Part shown: positions 1 through 64,000 of the stretch, piece by piece
How positions within the stretch are numbered: the first letter of the stretch is position 1
Layout of the letters: each line of letters opens with the position of its first letter
Assembly: GCF_964213995.1 (NCBI RefSeq)
Contig: NC_135805.1
Location: 145,204,001 to 145,268,000 of the forward strand
Length of the DNA: 64,000 bases
Reading direction: 5' to 3'
Origin: Mustelus asterias
Taxonomy: Eukaryota
Position numbers and translations under genes: made by a program
Notes under the pieces: model-generated
What the model was told of the DNA's origin: nothing
Database searches by the model: none
What the model saw: the letters and a program-made list of their open reading frames with translations, nothing else

Positions 1-725
<725 letters not shown>

Positions 726-757
726 AACTAATGCACTGAAAAAAATGCAAATAAAAA

Positions 758-798
758 GGCTCTTTTCAGAGTCACCCACAACTTCTGTGAGAAAGCTA
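758..798 (+). terminator. Histone 3' stem-loop (one stem substitution) plus purine-rich HDE
   Basis: ggctcttttcagagtc at 758-773, followed by acccac...gtgagaaagct. Confidence 0.8.
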
Positions 799-899
799 TG
801 CTATTATAATTAAGAAGTTAATTAATTCAAATTGTCTTTTTTATTAGTGTTTCAGTCAGAAAATTGTGGATAATAGAGTACTCGCCTGTTTGGATGTGC

Positions 900-1231
900 G
901 GGGCGGCACGGTAGCGCAGTGGTTAGCACTGCTGCTTCACAGCTCCAGGGTCCCGGGTTCGATTCCCGGCTCGGGTCACTGTCTGTGTGGAGTTTGCACA
1001 TTCTCCTCGTGTCTGCGTCGGTTTCCTCCGGGTGCTCCGGTTTCCTCCCACAGTCCAAAGATGTGCGGGTTAGGTTGATTGGCCAAGTTAAAAATTGCCC
1101 CTTAGAATCCTAAAATGCGTAGGTTAGAGGGATTAGCGGGTAAATATGTGGGGGTAGGGATTGTGGTCGGTGCAGACTCGATGGGCCAAATGGCCTCCTT
1201 CTGCACTGTCGGGTTTCTATGATTTCTATGA
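900..1231 (+). mobile_element. HE1-like tRNA SINE, full length
   Basis: A/B-box-like head (tagcgcagtgg; gggttcgattcc), central core, and CR1-like tail ending (ttctatga)n. Confidence 0.9.
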
Positions 1232-2140
1232 CCCTTAACTATTCCCCATGAATAATGTCTGCCCCCTGAGCGCCCTGTTCTCAGAGGAGTTGATGTTCGG
1301 ACACTTTCATTGCCTTTAGGCAGAGAGCAATTAGAAAACAAATGTTTCAAATTCCAGTTCTGTTCCGGTTAGGTCTCCAGAACCGATCATTTCATTCCCT
1401 GTAAACCCCGGTCTTTTATGAAGCATAAGTGTCAATACTGGCAAATTTAAACCATGTGCTCTCTGCTTTTGAGCGACGCTAACAGGCAGCAGTCCACAAC
1501 ACGGAGACAGTGTCAGAATCTTGTTTTATAATATAATTTGTTCAAAATACACGCCGTTATTGTCCAAAGCACTAGAAATGAGACTTCATAGAATTTCAGG
1601 GTGAAAGTATTTCCTTCTTCTTGACATATCGGCGTTTGACTTAAAAAAAAAATACTTTTTCAGATTCTGCAAATTTGTTTTTCTATTATTGCCATTAAAC
1701 AAACACAGTCATGAACTAGAGGAAGAGAGATTGACTGAATGTTAAAAATCCCACGTTAAAGCTGGTTGATTTTAATTATTTCTTATTTTACACATTGGCG
1801 GGATTTTAAATGTGAAAAACAATCGGTTGGGATTTGAAAATGTGGCTCCTGACCTTCCGCCCTCTGGTTTTCTGTTTTCAATTCCGAATTCCCGCCGTTT
1901 GTCAGTTAGAGAAATCCCGCACAAAATCAGAAACTAACCGATAAAGGGAATTTTTAGATTAGGAAGAGAAATTGAGTGCATTCCAATCTTGAACTGATGT
2001 CTGAATTACGTTTCACATTTTTTACAATTCCTATTCCAATTTTTTTTTAAAATTGGCGCCGATTTAAAATTTGAAATGAATCGGTTGAAATCTGAGAATT
2101 TGGCGCCCTTACTTTTCGCCCTCAGCTCTGTGGCTTTTCC

Positions 2141-2252
2141 CGATTGGTGCTTTAAACAGATATGATTGGCTATGGGGAAAACCTATTGACATCTTCTCCA
2201 CAATGACCAATCAGCAATGTGTGCACCGCCATCCCTCTCCAAGCTATAAGAG
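2141..2252 (+). promoter_or_regulatory. H2A promoter: CCAAT boxes and TATA
   Basis: gattgg twice, ccaat at ~2208, and ctataagag at ~2244, upstream of the ATG at 2310. Confidence 0.65.
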
Positions 2253-2258
2253 AAGTGA

Positions 2259-2696
<438 letters not shown>

Positions 2697-2726
2697 AGCG
2701 ACCATTCTTAAATCTAACAACCCAAA

Positions 2727-2766
2727 GGCTCTTTTCAGAGCCACCCACTTTCTCTGTGAAGGGGCG
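2727..2766 (+). terminator. Histone stem-loop plus HDE (H2A)
   Basis: ggctcttttcagagcc-acccac, then gtgaagggg. Confidence 0.9.
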
Positions 2767-2978
2767 ACCCATTTTCCATCCGACGCTCGGTTTCCACTAA
2801 AATGAGCTGGATTGATAAACTACCAATCTATCTGCGGAAGGGTGGGTTACTATGAGGGGCTTGTTTGCACAAGGAATTAAATTCAATTAAATACAGAGGG
2901 CCACAACTATACCCCACGTTATGGGGAGCGAAACACAAAATGAAAGAAAGTTATGCCACCGATATATAATCCGCGCTG

Positions 2979-3019
2979 CAGCTCTTTTCCTGACAGACTT
3001 GGTGGCTCTGAAAAGAGCC
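2979..3019 (-). terminator. Histone stem-loop plus HDE (H3 copy 1)
   Basis: Reverse complement of ggctcttttcagagcc at 3004-3019, and caggaaaagagctg downstream. Confidence 0.9.
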
Positions 3020-3047
3020 TTTGTTGGATTGGGGGGGAGGTGGGTTT

Positions 3048-3644
<597 letters not shown>

Positions 3645-3924
3645 TCACCAATTTCAAAAAGCCCGCCGATTTCTGAGCGACAAGAAACGGCAAATAAAGA
3701 AAACCGATTTTGAAGCGAATTGTCTCCATTTTAAAAAAATCTCAATGTTTGCTCACTACCTTAGCACCAGGTTTTTTTTTGGGGGGGGGGGGGGTTGCAT
3801 TTATAACCAAGTTGATTTTGACTTTCCACTTTCTACGGACAAATTAAAGAAATGGAATAAACATAGAAACTTCGAAGCAGGAGAATCTCAAACAGAAAAT
3901 GCTGGAAAATCTCAGCAAGTCTGG

Positions 3925-5382
3925 GAGAGGAAAGGGAGGAAATTGCTGGGGCCTTGAGATAAATCTTTGTATCCTCACTCGCTGCAGGGGAGGTCCCAGA
4001 GTATTGGAGAACAGCCAGTGTTGTTCCTTTGATTAATACGGTAGCAAGAATAAGCCAGGCAATTACAGGCCAGTGAGCATTACGTCAGTGGTAGGGGAAT
4101 TATTGGAGGATTCTTCGAGACAGGATTTACTCCCACTTGGAAATAAGTGGACGTATTAGCGAGAAGCAACATGGTTTTGTGACGGGGAGGTCGTGCCTCA
4201 CTAACTAGATTGTATTTTTCGAGGAAGTGACAAAGATGATTGATGAGGGTAGGGCATTGGATGTTGTCTACATGGTCCCTCATGGCAGACTGGCGCAGAA
4301 GGTGAAGTCGCATGGTGACCTGGCAAGGTGAATACAGAACTGGCTCGTTCATAGAAGACAGAGGGTAGCAGTGGAAGGGTGTGTTTCTGAATGGAGGGCA
4401 GTGACAAGTGGCGTTCCTCACGGATCAGTGCTGGGACCTTTGCTGTTTGTAATATATATAAATGATTTGGAGGAAACAGTAACTGGTTTGATTAGTAAGT
4501 TTGCAGATGACACAAAGGTTGGAGGATTTGCGGATAGTGATGAGGATCATCAGAGGATACAGCAGGATATAGATCAGTTGGAGACTTTGGCGGAGAGATG
4601 GCAGATGGAGTTTAATCCGGACAAATGTGAAGTAATGCATTTTGGAAGTTCTAATGCAGATAGGAAATACACAGTAAATGGCAGAACCCTTAAGAGTATT
4701 GATAGGCAGAGGGATCTGGGTGTACAGGTACACAGGTCACTGAACGCAGGTGGAGAAGTTAGTAAAGAAGGCTTGCCTTCATTGGCTGGGGCATTGAGTT
4801 TAAAAATTGGCAAGTCATGTTGCAGCTTTATAGAAACGTAGCCCGCACTTGGAATATAGTGTTCAATTCTGGTCGCCACACTACCAGAAGGATGTTCAGG
4901 CATTGGAGAGGGTAGAAAAAGATTTACCAGGATGTTGTCTGGTATGGAGGGCATTAGCTATCAGGAGAAGTTGGAGAAACCTGGGTTTGTTCTCACTGCA
5001 ACGATGGAGGTTGAGAGGCGACCTGATAGAAGTCTACAAGATTCTGAGGGGCGTGAACAGAATCGATACTCAGAATCTTTTCCCAGGGTGGAAGAGTAAA
5101 TTACTAGGGGGCATAGGTTTAAGGTGTGAGGGGCAAGGTTTAAAGGAGATGTACGAGGCAAGGTTTTTTACACTGGGGTGGTGGGTGCCTGGAACTCGCT
5201 GTCAGGTGAGGTAGTGGAAGCAGATATGATATTGAGTTTTAAGGAGCACATGAATAGAATGGGAATAGAGGGATATGGTCCCCGGAAGAGTAGGATGTTT
5301 TGGTTCAGTCGGGCAGCATGGTCGGTGCAGGCTTGGAGGGCCGAAGGGCCTGTTTCTGTGCTGTAATTTTCTTTGTTCTTTG
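3925..5382 (+). mobile_element. CR1/HER1-type LINE, 5'-truncated and frameshifted
   Basis: RT motifs SGVPHGSVLGP, KFADDTK, WQMEFNPDKC, and the CR1 3' tail gggccgaagggcctgtttctgtgctgta-(tttgttc). Confidence 0.93.
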
Positions 5383-5881
5383 CATTTGTGGGGACAGAAC
5401 AGAGCCAACATTTTGAGTCTTTGTTATCCTTTACTAGAGCACTTAGTACATGTTAAAGGGACTCTTTACTTACAAGTTCTTCACTTTTTCTAATGTTTAG
5501 GACGGGGGCAGTGGGGTGGCGTATTGGTGGCGGGGAATGTGGGATCTTCTTCTTGGTCTGAAAGCTGTGTTTCTGACCAAATTCGTAAGGTTGACCTTTT
5601 TGAATTTCTACTTTTTTGATTAGCTGAGAAGAGCAAGGATCACAAATGGGACGCTGTGAGTTTATGTTTGAATAAGCTCTTTTTCCCAAAGTGTACACAG
5701 CATTCATGCTGCTTGGAAATGTATAATCCGTAGCATCGATGAAGACTGGTAAATATAAATCTCAGCTTCTGGTCAGTTCCATGTCTCATGGACCATGAAC
5801 AGAATACAAGTGAGAAGATAGTGAAAATAGTGCAATAAAGCAAGAATATAATGTCTGGAGAAAGCTACAACTGATCAGAGT

Positions 5882-5990
5882 GCAGAATACAAGAGAAGTC
5901 GACATTATGTTGAGTGCAAAGCAGTTCCACAAGGGCAGGATACAAGAGAAGTCGACATTATGTTGAGTGCAAAGCAGTTCCACAAGGGCA
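5882..5990 (+). repeat. Tandem duplication, 2 x 53 bp
   Basis: gcagaatacaagagaagtcgacattatgttgagtgcaaagcagttccacaagg repeated with one mismatch. Confidence 0.9.
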
Positions 5991-6227
5991 AGCCTGGGTA
6001 AGATGCTCTTTCGGAGAATCGGTGAAGATTCCATGGGCCAGACAGTGTCCTGATTAGTGGAACTTGAACTGATAATTTATCAATTTCAAATAGCCTGCCG
6101 ATTTCTGAGGGACAAGAAATGGAAAGTAAAGAATACCGACTTTGAAGTGAATTGTCTCAATTTTAAAACTTGCAAAAAAACTCAATGTTTGCTCACTTCG
6201 CACTTGGATTAAATTCAGATTCATTCC

Positions 6228-6830
6228 ATAAGACCACAAGACATAGGAGCAGAATTAGGCCATTCAGCCCATCGAATCTGCTCCACCATTCAATCATGCC
6301 TGATATTTTTCTCATCCCCATTCTCCTGCCTTTTCTCCATAACCCCTGATCCCCTTATTAATCAAGAACCTATCTATTTCTGCCTTAAATACACTCCATG
6401 ACTTGGCCTCCACAGCCTTCTGCAGCAAAGAGTTCCACAGATTCACCATGCTCTGGCTGAAGAAATTCCTCCTCATCTCTATTTTAAAAGGATTGTCCCT
6501 TTGGTCTGACGTTGTGCCCTCTGGTTCTAGTTTTTCCTACTAGTGGAAACATCCTCTCCACATTCACTCTATCCAGACCTCGCAGTATCCAGCAAGTTTT
6601 AATAAGATCCCCCCTCATCCTCCTAAACTCCAACGAGTACAGGCCCAGAGTCATTAACCGTTCCTCATAGGACACGCTCTTCATTCCAGGGATCATTCTT
6701 GTGAACCTCCTCTGGACCGTTTCCAAGGCCAACACATCCTTCCTTAGATATGCGGCCCAAACTTGCTCACAATAATCTAAATGGGGCCTGAGCAGAGCCT
6801 TATACAGCTTCAGAAGTACATCCCTGCAGA
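6228..6830 (-). mobile_element. CR1 LINE 3' fragment
   Basis: ORF 6484-6837 (LYKALLRPHLDYC...RRMRGDLI) and tail ...tcctatgtcttgtggtcttatg. Confidence 0.9.
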
Positions 6831-8207
6831 AGTACAATCCGTGATAGACCTATAACAGGCTGGAATAAATTCTAACTGATAGGCGGAAAACGGAATGGCA
6901 CACATAAACATCATGAAATAATTATTTCTGCATAGCAGCGATTCTGTGGTTTCTCAGAATGATTAAAAACAAGCTTTAAATGGTTGAAGGGAGGTGATTT
7001 GCCGCAGAACGATTGAAGGAATAGAATAGAAAGATATATCAACTACAAATTTTAATAGCAATACATGATTAAAAGGAATAATTATATAATTTGACACATT
7101 CTAAACATCGTTTTCTTCAAGCAGCTGGTATGTGTCTTTCTACTAAAATACACGGAGAATCGGAAACAATTTTCTGAAAGAGGCGGCAATAATGCTGATT
7201 GCTCTGTAACGGGACAGAGAAAGAGCAAATGCTCATGTCCTAAAGGTTAAAATATGATCGGAAAATAGATAACCTGTCTAAAATTATAAACTGATGAACT
7301 CCCCGCTGCAATGCCAAGGTCAGGGCTCTCAATGTGAGGATGTGGGCGCTCTTACCTTCAGTCGTTGAAGGTAGATACATAATAGTGTCAATTTAAAAAG
7401 ACAGAACTTAAACGCCTGAAATGCCAAGATAATTCAAACAATGTGGATAAAGTGTCACTCACAAAGTACACAGATACTGCCAGATCATCAAGCCCAATGT
7501 AACAAAGAATATAATTATTCATACCCACACCATTGCGAAGGTCAGTGATCACTTTTCAATCCAAAAGTAAAACAGAATACGATTGGATGACTTTTTCAAA
7601 TTTCCCTCTAACCCAGTTGAGAGGTGGTGACATCAATTACAGAATTTAATAACGCCAGATTTAAGTGTCCTGTGGTCAGAAATCAAATGGCTATTCTCAG
7701 CTAGAACAGACAGAGTATAACTTATAGACAGAACCTGGATAAATTGCAATAGGGCCCAATAATTCAGCCAAGATCACGTTTTACACACCAGTCCAACTTT
7801 AAAAATCCCAGCCCATTCTATACAAATGAAAGATAAGAGGACAAGACCTTTACTCCACACACTGCAGGAATTAAATGCGAGGCCATGGATCTGACTGAAG
7901 CATTTTATTGTTCAAAAAGTTTCAAAGTGAATACTATTCCACAACTCAAATGCAGCAAGTGAGAGTACCCTATTATTATAACATAGATCAAATCCATATT
8001 AAAAATTAGATCCTATGATGAACAGATATCAATATGTTAATGTGTTAAACAAATATTTCCAACACAATGTCAGAGGTAAAAATAAAGTTCAGATACAGAA
8101 TATCCTGCCCTTATGACAAAACAGATGCAGATTGGAAATTACACTTACATAGATAAGCACAGAATTGGAGCTGCAAAATGAATCTGCCATTCACATTCTT
8201 TTTTTAT

Positions 8208-8521
8208 AGAATCCTACTGCACAGATGGAGGCCATTCGGCCCACCAAGTCCGCAGTGACCTCAATCCCACCCAGGCCCCACTCCCATAGCCCCATACATC
8301 TACCCAGCCAGGCCCCCTGACAACAAAGGGCAACCCAGCATAGCCAATCCACCCAACGCGCACATCTTTGGACTGTGGGAGGAATCCAGTTCCCCCGGAG
8401 GAAACCCACACAGAATGGGGGAAACGTGTAAACTCCACACAGCCAGTGACCCAAGCTGGAAATCGAACCCAGGTCCCTGGTGCTGTGAGGCAGCAGTGCT
8501 AACCATTGTGCCGCCCATGCC
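8208..8521 (-). mobile_element. HE1-like SINE (diverged)
   Basis: Reverse complement of the SINE head, core and tail. Confidence 0.85.
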
Positions 8522-10367
8522 ATGCCACAGCTAAACACAAGAACAATATCTTTCAAAGCTTTCCAGTGAAAAAACAACTACTGATTGATTCCTACCTGTA
8601 TACACCATACTAGAGGCTGACAGATTGAGAATGCAAACTTTAGTTATAAGAACTGCCAAGACTGAAATCTATATAAGAAATCCTACAGTCATTTACACTC
8701 GCTATAACTGAAGAATCGGGAAAATAATCTTGTTCATAAAAAATCTACATGAATACAGAAACTACCCTACAATTAGATACAATGTAGTCTGAAAATGATG
8801 CAATGTGCCAGACACAGATAGTGGTACACTCACACCTAACAGCAGAAACACAGTGATTTTAAATGAATCAAACACACAATGTCAGCTAGATCTTGATGAG
8901 TTAATTCACATTTGCTTCGAGAGATTGACAAATGCAGAATCATGTCCACACTCATAGACTGTCCAAGAAACTGAGAATCCATGCATTAAACCTGCCTCAC
9001 TAAGATTATGAGAAAATTAAGCGCAGAGTATTGCCACAGTCGCATACGTAATTGATTTTTTTTTCAAAGTCGAATAGACAGCTGAATCCACAGTCATATA
9101 ACATGCCACAGATTGAATGACACTAAAGAAATCTAACTCAAATGTTTTGACTGGATCACAATCAACTTTAACTTCACATTTGTTCCAAGACAGATTCTGC
9201 TGGAACCAACTCTCACAGGTTTTACCAGACACAGTTTGATTCCCAGTCATGCATGCTTTACAAATACTAAGCGATACACAGAGGCACAAAATCCATGTAT
9301 TCACATATAATATGCAAAAACGGTGAGTGCAGAGTGATGCAAGTCATTCAGAGTACACAGCGAGGAGAAATCATAGAGTGAACACTCTATTTCACAATCC
9401 TTAAGAACAATTGTCAAACAAAAGGATTTCTACACAAGAATGAAAAGAAAACGTGCAGATTACATCAAACTGATGGATACAGAAAGAAAACAACGCATTA
9501 TTGTGACAGAGAAGAAAGAGCAACACCCACTTGCAGAAAGATAAAGTCTAAAACCGGGAATCCCATAAAAAGTTCAGAGAACAAGATTTACTACAGTTAA
9601 CAATACTCAAACTGGAGACTGTTTAGCAAAGGCTTACTAAATTGGTATTTGGGTTAAGGGTGCTCTATGATGAGAGATTGAGTAAATTAGGATTGTATTC
9701 TCTAGAATTTAGTCTCTTGAGAAACAAGTATATGGGACAGCAGTTGGAAAATGCAAGGAGCAAGAGAGGGGGAAAAAAAATCACCCTTTCTCAATTCAGA
9801 TTAAAGATAGTGAAAAATAGACATATCCACACTCCAGAGACAGAGAAGCAGTTTGAAAACCCTCAGTCAATTATCAGCATAAAATTCTTACAGAATATTG
9901 ATACAATTGTAATGAAGTAACTAACAGATAGAGAATAAAATCCAGACTCACATTATCAGAAGCAGACAGGTGCGGAGTTAAAATAAAAATAATATGTTAT
10001 GAAATGGTGCAGAATAACACCAAAAATAATAAATCAGCATTTGACAGGTACAGAGTACACGCAAAAAAAGGTGAGATAGACAGTAACACATATATCAGAT
10101 TGTGACAGGTTCAGAAAGAACCCATATAAACTTACCAGAATATAAAATGTATAGATAAATGTTTTTTCATCCGTACCAGAAACTGCCATATATGAAGTAA
10201 AACAATCATTTACATGGTTGTAACTGACAGGCACTGAGGCAAATCTGGATTCAATCATTAGAAACTGACGTGCAGCGTATAATTTTAAAATAACAGATAA
10301 GACACTCACAGGCTGACAATAATGCTACATTTACCAGCCTCGAAGTAAGATATATCAACGCTTGATA

Positions 10368-10503
10368 AAAGCATATTACTGTGGATGCTAGAATCTGAAA
10401 CCAAAAGAGAAAATGCTAGAAAATCTCAGCAGGTCTGGCAGCATCTGTAAGGAGAGAAAAGAGCTGACGTTTTGAGTCTCAATGACCCTTTGTCAAAGCT
10501 TTG
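10368..10503 (-). mobile_element. Penelope-like pLTR remnant with decayed hammerhead motif
   Basis: Reverse complement reads ttgacaaagggtcat..gactcaaaacgtcagctct...cagatgctgccagacctgctgagatttt. Related pieces at ~3890-3923 and 45405-45630. Confidence 0.5.
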
Positions 10504-11998
10504 CCCTCATGGCAGACTGGTGCAGAAGGTGAAGCCGTATGGGATCAGAGGTGAGCTGGCTACGTGGATACAAAACTGGCTCGGTTAGAAAAGATAGAGA
10601 GTAGCAGTGGAAGGGTGCATTTCTGAATGGAGGGTGGTGACAAGTGGCGTTCCTCAGGGATCAGTGCTGGGACCTTTGCTGTTTGTAATATACATAAATG
10701 ATTTGGAGGAAAATGTAACTGGATTGATTAGTAAGTTTGCAGATGACACAAAGGTTGGTGGATTTGCAGATAGTGATGAGGACCATCAGAGGGTACAGCA
10801 GGATATAGATCAGTTGGAGACTTGGGCTGAGAGGTGGCAGATGGAATTTAATCCGGACAAATGTGAAGTAATGGATTTTGGAAGGTCTAATACAAATAGG
10901 AAATACACAGTAAATGGCAGAACCCTTAAGAGTATTGATAGGCAAAGGGAACTAGGTGTACAGGTACACAGGTCACTGAAAGTGGCAATGCAGGTGGAGA
11001 AGGTAGTCAAGAAGGCATACGGCATGCTTGCCTTCATCGGCCGGGGTATTGAGTTTAAAAATTGGCAAGTTATGTTGCAGCTTTATAGAACCTTAGTTAG
11101 GCCGCATTTGGAATATAGTGTTTAATTCTGGTCGCCACACTACCAGAAGGACGTGGAGGCTTTGGAGAGGGTACAAAAAATATTTACCTGGATATTGCCT
11201 GGTATGGAGGACATCAGCTATGAGGAGAGGTTGGAGAAACTTGGTTTGTTCTCACTGGAACGACAGAGGTTGACGGGTGACCTGATAGAAGTCTACAAAA
11301 TTATGAAAGGCATGGACAGAGTGGATAGTCAGAAGCTTTTTCCCAGGGTGGAAGAGTCAATTACATGGGGGCACAGCTTTAAGGTGCGAAGGACAAGGTT
11401 TAAAGGAGATGTATGAAGCAGATTTTTTACACAAAGGGTATGGGTGCCTGGAACTCGTTGCTGTGGGAGGTAGTGGAAACAGATACGATAGCGACTTTGA
11501 AGGGGCGTCTTGACAAATACATGAATAGGATGGGAATAGAGGAATATGGTCCCCGGAAAGGTAGGGGGTTTTAATTAAGTCAGGCAGCATGTTGGTGATC
11601 GCTTCTCGGCCTTTTGGCTAAGATCAAGTGTAGTATGGATTGGATGCTGCACTTGGTTGAGGTCATTAGGTTACATTGAAGCTTCATATGTTTCATATGA
11701 AGCAATTTTTAAAAGCGGTATCTCGGCCTTTTGGCTAAGGTGCAAGTGAGCTCAAGTCTTGGAGGAGGTATTGCTTTCCCTCCTCCAATCAGCTTGGCTC
11801 ATGTAGATCAGGCCCAGGACAGGGTAAATGGTCGCTTGCCCTGTCTTGCCAGCCTGGATCGGAAATGTCTCAACTTGTTGAGACTCTGAATTGGACTTGA
11901 TTTGATTGAATTGGAAAAGTATAAAAAGAAGCATGTTGGTGCAGGCTTGGAGGGCCGAAGGGCCTGTTCCTCCGCTGTTTTTTTTTGTTCTTTGTTCC
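10504..11998 (+). mobile_element. CR1 LINE, 5'-truncated; its 3' UTR is interrupted by U2-headed element copy B
   Basis: ORFs 10607-11125 and 11153-11416 carry RT motifs ([18 protein letters not shown]). The tail resumes at 11930. Confidence 0.93.
11598..11929 (+). mobile_element. U2 snRNA-headed SINE-like element, copy B, with 12-bp TSD
   Basis: First 39 nt match the U2 5' end (atcgcttctcggccttttggctaagatcaagtgtagtat). A-rich tail. TSD agcatgttggtg at 11586-11597 and 11930-11941. Confidence 0.9.
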
Positions 11999-12018
11999 TT
12001 TTTTGATTCTAAGTGGTA

Positions 12019-12235
12019 TTTCTTTCGACACCAACCAAGTAAACGAACTCAAATTAACTTAGGGACAAAGTAAAAGGGGCGGCTCCCCAAAAGGAAGGGG
12101 GGAACAGCCCGAACCAAAAACAAAGTCGAAAGGAAACTTGAAACGTCAAACCAAAAGGTGATTATCGGGGTCGATAATACACCCCAGCCCCTGCGGCGCC
12201 CAGCGGTCGCGGAAGGCGTCAACCGCGCCCGTGGA
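12019..12235 (-). mobile_element. Tx1-clade (Keno-like) non-LTR retrotransposon 3' end, heavily 5'-truncated, 16-bp TSD
   Basis: TSD ttgattctaagtggta at 12003-12018 and 12236-12251. The minus strand encodes STGAVDAFRDRWAPQGLGCIIDPDNHLLV*, a Tx1-type ORF2 C-terminus (F..RW...C), followed by a 3' UTR. Confidence 0.7.
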
Positions 12236-12792
12236 TTGATTCTAAGTGGTACAGGTTAAAATCCCCATTGAGACATCTGAATATGATTAACAAAAGAAAG
12301 GATCAGTTTCTCATCACAATGAGGCCAGGTACAAACTTATAGGCAAAGACACATTGAATACCAAATATGTACAGATACAGACATAATCCATACTCTGTAA
12401 TAAAAATAAAAATAAAAATCTCCCCAGTACAGATTAGAAACCTCACAATCTGAGAAATATCAATAATTCGTAGGTAAAACACAAAAACACAAGTGAAATT
12501 CCACTCTCACATACCTGAAACCCACAGATACTGAGTGGAACAACAATCAATGAACCAGAAAGTGATAAGTATTGGAACCATGATAATTTCCTTCATCAGA
12601 AACTGTTAGAAACAAAACTGAAATAACATACTTGCATACATGTTAACAGAATCAAATTGACACACACTGCCACAATTAACAAAGTCTGGCAGCTACTGAG
12701 AAGAACCCACATCTTTCATGCACTGATAGGAACAGAGCAAAAAAAAACACGATTTGCAGCAACCAATATATTCATTCCAAAATACCCAGATA

Positions 12793-14425
12793 TAGAACCA
12801 TAGAATCTCTATAGTGCAGGAAGAGCCTGCACTGACCCTCTGAGCATCCCATGCTGATTCTTCCCTCTACACTATCCCCATGCATTTACTATTGTTAATT
12901 TACCTAACTTGCCAACCTTTTGACACTAAGAGACAATTTAGCATGGCCAATCCACTTAACACACACGTCTTTGAACACTAAGGGTTTTTCTAGCATGGCC
13001 AACCCATCTAATTTGCCCATCTTTGCACACTACGGATCAACTTATCATGGTCAATCCACCTAAGCTGCACATATTTGGAATATGGGAGGAATGCAGAACA
13101 TCTGGAGGAAACCCATGGAAAAAACAGACTTAATAATGAACTCTACATGTCAGAAGGATTATGGAATAGCATCAATGGTAAAAATGAAACATAAAGTGTC
13201 TAATACAGAATAAAAAAGACATGCTGGTTCGCTGTATTGGTTATACTAAACTCTACCTCAGTGTACACGAACAGGTGTCCGAATGTGGTGAGGAGGGGAT
13301 TTTCCAGGTAAATTCATTGCAGTGCCTACTTGTGACAATGATAAATAAACTTTATATATACACGAAGAACAGAATGATGGCAGAGTTCCGTTTTCAGAGA
13401 GGTTTCTGTCATTGTTCTGATATCTGTGTCAGGTGGGGGACTTGTAGCTGCTGCTCATCAAACTTTATAACCCCAAAACATTCACAACAATGTTCACATG
13501 AGCCGTAGTTTCATCATATAATCTCAGCGCGGGGGGTGGGGGGGGGGGGGGGGAGGAGGTTGGCGGTGGAGGGCTGCAGAATGGTCAGCAACGCTGCCTC
13601 AACTCCAGGAACCTGACTTCAATTCTAGCCTCGGGAGACTGTGCGTGTACGGTTTGCACGTTCCCCCCGTGTCCATGTGGGTTTCCTCTCGGTGATCTGG
13701 ATTCTCCCCAACACTCCAAAGGTGCGCAGGTTAGGTGGATTCACCATATTAAATTACCTCGTATTGTCCAAGTATGTGTAGGTTTGGTGGATTTCCCATG
13801 GTAAATGTGTGGGGTTGCGGGATGAGGTGGAGGGAGGGTCTTAGGTGGGATGCTCTTAAGGGTGGCATGGTGGCATAATGGTTAGCATTACTGCCCCACA
13901 ACACCACGGAGCCGGGTTCAATTCCGACCTCAGGTCACTGTCTGTGCATAGTTTACATGTTCTGCCCGTGGCAGCGTAGGTTTCCCCCGGGTGCTCCAGT
14001 TTCCACCCGCAGTTCAATGATGTGCAGGTTAGGTTGTTTTGCCGTGCTAAATTGTCCCTTACTGTCAGGGCGACCAGCAGGGTAAATATGTGGGGTTTTA
14101 GGGTTAGGGCCTGGGTGGGATTGTTGTCGGTGCAGGCTCGATGGGCCGAATGATCTCCTTCTGCACTTCAGGGATTGTATGATTCTTCGTCAGTATAGAA
14201 GCAGGCCATTCGGCCCATCGTGTAGCAGTTACTATCTGGAAGATCATCTTATCCAGACCTCTATCTCCGTAAGTATTTACCCCGCTAATACCTAACCTAT
14301 ATTTGTTGGGACACGAAGAAGCAATTTAGCATGATCAATCAATTTAACCTTCACATCTGTGGAATGTGGGAGAAAACCGGAGCACCCGGAATAAATCAAC
14401 GCAGACACGGGGAGAACATGCAAAC
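12793..14425. mobile_element. Cluster of diverged SINEs: 12793-13120 (-), ~13220-13350 (+), 13575-13860 (+), 13861-14185 (+), 14195-14425 (-)
   Basis: Recurring SINE head, core and tail motifs on both strands. Confidence 0.75.
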
Positions 14426-14585
14426 ACCAGTTTAACCGGCAGAGAGAGTGCGCTGGTGCCCTCTTTTTAGGTCAGCAGCCAGGGAGAGTGAACGAGTCAG
14501 GGAATTGTTTGAATAAGAAAACGGCAACGGAAGTGGAGAATGTGACAGCGGAGAGAATTTACGGATGTGAGGAGCAATAACTGTG

Positions 14586-14706
14586 ATTGGTTATCTGAAC
14601 TAACTAATTAAATAAGCAGAAAACGGCGCATCAATGGTTAAGCCAATGGTGAACACGTCTTTCGCCTATCCTTCATTTGCATAGTTGTCTGGGTTAGGCT
14701 ATAAAA
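14586..14706 (+). promoter_or_regulatory. H2B promoter: CCAAT boxes, octamer ATTTGCAT, TATA
   Basis: gattgg ~14586, ccaat 14643-14647, atttgcat 14675-14682, tataaaa 14700-14706. This is the canonical vertebrate H2B octamer-TATA layout. Confidence 0.85.
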
Positions 14707-14759
14707 AGAGGAGTACTGACTGAATTTCAGTTATTCTGTGTCTGTAGTCTGCATACATT

Positions 14760-15137
14760 ATGCCTGAAGAAAAGAAACTCCAAACTGCCAAGAAGGGCGC
14801 CAAAAAGGCGCAGAAGAAGCCGGTAATGAAAAGCGGTAAGAGGAAGAGGAGGTCTAGAAAGGAGAGTTATGGCATCTACATCTACAAAGTGATGAAGCAG
14901 GTTCACCCCGACACCGGCATCTCCTCCAAAGCCATGAGCATCATGAACTCGTTTGTTAGTGATATCTTCGAGCGCATCGCGGGTGAGGCATCCCGCCTGG
15001 CCCATTACAACAAGCGCAGCACCATCAGCTCCCGGGAGATCCAGACCGCCGTGCGCCTGCTGCTGCCCGGGGAACTGGCCAAGCACGCCGTGTCGGAGGG
15101 GACAAAGGCGGTGACCAAATACACCAGCTCCAAGTAA
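14760..15137 (+). CDS. H2B: Histone H2B, intact
   Basis: 125 aa MPEEKK...[21 protein letters not shown]...KYTSSK. Stem-loop ggctcttttaagagcc at 15173-15188. Confidence 0.97.
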
Positions 15138-15172
15138 AACTGTCCAACGGCACTGAAAAAATACAACAAAAC

Positions 15173-15215
15173 GGCTCTTTTAAGAGCCACCCACAACTTC
15201 TGTGAGAAAGCTATG
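15173..15215 (+). terminator. Histone stem-loop plus HDE (H2B copy 2)
   Basis: ggctcttttaagagcc-acccac...gtgagaaagct. Confidence 0.9.
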
Positions 15216-15477
15216 CTATTATAATATTAGAAGTTATTTAATTCAGATTGTATTTTTCATTAGCCCTTCAATCAGAAAGTTCTGAATAGTAGAGAGTACT
15301 CGCATGTTTGGTTATGAGTCTGTTAACCTGAGCGCCCTGTAGGGCGGTCAGGGGGTCACAACACGGGAGACGGTACTAGAATATTGTTTTATAATAGTCC
15401 AATTTATAAGTCCAAAGAAATGAGACCCCCCCCCCCCGCCGCCAGGAAAGCGGGTTTCAAAAAAGACCGAGACTAAA

Positions 15478-15640
15478 CATGGATTGGCCATGCTACATTA
15501 CCCTAGCTAATCCCCCTGACACTAGGGGCAAATACATGGGGTTTCAAGGATCAGGCCTGGGTGTGATTGTGGTCGGTGCAGACTCGATGGGCCGAATGGC
15601 CTCCTTCTGCTCTATGGATTCTAGGAATCTATGGATTCTA
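15478..15640 (+). mobile_element. SINE 3' half
   Basis: ggattggccatgcta...gactcgatgggccgaatggcctccttctg tail. Confidence 0.7.
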
Positions 15641-16473
15641 AACCCAAATGGATCCCGGTTTGTAAAGGCGAATCTGAGACTTGTGATAAACTAGGATCCA
15701 GTAAAATAATGGACGCTAATTTCTAAACATTCAGTTGGCCGTGTTAACTATTCATAGAATTTCAGGGTGAAAGCATTTCCTTCTTCCTGACATATATCGG
15801 CGTTTGATACATTTTCACATTTGGCGTTAACTTTTCTATTATTGCCCTGTCCTCGTTAAACAGACACACAATCATGAACTAGAGGAAGAGAGAATGTTAA
15901 AATCCCACATTAAAGCTGGTTGATTATTTTATTTATTTCTTGCTTTACACATTGGCGGGATTTTAAATGTGAAAAACCAGCGGTTAGGATTTGAAAATGT
16001 GGCTCCTGACTTTCCGCCCTCTGATTTTCTGTTTTCCATTCAGAATTCCCGCTTCTTGTCAGTTAGAGAAATCCCGCACAAAAGCAGGAACTGACCGATA
16101 AAGGGAATTTTTAGATTAGGAAGAGAAATTGAATGCATTCCAATCTTGAACTGATATCTGAATTACGTCTCACATTTTTTATAATTCCTATTCGACTTTT
16201 TTAAAAAGTTGGCGCTTATTTAAAATGAATCGGTTGGAATCTGAGAATTTGGCGCCCTTACTTTTCGCCCTCAGCACCGTGGCCTTCCCCGATTGGTGCT
16301 TTAAACAGATATCTGATTGGGCATTGTGGAGAAGGTGTGATGAGGTTTTCCCCATAGCCAATCAGCAATGTGTGCACCGCCATCCCTCCCCAGGCTACAA
16401 GATAAGTGAATCTGGGCGGCATTCGCCCTGAATGTGTCGCATTCTCTGTCAAAGCCTTTGTGAGATTGTCACA

Positions 16474-16824
16474 ATGTCTGGAAGAGGAAAGACCGGCGGG
16501 AAAGCTCGGACCAAACCCAATCTCGCTCCTCCGTGGGGCCGTGTTCATAGAATCCTGAGAAAGGGCAACTGCGTGTGGCTGCTGGGGCCCCGGTCTACTG
16601 GCTGCTGTACTCGGGTATCTGACGGCTGAAATCCTGGAGCTGGCCGGCAACGCGGCCCGGGACCATAAATCAGCATCCCCAGATACCTCCATATGGCCGT
16701 GCGCAACGATGAGGAGCTCAACAAGTTGTTGGGAAAGGTGACCATCGCTCAGGGCGGGATGCTACCTATTTTCCAGGACGTGCTGTTGCCCAAAAAAGCC
16801 TCTGCGGCATCGAAGACCAAGTGA
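16474..16824 (+). pseudogene. H2A: Histone H2A pseudogene
   Basis: Colinear with 2310-2696 ([15 protein letters not shown]...) but with several deletions and frameshifts. Stem-loop damaged (tgctcttttcagagcc, 16855-16870). Confidence 0.93.
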
Positions 16825-17185
16825 AGCGACCACTCTGAAATCTAATAACCCAAATGCTCTTTTCAGAGCCACACACTTTCTCTGGAAAGAGCGACCAAAT
16901 CGCCATCCGACTGGTGGCGTATTTGTGAGAATTCCTCGCCAATATGAGCTGGATTGAGAAGCTACCACTTTATCTGAGGGCCGGTTACTGTGAGGGACTT
17001 GATGCTTGTACAAGGAATCACCGAGTTGAATTAAACTCAGATCAGTTTAAATAACATACTGCCACACAACTAATAACGTACCACACAGAGGTGACATCAC
17101 TAGGTGAAAGGAATTAAATGAAAGAAAGCACGCTGTGCCACCGATGTATAATCTATGCTGTAGCTCTTTTCCTGACAGACTTGGT

Positions 17186-17201
17186 GGCTCTTAAAAGAGC
17201 C
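17186..17201 (-). terminator. Histone stem-loop (H3 copy 2)
   Basis: Reverse complement of ggctcttttaagagcc; HDE caggaaaagagcta downstream. Confidence 0.9.
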
Positions 17202-17230
17202 TTTGTTGGATTGGGGGTTGAGGTGGGTTT

Positions 17231-17680
<450 letters not shown>

Positions 17681-18245
17681 TTATATACCTTCTAGTCACC
17701 GCCCTCTGCTCCTGACTGGATGCTGCCCCATCCCGTGGACAAGGTTGAAAAGAGCGATTGGGCAGCGAGGATTTCAGGGTCCTGATTGGTGACATTGTAA
17801 CTGACAATTCTTCAATTTAAAATGCCCGCCAATGTTTGAGTGACAAGAAACGGAACTTTGAAAAGAGCCTTTGTTGGACTTTGAAGTGAATTGTCTCATT
17901 TTTAAAAATCGCAAAAAATCTCAATGTTTGCTCACTGCCTTCGCACCAGGAATAACTTCAGATTCATTTCGTGATAGACCTATAGCAAGCTGGGATAAAA
18001 CTCCAAGTCATATGCGGAAAACGGAGTGTCACACAAACTTCATGTGTGTTCGGGATTGTTTATATCAAAGCCGAGTAGGTGTTCAGGGGCAACCGGGCCT
18101 CTTCACTTTTCTAATGCATTGAAGCGGAGTGGGTGGCGGGGGTATCGGCGGGATCTTCTGCGCTGTTTTTGTAAACCGTTTATGACCAAATTCATAATAT
18201 TGATTTTGGCTTTCTACTTTCTGAAGACAGATTAAATCGATGGAA

Positions 18246-20400
18246 TACACATAGAAACTAGAAGCAAGAATAGGCCATTCGGCCCTTCGAGCCTTCTCCG
18301 CCATTCATTTTGAACATGGCTAATCATCGAATTCAATATCCAGATTCCCCCTTCCCCACATATCCCTTCATCCCTTTAGCCCCAAGAGCTATATCTATTT
18401 TTTTCTTGAAATCTCATAACGTTTTGGCCTCAACTGCATTCTGTGATAGTGAATTCCAAACATTCACCACCCTCTGGGCGATGAACTTTCTCCTCACCTC
18501 AGTTCTAAAAGGTTTACCCCTTGTCCTCAAACCATGACCCTTCGTTCTGGACTCCCTCACCAGCGAAAACATTATTTCTGAATCTATCTTGTCTGATACT
18601 GTTAGAATTTTTTTTAAAGTTTCTGAGATCCCCTCTCGTTCTTTTAAACTCCAGTGAATATAATCCGAACGATTTAGTCTCTCCTCATAGGCAGACATGC
18701 CATCCCAGGATTCAGCCTGGTAAACCTTTGTTGTACTCCCTCTATAGCAAGGACATCTTTCCTCAGACAAGGTCACTCCAGAAATTCCTCCTCTATTGTA
18801 CTATGACTAATTTGACTCTCCCAATGTATTTGCAGATTAAAGTCACCCATAATCACTGAGGTTCCTTTTAACGCATTCATCTCTGATTTCCTGTCTAATG
18901 CTTTTCCCAACATTACCACTATAGTTTGGTGGTCTGTCTCCCACTACCACAAATGTTTTTCCCCTTTGTTGTTTCCTAACTCAAATCATTCAGATTCCAC
19001 ATCATCTATGCTAATCATCTATGATTAATCTTCTTTCCTCAATATTATCTCACTATCATCTTGAATAAACAATGCAGCTCCACCACCTTTTCTTTTCTGT
19101 CCGTCGTTCCTAAACACTGAATAGCCCTCAATGTTTAGTTCCCATCCTGGCTCACCTTGGAGCCATGTCTCCGTAATTCCAACTATATAATACCCATTTA
19201 CATCTATCTCTTCAACTAATTCATCCATTTTGTTTTGAATGATCTGCACATTCAGGCACAAATCCTGAAGGTGGGCACTTTTAACATTTATTTTCCCTTT
19301 CCTATTATTTTTCTCTCAGTCCTAATCTGACTCTAGCCGTTGATTTCTCTGCCTATCACTTTCCTTATTCTCCTTACTGTCTTTTCCACTTGTTCTGAAT
19401 TCCTCCTGCTCTGAATCCTTGCAATGGTTCCCATTCCCTGCCATATTAGTTTAAACCATCCCCAACCACTCGAGCAAGGGACCCGGGTTCGATTCCCGGC
19501 CTGGGTCACCCTCCGCGAGGAGTTTGCACATCCCCCTGTATCTGCGTGTGTTTCCTCTGGGTGCTCCGGTTTCCTCACAGTTCAAAGATGTGCTGGTTAG
19601 GTGCATTGGCCATGCTAAATTGCCCCTTAGTGCTGGGGGACTAGTTAGGGTAAATACATGAGGTAATGGGGATAGGGCCTGGGTGGGATTGTGGCCAGTG
19701 TAAACTCGATGGGCTGAATGGTCTCCTTCGGCACTGTAGGATTCGATGATGATTCTATGAAGTACTCCCCACTCCCCCAAGGACATCGATCCTGATCCTG
19801 TCCAGGTGTAACCCATCCAGTTTGTACACATCCCACCTCCCCCAGAACCGGTCCCAATATCCTAGGAATCTGAAACCCCGCCATTCACACCATCTTTTCA
19901 GCCACATATTCACCCTACCTATGTATCCTGCTGTTTTTAATCTGACTAGCACGTGGTACAAGTAGTCATCCTGAGATCACTACCTTTGAGGTCCTACTTT
20001 TCAGTTTGCTTCCTAGCTCCCAATATTCGGCTTTCAGGACCTCATCCTTTTTTGTCAACATCTTTTGTATCAACGTATACTATGACCACAGGCTGTTCAC
20101 TCTCCCCTTTCAGAATGTCCTGCAGCCGCTCTGAGGCATCCATGACTCTACCAACAGAAAGGCAACATACCATCCTGGAGTCTTGTTTGCAACCACAGAA
20201 ACGGCTCTCTATTGCCCTTACAATGAATCCCACGTAACTATTGTATTCCCACACTTTTTACTCCTCCTCTCTGCAGCAGAACCAAAGCTGATGCAACAGA
20301 TTTGGCTGTTGCTGTTCTCCCCTGAAAGGCCATTCCTTAACAGTATCCAGAACAGTACATCTGTTTTGCAGGGGAACAGCCACAGGAGATTCCTGCGCTG
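18246..20400 (-). mobile_element. Old internally deleted CR1: 3' end, endonuclease region and ORF1 (SGNH esterase-like) remnants; SINE inserted at 19477-19760 (+)
   Basis: ORF fragments IVGITETWLQG (APE), RFCGCKQDSRMVCCL...EQPVVIV and WGRWDVYKLDGLHL (CR1 ORF1), and the C-terminal RTKGHGL...RVVNVWNSL. Confidence 0.8.
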
Positions 20401-20504
20401 CTTTGTGGATAAAATGATACATCAGCTTACAACACCCACAAAGTATTAACAAGGAATTGCAAAAATCTGACAAATTCTATCCATTACTCTTTCTGACCCA
20501 CTGT

Positions 20505-22265
20505 CATAGAGTCATAGAGGTTTACAGTATGGAAACAGGCCCTTCGGCCCAACTTGTCCATGCCGCCCTTTTTTAAAAAAAAACCCTCAGCTAATCCCAA
20601 CTGCCCACATTTGGCCCATATCCCTCTATAGCCATTGTACCCATGCAACTATCTAAATGCTTTTTAAAAGACAAAATTGTCCCCGCCTCTGCTACTACCC
20701 CTGGCAGCTTGTTCCAGACACACACCACCCTCTGTGTGAAAAAATTGCCCCTCTGGACACCTTTGTATCTCTCCCCTCTCACCTTAAACCTATGCCCTCT
20801 AGTTTTAGACTCCACTACCTTTGGGACAAGATATTGACTATCTAGCTGATCTGTGCCCCTCATTATTTTATAGACCTCTATAAGATCCCCCCTCAGCCTC
20901 CTACGCTCCAGAGAAAAAAGTCCCAGTCTATCCAGCCTCTCCTTATAACTCAATCTATCAAGTCCCTGTAGCATCCTAGTAAATCTTTTCTGCACTATTT
21001 CTAGTTTAATAATACCCTTTCTATAATAGGGTTACCAGAATTGCATACAGTATTCCAAGTGTGGCCTTACCAATGTCTTGTACAACTTCAACAAGACATT
21101 CCAACTCCTGTATTCAATGCTCTGACCGATGAAACCAAGCATGCCGAATGCCTTCTTCACCATTCTGTCCACCTGTGACTCCACTTTCAAGGAGCTATGA
21201 ACATGTACCCCGAGATCTCTTTGTTCTGTAACTCTCCCCAACGCCCTACCATTAACTGAGTAAGTCCTGCCCTGGTTCAATCTACCAAAATGTATCACCT
21301 CGTTTTTGTCTAAATTAAACTCCATCTGCCATTCGTCAGCCCACTGGCCCAATTGATCAAGGTCCCGTTGCAATTGGAGATAACTTTCTTCACTGTCCAC
21401 TATGCCACCAATCCTATTGTCATCTGCAAACTTACTAACCATGCCTCCTATATTCTCATCCAAATCATTAATATAAATGACAAATAACAGTGGACCCAGC
21501 ACTGATCCCTGAGGCACACCGCTGGTCACAGGCCTCCAGTTTGAAAAACAATTCTCGACAACCACCCCTTTTGTATCCATTTAGATACCTCACTCTGGAT
21601 CCCGTGAGATTTAACCTTATGCAACAACCTACCATGCAGTACCTTGTCAAAGGCCTTGCTAAAGTCCATGTAGACAACATCAACTGCATTGCCCTCATCT
21701 ACCTTCTTGGTTATCCCTTCAAAAAACTCAATCAAATTTGTGAGACATGATTTTCCACTCACAAAGCCATGCTGACTGTCCCTAATCAGTACTTGCGTCT
21801 CTAAATGTCTGTAGATCCTGTCTCTCAAAATACCTTCCAACAATTTACCCACCACACATGTGAGGCTCACTGGCCTGTAGTTCCCAGGCTTTTCCCTGCA
21901 GCCCTTTTTAAACAAAGGCACAACATTTGCCACTCTCCAATCTTCAGGCACCTCACCCGTGACAATCGATGATTCAAATATCTCGGCGAGGGGACCCATA
22001 ATTTCTTCCCTCGCCTCCCACAATGTCCTCGGATACACTTCATCAGGTCCCAGAGATTTATCTATCTTGATGTGCTTTAAGACTTCCAGCACCTCCTTCT
22101 CTGTAATATGTACACTCCTCAAGACATCACTATTTATTTCTCCAAGTTCCCTAACATCCATGGTTTTCTCAACAGTAAATACTGATGAGAAATATTCATT
22201 TAGGATCTCACCCATCTCCTGTGGATCTGCAAATAGATGACCTTGTTGATTCTTAAGAGGCCCTA
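20505..22265 (-). mobile_element. CR1 LINE, 5'-truncated
   Basis: ORFs 21526-22341, 21032-21580 and 20591-20995 with RT motifs; tail (tatgactc)n. Confidence 0.95.
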
Positions 22266-22304
22266 CAGATTCAGTCTGTGTCTTTCTGCCAGCTGTTCGA
22301 ACTT

Positions 22305-22577
22305 TTTTATTAGTGTCACAAATAGGCTTACATTGACACATGCAAAGAGGTTACTGTGAAAATCCCATCATCAGCACACTCCAGCGCCTGTTCCGGTACA
22401 AAGAGAAAATTTAGCATGGCCAATACACCTAACTAGCACGTCTTTTGGACCATTAAACCGTAGCACCCGAAGGAAAGCCATGCAGAGGACGTGCAGACTC
22501 CACAGTGACCCAAGCCAGGAATCGAACACGGGTTCCTGGCGCTGTCAGGTGGCAGTGCTAACAACTGTGCTGCCCCC
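22305..22577 (-). mobile_element. tRNA SINE with an alternative A-rich tail (same type as 41988-42285)
   Basis: Reverse complement of a SINE head; tail ...gcctatttgtgacactaataaa. Confidence 0.75.
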
Positions 22578-22770
22578 ATGTGGGTCTACAAGATTATGAG
22601 AGGCATGGACAGAGTGGATAGTCAGAAGCTTTTTCCCAGGGTGGAAGAATCAATTACTAGGGGGCATAGGTTTAAGGTGCCCGGGGCAAGGTTTAAAGGA
22701 GATGTACGAGGCAGAATTTTTACACAGAGGGTATGGGTGCCTGGAACTCGTTGCTGGGGGAGGTAGTGGA

Positions 22771-23862
22771 GTAAGAAGTCTCACAACACCAGGTTAAATT
22801 CCAACAGGTTTATTTGGTAGCAAATACCATAAGCTTTCGGAGCAGAGCTCCTTCGTCAGATGGAGTGGATATCTGCTCTCAAACAGGGCACAGACATAGA
22901 AATCAAATTACAGAATACTGATTAGAATGCAAATCTCTACAGCCAGCCAGGTCTTAAATGTACAGACAATGTGGGTGGAGGGAGCATTCAACACAGGTTA
23001 AAGAGATGTGTATTGTCTCCAGACAGAACAGCTTGTGAAATTCTGCAAGTCCAGGAGGCAAGCTGTGGGGGTTACTGATAATGTGACATAAATCCAACAT
23101 CCCGGTTCTGCCACAGCAACCTCTGCAAGACGTGCCGGATCATCGACACAGATGCCATCATCTCACGTGAGAACACCATCTACCAGGTACACGGTACCTA
23201 CTCTTGCAACTCGGTCAACGTGGTCTACCTGATACGCTGCAACAAAGGATGTCCCGAGGCATGGTACATTGGGGAAACCATGCAGACGCTACGACAACGG
23301 ATGAATGAACACCGCTTGACAATCACCAGGCAAGACTGTTCTCTTCCTGTGGGGGAGCACTTCAGCAGTCTTGGATCTTCAGGTAAGCGTTCTCCAAGGC
23401 GGCCTTCACGACACACGACAGCGCAGAGTCGCTGAGCAGAAACTGATAGCCAAGTTCCGCACACATGAGGACGGCCTAAACCGGGATGTTGGATTTATGT
23501 CACATTATCAGTAACCCCCACAGCTTGCCTCCTGGACTTGCAGAATTTCACAAGCTGTTCTGTCTGGAGACAATACACATCTCTTTAACCTGTGTTGAAT
23601 GCTCCCTCCACCCACATTGTCTGTACATTTAAGACCTGGCTGGCTGTAGAGATTTGCATTCTAATCAGTATTCTGTAATTTGATTTGTGTCTGTGCCCTT
23701 TTTGAGAACAGATATCCACTCCATCTGACGAAGGAGCTCTGCTCCGAAAGCTTATGGTATTTGCTACCAAATAAACCTGTTGGACTTTAACCTGGTGTTG
23801 TGAGACTTCTTACTGTGCTTACCCCAGTCCAACGCCGGCATCTCCACATCATGACTACCATC
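22771..23862 (+). mobile_element. Penelope-like element: inverted 5' pLTR, GIY-YIG endonuclease fragment, 3' pLTR; 11-bp TSD
   Basis: 22771-23107 is the reverse complement of 23479-23813. Encodes VVYLIRCNKGCPEAWYIGETMQTLRQRMNEHR (GIY-YIG). TSD gaggtagtgga at 22760-22770 and 23863-23873. Confidence 0.92.
23721..23757 (+). ncRNA. Minimal type I hammerhead ribozyme motif in the Penelope pLTR (antisense copy at 22827-22863)
   Basis: ccat-CTGACGA-a-ggagc tct gctcc-GAAA-gcTTA-tgg: conserved core, helix II and palindromic AAGCTT helix III. Confidence 0.8.
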
Positions 23863-24241
23863 GAGGTAGTGGAAGCAGATACGACAGTGACTTTGAAGGG
23901 GCGTCTTGACAAGTACATGAATAGGATGCCAATAGATGGATACGGTCCCCGGAAGGGTAGGGGGTTTTAGTTAAGTCGAGCAGGATGGTCGGTGCAGGCT
24001 TGGAGGGCAGAAGGCCCTGTTCCTGTGTTGCAATTTTGTTTTTTGTTCATATACATTGAGAATCGCAGTCAACGTATCTGAAAGAGGGGGCAATAACGGT
24101 TGCGCAACGGGACAGGGGGCAAATGCGGAATGGCTCATGCCCGAAAGGTTAAAATATGATCAATTATAGATGACGAATTATGAAGAGATAAGAGTTCCGC
24201 TCTTGTATCAAGGTCAGTGCTCTCAATGTGAGGATGTGGGC

Positions 24242-24257
24242 GGCTCTGAAAAGAGCC
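24242..24257 (-). terminator. Histone stem-loop (H4)
   Basis: Reverse complement of ggctcttttcagagcc. Confidence 0.9.
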
Positions 24258-24288
24258 TTTGGGTTTTGTGAGAATTGTGTAGATTTGT

Positions 24289-24609
<321 letters not shown>

Positions 24610-25356
24610 TCAGTCAAATCGCTGCTGAATGAGAGAGGAGCTGCTGCAGCTTCCTTTATTATACAGCTCGCCCCGACCTGGCTGAGAAAGAGAGAGAGAG
24701 AGAGAGGCGGGGCGGGGAGGAGACTGAGAGACAGACAGAGCAGTGAAATGTCTTTCACCATCCAGCTCTTCCTCCTGCCGGCTCGAACCGACATTTTAGA
24801 TTCAAATTCAAACAGAAGTGAAAAGACCGCGCGGAACAAACGTACAAACTGGAATATGAGATACAAGCGAGTTCGAAACCCGGATCTATTCAATCCAGAC
24901 TTGTCAGTAACATTCCCGCCTCAGTGCAATCCTTTCTTTAGCCAGTCGAACTGCCTCCTCCCATTTCAATCCCAGCTCCGACTCCATTCCCGGCAACTCC
25001 TCTTCCAGACAGGTTCAGAATTTTGCTCAGATCTCTCCCAGCTGATAAAATGTGTTTGTGGTTTGAATTGTGAGGTGGGCTTTCTCCGCCAGGATTCCTC
25101 TTTTACACCCACACCCTGAATCTGTGAATAAAGAAACTAACACAAAGTGTGTGTTCCCTCGGAGCCATTCCCGGGTCAGGGAGAGGCAGCAACATCCCTG
25201 TGTTTGAGTGCAGAGTGTGAGGGGGGTCCGGGTCTAGAACATGTCAGCGTGTGAGCGGGAATATTGGATTGATATTTCTACCTGAAATCTGCTCCCAGCG
25301 CCGGGACAGCGATTCACTGCCGCGGGGGGTTCAGCTCTTTCCTGAGAGAGGTGGGT

Positions 25357-25372
25357 GGCTCTGAGAAGAGCC
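25357..25372 (-). terminator. Histone stem-loop (H1)
   Basis: Reverse complement of ggctcttctcagagcc; HDE caggaaagagctg. Confidence 0.88.
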
Positions 25373-25408
25373 TTTGGGTTTAGAGGTTTAGGATTTGCTC
25401 GGTGTATT

Positions 25409-28082
25409 TCACTTCTTTCCTGCTTTCTGAGATTTTGCTGCAATCGCTTTGGGTTTGGCCTTCGATGTCTTTCCCTTCGTGACCTTCTTCACAACAATCT
25501 TTTTCTTGGGTGTCACTTTCTTCATGCTCTTTTTTGGAGTCGCCTTCTTGATTGTTTTCTTGACTGTTTTCTTCGCTATGGGTTTCTTGGCTGCTGGTTT
25601 CTTCGCTGCTGGTTTCTTTGCTGCCGTTTTCTTTGTTGCCGATTTCTTTGTTGCTTTCTTGGCCACCGCTTTCTTCACTGGGGTTTTCTTGTCCGCTTTT
25701 GAGTTTTCCGCTCCGCTGTTTTCTGAGCGATTCTGTAGGAGCCGGAGGCGCCAATGCCGCGGAGCTGAATCAGCTTTCCATTTTCCACATTCCTCCTTAA
25801 ACTTTGCTTGATCAGGGCCACCCGTTTCTCCACATTCACCCCTTTGCTCCGCAGCTCCTTTTTGATGGCGGCAGCGGAGATTCCCTTGCGATCCTTGCAA
25901 TCCGCCACTATCACAATTGAAATGTGGAGCTTGTTCAAGGAACAGCTACTGCGTGTCCTTGATAAGTATGTACCTGTCAGGCAGGGAGGCAGAGGTCGAG
26001 CGAGGGAACCGTGGTTTACTAAAGAAGTTGAATCTCGTGTGAAGAGGAGGAAGGAGACTTATTAAAGATGAGACGTGAAGGCTCAGTTAGGGCGCTTGAG
26101 AGTTACAAGTTAGCCAGGAAGGACCTAAAGTGAGAGCCAAGAAGAGCCAGGAGGGGACATGAGAAGTCTTTGGCAGGTAGGATCAAGGAAAACCCTAAAG
26201 CTTTCTAGAGGTATGTCAGGAATAAAAGAATGACTAGGATAAGATTAGGGCCAGTCAAGGACAGTAGTGGGAAGTTGTGCGTGAAGTCCAAAGTTATAGG
26301 AGAGGCGCTAAATGAATATTTTTCGTCAGTATTCACACAGGAAAAAGACAATGTTGTTGAGGAGAATACTGAGATACAGGCTAGTAGACTAGAAGGGATT
26401 GAGGTTCATAAGGAGGAGGTGTTAGCAATTCTGGAAAATGTGAAAATAGATAAGTCCCCTGGGCCGGATGGGATTTATCCTAGGATTCTCTGGGAGGCTA
26501 GGGAAGACATTGCAGAGCCGTTGGCTTTGATCTTTATGTCGTCATTGTCTACAGGAACAGTGCCAGAAGACTGGAGGATAGCAAATGTTGTTCCCTTGTT
26601 CAAGAAGGGGAGTAGAGATAACCCTGGTAATTAAAGACCAGTGAGCATTGCTTCTGTTGTGGGCAACATTTTGGAAAGGATTCTAAGAGATAGGATTTAT
26701 AATAATCTAGAAAGGAATAATTTGATTAGTGATAGTCAACACGGATTTGTGAAGGATAGGTCGTGCCTCACAAACCTTATTGAGTTCTTTGAGAGGGTGA
26801 ACAAAGGTGGATAAGGGTAAAGTAGTTGATGTGGTGTACATGGATTTCAGTAAAGTGTTTGATAAGGTTCCCCACAGTAAGTTATTGCAGAAAATATGGA
26901 CGCATGGGATTGAGGATGATTTAGCAGTTTGGATCATAAATTGGCTAGCTGTAAGAAGACAGAGGGTGGTGGTTGATGGGAAATGTTCATCCCGGAGTTC
27001 AGTTACTAGTGGTGTACCACAAGGATCTGTTTTGGGGCCACTGCCTGGGTGAGGGTGTAGAAGGATGGGTTAGTAAATTTACGGATGACACTAAAGTCAG
27101 TGGAGTTGTGGACAGTGCGGAAGGATGTTGCAGGTTACAGAGGGACATAGATGAGCTGCAGAGCTGGGCTGAGAGGTGGCAAATGGAGTTTAATGCGGAA
27201 AAGTGTGAGGTGATTCACTTTGGAAGGAGTAACAGGAATACAGAGTACTGGGCTAATGGTAAGATACTCGGTAGTGTGGATGAGCAGAGAGATCTCGGTG
27301 TCCATGTGCGTAGATCTCTGAAAGTTGGCACCCAGGTTGATAGGATTGTTAAGAAGGCGTACGGTGTGTTAGGTTTTATTGGTAGAGGGATTGAGTTTCG
27401 GAGCCATGAGGTCATGTTGCAGTTGTACAAAACTCTGGTGCGGCCGCACATGGAGTATTGCATACAGTTCTGGTCGGTGCATTATAGGAAGGATGTGGAA
27501 GCATTGGAAAGAGTGCAGAGGAGATTTACCAGGATGTTGCCTGGTATGGTGGGAAGGTCTTCTGAGGAAAGGCTGTTTTCGTTAGAGAGAAGAAGGTTAA
27601 GAGGCGAATAAATAGAGGCATACAAGATGATCAGAGGATTAGATAGGGTGGACAGTGAGAGCCTTTTTCCTTGGATGGCTAGCACGAGGGGACATAGCTT
27701 TAAATTGAAGGGTGATAGATATAGGACAGATGTCAGAGGTAAGTTCTTTACTCAGAGAGTAGTAAGGGCGTGGAATGTCTGTCTGCAGCAGTAGTGGACT
27801 CGCCAACATTAAGGGCATTTAAATGGTCGTTGGATAAACATATGGATGATATTGGAATAGTGTAGGTTAGATGGGCTTTAGATTGGTTTCACATGTCGGC
27901 GCAACATCGAGGGCCGAAGGGCCTGTACTGCGCTGTAATGTTCTATATTCTATCTGGAGGATCAGATCGCCCAGACTGGGAACTGTTGCTTTGTTCCGGG
28001 GAGCCACTATCTTCTTCTTCTTGGCTGCCTCGCCCGTGGCGGCGGCTGGAGGAGCCGTTTCGGCAGCTGCATTGTCGCTCAT
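25409..28082 (-). pseudogene. H1: Histone H1 pseudogene split by a CR1 insertion, with a 5-bp frameshift
   Basis: 5' part 28082-27951 encodes MSDNAAAETAPPAA...PSLGDLILQI. 3' part encodes VADCKDRKGISAAAIKKEL...GIGASGSYRI, then a K/A/P-rich tail (KKPAAKK) in another frame. Confidence 0.92.
25913..27953 (+). mobile_element. CR1 LINE inserted in the H1 coding sequence
   Basis: ORF fragments KSPGPDG, YMDFSKVFDKV, KFTDDTK. Tail gttctatattctat. ctatc is duplicated at both junctions. Confidence 0.95.
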
Positions 28083-28159
28083 GTCCGGAACTCTGCACCA
28101 AATTTCTCCGTCAATGTGAACTGGATGAGAAATGAAGCGTCTGGAGGCAGCACTGAGCA

Positions 28160-28236
28160 ACTTAAAGGCAGCAAACGGACGGGGCGGAGACAAGCTGCTG
28201 TCAGCTCCAGGCTGCTGCTGCCTTCTCTGTGTTTCT
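28160..28236 (-). promoter_or_regulatory. H1 promoter: H1/AC box AAACACA, GC box, TATA-like element
   Basis: tgtgttt at 28228-28234 (AAACACA on the minus strand) and ggggcgg at 28181-28187. Confidence 0.65.
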
Positions 28237-28577
28237 CTCTCGTCCCAAACTCTCAATTTCCACTCAAATCCCGGCTCCACATTGTCCCAGGTTTAATCCT
28301 CACTGTGTCTGACATCCTAATGTCTGTTGTAGAAAAGATTTCACCCGGATTGAAGGCTGCATTTGGGATTAAATCCCGTTTCGCTGCTGTACTGTTCGCG
28401 CTCTCTCACCCCATCGCTGTCATCTTCCTCATTTTTCGACTGAAATCTGGAAACCGACATGGAAATTGCTTTGAAATCTAACTTTGAGAAGTAGGAGGGA
28501 TACAGGGGGAGAATTTGATTGAAAAATATTTTTATTTTACGCAAGAATGATGCGGACATCTCATGATCTGAACGGAC

Positions 28578-30363
28578 AGTGAGGGATAAAATTGGTCCTC
28601 TTGAAGACCAGAATGGTAGACTGTGTATGGAACCAAAAGAGATGGGGGAGATACTAAATGTTTTTCTTGCATCCGTATTTACTGAGGAAAAGGGCATGGA
28701 GTCTACGGAAATAGGGCAAACAGGTAGGGAGGTCATGGAACCTTTACAGATTAAAGGGGAGGAGGTGCTCGCTGTCTGGAGGCAAATCAGAGTGGATAAA
28801 TCCCCAGGACCGGACAGGGTATTCCCACGGACCTTGAGGGAAGCTAATGTTGAACTTGCAGGGGACCTGGCAGACATATTTAAAATGTCAGTATTCACGG
28901 GGGAGGTGCCGGATGATTGGAGGGTGGCTCATGTTGTTCCGTTGTTTAAAAAAGGTTCCAAAAGAAATCCGGGAAATTATAGGCCAGTAAGTGTGACGTC
29001 AGTGGTGGGCAAGTTATTGGGAGGTGTGATAAGGGATAGGATCTACAAATATTTGGATAGACAGGGACTTATTAGGGAGAGTCAACATGGCTTTGTGCGT
29101 GGTAGGTCATATTTGACCAATCTATTAGAGTTTTTCGAGGAGGTTACCTGGAAAGTGGATGAAGGGAAGGCAGTGGATGTTGTCTACCTGGATTTCAGCA
29201 AGGCCTTTGACAAGGTCCCTCATGGGAGGTTAGTTAGGAAGGTTCAGTCGCGAGGTATACATGGGGAGGTAGTAAATTGGATCACACACTGGCTCAATGG
29301 AAGAAACCAGAGAGTGGTTGTGGAGGATTGCTTCTCTGAGTGGAGGCCTGTGACTAGTGTGCCGCAGGGATCGGTGTTGGGTCCATTGCTGTTTGTCATC
29401 TATATCAATGAGCTGGATGATAATGTGGTAAATTGGATCAGCAAGTTTGCTGATGATACAAAGATTGGAGGTGCAGTGGACAGTGAGGAAGGTTTTCAAA
29501 GCTTGCAGAGGGATTTGGACCAACTGAAAAAATGGGCTGAAAAATGGCAAATGGAATTTAACGCAGACAAGTGCGAGATATTGCACTTTGGAAGGACAAA
29601 CCAAAGTAGAACGTAGAGGGTAAATGGTAGGACTCTGAAGAGTGCAGTTGAACAGAGGGATCTGGGAATACAGGTACAGAATTCCCTAAAAGTGACGTCA
29701 CAGGTGGATAGGGTCGTAAAGAGTGCCTTTGGTACATTTGCCTTTATAAATCAGAGTATCGAGTATAAAAGTTGGAGTGTTATGGTAAGGTTATATAAGG
29801 CATTGGTGAGGCCGAATTTGGAGTATTGTGTACAGTTTTGGTCACCTAGTTACAGGAAGGATGTAAATAAGGTTGAAAGAGTGCAGAGAAGGTTCACAAG
29901 GATGTTGCCGGGACTTGAGAAGCTGAGTTACAGAGAGAGATTGAATAGGTTGGGACTTTATTTCCTGGAGCGTAGAAGATTGAGTGGAGATTTGATAGAG
30001 GTGTATAAGATTTTGATGGGTATAGATAGAGTGAATGCAAGCAGGCTTTTTCCGCTGAGGCTCGGGGAGAAAAAAACCAGAGGGCATGGGTTAAGGGTGA
30101 AAGGAGAAAAGTTTAAAGGGAATATTAGGGGGGGGCCTCTTCACGCAGAGAGTGGTGGGAGTGTGGAATGAGCTGCCGGATAAAGTGGTAAATGCGGGGT
30201 CACTTTTAACATTTAAGAAAAACTTGGACGGGTTCATGGATGAGAGGGGTGTGGAGGGATATGGTCCAAGTGCAGGTCAGTGGGACTAGGCAAAAAATGG
30301 TTCGGCACAGACAAGAAGGGCCAAAAGGCCTGTTTCTGAGCTGTAATTTTCTATGGTTCTATG
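28578..30363 (+). mobile_element. CR1 LINE, 5'-truncated, little decayed
   Basis: 345-aa and 159-aa ORFs with a full RT motif set; tail ttctatggttctatg. Confidence 0.95.
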
Positions 30364-31019
30364 GACACACAAACACAGTGATATTCTCCTGTTTCCCCCG
30401 CCCCTATCACACACACTCTCTCCTGCGCAATATTCACATCTGCACAATCCCAGGCTAAAATGTTTTAGAATTTTAAACTTCCCAGGGCATATTGAATCCC
30501 CCCTCTTCGACACTTGCCCCCGTTATGTTGGATAATTGTAAATTCTATATTCACTTTGTTAATCTCTCTGTATTTCCTGCCCCACATATTGAGTGTTAAC
30601 CTCACTCCCCAGCAGCAGCGAATCAGATGTGTTTTCAAGAAATTACATTGATCGTGCACCTTTCTTCAAGGTGAAAATACAAATGATCTCTTCACTAAAA
30701 CTGGAGATTTTCCAGTTTGAGGTTATCCTCCTGCACTGCTCAGTAACACTGAACCCTGAACTCAAATTGCAGGGATGTCTCCAGTTAAAGAAGAGTCCTA
30801 CAGCTGCTGTTAGTGGGGTTGCTAACAGTGACAGGTAAACGCTGACCATTCTGGTCCGAACTGGAGATTTAAAAACTAAAGATAAAATCATGGACCAGGA
30901 CATTCCAAGGAAACGGCATAAGTGACTATCTCGCCCCACAACACGGCAGCAGTGTTCACAGTGTCAGGGTTACACATGTTACAATTTTGTCCACAACGCG
31001 CGCAATAAGATACTGCAAA

Positions 31020-31510
31020 TGAGGAGAGAGATGGGGAGACACTTAGCCACAGACAGAAAGAGAGAGAGATTGTGATACTCAGAGAGAGGGAGAAGGAGAA
31101 AGAAACAGGAAGATAGAGGAACAGAGAGGCAGACAGAGTGAGAGAAAGAATGAAAGGGGCATAGAGAAAAACAAAGGGATAAAGAGAGATGTGAAAATGG
31201 GAGATACATATAGTTTGAGAGAGGCAGACATAAACACGCGCAGCAAAATAAAGAGAAAGAGAGACAGAGAGGGGGACATAGAGGGACAGAAAGACAGAGA
31301 AGAGAATGGGAAACAGAGAGAGAGGGAGACAGAGAGCCAGAGAATGACAGATGGGCAGCCATATAGAGACAGGCATAGAGAGACATAGAAAGTCACATTG
31401 AGATGGCAGACACAGTGACAGAGAATGAGAGATAGACTGCGAGAGATAGAAAGGGAGAGAGACATACAAAGACAGAGAAAATGAATTAGAGACAGAGAGA
31501 GAAGGAAAGA
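31020..31510 (+). repeat. GA-rich low-complexity tract
   Basis: Degenerate (GA)n and (GACA)n. Confidence 0.85.
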
Positions 31511-31699
31511 TTCAATACTACAGTACCAAGCTTTGTGTCAATATCAGAATGAAGAACAATATTACACAAACACATGCATTAGTAGATGATGTAAGATGCG
31601 GTATGAATACATAGATATCACAATCCATAACTGCGCCAAAAGCATATGTACATTCTCAAAGGGAGATAGAATTGGAAACAGATCAGATTAGAGGAGGTT

Positions 31700-32908
31700 G
31701 TAAAACGGGGGACTGTGTATACCGGAGGAGTGTTTAAAACCAGGGTCTGTGTAACATCAAGTGAGTGTGTGAAGTGTGTATACCAGGGGTGTGAAGCAGG
31801 AAAGTGTAAACTGGGGGAGTATGTATACCTGAGGATGTGTGCACACGAGGGGAGTGAGTAAAAGTCCAGCTATATGTTCTCTTCTAAAGCACAGGAGTAT
31901 GCAAGCAGAGGGAGTGTGTAAATCAGGGGTGTGTACAAGGAGGGGAGAGTACAAACCAGGGAACTGTTAAATTGAGGGATGTATGTCAATGCACAGGAAC
32001 ATGAAAAACTGGGAGAGTGCACAAACCAGGGGATTGTGCAAAGAAGGGGAGTGCGCAAACCAGAGGCTGAAGAGTGCGCAAACCAGGGGAGTGTATAAAC
32101 TGGGAGGGGGGGGGGGTGCACAAACCAGGGGGGTGCGCAAACCAGGGGGGTGCACAAAGCAGGGGGTGAACAAAACAGGGGGGTGCACAAAGCAGGGGGT
32201 GAACAAAACAGGGGGGTGCACAAAGCAGGGGGGTGCGTAAACCAGGGGAGCGTGCAAACCGGGGGAGTACGCAAACCGGGGAGTGAGTAAACAAGGGGCA
32301 TGTGTAAAACAGGGGAGTGAGTAAGCCAGGGGAATGTGTAAAACAGGGGAGTGCGCAAACCAGGGGGGAGTGCACAAATCAGGGGAGTGCGTAAACTCGA
32401 GGAGTGCAGAAACCAGAGGAGTTTGTAAACCAGGAGAGTGTGTAAACCTCGGGAGTGCGTAAACCAGTCGATTGCGCAAACGGAGGAGTGAGTAAAATAG
32501 AGGAATGCGCAAACCAGGGGAGTGCTTAAACCAGGGGAGAGTGTGAACCAGGGGGAGAGCGTGAACCAGGGCAGAACATGAACCAGGGGAGTGTCTAAAC
32601 CAGGGGAGTGTCTAAACCAGGGGAGTGTGTAAAACAGGGCAGTGTGTAAACCAGGGGAGTGTGTAAACCAGGGGAGTGTGTAAACCAGGGGAGTGTGTAA
32701 ACCAGGGGAGTGAGTAAACCAGGGGAGTGTGTAAACCAGGGGAGTGTGTAAACCAGGGGAGTGTGTAAACCAGGGGAGTGTGTAAACCAGGGGAGTGTGT
32801 AAACCAGGGGTGTGTGTAAACCAGGGGAGTGTGTAAACCAGGGGTGTGTGTAAACCAGGGGTGTGTGTAAACCAGGGGAGTGTGTAAACCAGGGGAGTGT
32901 GTAAACCA
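31700..32908 (+). repeat. 17-bp minisatellite (aaaccaggggagtgtgt)n
   Basis: Near-perfect units at ~32580-32908, increasingly degenerate leftwards. Confidence 0.92.
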
Positions 32909-33456
32909 TATTACCTGAACAAACTCACATTTACAACCATTATTTTGCAATTGTGCCTTTGTCTATATATGCCGTGTTTGTGAAGCCTACCTCTTCATTC
33001 ATCTGTTGAAGGAGCAGCACTTCAAAAGCTTGTGATTCCAAATAAATCTGTTGGACTTTAACCTAGTATTAGAATCATAGAAACACTGCAGTGCAGAAAG
33101 AGGCCATTTGGCCCATCGAGTCTGCACTGACCACAATCCCAACCAGGCCCTACCCCCATATCCCTACATATTTACCCGCTATTCCCGCTAACCTACGCAT
33201 CTCAGGACACTAAGGGGCAATTTTAGCATGGCTAATCAACCTAACCCGCACATCTTTGGACTGTGGGAGGAAACCGGAGCACCCAGAGGAACCCTTCGCA
33301 GACACGAGGAGAATGTGCAAACTCCACACAGACAGTGACCCAAGGCTGGAATTGAACCCGAGTCCCTGGAGCTGTGAAGCAGCAGTGCTGACCACCTTGC
33401 TACCGTGCCGTGTTGTGAGACTTCTTATTGTGCCTCCGCCGGCACCTCCACATCAT
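32909..33456 (+). mobile_element. Old Penelope pLTR fragment interrupted by an HE1-like SINE (33070-33411, -)
   Basis: catctgttgaaggagcagcacttcaaaagcttgtg...aaataaatctgttggactttaacc, resuming at gttgtgagacttctta...cacctccacatcat. Confidence 0.75.
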
Positions 33457-33529
33457 CTCTTGTCCCTGAACCATTCTCTCTGCTTCGCTATTTATTTTTG
33501 GATTTAATTGTGTCAGCCACCATTATGAG

Positions 33530-33795
33530 TGAGAGCGAGCTTCCTATTGGCTGAAAATGGTTGATTGACATTGCTCTTCGCCATTTAGCCGGGAGGATCA
33601 TGGAGATCCCGCCCATCAATGGGTTTCGCGACTCGGCCGTTAAACCGCCCGCGCGCGATACGGCCATTGCGAGTGATGTCACGCCTGGGCAGTGCGCATG
33701 TGTGGAATCTCCCAATGCACAGGAAAGGCGCTGCTCTGATCAGCGCGCTTGCGCGGGACTGCCTCTGAGTGTGGCTGCTATGGTGGCAGGTGAGG
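33530..33795 (+). promoter_or_regulatory. CpG-rich promoter and probable first exon
   Basis: CpG-dense and non-repetitive. attgg box, NRF1-like tgcgcatgtg (33693) and gcgcttgcgc (33745), splice donor CAG|GTGAGG at 33789/33790. Confidence 0.55.
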
Positions 33796-34027
33796 GCGAG
33801 TGGAAACGGTGTGAGGTGAATGAGAAGTAGTTTGAATATTGATCATTCGGGTCGGAATTACAAGAATTAACTGGATATCTGGTGTTATCGTTATATTGTT
33901 TAAACAAAGACTGTTTCTGGAGAGTAATCCTCAGTTTGGAAAGAATATGGCGAATTTCCGCTTTTCACCTGAAAAGAAACCAAACCCGAGACAGAAAAAT
34001 AGTAAATCATCTGAAAACATGTATGGC

Positions 34028-34302
34028 GGGAGGATGGAGCCGGTGTGTAACCCGGGGCGGAGAGGGGGAGACGGCGCGTGACCCGGGGCGGAGGAGGAGG
34101 GTCCGGCGCGTGACCCTGGGAAGAGCGGGGGTCCGGCGCGTGACCCTGGGAGGAGCGGGTCCGGCGCGTGACCCGGGGAGGAGGGGGTCCGGCGCGTGAC
34201 CCGGGGAGGAGGGGGTCCGGCGCGTGACCCGGGGAGGAGGGGGTCCGGCGCGTGACCCGGGGAGGAGGGGGTCCGGCGCGTGACCCGGGGAGGATGGAGC
34301 CA
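34028..34302 (+). repeat. 28-bp GC-rich VNTR (ccggcgcgtgacccggggaggagggggt)n
   Basis: About 8-9 units, bounded by repeated gggaggatggagcc. Confidence 0.92.
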
Positions 34303-34329
34303 GGGAGATCAAACACTGTGCTGTAACAT

Positions 34330-35782
34330 GGGAACATGTAGGTGCAGCAGGTGGTAAAGAAGGCAAATGGTATGTTCACCTTCATTGCGAGAGGTTTAAG
34401 AAGGGAGGGAGGCAGCAGATGGGAAATTATAGGCTGGTTAACCTAACCTCAGTCATTGGCAAGATTTTAGAGTCCATTATTAAAGATGAGATCGCAGAGT
34501 ACTTGGAAGTGCATGATAAAGTAGGACTGAGTCAGCACGGCTTTGTCAAGGGGAGGTCATGTATGACAAATCTGTTCGAGTTCTTTGAGGTAACAAGGAA
34601 GTTAGATAATGGAGAACCATTGGACATGATTTATTTAGATTTCCAGAAGGCCTTTGACAAGGTGCCACATAGGAGACTGTTCAATAAGTTAAGTGCCCAT
34701 GGTGTTAAAGGTAAGATCCTGGCATGGATAGAGGGTTGGCTGACTGGCAGAAGACAGAGTGGGGATAAAGGGGGCTTTTTCAGGATGGCAGCCTGTGACT
34801 AGTGGTGTGCCTCAGGGGTCAGTGTTCGGACCACAACTTTTCACAATATACATTAACGATTTGGAAGAAGGAACTGAAGACATTGTTGCAATATTTGCAG
34901 ATGATACAAAGATATGTAGAGGGAAGCAGGGGGGCTGCTAAAGGACTTGGACAGGTTAGGAGAATCGGCAAAGAAGTGGCAGATGGATACATTGTGGAAA
35001 AGTGAGGTTACGCACTTTGGAAGGTGGAATGGAGGCATAGACTATTTTCTAAATGGGGAAATGCTTAGGAAATCAGAAACACACAGAGACTTGGGAGTCC
35101 TTTTTCAAGATTCTCAAGGTTAACGTGCAGGTTCAGTCAGCAGTTGGGAAGGCAAATCCAATGTTAGCATTCATGTTGAGAGGGCTAGAATACAAGAGCA
35201 GGGTTGTTCTTTTGAGGCTGTATAAGGCTCTGCTCAGACCCCATTTGGAGTATTGTGAGCAGTTTTGGGCCCCATATCTAAGGAAGGATGTGCTGGCCTT
35301 GGAAAGAGTCCAGAGGAGGTTCACAAGAATGATCCCTGGAATGAAGAGCTTGTCATATGAGGAAGGGTTGAGGACTCTGGGTCTGTACTCGTTGGAGTTT
35401 AGTCGGATGAGGGGGGAATATTGTTGAAACTTGCGGGATACTGCGAGGCCTGGATAGAGTGGACGTGGAGAGGATGTTTCCACTAGCAGGAAAAACTAGA
35501 ACCAGAGGGCACAACTCAGGCTTAAGGGGCGATCCTTTAAAACAGTGATGAGGAGGAATTTCTTGAGCGAGAGTGTGGTGAATCTGTGGAACTCTTTGCC
35601 GCAGAAGGCTGTGGAGGCCGGGTCATTGAGTGTCTTTAACACAGAGATAGATAGGTTCTTGATTATTAAGGGGTTATGGGGAAAAGACGGGAGAATGGGA
35701 GTAAGAAAAAAATCAGCCATGATTGAATGGTGGAGCAGACTCGATGGGCCAAATGGCCTAATTCTGCTCCTATGTCTTATGG
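34330..35782 (+). mobile_element. CR1 LINE, decayed
   Basis: NYRLVNLTS, YLDFQKAFDKVPH, IFADDTK and a CR1 tail. Confidence 0.9.
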
Positions 35783-35799
35783 ATCAGATCTAAGCTCTG

Positions 35800-37220
35800 C
35801 AGTGCTGCCACATTCAGCCATGATGATGTTGGACAATTAAATAACTCAATGGAGGAGGAGGCTCCACATATATCCCCTTCCTCAGTAATGAAGGAGCCCA
35901 GCACATCAGTGCAGGAAAAAAGAGGCTGAAGCATGGGCAACAATTTTAGCCAGAATTGCCAACTGGATGATCCACTCAGCTTCCTCTGGAGGTCTCCAGC
36001 ATAGTAAGAAGTCTCACAACACCAGGTTAAAGTCCAACAGGTTTATTTGGTGGGGGTTACTGATAATGTGACATAAACCCAACATCCCGGTTTAGGCCGT
36101 CCTCATGTGTGCGGAACTTGGCTGTCAGTTTCTGCTCAGCGACTCTGTGCTGTTGTGTGTTGTGAAGGCCGCCTTGGAGAATGCTTACCTGAAGATCCAA
36201 GGCTGAATGCCCGTGACCCCCACAGCTTGCCTCCTGGACTTGCAGAATCTCACCAGCTGTCCTGTCTGGAGACAATACACACCTCTTTAACCTGTGTTTA
36301 ATGCTCCCTCCACCCACATTGTCTGTACCTTTTAGACCTAGCTGGCTGTAGGGATTCGCATTCTAATCAGTATTCTGTAACTTGATTTTGTGTCTGTTTG
36401 CACTGTTTGAGAGCACATTTCCACTCCATCTGACGAAGGAGCAGTGCTCCGAAAGCTTATGGTATTTGCTACCAAATAAACCTGTTGGACTTTAACCTGG
36501 TGTTGAGACTTCTTGCTGTGTTCACCCCAGTCCAATGCCGGCATCTCCACATCATGGTCTCCAGCATCACAGGCCTCAGTCTTCAGCAAATTTGATTCTC
36601 TCCATGATATCAAGAAACCGCTGAAGGCACTGAAAACTGTAAAATGCTATGGACCCTGACAATATTCAGGCAGCAGTACTGAAGATGTGTGCTCCAAAAC
36701 ATGTTGCTCCCCTAAACAAGCTGTCCCAGTTGCAGTTACAGCAATGAGGAAAATTGCCAAGGTATGTCAAGTGCACAAATAGGACAAATCCAACCGGCCC
36801 AATTAGTCTTGATCACTAGTAACGCGATGAGTGGTCATAAACTGTGCTATCAAGCAGCACCTGCTCAGCAATAACCTGCTCACTAAAGATTAGTTTGACT
36901 TCTGCCAAGGTCACTCAGCTCCTGACCTCATTACAGCCTTTGATCAAGCATGAACAAAAGAGCTGAATTCCAGAGGTGAGGTGCGAGTAACTTTCCTTGA
37001 CATTAACACAATATTTGACTGAATATGGCATCAAGGAATGATATCAAGAGGAAAATTCTCTGCTGGCTAGTCATTCTTGGCGCAAAGGTACATGGTTGTG
37101 GTGGTTGGAGGTCAACCGTCTTAGCTCCAGGACAACATTGCAGGAGTTCCTCAGGGTTGTGGCATAATTCCAACCATCTTCAGCTGCTCCTTTCGATTTT
37201 CCGTTGATTGCACAATGTTC
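35800..37220 (+). mobile_element. Old CR1/L2-group LINE fragment (same family as ~56100-57540), host of the Penelope at 36003
   Basis: Decayed AM.PDNI.A.VLK.CAP motif and RT remnants. Confidence 0.6.
36003..36555 (+). mobile_element. Rearranged Penelope-like element with a 12-bp TSD and hammerhead motif (36426-36462)
   Basis: TSD ggtctccagcat at 35991-36002 and 36556-36567. Homologous to 23370-23850. Motif ccatCTGACGAaggagcagtgctccGAAAgcTTAtgg. Confidence 0.88.
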
Positions 37221-37239
37221 ATCCCATATTCAGTGGGCT

Positions 37240-37685
37240 GACATGAGGAAAGGTTGAGTTCAATACAGCTATATTCTCTTGAGTACTGAAGAATGAGGGA
37301 GGATCTTGCAGAAACCTATAAAATTCTAACATGACTAGCCAGGGTAGATGCAGGAAGTATGTTCCTGATGGTAGAGGAGTCCAGAGCCAGGGGTTGTAGT
37401 CTAAGGATAATGGGTAAACGCTTTCGGACTGAGATGAGAAATTTCTTCACTCAGAGAATGATGAGTCTCTGGAACTATCTACCACAGAAACACTTGAGGT
37501 CACAACAACAAATGTTTTCAGGGAGGAGTTAAATATAGGCTGCAAAGAGACATAGATAGGATGCAAAGCTGGGCTGAAAAATGGCATATGGAGTTTAACC
37601 CTGATAAATGTGAGGTGATTCATTTTGGTAGGACAAATTTAAATGTGGATTACAGGGTCAAAGGTAGGGTTCTGAAGACTGGAGG
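37240..37685 (+). mobile_element. CR1 fragments
   Basis: Decayed 3' ORF2 piece, then MQSWAEKWHMEFNPDKCEVIHFG. Confidence 0.7.
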
Positions 37686-38660
37686 AGGTGAAAGGGCAGG
37701 TGTTGCTCCTTCTGCAACTGTCTCCGCCACATCTGTTCTGATGATGCCACATTCCAGAATAGTGTTGCCAATATGTCTTCCTCAATCTTGGTTTTCCACC
37801 CACTGCGGTTGACAGGGCTCTTAACCAGGTCTGACCCATCCCTCTGGCCATTGCTCTCACCCCCAGAACCAGGATAGGGTCTCATTGTTCTCACTTTTCA
37901 CCCCAGAGATAAAGAAGGCGGAGAGCAGAGGGGTCCTTATGGTAGCTGGGCATTCCTATGCTCCTGACAAGCCTTAACTTTCTCTGCCTGCCAAGTTACG
38001 GGTATAGCTAAAAGAAATCCCGGACCCTCAACCCCCTCCATTCCCCATTGCACTGGTGGCCTGACTGATTTCTCTCTTTTTTAAGTTGGTGAGCTGCAGT
38101 TCCATGTTGAAATGCACTCCCTGTTTTATACTTTCCATTGCAGCTGGCTGCTCTTTTGATGATGGAATGGTGTGATTGGCCCTCCAACTTTGAAAGCCAG
38201 ACCACCATTCTTATTTGGATATAGGATCCCTCTCCATACCAATTAAGGGGTGCATCATTTAGAATTGGAAGTTTGAAGTATTTCCCTGTTTTGAGTTTGG
38301 GAACAGGAATCATGCCCACCCCAAAGTTGAAAATTCAGCTCTATCTCCATAAAGATCAGGATACTGTATATTTTATGCCTCCACTGATTTGCAAATGTAT
38401 ACATCTATGTCTCAGTTTATACACTTCCTTTCGAATTGTATCCTTTGTTTTATATTGTTTCTCCTTGTTTTTTCTATCAAATTCCATCACCTCATACTTC
38501 TCGGCATTGAATTTAATCTGCTACATGCTAAGTTTTTTTTCAGCAGTCACTTGAAGGCTGTCATTTTCTCTTTTACAATTCATAAGACATCTAAGTTATA
38601 GAATTGAAAATGGTGAAATTCTACCCTCCATGCCCAACTCATTAACATATTCCTGCATTA

Positions 38661-41122
38661 TAAGAACATAAGAACATAAGAAATAGGAGCAGGAGTAGGC
38701 CATCTGGCCCTTCGAGCCTGCCCCGCCATTCAACAAGATCATGGCTGATCTGAAGCGAATCAGTTCCACTTACCCACCTGCTCCCCGTATCCCCTAATTC
38801 CCTTATCGATCAGAAAACTATCTACCCGTGATTTAAACATATTCAACGAGGAAGCCTCCACCACTTCAATGGGCAGAGAATTCCAGAGATTCACTACCCT
38901 CTGAGAGAAGAAGTTCCCCCTCAACTCTGTTCTGAACCGGCCCCCCCTTATTTTGAGGCTGTGCCCTCTAGTTCTGGTTTCACTTCTAAGTGGAAAGAAT
39001 CTCTCCACCTCTACCCTATCCAGCCCCTTCATTATCTTATATGTCTCTATAAGATCACCCCTCATCCTTCTAAACTCCAACGAGTACAGACCCAATCTGT
39101 TTAATCTCTCCTCATAAACTACACCCCTCATCTCCGGTATCAACCTGGTGAACCTTCTCTGCGCTCCCTCCAAGGCCAATATATCCTTTCGCAAATAAGG
39201 GGACCAAAACTGCACACAGTACTCCAGTTGCGGCCTCACCAGTGCCTTGTACAGTTGCAGCAAGACCTCCCTGCTTTTATATTCTATCCCCCTCGCGATA
39301 AAGGCCAACATTCCATTCGCCTTCTTGATCATCTGCTGCACCCGCAGACTGAGTTTTTGCGATTCGTGCACAAGGACCCCCAGGTCCCTCAGCACAGTCG
39401 CACGATGTAATTTTTCTCCATTTAAATAATATTCCAATTTACTATTATTTCTTCCAAAGTGGATAACCTCACATTTGCTAACGTTATATTCCATCTGCCA
39501 GATCCTCGCCCACTCGCTCAGCCTATCCAAATCTCTCTGCAGACTTTCCGCGTCCTCCACGCAATTCATTTTCCCACTCACCTTCATGTCATCAGCAAAC
39601 TTGAATACCGTAGATTCAGTCCCCTCCTCCAGATCATCTATGTAAATGGTAAACAATTGAGGCCCCAGCACCGATCCCTGCGACACACCACTGGTCACCA
39701 ACTGCCAACCAGAAAAGCACCCATTTATCCCAACTTTCTGCTTCCTGTTAGATAGCCAATCCCCAATCCACGCCAACACCTTACCCCTAACTCCGTGTAC
39801 CCCAATCTTCTGCAGCAACCTTTTGTGAGGCACCTTATCGAACGCCTTCTGGAAATCTAAAAACACCACATCCACCGGTTCCCCTCTGTCAACCGCACTA
39901 GTGACATCTTCATAAAAGTCCAGTAGATTCGTCAAACATGACTTTCCCTTCATGAATCCATGCTGCGTCTGCTTGATCGAACCATTCTTATTCAGGTGCT
40001 CTGTTATTTCCTCTTTAATAATGGACTCTAGCATCTTCCCAACTACGGACGTTAAGCTAACCGGCCTGTAGTTACCCGCCTTTTGTCTACTTCCTTTTTT
40101 AAACAGCGGCGTAACAGTAGCTGTTTTCCAGTCAGCCGGCACTACCCCAGAGTCCAGCGAATTTTGATAAATTACTACTAACGCATCTGCTATTACCTCA
40201 GCCATTTCTTTCAGTACCCTGGGATACATTCCATCCGGGCCCGGGGGCTTGTCTACCTTCAGTCCTATTAGTCTACCAAGCACCACCTCCTTAGTAACAG
40301 TAATTGTATTAAGGACCTCCCCTCCCACCAACACTCGATCTCTAATATTCGGCAAACTATTTGTGTCTTCCACCGTGAAGACCGACACAAAGAACTTATT
40401 TAAAGTCTCAGCCATTTCCTCGTTTTCCACTATTAAATCCCCCCTCTCATCTTCCAAGGGTCCAACATTCACTCTAGCCACTCTATTCCTTTTTATATAC
40501 TTGTAAAAACTTTTACTATCATTTTTTATATTTTGAGCTAGTTTAGTTTCATAATCTATCTTTCCTTTCTTAATCGCTTTCTTAGTCGTTCTTTGTTTTT
40601 CTTTAAAGCTTTCCCAATCCACTAATTCTCCACTATTTTTGGCCACTCTGTACGCATCTGATTTTATTTTAATACTCTCCTTCGTTATCCACATCCAGTT
40701 ATCCTTTTTCTTACAGTCCTTCTTTATCACCGGAATATATTTTTGCTGAGTACTTAAAAAAATCTCCTTAAAAATCCTCCACTGTTCCTCAGCTGTCCTA
40801 CCTACCAGTCTGCTCGCCCAGTCTACATTAGCCAATTCCACCCTCATCCTATCGTACTCCCCTCTGTTCAAGCAGAGGTCACTGGTTTGGGACCCTACTT
40901 TATCTCACCCTCCATCTGTATCAGAAATTCCACCATATTATGATCACTCATCCCAAGAGGATCCTTCACAAGAAGATCCTTAATCCTACCTGTCTCATTG
41001 CACAGGACCAGATCCAAGATAGCTCGCTCTCTCGTAGGTTCTGTAACATACTGTTCAATGAAACAATCCCGACAGCATTCCAAGAACTCTTCCTCAAGCC
41101 CTCCACGCCCAATTTGAGTCGA
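38661..41122 (-). mobile_element. Young CR1 LINE with an uninterrupted 703-aa RT-containing frame, 5'-truncated within the endonuclease
   Basis: ORF 38760-40871 with all RT motifs (KFADD), upstream PTRERAILDLV/SDHNMV, and tail (ttcttatg)n. Confidence 0.97.
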
Positions 41123-41639
41123 TAAGTTTTCTGGGAAATCTCACTGTATACCTTCCTCCATTAATCATTCACCACAGTCTCAGTTGCCTAACACTCAGAC
41201 AACTCTATATTCATGTTGTTAATGTCCCTTTTATTTCATCCACTTCAACTTTACCATGACCCCATGAATAAGATCAAATACGTTTAACACACACCAAATG
41301 TTTCATAACGATTTGTGGAAAATGCTTATCATCATTTCAAATGGAAAATAAATAAACCAAATATTTGCACTTTGGACACAGGGAGCACACAGCTCTTGCC
41401 GTCAACATAGTGTGCAATCACCATGCAGCTCACTTCACTTGCCCTTGCTTTACATTCATCACTTCAGAGACACTGGTAAGAAACAAGAACTATGCTGATG
41501 GAAATCAGTGGAATGTAGCAACCCTGTGCATTTGTAATGGTCAACAAAGTGTCTCTTGGATCACGCACACAATCTAGATGAGCCACATGTGGCCTCTAGG
41601 CCACAGGTTGCCCACTTCTGTTCGAGCCTCTCCCACAAG

Positions 41640-42510
41640 TTGAAGCATCCTCCTCATATCTATGCTATTAATGTCCCTCAATATGTTGCAATATAACTTA
41701 TTGCACCCCTCATTCCTTCTAAACCGATTATGGGTTTAGGCTCCACCTGTTCAATCTTTCTTCTTAAAATAGGTCCCTCATCCCAATAATTTGTCGAGTG
41801 ATTAATCTCTGAATTGTTTCAAACACTTCATTTCATTTCAAATAAGGGACCAAACACAGTATTTCAGATTTGATCTCCCCAAAGCCTCTATAGCTGCAGT
41901 AAAACATCCTTTTATTTTACATTCCCTTTCCCATATTCCATTTGCCTTCCTACTCGCATGCTGTTTCTGCAGGGAAGCTTTGTATGTTTAAGTTTGTTTA
42001 TTAGTGTCACAAGTAGGCTTACATTAACACTGCAATGAAGCCACTGTGAAAATCCTCTAGTCGCCACACTCCGGCATCTGTTTGGGTACACCTGAGGGAG
42101 AATTTAGCATGGCCAATCCCCCTAACCAGCACATCGTTGGACTGTGGGAGGAAACCGGAACACCCGGAGGAAACCCACGCAAACACAAGGAGAACGTGCA
42201 AACTTCACACAATGACTCAAGCTGGGAATCGAACACGGGTCCCTGGCGCTGTGAGGCAGCAGTGCTAACCACTGTGCTACCATGACACCCAGATCCCTCA
42301 GTACCACCCTGTTCTATAATCTTTCCATTTAAATGGTGTGCTGTTTTTCTATTCTTCCTGTCAAAGTTGACAAATTCATATTTTCTCACATTATACTCTG
42401 GAAATCTTTATTTCACTCACTTTAACCTGTGGATATTCATTTGCAGCCTCTCTCCCTCCTCTTGACAACTTACTTTCCTAACTATATTGGTGCAATTTGC
42501 AAATTTAGCT
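41640..42510 (-). mobile_element. Old CR1 remnant with a SINE inserted at 41988-42285
   Basis: Decayed ORF2 C-terminal sequence flanking a tRNA SINE. Confidence 0.65.
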
Positions 42511-43637
42511 ATCAATCAATCGGGTTGTTTTGTTTTCTATAATCTGTTTATTTGTTAATCCACTCTTCCACTTCGACTTTTGTAGCTTATTCTTTGGTGT
42601 CCAGTATTCATCCTGGTTCACTCTTGAGTTATCAACTTGACATGTATTCTGCCATTCAGTTTCATGTCAATGTCTGTCTCCTTTGTTTTGGTTGTCCTAA
42701 ATTTTGTTTTGATGGAAATGAACCCCAATTCTACCCAAATCATCACCTCTTTAAAGGCAGCCCATTGTTTGTGTAAAAATTACACACGAATTATCAACCC
42801 CAAATTGTTGGGGACTATCTGTTCTGAAACCATTGACATTGACCTGCACCCACTTAGGTTTTTATATGCTAGATTGTTGCTTGTAATTTTCCACATCTGA
42901 TCTAAACCTATGCTACTATGATCAGTGTCCCATAAACATTCCCCATTTCTTACTTGATATGAACACAAGAATTTGGAGCAGGGGTAGGCCACTTGCCCCA
43001 TGACCCTGACACATCATTCAATAAGATCATGGTTAATCTGATTTTAAAAATTCCTACCAACAAGATTTTGCGCCATTGTTTATCAAAAATCCATCTACTC
43101 TGCCTTAAAAATGATCTGCAGGCAGACAGCTCCCACCTCTAGATTGCTATTATCTATGGTGGCTTCAATATTTATTAAAGTCTGCTGCAGCTCACGCAGG
43201 ATTGAATATTAAGATGGTTTTCGATTTTTCAAAAACCTCTTGTAGTGTAGTAGAGGTGTAAACATAATTGGTGGAATTGATGCTTGGGTTTCAGGGAAGG
43301 TGTGCAGATTTGGGAAGCAACTACGTGTTCAAGGACTTTGAGAAGGGAGGGGAAGCTGGACATAGAGAAGATATTTGCAAGGACAGATAGATCAAAAATT
43401 GATTTTTTTCATGGAGAGAGGTGACAATTAATGCATACATTGTGGATCAGTTGTCAGATTTGCCCCTCATCATAAATTTTGTGTGTAAATACCTAATGAT
43501 ACCACACAGATAAATTGTATGTGTCACATCACTGTTTAAATTTATAATTTCAAGATCTTACAATTTATATTTCTATCTATTCCTCTCATTAATAGTATAT
43601 TTTAGAGCATCCAAATCTTAGAACACCAGTCAACCCA

Positions 43638-43701
43638 ATGGCTGAAGGTTCTAACGGAGGAGAGGATCCAACATCTTCAAACAAAATGAGAATGGGCAAA
43701 G
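43638..43701 (+). pseudogene. Probable first coding exon of an NLR (NACHT-LRR)-like gene
   Basis: Pyrimidine-rich acceptor (ag at 43594-43595 or 43604-43605), ccaATGg, MAEGSNGGEDPTSSNKMRMGK, phase-1 donor AAG|GTAGG. Confidence 0.55.
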
Positions 43702-43849
43702 GTAGGTTCAGAAACCCTTTTTTTAATGTTATTTCTGTTCTTGTAAAAAGATCCAGATCTTGTGGAAGACCCACAGCTCGCACATAAAGAGTGAATAGGA
43801 CCGGGACAGGAAATGATAAATCAGTTAATCTAAATCTGCTGCCTGGCGT

Positions 43850-45100
43850 CTGTAATAAAGGATCGCTTGACAGAACATCTTCAAATTATCACCTGATCAA
43901 AGATTTGTGATCTGTAAGTCATGTCAGGTAAACCAGATTGATTTTTGAAGATGGGACCGGTGGATGCCAATGGATGTTACTTATATGGACATAATTTCTA
44001 CCATGTGAACATTTGATTAAAGTCCCTCAGCAAAGCCTGCCTTCAAGTTTAAACTTGTGAAATTGTTTAAATTACTGACCTGGTTTGGAAATTTAAGTGA
44101 CAGAAAGCAGAGTGTATGAATAATGGACAGAATTGACTAGTGATGGCTTCAAGTATTTGTTTTGGGGCCTCAATTATTCACCCCATTTATTGGCATCTTG
44201 ATTAATGAAGTAGAACGCCACATTTCCAAATTTTCCAATTACACAGTATGCTGCATTGTACACAGTGTTGATGGAAGCATAAAATTGCAGGGAGAATCTG
44301 TAGATTAAGTGAATGGACACAACTGTGGCAAACTGATTTCAATGTAGGCAGACATGAGGGCATTCCAGTGCATAAAAACTCAAAGGGGGAAGGTGTAAAG
44401 AATCTAGGCAGACCATGAACTTAGATTGCTTAAAAATGTCATGAACCACCGCAAAAACTAATCAAATAACTAAATGGAATGCTAACCTTTACATCTAATT
44501 CACACAAATGCAAGAGAATAGAAGTTAGGCCACCAATATGAAACAGTCCTGAATAAAACACACCAAGTTTTGGCCAGTGTCAAATCCTCTGGAATAGCAG
44601 ACTTGATGGGCTGAATGATCTACTCCTTTTATTTTCGTATAATTCTATGATATTGTCAGCAACAAGACACAATACCTTAGGATGGGTATATTAGTTTTCA
44701 AAAGGTGCAGCGTTGCTTTGTGAAAATGGTACTTGTACTTCAAGGGTTAAATGATGAGGAGTAATTATGCAAACTGGTGTTGTATTTCCTGTAATTTGCA
44801 ATGTTACAAGGCCATTTTATTGAAATTTTCAAAATATTAAGCGCAGATCGAAACCATTAATGCTTTTTGAGGGCTGGCGGCAGGAGGGGTATGGTGGAGT
44901 GTCTGGGAATCAAAAAATAAAGCTAGACCTTTCAGGAATGAAGTTTGTAAATAATGAAATTATTTCCACAAATTGCAATTGATCCTAAATCGGTTGTTGG
45001 TTTTACCTGAGATTGATGGCTTCCCATTAACCAGGGGATATGGAACAAAACCGAGCATGTGCAATTGGATCACAAATTAGCAATGATATCATTGAATACC
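43850..45100 (+). mobile_element. Very old CR1-like remnant
   Basis: Decayed ttggggcctcaattattc and tccaaattttccaattacaca (LGP.LF / SKF..DT) plus C-terminal remnants. Confidence 0.55.
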
Positions 45101-45221
45101 ACTAGTTATTTAGAAGATGTTTGATTATATAGCTCAGGAGGAGGCTTTATCAGTTTGTTTTCAGAGGAATTTTTAACAGCCTGGATAGAAGCTTGATGTG
45201 TTTAATTTCCTGTGTTCTCAG

Positions 45222-45388
45222 ATCCAAACTCGACAATTACTGAGTTTTTCACAAGGTGCAATGACTACCAATTGTTCCAGTTCACAAAAATCTACTAGGA
45301 CAGACTAGAACAAGCGATTGAAGAAGGGATAGAAGGTCTTGGTCTGCTGTTAACAGGTGAGGACCAATTTACTGGATATGAGTATCAT
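45222..45388 (+). pseudogene. Second NLR-like exon (N-terminal death-fold-like region) with an in-frame TAG
   Basis: tttcctgtgttctcag| acceptor and |gtaagt donor. Phase matches the previous exon. Reads DPNSTITEFFTRCNDYQLFQFTKIY*DRLEQAIEEGIEGLGLLLTGEDQFTGYEYH, resembling shark NLR N-termini as recalled. Confidence 0.6.
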
Positions 45389-45894
45389 GTAAGTGGGAAG
45401 GACTGAAAATGAAATAAATGCTGAAAAAAAAATCTAGACAGGTCAGGATATGCAGAGAAAGGAACATAGTTAATGTTTCGGGTCTGTGATTTCTATCAGA
45501 AATGTTTTTCCTTCCTTCCCATGTCACTGGATCAAAATTCTGGAGCTCATCGAGACTCAAAACATTAGCTCTCATCTCTCTCCACAGATGCTGTCAGACT
45601 TGCTGAGATTTTCCAGCATTTTCTGCTATTGTTACATCATCCCACAGATGGACTATTCAGTCACTTAAATGTGTTTCCTACAATTAGTTTTGAATGTCTC
45701 TCGTTTTAAAATCAGGATGAGTCCTCTGCTTCTATTGTACTGGGCAAAGTGAAGTAGCAACAATATCACCACTCAACCTGTTCTTTTCCAGTGACAACAT
45801 GTCCAGTTCATACACTTTCTCCAAATGCACTCCCGTCATTCTTTCTGTCATTCTAGTTGTACTCTTCAATAATCTTTTTGGACTTCAATGAAAG

Positions 45895-46490
45895 GAAAGA
45901 AAGGTTTGCATTTATATAGTGCTTTGCACAACCACCTGGTGTCGAAAAGCACCCAGAATCATAGAATCATAGAAACCGTGCAGTACAGAAAGAGGCCATT
46001 CAGCCCATCGAGTCTGCACCAACCACAATCCCACTCAGGCCCTACCCCCATATCCCTAAGTATTTACCCACTAATCCCTCTAACACATCTCAGGACACGA
46101 AGGGCAATTTTTAGCATCCAACCTAACCCGCACATCTTTGGATCCAACAGTTAATTAAGTACTTTTTGAAGTGTACTTACTGTTGTAATATAAGAAACAC
46201 AGCTGTGAAATAGTAAACAAAGAACTTGCATGAACTACAATGTGATAATCACCCGCTATTCTTTTTCGCATTGATGATCAAAGGATAAATATTGTCGTGG
46301 AAGCTGAAGAAAATTCCCTTGTTTTTGAAATGGTCCTTTGGGATCGTTTACTTTCACCCAACAGTCAGATGGGCCTCTGTTTAATGTCTTGTCTGAAAGA
46401 CAGCGCCTCTGACAGTATAGCACTCCCTTGACACTCCTGGAATGTCAGCCTTGATTTTGGTGCCCAGACATTGATTTTAGGAAGTGACAG
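45895..46490 (-). mobile_element. DeuSINE (SacSINE1/AmnSINE1-like), interrupted by an HE1-like SINE fragment (45956-46141)
   Basis: Minus strand reads gggagtgctatactgtcagaggcgctgtctttcagacaagacattaaacagaggccc (Deu-domain-like); tail aagcactatataaatgcaa. Confidence 0.65.
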
Positions 46491-47795
46491 TATAATCAAA
46501 CCCATTCCGTTCAATACTGCTTCATTAATACTGCCCCACGATCTAATTTTCTTCCCACACTGCAGCTGAAATTCCCTGCAGTATTAGATCTTATGATTGT
46601 AGAATGTTGCAGAAGGGAAATTAGAAAGTCAGAAAGACATGGGGAGTTCTGTCTCGTGTTTTTAGTGGTTCCTTAGCAGCAGCATTGCAGCTCATCAGGG
46701 GCACTTTAAGAAAATGGTTGCGTGACATCATCGGATGTGACATCTTTGGCCAGTTGCTATTAAATCTTTGATAGCGCACTCAAGCATTTTCCTCATTACT
46801 GACGTCAGCTGTGCAGTAGAGGAATTGCTTGTCGTGTTAATACCTGCTGAATAAATCTTAATTTTGTTGAACCCCTGTGGCCTGCTAAAGTCAATCCTGT
46901 GAACACCACCAAAAACCGGCAATGAGGAAGTCCAATAACGTTTGCAGCCACGTGAAGGAGCCGAAAAATTGGGAGAAAGTAACTTTGTAGAGAAGCTCGC
47001 CACGTGCTTCACTGAAAACATATAGCATATAGATTGGGCGAATCAAATTCATAATACTGTAGAGGATGTTTTTCTGGATCAATACATTGAGAACCAACTA
47101 GAGAACAGGCTGGTGTTGTGTAATGAGAAAGGAATAATTGGCAATAGAGTGTGCAAGGCCTCTTGGGGATGAGTGACTAATATGACAGAATTCTATATCA
47201 AGATGAAGAGAAGTTGATTCTGAGACGAGGGTCCTGAATCTTAATAATGGAAATTACAATGTTGTGACACATGAGTTGGCTATGCTGGATTGGGGGATGT
47301 TACTTAAAGGGATGACGGTGAATATGCAATGACAAACATTCCAGGAGCACATGGGTGATCTGCAACAATTCCTTATTCTTGTCTGGTACAAAACTGAAAT
47401 AGGAATGATGCCAAACCATGGCTTACAAGGAAAATTAGAGATAGTATAAAAATTGCCCAGAGAAAAATGATAGACTGGTAATTGAGTGCATTTTAGATTT
47501 TGACAAAGCAGGATCAAGGGATTAATTAACAAAGGGAAAACGGGAGTACAGGAGTGAGCTTGCAGAGGACATAAAAACTGACAAAGTTTATGTGCTTAAG
47601 TCAAGAGAAAAAGATTGGGAAAGACAAATATAGATCCCTTACAGCCTGAAACAGGAATTTACAACTGGGGAATAGAAATGACTGACCAACTAAGTACGTA
47701 CTGTGGTCCTGTCTTCACAAAGGAGGACGCAAATAAGATAGCAGAACTTTCGGGGAACACAGGGTTTCTTGAGGGGGAGTAACTGAAGGAGATCA

Positions 47796-50700
47796 CTGAC
47801 AAATCCTTTAAATTTTAAAAATGTCTTTAAAGTTTGCATCTATAAATGTACGCAGCCATTAAAGATGGTCTGAGATGTGCGACCAGCTTGTCTTACCTGG
47901 CCAAGGTCAAGGCTGACCTGCTGTTCCTGTAGGAGTGTGGAATACCCTACCTCAACAACTACAGGTGCTGGTCGAGTGTGTGGTCCCACGGACCGTCCAT
48001 CTGGTCCGGTGGGAACGACTGCCGTTCCTCCAGCCTAGGCATTCTGCTGCGAGGAGGCAACTTCACCGTCTCCGAAGTTAAGGAGGTGGTGGGAGGACGC
48101 CTCCTCATAGCAGACGTCATGAACAAAAACTGCCCCCTCAGGCTGATTAATGTGTATGCGCCTGCCGTCAAGACCGAGCGGCTAGCACTTTTTGAACAGC
48201 TGCCACTGCTACTCACCACCTCCAGGCCAATCATACTGGGTGGAGATTTTAACTATTATTGACAAGGCCGGCCGACCCAACAGGGCTGAAAGAAAACTGG
48301 ACGCTACGTCCAGAGCCCTGCTGGAAACAGTCAAAGATGCCAAGCTGCTCGACGTCTGCAGCAACCCAGCAGACGGAGGGCAGCGTAGATACACGTGGTC
48401 GCGGCCAGACGGGTCTGTCCGCTCCAGGATCGACTTCATGTTTGCATCCCGCACGCTCACGGTCAGGTCCACCGATGTCAAGCCGGTGTTCTTCTCTGAC
48501 CACTGCCTCCTGCTGGTAGACCGTCAGCTGGAGGAAAACCAGAAAGTGGGCAGGGGGTCCTGGAAGCTAAATGTAGAACTGTTGATCCCAGAGAACCTCG
48601 AGGAACTCAAAGGGGTTTACCACGGTTGGAGGAGCGTGAAACCCTTCTTTGAGTCTTCATCACTCTGGTGGGAAACCATCAAGGGCAACATCAAGAGGTT
48701 CTTCATCCGCAAAGGGGTTCAGAAGGCCAGGGAGAGACGGGGGGGAAATGTCCCGACTCCAGAAAAGCATGCAGGAGCTACTCCAACTGCAGTTGATGGG
48801 GGGTGATGTCAAGGAGGATCTCTGGGAGGTGAAGAGCCAGCAAGCCTTGCTCTTTGCCTCGGAGGCCTCCAAGGTTATCTTCCGGTCCAGGGTCCGCTCC
48901 GTGGAGCAGGATGAAACGTGCTCACGTTTCTTCTTCCAGAAGGTGCACAGAGAAACCTCTGTGATCAGCAGCCTGAAGGAAGAAGATGGCTCTGTAAGGT
49001 CATCGCATTTGAGGATCTGCAAATCCTTCTATGCCGGACTGTCTGACCTGAAGCCAACAGACAGCACGGTCTCCCAGTCTTTCCTGTTGTCTATCACGCA
49101 GGTCTTAGACAACGGCGAGCGGGAGAGCCTGGACAGACTGGTAGCTCTGGATGAGCTGACAAAGGCCGTTGAGTCCCTTCAGAAGGGTAAAACTCCCGGA
49201 AGCGACGGCTTACCGGCTGAGTTTTATTCGGCGTTGTGGGACTTGACGGGCCTGGACCTCCTGGAAGTATACGAGAGTATGCTTCTGGAAGGCAGCATGT
49301 CAGAATCCATGAGGAAAGGCATCATTACCCTCATCTACAAGCAGAAGGGGGAAAGGGAAGAAATTAGAAATTGGCGACCCATTTCACTATTGAACGTGGA
49401 CTATAAAATTCTGGCCAAGGTCATCGCCAACCGGGTCAAGTCTGCTCTGGGGTCAGTGATCCATCCTGATCAAACCTGTGCTGTACCCGGCAGGGAGATC
49501 TCTGATCGTCTCGTGCTACTCAGGGGTACGATCGCCTACATGCAGGACAGGTGGGTGGATACCTGCCTCATCAGTCTACCAGGAGAAGGCGTTTGACAGA
49601 ATATCGCACAGCTACATGATGGATGTGCTCTCCAAAATGGGCTTTGGGGAGGGAATCCGCAATTGGATCCAACTGCTCTACACCGACATCAGTAGCGCAG
49701 TTTCAATCAATGGGTGGGAATCAGATATGTTTCAGATCAGGTCTGGAGTCAGGCAGGGCTGCCCTCTCTCCTCCATCCTTTTTGTGTGTTGCATTGAACC
49801 CTTTGCCGAGGCCCTCCGAAGCGACCCAGGCATCAAAGGGGTCACAATCCAAGGCAGCGGAGGCACGCAGGTCAAAGCCTCCTCCTACATGGATGACGTG
49901 GCTGTCTTCTGCTCGGACCCCTCGTCTGTTCGCAGGCTCCTCCAAGTCTGTGAGCAGTTCGAGCTGGCCTCGGGAGCCAAAGTCAACCAGGGTAAGAGCG
50001 AGGCCATGTTCTTTGGGAACTGGCCTGACACATCCTTTGTCCCCTTCACCGTCAGGGCCGACTACCTCAAGGTGCTGGGGATGTGGTTTGGAGCGGCAGG
50101 GGCATGCGCAAAAAACTGGGAAGAGCACATCGCCAAAACCAGGCAAAAATTGGGATTGTGGGAGCAACGCTCCCTCTCTATCACTGGAAAAAAACCTTGT
50201 GATCTGATGCGAGGTACTGTCCGTGTTGTACGTGGCGCAGGTGTGGCCAATCCCCAAGTCCTACGCAGCAGCAGTGACCCAGGCCATCTTTAAATTTATC
50301 TGGAGATCAAAGATGGATCGTGTCCGGAGGGAGGCGATGCACAAATCTCCAGAGAGCGGAGGGAAAAACGTTCCCAACGCCGCCCTCATCCTGATGGCCA
50401 CCTTTGTGTGCGGCTGCATCAAGCTGTGTGTAGATCCTCGGTACACTAACAACAAGTGCCACTATTTTTTGAGGTTCTACCTGTCCCAAGTGTTGCGGAG
50501 GATGGGTCTGGCCACATTGCCGTGGAACGCTCCCAGTAGTTGGACCGTACCACAGCACCTGTCCTTCGTGGAGAAATTTTTGACCACATGGCTATCAAGC
50601 AGTGGTCAGCACATAATGTCCTTGAGGCCCTGAGAGAAAAGGAGACGGCAGATCCTGTCGGATGGTTCCCTGAGCAGACTGTCAATGTCATCTGGCAGAA

Positions 50701-52005
50701 TGTCTCATCACCAGAACTCACAAACAAGCACCAAGACCTGGCTTGGCTGGTGGTGAGAAGGGCACTCCCCGTCAGATCCTTTATGCACGCTCGAGGTCTC
50801 AACCTCACCGCACGCTGCCCTCGAAGCGGGTGCGGGGGTGATGAGACGGTCGCACACCTCCTTGTGGAATGTGCCTTTGCAAAGAAGGTCTGGAGTGAGA
50901 TGCAGTGGTATTTGTCGCGGTTCGTCCCGGGCAGCTCAGTGACGCAGGACTCTGTGCTCTACGGGCTGTTTCCGGGGACGCACACCGAGACAAATATCAA
51001 CTGCTGCTGGAGGGTCATCAACTCGGTGAAGGACGCGCTTTGGTCCGCCCAAAACTTGCTTATCTTCCAGCTGAAAGAATTGTCCTCGACCAAGTGTTGC
51101 AGACTGGCACATTCCAAGGTCCAGGACTACGTGCTCAGGGACACGCTGAAGCTTGGGGCAGCCGCCGCAAAGGCACAATGGGGAAAGGCCACCGTGTAAA
51201 GCCTTTCAACCGAGACAGACCGAGGGCCCGGTAACTGCAGAATACCATCAGCCTGCGTAACTGTGTGCCAATCTGAAAAATAACAGCACACAGTAAACTC
51301 TGATGTATGTACATAGTTTTAAGTAATGAAATGTGGAAGAACATAGAAACATAGAAAAACTACAGCACAAAACAGGCCCTTCGGCCCCACAAGTTGTGCC
51401 GAATATATCACTACCTTTTAGGCCCACCTATAACCCTCCATCCTATTAAGTCCCATATACTCATCCAGGAGTCTCTTAAAAGACCCTATTGAGTTTGCCT
51501 CCACCACCACTGACGGCAGCCGATTCCACTCGTCCACCACCCTCTGTGAAAAACTTCCCCCTAACATTTCCCCTGTACCTACCCCCCAGCACCTTAAACC
51601 TGTGTCCTCTCGTAGCAGCCATTTCCACCCTGGGAAAAAGCCTCTGAGAGTCCACCCGATCTATGCCCCATAACATCTTATATACCTCTATTAGGTCTCC
51701 TCTCATCCTACGTCTCTCCAAGGAGAAAAGACCGAGCTCCTTCAGCCTATCCTCATAAGGCATGCCACTCAATCCAGGCAACATCCTTGTAAATCGCCTC
51801 TGCACCCTTTCAATCTTTTCCACATCCTTCCTGTAATGAGGTGACCAGAACTCGTGTAATGAATGTCATGTTTTGTAAATAAGCACTGTATTGTACTGTA
51901 AAAATGATTTTTTTTGCACTGTTTGTAACTTTTGGATCTGTCGTTTTGCAATGTTTTATTTGAGAGTTTTTTTAATGAATAAAGTATATTTTTGAAATAA
52001 AAAAA
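47796..52005 (+). mobile_element. Tx1-clade non-LTR retrotransposon: near-complete but frameshifted ORF2 (APE-RT-zinc knuckle), poly(A) tail, 15-bp TSD
   Basis: ATG at 47821 (MSLKFASINVRS), INVYAP, GGDFN, FFSDH, WRPISLLNVDYKIL, GVRQGCPLS, YMDDV, CPRSGCGGDETVAHL, stop at 51199, aataaa-A tail. TSD aactgaagga(g/a)atca at 47781-47795 and 52006-52020. Confidence 0.93.
51337..51851 (-). mobile_element. CR1 3' fragment inserted in the Tx1 3' UTR
   Basis: ORF 51476-51823 ERVQRRFTRMLPGL; tail (ttctatg)n. Confidence 0.9.
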
Positions 52006-53439
52006 AACTGAAGGAAATCAGCATTAGTGGAGAAATGGTGTCAGGGAATTTGATGGGATTGAAGGCAATAAAATCCTCAGGGCCTGACAATCTGCATCCC
52101 AGAGTATTTGTAAAGAAATGGCCTGAGAAATAGTAAATGCATTGGTTGTCAATTCTGGATTAGTTCCTACAGATTGGAGAGTAGCTAATGTAACCCCAAC
52201 ATTGAAAATGGGAGGGAGAAATAAAACAGAGAATTATAGTCCAGCCAGGCTGACGTCGGTAGTGGGGAAAATGCTCGAGTCTGCTATCAAAGATTTAATA
52301 GTAGTGCATTTGGAAAACAGTGGCAGAATCCGATATCTAGGGTGCCAGCTTTCCACAATGTATACTAATGATTTAGAAGAGGGAGCTAAATGTGATATCT
52401 TCAAATTTGCAAATGACACAAAGCTGCGTTTGGGGGAGGCGGGGGGATGGTGAGTTGTGAGGAGGATGGATAGAAGTTTCATTGTGTTTTGGACTAGCTG
52501 CGTGAGTGAGCGAATGAAATTCAGATGCAGTATAATGTTGATCAATGTGAGGTCAGCTACTTTGCTCGTAAAAACAGAAAGGCAGACTATCTGAAAGATG
52601 GGAATGTGCAATGAGACCTGGGTGTCCTCGTACACCAGTCACAGAAGGTCAGCAGCCAGGTGCAGCAGGCATTACATGGTATGTTGGCCTTTATAATGAG
52701 AGGACTCAAATCCTGCAGCAAGGATGTCTTGCTGTAATTATACAGGGCGTTGATAAGGCCATATCTGGAATATTCTGTGCAGTTTTCATCTCCTTTTCTG
52801 AGGAAGGATTTACTTGCTCTGGAGGGATTGCAGCAAGGATTTACTAGACTGGTGTTTGGGATGGCAGAATGAAGAGCGATTAAGTTGTTTAGGATTATAT
52901 TTACTGAAGTTGAGATGCATGGTGGTGGGGGGGGGAAGGAGGTTGTTCATGATGTTGGGGCAAGTCCAGAACCAGGGAATTCACGCTGAGGATACAGGGT
53001 AAACCTTTTAGGACAGAGATGAGAAGACATTTGTTTCGCCAGGTAGTGGTAAACCTGTGAAATTTGTACCACAGAAAGCAATTGAGGCAAAAGCATTGTA
53101 TATTTTCAAGAAGATGTTCGCTATAGCTCTTTGTTGCAAAAGGGATCAGAAAGTATGGTGCAAAGTTGGTATCAGGCTATTGAGTTAGATGATTAGCCAT
53201 GATCATGATGAATGATGGAACAGGCTCGAAGGGCCAAATGGCCCACTCTTGCTCTTATTTTCAATGTTTCTATGAAAAGTAAATCGATAGCCATAAGTAG
53301 GAAGTTCCCTGTCGCAACAAATTTGGAGTTGAGGGTGCTGTAAAACAGAAAATAGATGAAACCTCGGTTTGTGTCTTGTTTTGGAGAACGGAAATAAGGT
53401 AATGCTAAAAATTCGTGGCACACGTGGACTGATCCTTAA

Positions 53440-54995
53440 TGAAACGAATGGGGAGTTTGAAACTGTTTGAGAATACGATGCAATGGAACTCGTATGCAGA
53501 GTCTCCACATTCCTGATGATGGGAGGAAACACATTTAACATTAGGAGCCTCATTAAACTGGAAAAGCCAGGCACAAAAACACACAAAAAAATGGAAATAT
53601 TGCAAGGTCACAATTCGCTAAAGCCTCTAGTCATGCAGAAAGGTTTAGGTTTCATAAGTGCAACCAAGAAGAGAGGGGATCGATTGTACAGTTGTGGCTA
53701 AACTGAAAAGACTGGCCGAATACTGCAATTTTGGAGATATATTAAATGATACAGTGGGACAGACCAAGTCTGTGGTTTGAGGAACGAGGCAATTCAAAAG
53801 TGGTTTTTAATTTTTATCAACTTGACTCTCAAAGAAAGCCTTGGAAGTTTCTGTATGAATGGAGTTAGCAGCCACAAAGGCTAATTAACACAAGGATTTC
53901 CAAGATGTCAGCTGAAACCTGACTGCAAGCAAAAACCCTCTCTCTTACCACAGGTGTTCAGTGGCCAAAAACTCAGCAACAATATCATGTGCAGCAATTG
54001 TTGAAGAAGGCCACACTGAATGTGCATGTTGGAAAAAAAGCAAGTTTCAGACAAAAGTTGCAAAAGACAAATAGCAAGCAGAATAAAGGAAAGAGTGACC
54101 ATGTAGTATAAAAAGTGTGTGAGGAAAGACCCAATCCACAGTCCAAAGATAATTTGTCATGAAACGTACTAATACTGCAAATTGATACTGGGTCACTCCA
54201 CTATTGGATGGACAGCTGGTAAAAATTGAGGTGGGCACTGGTGCAGCAGTCTCACTGGTGCCAAAGACTGTTTATGAAGAAAATCTCTAATCCTCAAATA
54301 GTGTTTAAAATCCTACACTAGAGAAGTGTTTCCATTAAGTGTTTGGCGGGGGGCGGGGGGGGAGGGTGCATATTGATGTAACGGTACAATTGAGTGGACA
54401 GACTGCAGATTTGTCCTTGCACAGTCAAAGGAAATTATCTGGCAGATGGGAGAACTTTGTTAGAAAAGATCAGATTCAATTGGGTCGAAGTAAACCTAAT
54501 GACGGACTCTGAATAAGGTCATATCAGAATCCTAAAGAAACACGCTATGATTTTCACCGTTGTGCTGGGAAGTATGAAGGATATCTCAAAAGTTGAAAAT
54601 CAAAAAAGAGAGTCAGGCAAAATACCTAAGGCCTTATGCAGTCAGACCTAAAGTCGAGGTGGAGTTAGAATGACTGGTCAAAACGGGAGTCCTTGAATCT
54701 GTTAATGTGAGCAATTGTACCGCTGATGAAAGCAAGACACGGATTTGCGGTGACTTCAGAGTAAACATTAATCCTGTACACTATGCAGAATAATTCCCTC
54801 TACTCCTGATTTAATGAACTGTTCGCAGGGTTGGAGAGAGGCCAACACTACTTCAGTAAAATCGACTTCCATCAAACATTTCTACAAAAGAACATGGATC
54901 AGGATTCGCAAGAGTGACTGACAATTACAACACACAAAGGGTTATTTTGATACAGAAGATTGCGATTTGGCATCACTTCAGCTCTGCCATTTTTC
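53440..54995 (+). mobile_element. Degenerate Gypsy/Ty3 LTR-retrotransposon internal region (gag, protease, partial RT)
   Basis: ERFRFHKCNQEE, LKRLAEYCNFG and VCGLRNEAIQK (gag); VKIEVGTGAAVSL (decayed DTGA protease); RICGDFRV, FSKIDF and TTHKGLF.YRRL.FGITSA (RT). Confidence 0.8.
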
Positions 54996-55802
54996 TAAGC
55001 CTCAGCAGATCTGAACCCTAATCCATACCTTTTTCTTTTACCTCCAGTCTTGAATCTCCAATTGCTCTAATGTCCAGCCTTCCACTGAGCTTGTACTATA
55101 ATCTTCTACTCAAATTCAGCTCCCTGTTCTCTGTCACGTCCTATTCAGATATCACATATGCTCAAACAATTATACTGACTTAAAATTTTCAAATGCCATC
55201 AATTTAAAATTCCCTTCATTCTATTTAAATAACATAACCCTGGAGTTTCCTATCATTGTGTCACTAGAATTCTCTGTTGCCCTGACAGTGCTCTCTTTTG
55301 CAATGGACTCTGCTTTGCACAACAACTGGTGACTGAGTAGTCAGTTATCTTGGTACTCATTCTCTGAAATTCAGCCCCAAAATATATCCTCCACCTATTA
55401 TTTCTTGGACCCAGTTTTATCCTGTTCTTCTTGTGCTTATTGTCTGGTTCTATCCCTTTTTAAAGTCTCTTTGTATGTTTGATCTTAATTCTTTGAATGG
55501 AAATTCTTGATGGCTATCCTGACTATCCAGTGCTTCAGCTGTGGCCCAGTTATTAAGGTTCCATACCAGAAGCAGATATGCCACATATTTACCTGCCATT
55601 TTCAATAACTGAGTGGAGTATTGATTGGAGTTATTTTCATTGTTATTTTTATTCGATTCTCCTTGATGATAAATCTACTGATTCTTTTGATTTGTCAGTG
55701 GTAATTTCTCAGTTTGCTCACTACTTCCCTCAGTTCAGATTTGGCCCTTCCATGCATTCAGATTGACTGTTGTTGTCTTTGAGTAAATCTGTGTGACAGG
55801 AG

Positions 55803-57540
55803 AGGTGATGGTGCAGTGGTATTGTCTCTGGGCGAGAAATCTGCAGGCCCAGGATAATGCTCTGAGGACTCGGGTTTCAATCTCACCAAAGCAAATGGTA
55901 GAAGTTAATCTCACCTTCTGGAATTAAATCTAATGATGATGAAGCCATTGTCATAAAAACCCACCTGGTTCATTAATGTTCTTCAGGGAAGGGAACCTGC
56001 GTTCTTACCTGAATCTGTCCTACATATGATTGCAGACCCTTAAATGGTCTAACAAACCACTCAGTTGTATTGAACCACTTTGAAGAAAACACACAAGGAT
56101 GGATGCAGCATCAACCACCGGAAACAACAACGACAAACCTGACGACCCTGCAAAATCCTTTTTACTAACACCTGGGGATTCATGCCAAAATTGGGAAAGC
56201 TGTCTCCGGCTCGTCACGTGATGGCTTGATAAAGTCATATGCACGGAAGCATATGTTACAGATCATGTTTCAGACACCACCATCAACATTCCTGGGAATG
56301 CCCTGTCCCACCAGCAGAGGTCATAGCACAGTGTCATGCAGTCGAGAGGTAGACTCTGGACCCCGTGAAGACACATTCATGATTCCTCATACTGAAGCAG
56401 TCCATGTTCAAATGTGACAAGATCTGGACAACATCCAGGTTTGGGCTGACAAGTAATGGATTTGCGCAACACATGCCAGGTAATTTCCATCACCATTAAG
56501 AGAATTTAACCACCACCCCTTGACATTCAATGGTGTTACCATCACTGAATCCCCACTGCCTACATGCTTGGGGTTACCATTGACTAGAAACTCAACTGGA
56601 CTCACTACATAAACACAATGGCTACAAGAGCAGGTCAAAGGCTAGGAATACTATGGCGAGTAACCTGCCTCCTGACTCTGCAAAGCCTGTCCACAAGACC
56701 CAAGCCTGGATGGGTGCAGCTCCAACAACACTAGAAGCCTGACACCATCCAGGACAAAACAGCCTGCTTAATTGGCATCACATCCACTCCCCCAATACTG
56801 ACGCTCCAATGTGTGCTATCTACAAGATGCACTATAGAAACTTTCTAAAGATCCTTGGATAACAAGGGCAGCGGAACACTGCCACCTGCCAGTTCCTCTC
56901 CAAGCCACTCGCCATCCGGACTTGAAAATATTTCGCAGTTGTTGGGTCAAAACCCTGGAATTTCCTCCCTCATGGCATTTTGGTCAACCACATGTGAGCT
57001 GCAGTGTTTCAGGAAGGTAGCTCATCACCACCTCCTTCTCAGGAGCAACAAGGGATAGGCAATAAATGCTGGCCAGCCAGTGATGCCCATGTCCCACGAA
57101 TAAATAAAAAAAAACAAGTTTGCAAAAGGTAAGGCAGGAGCATTTGTAACAATCATCAGCCAGGACTGCTGAGTGGATGATCGAAATTGACCACCTCCAG
57201 AGGTCCCCGGCATCACAGATGTCGGTTTTCAGCCAATTCGATTCACACTACGTGATATCAGGAAACGGCTGATGGCAATGGAGGCTGCAAAGACAATGCA
57301 CAATGACAACATCATGGGAATCGTCCTGAAGACTCCAGAACTTATCACTTCTCTCGCCAAGCTGTTCTCGTGCAGCTCCAACACTGGCATCTGTCTGGCA
57401 ATGTGGAAAATTGCCCATGTATGTACTGTACACATGAAACAGGATAAATCCATTCCAGCCAGTTGCCACCCCAACAGTCAACTCTTGATCATCAGCATTG
57501 TGATGGGAGGGGTCATCAACACGATAATGGGAGGGGTCAT
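55803..57540 (+). mobile_element. Decayed SINE-headed CR1/L2-group element with a poly(A) tail at ~57100, followed by a second fragment
   Basis: tRNA-like head at 55803, LINE-like remnants (DLDNIQVWADK.), tail agggataggcaataaatgctggcc...aataaataaaaa. Confidence 0.55.
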
Positions 57541-57547
57541 CAACAAG

Positions 57548-57889
57548 GGGGCGGCACGGTAGCACAGTGGTTAGCACTGCTGCTTCACAGCTCCAGGGAC
57601 CTGGGTTCGATTCCCGGCTTGGGTCACTGTCTGTGTGGAGTTTGCACATTCTCCTCGTGTCTGCGTCGGTTTCCTCCGGGTGCTCTGGTTTCCTCCCACA
57701 GTCCAAAGATGTGTGGGTTAGGTTGATTGGCCAAGCTGAAATTGCCCTTAGTGTCCTGGGATGCGTAGGTTAGAGGGATTAGTGGGTAAATATGTGGGGG
57801 TAGGGCCTGGGTGGGATTGTGGTCGGTGCAGACTTGATGGGCCAAATGACCTCTTTCTGTGCTATAGGGATTCTAAGATTCTAAGATTC
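57548..57889 (+). mobile_element. HE1-like SINE, full length
   Basis: Near-identical to 900-1231. Confidence 0.9.
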
Positions 57890-57934
57890 AGCGGTCCCTA
57901 ACAGCATGGGGTGGGAAGGGGGCGGGGAACGGCA

Positions 57935-58210
57935 GCAAGGAGAATTGTCACAGCCCCACGCAGCCTAGAGGACAAAGAGCAGAGGGAGGAGTTGTAGCGG
58001 AAGTCACTAGCCTTGGTGGGGGTGGGGGGGCGGAGTGGAGGGCAACAGCAGGGAGAGTTGCTGCGGCCCCCAGCAGCCTGGACGGGAAACAGCAACATGG
58101 AGAGTTGCATCGGTTCCCAGGAGCCTGGCGTGGTAACAGCAGCAGCCAGAGTTGTAGCGGCTCCCAGCAGCCTAGAAGAGAAATAGCAGCAGGCACAGGC
58201 TCTCTCAGGA
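57935..58210 (+). repeat. Degenerate GC-rich tandem repeat
   Basis: Recurring gagagttg(t/c)..cggc(t/c)cccagcagcct.g..g units of about 50 bp. Confidence 0.55.
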
Positions 58211-58214
58211 GAAT

Positions 58215-58612
58215 AGCCAATATTGTTCCCTTTTTCCAGAAAGGAAGCAGGGTAATCCTGGAAATTGTTGGCCGGTGAGCCTGACGTCAGTGGTGGGGAA
58301 GCATTTGGAGAAGATGTTGAGGGACAGAATATATGTAAATTTGGAAGAAAATGGTCAGTGACAGCCTGCATGGTTTAGTACGGGGAAGGTCATGTCTCAA
58401 CAAATTGATAGAGTATATTAAGAGGTGACAAAGATAACTGATGAGAGAAGGGCTGTGAATCTAATTTATGTGGACTTTAGTAAGGCGTTTGATAAGGTCC
58501 CAAATGACAGACTGGTATGGAAACTTTTTTTAGTTTAATTACGGCATCATGATTGGTAAAGGCTTGGAGGCCGAAAGGCTTTTTCCTGTGCTGTACTTTT
58601 CTTTGTTCTTTG
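58215..58612 (+). mobile_element. CR1 fragments
   Basis: Decayed RT region (DFSKAFDKV) joined to a CR1 tail. Confidence 0.7.
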
Positions 58613-59034
58613 ATATTTGTTGTTTTCTCCAAAGACCCCAGTTCAGTTGTTCAGGGAAACTGGGAATCAAATTGAATCTAAAACTTTCCCCATTAAAAAA
58701 AAACATTCACTCTGCAGCAGAAGCTTCACTCTCGGCCTGTATTTGACCCTTCATCACTTAAACTATGGTGGGATAAATGTTACACTCCTGGATATTGAAA
58801 TAAATGACAAATTATTTTAAAAATAATTTTTATTGCCCAGCATTCATATGATTAATCACGTTTATACCCTGGGCTATTTCTTCTTTTTTCTATAGTAACA
58901 TTTTCAATATAAACAAGCTAATGTTTCACATTTGGAGCAGAATTTCTATAACAATCATGCATTTTGGATGTTCATAGCTTCAGGAATACTAAGCTATAAT
59001 TTAGCCCCGACGTTGATTGTAGTTTGGGGAAAAT

Positions 59035-59082
59035 GTTTGTTTGTATCTGTGCAGAAGCGAGTTTGTGTATGCGTGTGTGTGT

Positions 59083-59119
<37 letters not shown>

Positions 59120-59308
59120 AGCGTGTGTGTGACTAAATAAGTGTGTGTGTGTGCATGTCTATATGCATATGCGTGCGCATGTGTATTTGTGCTGGTCTGC
59201 ATATGTGTTTGCATGTTGAGTGAGTTTATGCATCTAGAAGTATGTGTGCATATGTGAGTATGTATAGGTGGATGTGTGCATGTATGTGTGAGTCTGTGTT
59301 TGTATGTT
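59035..59308 (+). repeat. (TG)n-rich microsatellite
   Basis: Perfect and degenerate GT repeats. Confidence 0.9.
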
Positions 59309-61557
59309 AGGGACCTTGGGGAAATAAACAGTGATTCTTGAGGAATGTACATATTACAGAGAAGGAAGTGCTGGAAGTCTTAAAGCGCATCAAGGTAGAT
59401 AAATCCCTGGGACCTGATGAAGTGTATCCCTGAACATTATGTGAGGCTATGGAGGAAATTGTGGGTCTCCTAATAGAGGTATTTAAATCATTGAAAGTCA
59501 CAGGTGAGGTGCCTGAAGATTGGAGGGTGGCAAATGTTTTATCCTTTCATAAAAAGGGGTGCAGGGAAAGACTTGCGAGCCTGCGAACCGCACATCTGTG
59601 GTGGGTAAGTTGTTCAAAGGCATTTTGAGAGACAGGTTCTGCAGGTATTTAGAGATGTAAGGACTGATTAGGGACAGTCAACATAGCTTTGTGAGTGGAA
59701 AATCATGTCTCACAATTTTTTTTGAGCGTTTTGAAGGGGTAACTAAGAAGGTAGATGAGGGCAGTGCAGTTGATGTTGTCAACATAGAATTTACCAAGGA
59801 CTTTGACAAGGTATGGCATGGTTACATAAGATTAAATCTCATGAGATTCAGGGTGAGGTAGCTAAATGCACACAAAATTGGCTTGGTGACAGAAGACAGA
59901 GGGTCGTGTAGAATGTTGTTTTTCAAACTGGAGGCCTGTGACCAGTGGTGTGCCTCAGGGACCAGCGCTGGGTCGACTGTTATTTGTCATTTATATTAAT
60001 GATTTGGATGAGAATCTAGGAGGCATGGTTACTAAGTTTGCAGATGACGCCAAAATTTGTGGCATAGTGGACAGTGAAGAAAGTTATCTCGGATTGCAAT
60101 GGGGTCTTGATCAATTGGGCCAGTGGGCTGACGAATGGCAGATGGAGTTTTCATAGAAAAATCATAGAAACACCACAGTACAGAAAGAGGCCATTCGGCC
60201 CATCGAGTCTGCGCCGACCACAATCCCACCCAGGCCCTACCCCCACATACTTACTCACTAATCCCTCTAACCTACGCACTTGGGTGGTACAGTAGCATAT
60301 TGGTTAGCACTGCTGCTTCACAGCTCCAGGGACCTGGGTTCGATTCCCGGCTCGGGTCACTGTCTGTGCGGAGTTTGCACATTCTCCCCGTGTCTGCGTG
60401 GGTTTACTCCGGGTGCTCCAGTTTCCTCCCACAGTCCAAAGATGTGCGGGTGAGGTTGCTTGGCCAAGCTAAATTGCCCCTTAGTGTCCCGGGATGCATA
60501 GATTAGAGGGATTAGTGGGTAAATATGAGGGTTAGAGGGATTAGCAGGTAAATATGTAGGGATACGGGGATAGGGCCTGGGTGTGATTGTTGTCAGTGCA
60601 GACTCGATGGGCTGAATGGCCTCTTTCTGCACTGTAGGGTTTCTATAGTTTCTATCTCAGAACACTAAGGGCAATTTTTAGCATGGCCAATCAATGTAAG
60701 CCGCACATCATTGGACTGTGGGAGGAAACCGGAGCACCCAGAGGAAACCCACGCGTTTTATTTAGATAAAGTGAGGTGATGCATTTTGGTTGATTGAACC
60801 AGGGCAGGAGTTACTCAATTAATGGTAGGGCATTGGGGAGAGTTAGAGAACAAAGAAATCTAGGGGTACATGTTCATAGCTCCTTGAAAGTGGAGTCGCA
60901 GGTGGGGCAGAGCGGTGAAGAAAGCATTCAGCATGCTTGGTTCCATTGGTCAGAACATTGAATACAGGAGTTGGGACGTCTTGTTGAAGTGGTATAAGAC
61001 ATTGGTAAGGCCACACTTAGAATACTATGTACAGTTCTGACCACCCTATTATAGAAATAATATTATTAAACTAGAAAGAGTGCAGAAAAGATTTACTAGG
61101 ATGCTATAGGGACTTGATGGTTTGAGTTATAAGGAGAGGCTGGATCGACGGGGATTTTTTTCTCTGGAGCGTTGAAGGCTGAGGTGTGAACTTATAGAGG
61201 TCTGTAAAATAATGAGGGGAATTGATCAGCTAGATAGTCAATATCTTTTCCAAATGTAGGGGAGTCTAAAACTGGAGGGCATAGGTTTAAGATGAGAAGG
61301 GAGAGATACAAAGTGTCCAGAGGGGCAATCGTTTCACACAGAGGGTGGTGAGTGTTTGGAACAAGCTGCCAGAGGTAATGGCAGAGGCGGGTACAATTTT
61401 GTCTTTTATAAAGCATTCAGGCAGTTGCATAGGTAAGATGGGTATGAAGGGACATGGGCCAAATGCGGGACTAGCTTCGGGGTTTAAAAAAAAGTGCAGC
61501 ATGGACAAGTTGGGCCGAAGAGCCTGTTTCCATGCTGTAAACATCTATGACTCTATG
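59309..61557 (+). mobile_element. CR1 LINE inserted in the TG tract, carrying nested SINEs (60152-60755 minus, itself containing 60282-60655 plus)
   Basis: Same subfamily as 20505-22265 (KFADDAK; tail tctatgactctatg). SINE within SINE within LINE. Confidence 0.88.
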
Positions 61558-62055
61558 TACGAGTGTATGTGAAAGTATGTGTGTGTGTGTGTGTGTGTGC
61601 GTGCACGCGCATGTGTTAAATTATGTATGTTTGTGAGTTTATGAAAGTGTATTTGTGTCAGTGAGTGTATGTATCTGTGAGCGCATATGTGTGTGTGTGA
61701 GTGCACGCATGTGTGTGAGTGCATATTTGTGTGCGTGAGTGTACCTGAATTCGTGTATCTGTTTGCATGTGTGAGTTTGTGTGTGATTATAGATTTGTAT
61801 TAGTGTCTATGTGTGTGTGTGTATGTGTATTTGTCTGTGAATGTCTGTACGTTTGAGGGTGTGTGTGTGAATGCAGAGTGCGTATGCATGTATTAGTGTA
61901 TATGTATGTGTGTGAGAGTATGAGTGTGTGAGTGTACGTCTGAGTGTAAGTGTGTGAGTGTATATATTTATTTGTTGTAGTGTGTATTTATGTGTGTGTG
62001 AGTATTCGCACGTTTGATTTACGTATGTGTGTGTATCTGTGTGGGTATGAGTGTC
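61558..62055 (+). repeat. (TG)n-rich low-complexity tract
   Basis: Continuation of the 59035-59308 tract. Confidence 0.9.
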
Positions 62056-63653
62056 CGTGAAGGAGATATACAACATAAGAACTATTTTAATGACATGTTT
62101 TAAGATTATAATCTGTTTACCTTCGTTCAACTGCTCATTAAACGTTCTACAATCGAACATGCAAATTAAGAACAGAAGGGGTCATTCAGCCCCTCGAGCA
62201 TGCTCCACCATTTAATATTATTATGGCTAGTCTGATAGAACCTAAAATCTACATCCTGGAACCCCCAATAATATCTAAGTCTCTTGCGCACCAAGAATCA
62301 ATCTAGCTCTGCATTAGAAATATTCAACGATTCTGTTTGCATTGCATTTTGAGGACAAGAGTTCTAAAGAGTCATGACACTCAGAGAAAGTTTCTTCTCA
62401 TCTCCGTCTGAAATGAGCAATGCATTATTTTTTAAACAGTGCTTCCCTAGTTCCAAATTCTCTGACAAGAGGAACATCCACTCAACATCCACACTCTCAA
62501 GACGAACCCAGGATCATATATGTTTTAATCAAGTTATCTCTTTCTATTTAAACTCCAACAGATACAAGCCTAGTGTAAGAAGTCATGAGAGTCCCTTACA
62601 GAGTTTGTCAGGTTGGAATTCGTATTCTGGATGTAAGAGGAATAAGTGACTTTGACGTGTATTTCTCGAAGTATCACTTTCATTGAATATTGAATAACGA
62701 TTATAATGATAGTAAGAATGTGACAATGAAGATTGATCGAAAAAAAACCAAATATATATATGCGTATGTGTGTGTGTGTATGTATATATATATATATATT
62801 TAATCCATTATAGTATATATGTTAGTCACTGAATTTTACAGAATTAGGCCCTTCAGCCCACCGTTTCTCTGCTGGCCATCAAACACTTATCTATTGTGAT
62901 CCCAATTTCCAGCACTTGGTCTGTAGCATTGAATGCTATGGCATTTCAAGTGATTGCTTAAATGCTTCTCCAATATTGTGAGGGTTCCCAGGTCTATCAC
63001 CCTTTCAGGAAGTGAGTTCAAGATTCCCAGTACTCTGGGTGCAAAGTAAAATCCTCAATCCCCTCCAAATCTCATTTGCCTTAGCTTAGATCTATGCCCC
63101 CTGGTTATTGACGCATTCACGAAGGGGAACATATATTCTCAACTACACTATATATGTGCCTCATAATTATGTACACCTCGATGAGGTCGTCCCTCAGCGT
63201 TCTCTGCTCTAAGGAAACGCAGAATTAAGGAGGATGAGTTAGTGACAGGATTTAATGTTATAGCTAGTATTAACGGACAGTATCATTTGGGCTCTTTTTC
63301 TACAACATTTCTTAACAATTCTCATGTCAGATTCGGAGTTGCTGCTGCTCTGCCCCCGCTGCATTTTACCCATGGTGACAGGTTGAATGACAGAATTCTA
63401 TTGGAAAACACCATGAACATATCTCCGATTATGCAATATTGAGATTTAAATGGTTCAGAAGGTCATCTCATGAATATAATTGTCTCCCAGATACTCTTGA
63501 ATCTTCAAGCAGAAGTATATGACAGTAAATTATCGCTGAACATTGGATCATGGTAAAGGGGATGAAGCAGCCAATATTGAACTGTATTCGATCTGTAATG
63601 AACAGTAGGTCTGTCAATGTTATACAGCTAGACTCTGCACACACTAACAAGAG

Positions 63654-63880
63654 CATCACTGGGAACAGATCACTATCGGGAACCCATTTCGATTAATCAC
63701 AATAAAAAGTGGATCACTGGTTACAGATCATTATCAGAAACGCATATTGATTGATCAACTAACGAGAAGATCACTGGTTACAGATCATCATCATTAACCA
63801 AGACTGACTGATCACGTTAACTAGTGGATCACTAGTTATGGATCACTATCAGAAATCCAGACTGATTAATGACACTGACA
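63654..63880 (+). repeat. Degenerate ~58-bp tandem repeat, about 4 units
   Basis: (g/c)atcact(g/a)g.. cagatca.tatca units start near 63654, 63712, 63769 and 63827. Confidence 0.75.
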
Positions 63881-64000
63881 CATACCTGCATGCTTAATTC
63901 TTCCCTATTCAAAGGTTAGGTTTATATTGAGTTGACATCAATGTCTTGATGATTTGAAGTGTTGTTTTCTTACTCTGCTGTTCACATTATCTACTCCATG

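Follow-up and report, generated by a model that had tools for sequence, protein, structure and literature searches.

The closest described relatives of the element reported here are the SINEU families of crocodilians. According to the portions of Kojima (2015; PMC4494074) that characterize them, the families SINEU-1/2/3 are shorter than 500 bp, with a U2-derived head and a poly-A tail; they contain T runs internally, lack any internal promoter, receive 5' snRNA additions, form tandem copies that sandwich a target site duplication (TSD), and have a Tx1 partner of the Keno-related group. The shark element is alike in all these respects. How SINEU is transcribed without an internal promoter is treated as an open question in the Discussion of that paper (PMC4494074), and the section of PMC5381603 that deals with these families places them in crocodilians only. 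The LINEs Keno and Utopia have common 3' flanks that begin at U2 nt 39, and Keno carries an APE enzyme (PMC4640811, section 6). With Keno, as outlined in parts of PMC4494074 and PMC4640811, our element shares a 3' junction at U2 38/39, a similar AAAGTAT-T/A tail, U2 pieces at 5' junctions and insertion sites; yet it has no coding capacity, and Keno is not the origin of its body. More distant likenesses exist with R2 and the R2/R1 SIDEs of Drosophila (Eickbush 2012; PMC3414825, passages on SIDEs), where a non-autonomous element relies on a site-specific LINE and lives on the transcription of a multicopy host gene, and with U2 processed pseudogenes and U2/U6-L1 chimeras (PMC4494074, in the passages concerned), which likewise combine an snRNA 5' piece, an A-tail and a TSD. 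The main text of a paper on shark SINEs (PMC5499810) contains no snRNA heads, and no report of a shark snRNA-headed SINE was found in the literature searched, a body of work to which most subscription papers, Repbase and Dfam are external.

Here we follow up an initial annotation of a window of Mustelus asterias (the whole stretch of DNA analysed, 64 kb), which had proposed a U2 snRNA-derived SINE family on the strength of two copies, A and B (table 1).

Results

Both copies start at U2 nt 1, as had been proposed (window positions 88 and 11598, Rfam U2 matches), and copy B matches U2 for 39 nt, identical at 39/39 positions to a U2 gene of the same genome, before departing from it; copy A follows U2 up to nt 37, with two substitutions. 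The small divergence first read between them is borne out: 313/322 aligned bases are identical, and the 9 mismatches and 6 gap positions lie mostly in the first loop. The 12-bp TSD of copy B is exact. For copy A the proposed start stands and the end moves from about 426 to 428; no direct TSD was found at its junctions (1 base at most). We take the repeats that host them to be a tRNA-type SINE head (HE1-like) for copy A and a CR1-like 3' end for copy B, with which the sequence is compatible. The window also holds a replication-dependent histone cluster with five histone stem-loops; among the source-named best full-length matches of its H2B, most are shark, skate and ray proteins (89-96%).

Table 1. 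Features of the 64-kb window (positions within the window).
Feature	Position	Strand	Basis
Copy A 5' junction: 12 nt of the 3' flank (428-439), inverted	72..83	-	sequence
Copy A, full-length, youngest large subfamily	88..428	+	inside minus-strand tRNA-type SINE, without direct TSD
H2B fragment	450-725
H2A	2310-2696
H3	3048-3458
5' TSD of copy B	11586..11597	+	exact 12-bp repeat AGCATGTTGGTG
Copy B, full-length element with A-rich tail	11598..11929	+	sequence comparison, fold
Head, U2 snRNA nt 1-39: stem-loop I and branch-point recognition sequence	11598..11636	+	39/39 vs U2 gene; ends at Keno site
Antisense arm, pairs with U2 nt 11-39, 25 pairs including 8 G-U	11644..11672	+	fold
Hairpin 2, perfect 10-bp inverted repeat	11681..11703	+	fold
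Hairpin 3, second U2 stem-loop I (U2 7-33)	11718..11743	+	alignment, Rfam
Hairpins 4-6	11746..11889	+	fold; no significant Rfam family, no Keno match
3' end AAAGTAT and T/A-rich tail, about 10 nt like Keno 3' end	11913..11929	+	sequence comparison
3' TSD of copy B	11930..11941	+	exact 12-bp repeat AGCATGTTGGTG
H2B	14760-15137
H3	17231-17641
H4	24289-24600
Keno-type Tx1 LINE, dispersed, 5'-truncated, broken	47795..52007	+	88-93% to U2-inserted copy; 10-bp TSD-like repeat AACTGAAGGA

The body of about 290 bp had been described as unrelated to U2. The departure after nt 39 holds; the description holds only in part, since the ~330-nt element includes an antisense copy of U2 11-39 (element nt 47-75) and, at nt 124-151, U2 7-33 for a second time. 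Of the 12 differences that separate the antisense arm from perfect antisense, A>G or C>T changes account for 8. The Rfam match of the element to U2 1-192 is due to the head and not to a complete U2, and a search of the body against Rfam up to E 10 returned the second U2 piece and chance matches only; against the Keno copy the body gave no match. Copy B is predicted to fold into a chain of hairpins (-138.1 kcal/mol, z -7.62), the first of which buries U2 11-39 under the antisense arm; in two old copies the fold signal is gone (z -2.1 and -0.3). Variants common to at least 4 copies keep the pairing in 26/35 cases, against 35/157 for singletons, and the same holds for transitions (23/27 vs 34/67, p 0.002) and for transitions without A>G (15/19 vs 20/53, p 0.003), p values that are optimistic because the copies are related and the structure was taken from those same copies. 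A canonical Sm site (AATTTTTAAAAG) was not found in the element, and an Sm site or U2B'' loop hinted at by the Rfam alignment was rejected as non-canonical or not kept across subfamilies; hairpin 4 as a further antisense U2 was likewise discarded (score 23, null median 20).

The family extends far beyond the window. A 21-mer of the body, allowing at most one mismatch, has 6,290 matches in the genome and 0 in the reversed control, a floor because the 21-mer finds 123 of the 131 units collected and misses 8. Head plus arm, matched exactly, occurs 1,712 times, and a 25-mer of the young subfamily 214 times. That a U2-headed, ~330-nt retroposon family exists, with no fewer than 6,000 copies, is near certain. 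Across 40 consecutive loci of contig C1, picked on the body motif and not examined before, 31 start at or before nt 30, so that the U2 head is a kept part of the family and the body is not mostly found apart from it, and the other 9 are 5'-truncated or inverted; 24/40 have a TSD of at least 8 and the median identity to copy B is 89%. With head/body junction and body fixed and inherited across thousands of copies, the element is no simple processed U2 pseudogene, as had been maintained. The commonest 5' end is the exact U2 +1, at 19/91 loci and at 7/40 of the C1 loci. TSDs were detected in 45/86 independent, young-biased loci (the 91 minus 5 segmental duplicates, L016-L018, L064 and L104), where shuffled sequence gives a mean of 3.45 and a maximum of 7; their measured length, median 16, is inflated by micro-homology. 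The insertion site has C/T at -1 in 24/29 and A at +1 in 23/29, a loose Y|A(A/T); targets comprise U2 genes, the element's own copies and such loose Y|AW sites.

In a tree of the 131 units, with bootstrap not settled, several subfamilies with short end branches appear, and subfamilies share diagnostic loops. The type of copy A makes up 25 of the first 100 head-plus-arm matches listed, as judged by eye. Of the first 100 copies listed, 21 lie within 500 bp of another on the same strand (chance expectation 0.06-0.09%), and the tandem units are usually separated by a local TSD. That array neighbours are merely older was considered and rejected: many have short end branches and fall in other subfamilies. 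Several particulars deserve record. Array junctions lie repeatedly at element nt 29 (AAGTGTAGT), 9 bases before the Keno site (L010, L023, L051 and L204); one subfamily has a longer first loop with a ~10-nt insertion (L184, L186, L202, L214 and L217); at G000:C1:82.75 Mb three head-plus-arm matches with a 117-bp period mark local tandem amplification of the 5' part; and 5' inversions resembling twin priming occur at L029, L100, L106, L213, L197 and L218, a possible route to the antisense arm. In a survey of sequence records, 15 of the 20 rows listed had a word share of at least 0.2, coming from coded organisms A-G in six studies, one of them possibly the source, no more than a hint of relatives; the other five (0.06) are no evidence.

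The true U2 genes of this genome form tandem arrays on contig C24, and inside these arrays lies a LINE with a ZCCHC3/zinc-knuckle ORF1, APE, RT and zf-RVT domains (Pfam). Its 3' flank is U2 38-191, with the junction at U2 nt 38/39 (a boundary of 38 or 39 depends on A38, which merges with the A-tail), and a homologue is named TX1 149 kDa protein; on domains, U2 3' flank and this homologue we assign it to the Keno type. One copy has an intact ORF2 of 1,135 aa. The Keno 3' UTR yields 906 candidates; among the best 40, the C24 U2 arrays account for 17. U2 followed the dispersed Keno 3' end at 0/13 dispersed loci inspected, so the specificity of Keno appears relaxed, as it is for the element; the Keno family of this genome, most of whose copies lie outside U2, thereby differs from known Keno (PMC4494074 and PMC4640811, passages on Keno) in also inserting widely outside U2. 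Keno 3' ends and the element occur together on one target site or TSD at L021, L104, L056, L208 and L247, their tails have only ~10 nt in common, and Keno is also found fused to U2 1-33 behind the spacer of the C21 variant U2 unit. Tx1 mobilisation, suggested earlier as L1/Tx1-type from TSD length, is supported and can be narrowed to the Keno-type family by the common U2 38/39 site and the mixed arrays. Keno is very likely the main mobilising partner of the element, judging from these shared sites; as the comparison covered Keno-type LINEs only, some of the mobilising could fall to a different LINE. Another repeat breaks into the window's own Keno copy close to its 3' end. At G000:C24:44.81-44.94 Mb (L038-L043, L113-L127) there are ~15 near-identical units of 8,035 bp, each with an intact U2 gene and a Keno copy into which a ~350-bp SINE and a headless U2 intrude; this Keno is a dead copy amplified with the array.

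The element itself sits inside U2 genes. Its tail followed by U2 38-51 was found in 12 rows, equivalent to 10 junctions at 9 loci, with 0 in the reversed control; seven of these junctions belong to clear full copies, two to fragments and one has no BLAST-level element, and two further U2 junctions carry small mutations. At G000:C24:43,060,550 the element lies in the last gene of a U2 array, where the upstream unit is intact, identical to an array unit at 1,812/1,827 positions; the order there (C24:43.06 Mb) is U2 1-39, element, A-tail, U2 38-56, Keno piece, U2 38-53, second element, U2 38-191. The promoter-adjacent copy is a deleted variant, 77% identical to copy B, for which no close dispersed match was found among 114 units (best ~80%). 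At G000:C21:28.06 Mb the element occupies a variant U2 unit (175 bits) whose upstream spacer is 98% intact, and in this 448-bp unit Keno and the element are inserted at the same base. The surrounding region (C21:28.05-28.08 Mb, L168-L176) carries a variant U2 that is ~90% identical to the main U2, with a different upstream region and heavy Keno invasion; five copies of the variant unit match the exact pattern.

Dispersed copies carry the trace of such genes. At L163, a TSD-flanked copy consists of U2 12-52, 93 nt of the C21 variant U2 upstream spacer and the element, a 5' end that would fit a truncated copy of an RNA begun in a U2 gene; L162, L164 and L165 have most of the variant spacer in front of the element, the TSD being established for L163 only. 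These spacer-linked transductions come from a search aimed at them: for sources behind the main U2 promoter, 1/6 matches was true, and behind the variant spacer 6/6. The 10 copies found embedded in U2 or linked to the spacer include no copy-A-type member. Extra U2 pieces that end at nt 46-57, a pattern blind to later junctions, precede 28 copies; 16 are TSD-enclosed, the junctions are variable, and promoter DNA was seen in 0/28. They fit either template switching or the copying of nested sources. In L239 (1515-1520), the five bases in front of a dispersed head match those with which the main U2 upstream region ends, a match that may be chance.

No A/B box and no tRNA were found in the element, and TTTT runs occur at nt 15, 109 and 132. 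Lacking an internal promoter, it is a SINE only in the loose sense in which Kojima uses the word for SINEU; the "snRNA-derived SINE" of the initial annotation survives as a U2-headed multicopy retroposon and not as a SINE in the strict Pol III sense. An octamer was not found upstream of the main or the variant U2 type. One (ATGCAAAT) occurs at element nt 141, which in arrays places it ~200 nt upstream of the unit that follows; a self-made promoter built on it was set aside, as no PSE-like match was seen by eye. Among the full-headed copies compared, no common 5' flank but the element's own tail was found.

Probable RNA editing offers an indirect sign that the element was transcribed and double-stranded. 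ADAR edits produce clustered A>G changes and prefer a 5' U or A. Among rare changes in 114 copies, A>G exceeds T>C (125 vs 53, p 8e-14), and does so without three hyper-mutated copies of the 131 (53 vs 36, p 0.001; G>A vs C>T, p 0.78). In those three, 22, 29 and 13 of 76 adenines are changed, some of the sites being subfamily variants; the A>G rate by 5' base is 0.54 for T, 0.35 for A, 0.16 for C and 0.16 for G (p 1.6e-5). The pattern is typical of ADAR and points to editing of an RNA intermediate on the sense strand; we found nothing specific on ADAR-edited retrocopies in the literature. The A>G pattern of L103 is repeated in its duplicate L104. Within one TSD, L103/L104 contain an element, a U2 head, an inverted A>G hyper-mutated element and a headless element, with a Keno 3' end in L104.

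Discussion

Our findings suggest a model in which Keno ORF2 would prime on the AAAGTAT-A-rich tail of the element RNA. Most of the resulting insertions would fall at loose Y|A(A/T) sites and be promoter-less dead ends; a few would enter U2 nt 38/39, where gene nt 1-37 would join the RNA head by homology, and Pol II starting at U2 +1 could then make complete element RNA. The head likely represents target flank, which would explain why it ends at the Keno site, and as it stops at the insertion site, any insertion into a U2 gene would rebuild a full element behind a promoter. Turnover of source copies inside the U2 arrays would give rise to subfamilies, while the antisense arm would fold the U2 head away and duplex RNA would sometimes be edited by ADAR before being copied. 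Transcription from the U2 promoter of invaded genes, with U2-embedded copies as sources, is on balance the probable origin of element RNA; the variant promoter is a candidate, and RNA running on into U2 38-191 would need trimming or internal priming. Taken as a whole, Keno copying joined to such transcription appears a reasonably likely account of the genomic evidence.

Is this family simply SINEU? Orthology with crocodilian SINEU-1, horizontal transfer of that family, or a prior entry in Repbase or Dfam would find some support in the sections of PMC4494074 according to which SINEU-1J combines a short U2 head with a unique body and Tx1-Mar clusters with Keno. The same sections report no SINEU outside crocodilians and give Mariner-N4, not U2, as its target; with no shark report found in the literature searched, we regard each of these possibilities as doubtful. 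Of the SINEU traits, ours has the U2 head, the short, non-coding, poly-A multicopy family derived from masters and, on genomic evidence, the Tx1 LINE with shared targets; the preference for Mariner-N4_AMi and the crocodilian host are missing. By comparison with SINEU as presented in those parts of PMC4494074, the element resides in a shark, has over 6,000 copies with young subfamilies, enters U2 genes at the Keno site instead of Mariner-N4, has a head that is fixed at the point of insertion and base-paired to an antisense arm, and offers genomic evidence for sources at the U2 promoter. It is probably independent of crocodilian SINEU, from which it is set apart by description and not by body alignment.

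The origin of the RNA admits another reading. The same family and the same Keno/Tx1 partner could take their RNA from host or LINE transcripts that read through, or from tandem arrays, the U2-embedded copies being sinks. The youngest large subfamily has no U2-embedded source among those found, any subfamily can land in U2, none of the 114 units is a close dispersed descendant of the C24 copy next to the promoter, and flank transcription was suggested by Kojima for SINEU (PMC4494074, in the part on its expression). Read-through, however, predicts 5' transductions, and no common 5' flank but the element tail was found among the full-headed copies compared; those transductions that the targeted search did find carry U2 upstream spacer, and the preference for an exact U2 +1 end (19/91; 7/40) speaks against it as well. 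We consider read-through rather unlikely.

Far less credit attaches to amplified retro-pseudogenes of a host-encoded structured ncRNA, be it a variant snRNA or a regulator of U2. The strong fold (z -7.6), the common variants that keep pairing and the copy behind a U2 promoter would suit it; yet there is no single conserved parent locus, the many short-lived subfamilies change their loops, the U2-embedded copies show the insertion mark of an A-tail followed by U2 38 onward, no canonical Sm site is present and Rfam recognizes U2 pieces only, so that we judge it very improbable. Finally, independent U2-LINE chimeras made by template switching without a master are largely refuted and scarcely credible: although the 28 copies with extra U2 pieces and variable junctions make switching to U2 RNA likely here, the head/body junction is fixed, a body arm is complementary to the head, the body has no Keno match and is not seen running into a longer upstream LINE (40 C1 loci), and diagnostic loops are common within subfamilies.

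Returning to U2-embedded sources copied by Keno, the head might serve as an address and not as a promoter: the 5' flank of the partner's target, giving seamless U2 re-entry, promoter takeover and homing by RNA-DNA homology, with an antisense arm evolved to hide the branch-point sequence from the spliceosome. The tandem excess (21/100 copies, >200-fold over chance) may be cited for homing; as a whole this remains a tentative idea that we hold to be possible and somewhat short of probable, and that the arm shields splicing from the U2 head is speculation.

Set against the other known systems, SIDEs are, in the passages of PMC3414825 on them, internal deletions of a LINE with a ribozyme and reside in rDNA, whereas the element is a new chain of hairpins, mostly dispersed, with no body match to the Keno copy and no ribozyme family in Rfam; given a start at U2 +1, it would require no cleavage at its 5' end. 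In the corresponding passages of PMC4494074, processed pseudogenes and U2/U6-L1 chimeras arise singly and their junctions vary, in contrast to a junction and a body inherited over thousands of copies.

An snRNA-headed element is thus caught in U2 genes at the site of its partner, and the loci named here bear on the question of how SINEU is transcribed. The A>G pattern would preserve, as a fossil does, RNA editing that was copied back into DNA, and the compact cargo RNA of a U2-targeting retrotransposon may be of interest for site-specific insertion tools. If independent, the element would represent a second vertebrate origin of snRNA-headed SINEs, and the genome that hosts it also holds a partner ORF2 with its coding sequence intact. 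If crocodilian SINEU arose likewise, snRNA-headed SINEs would be a recurring by-product of U2-targeting Keno elements.
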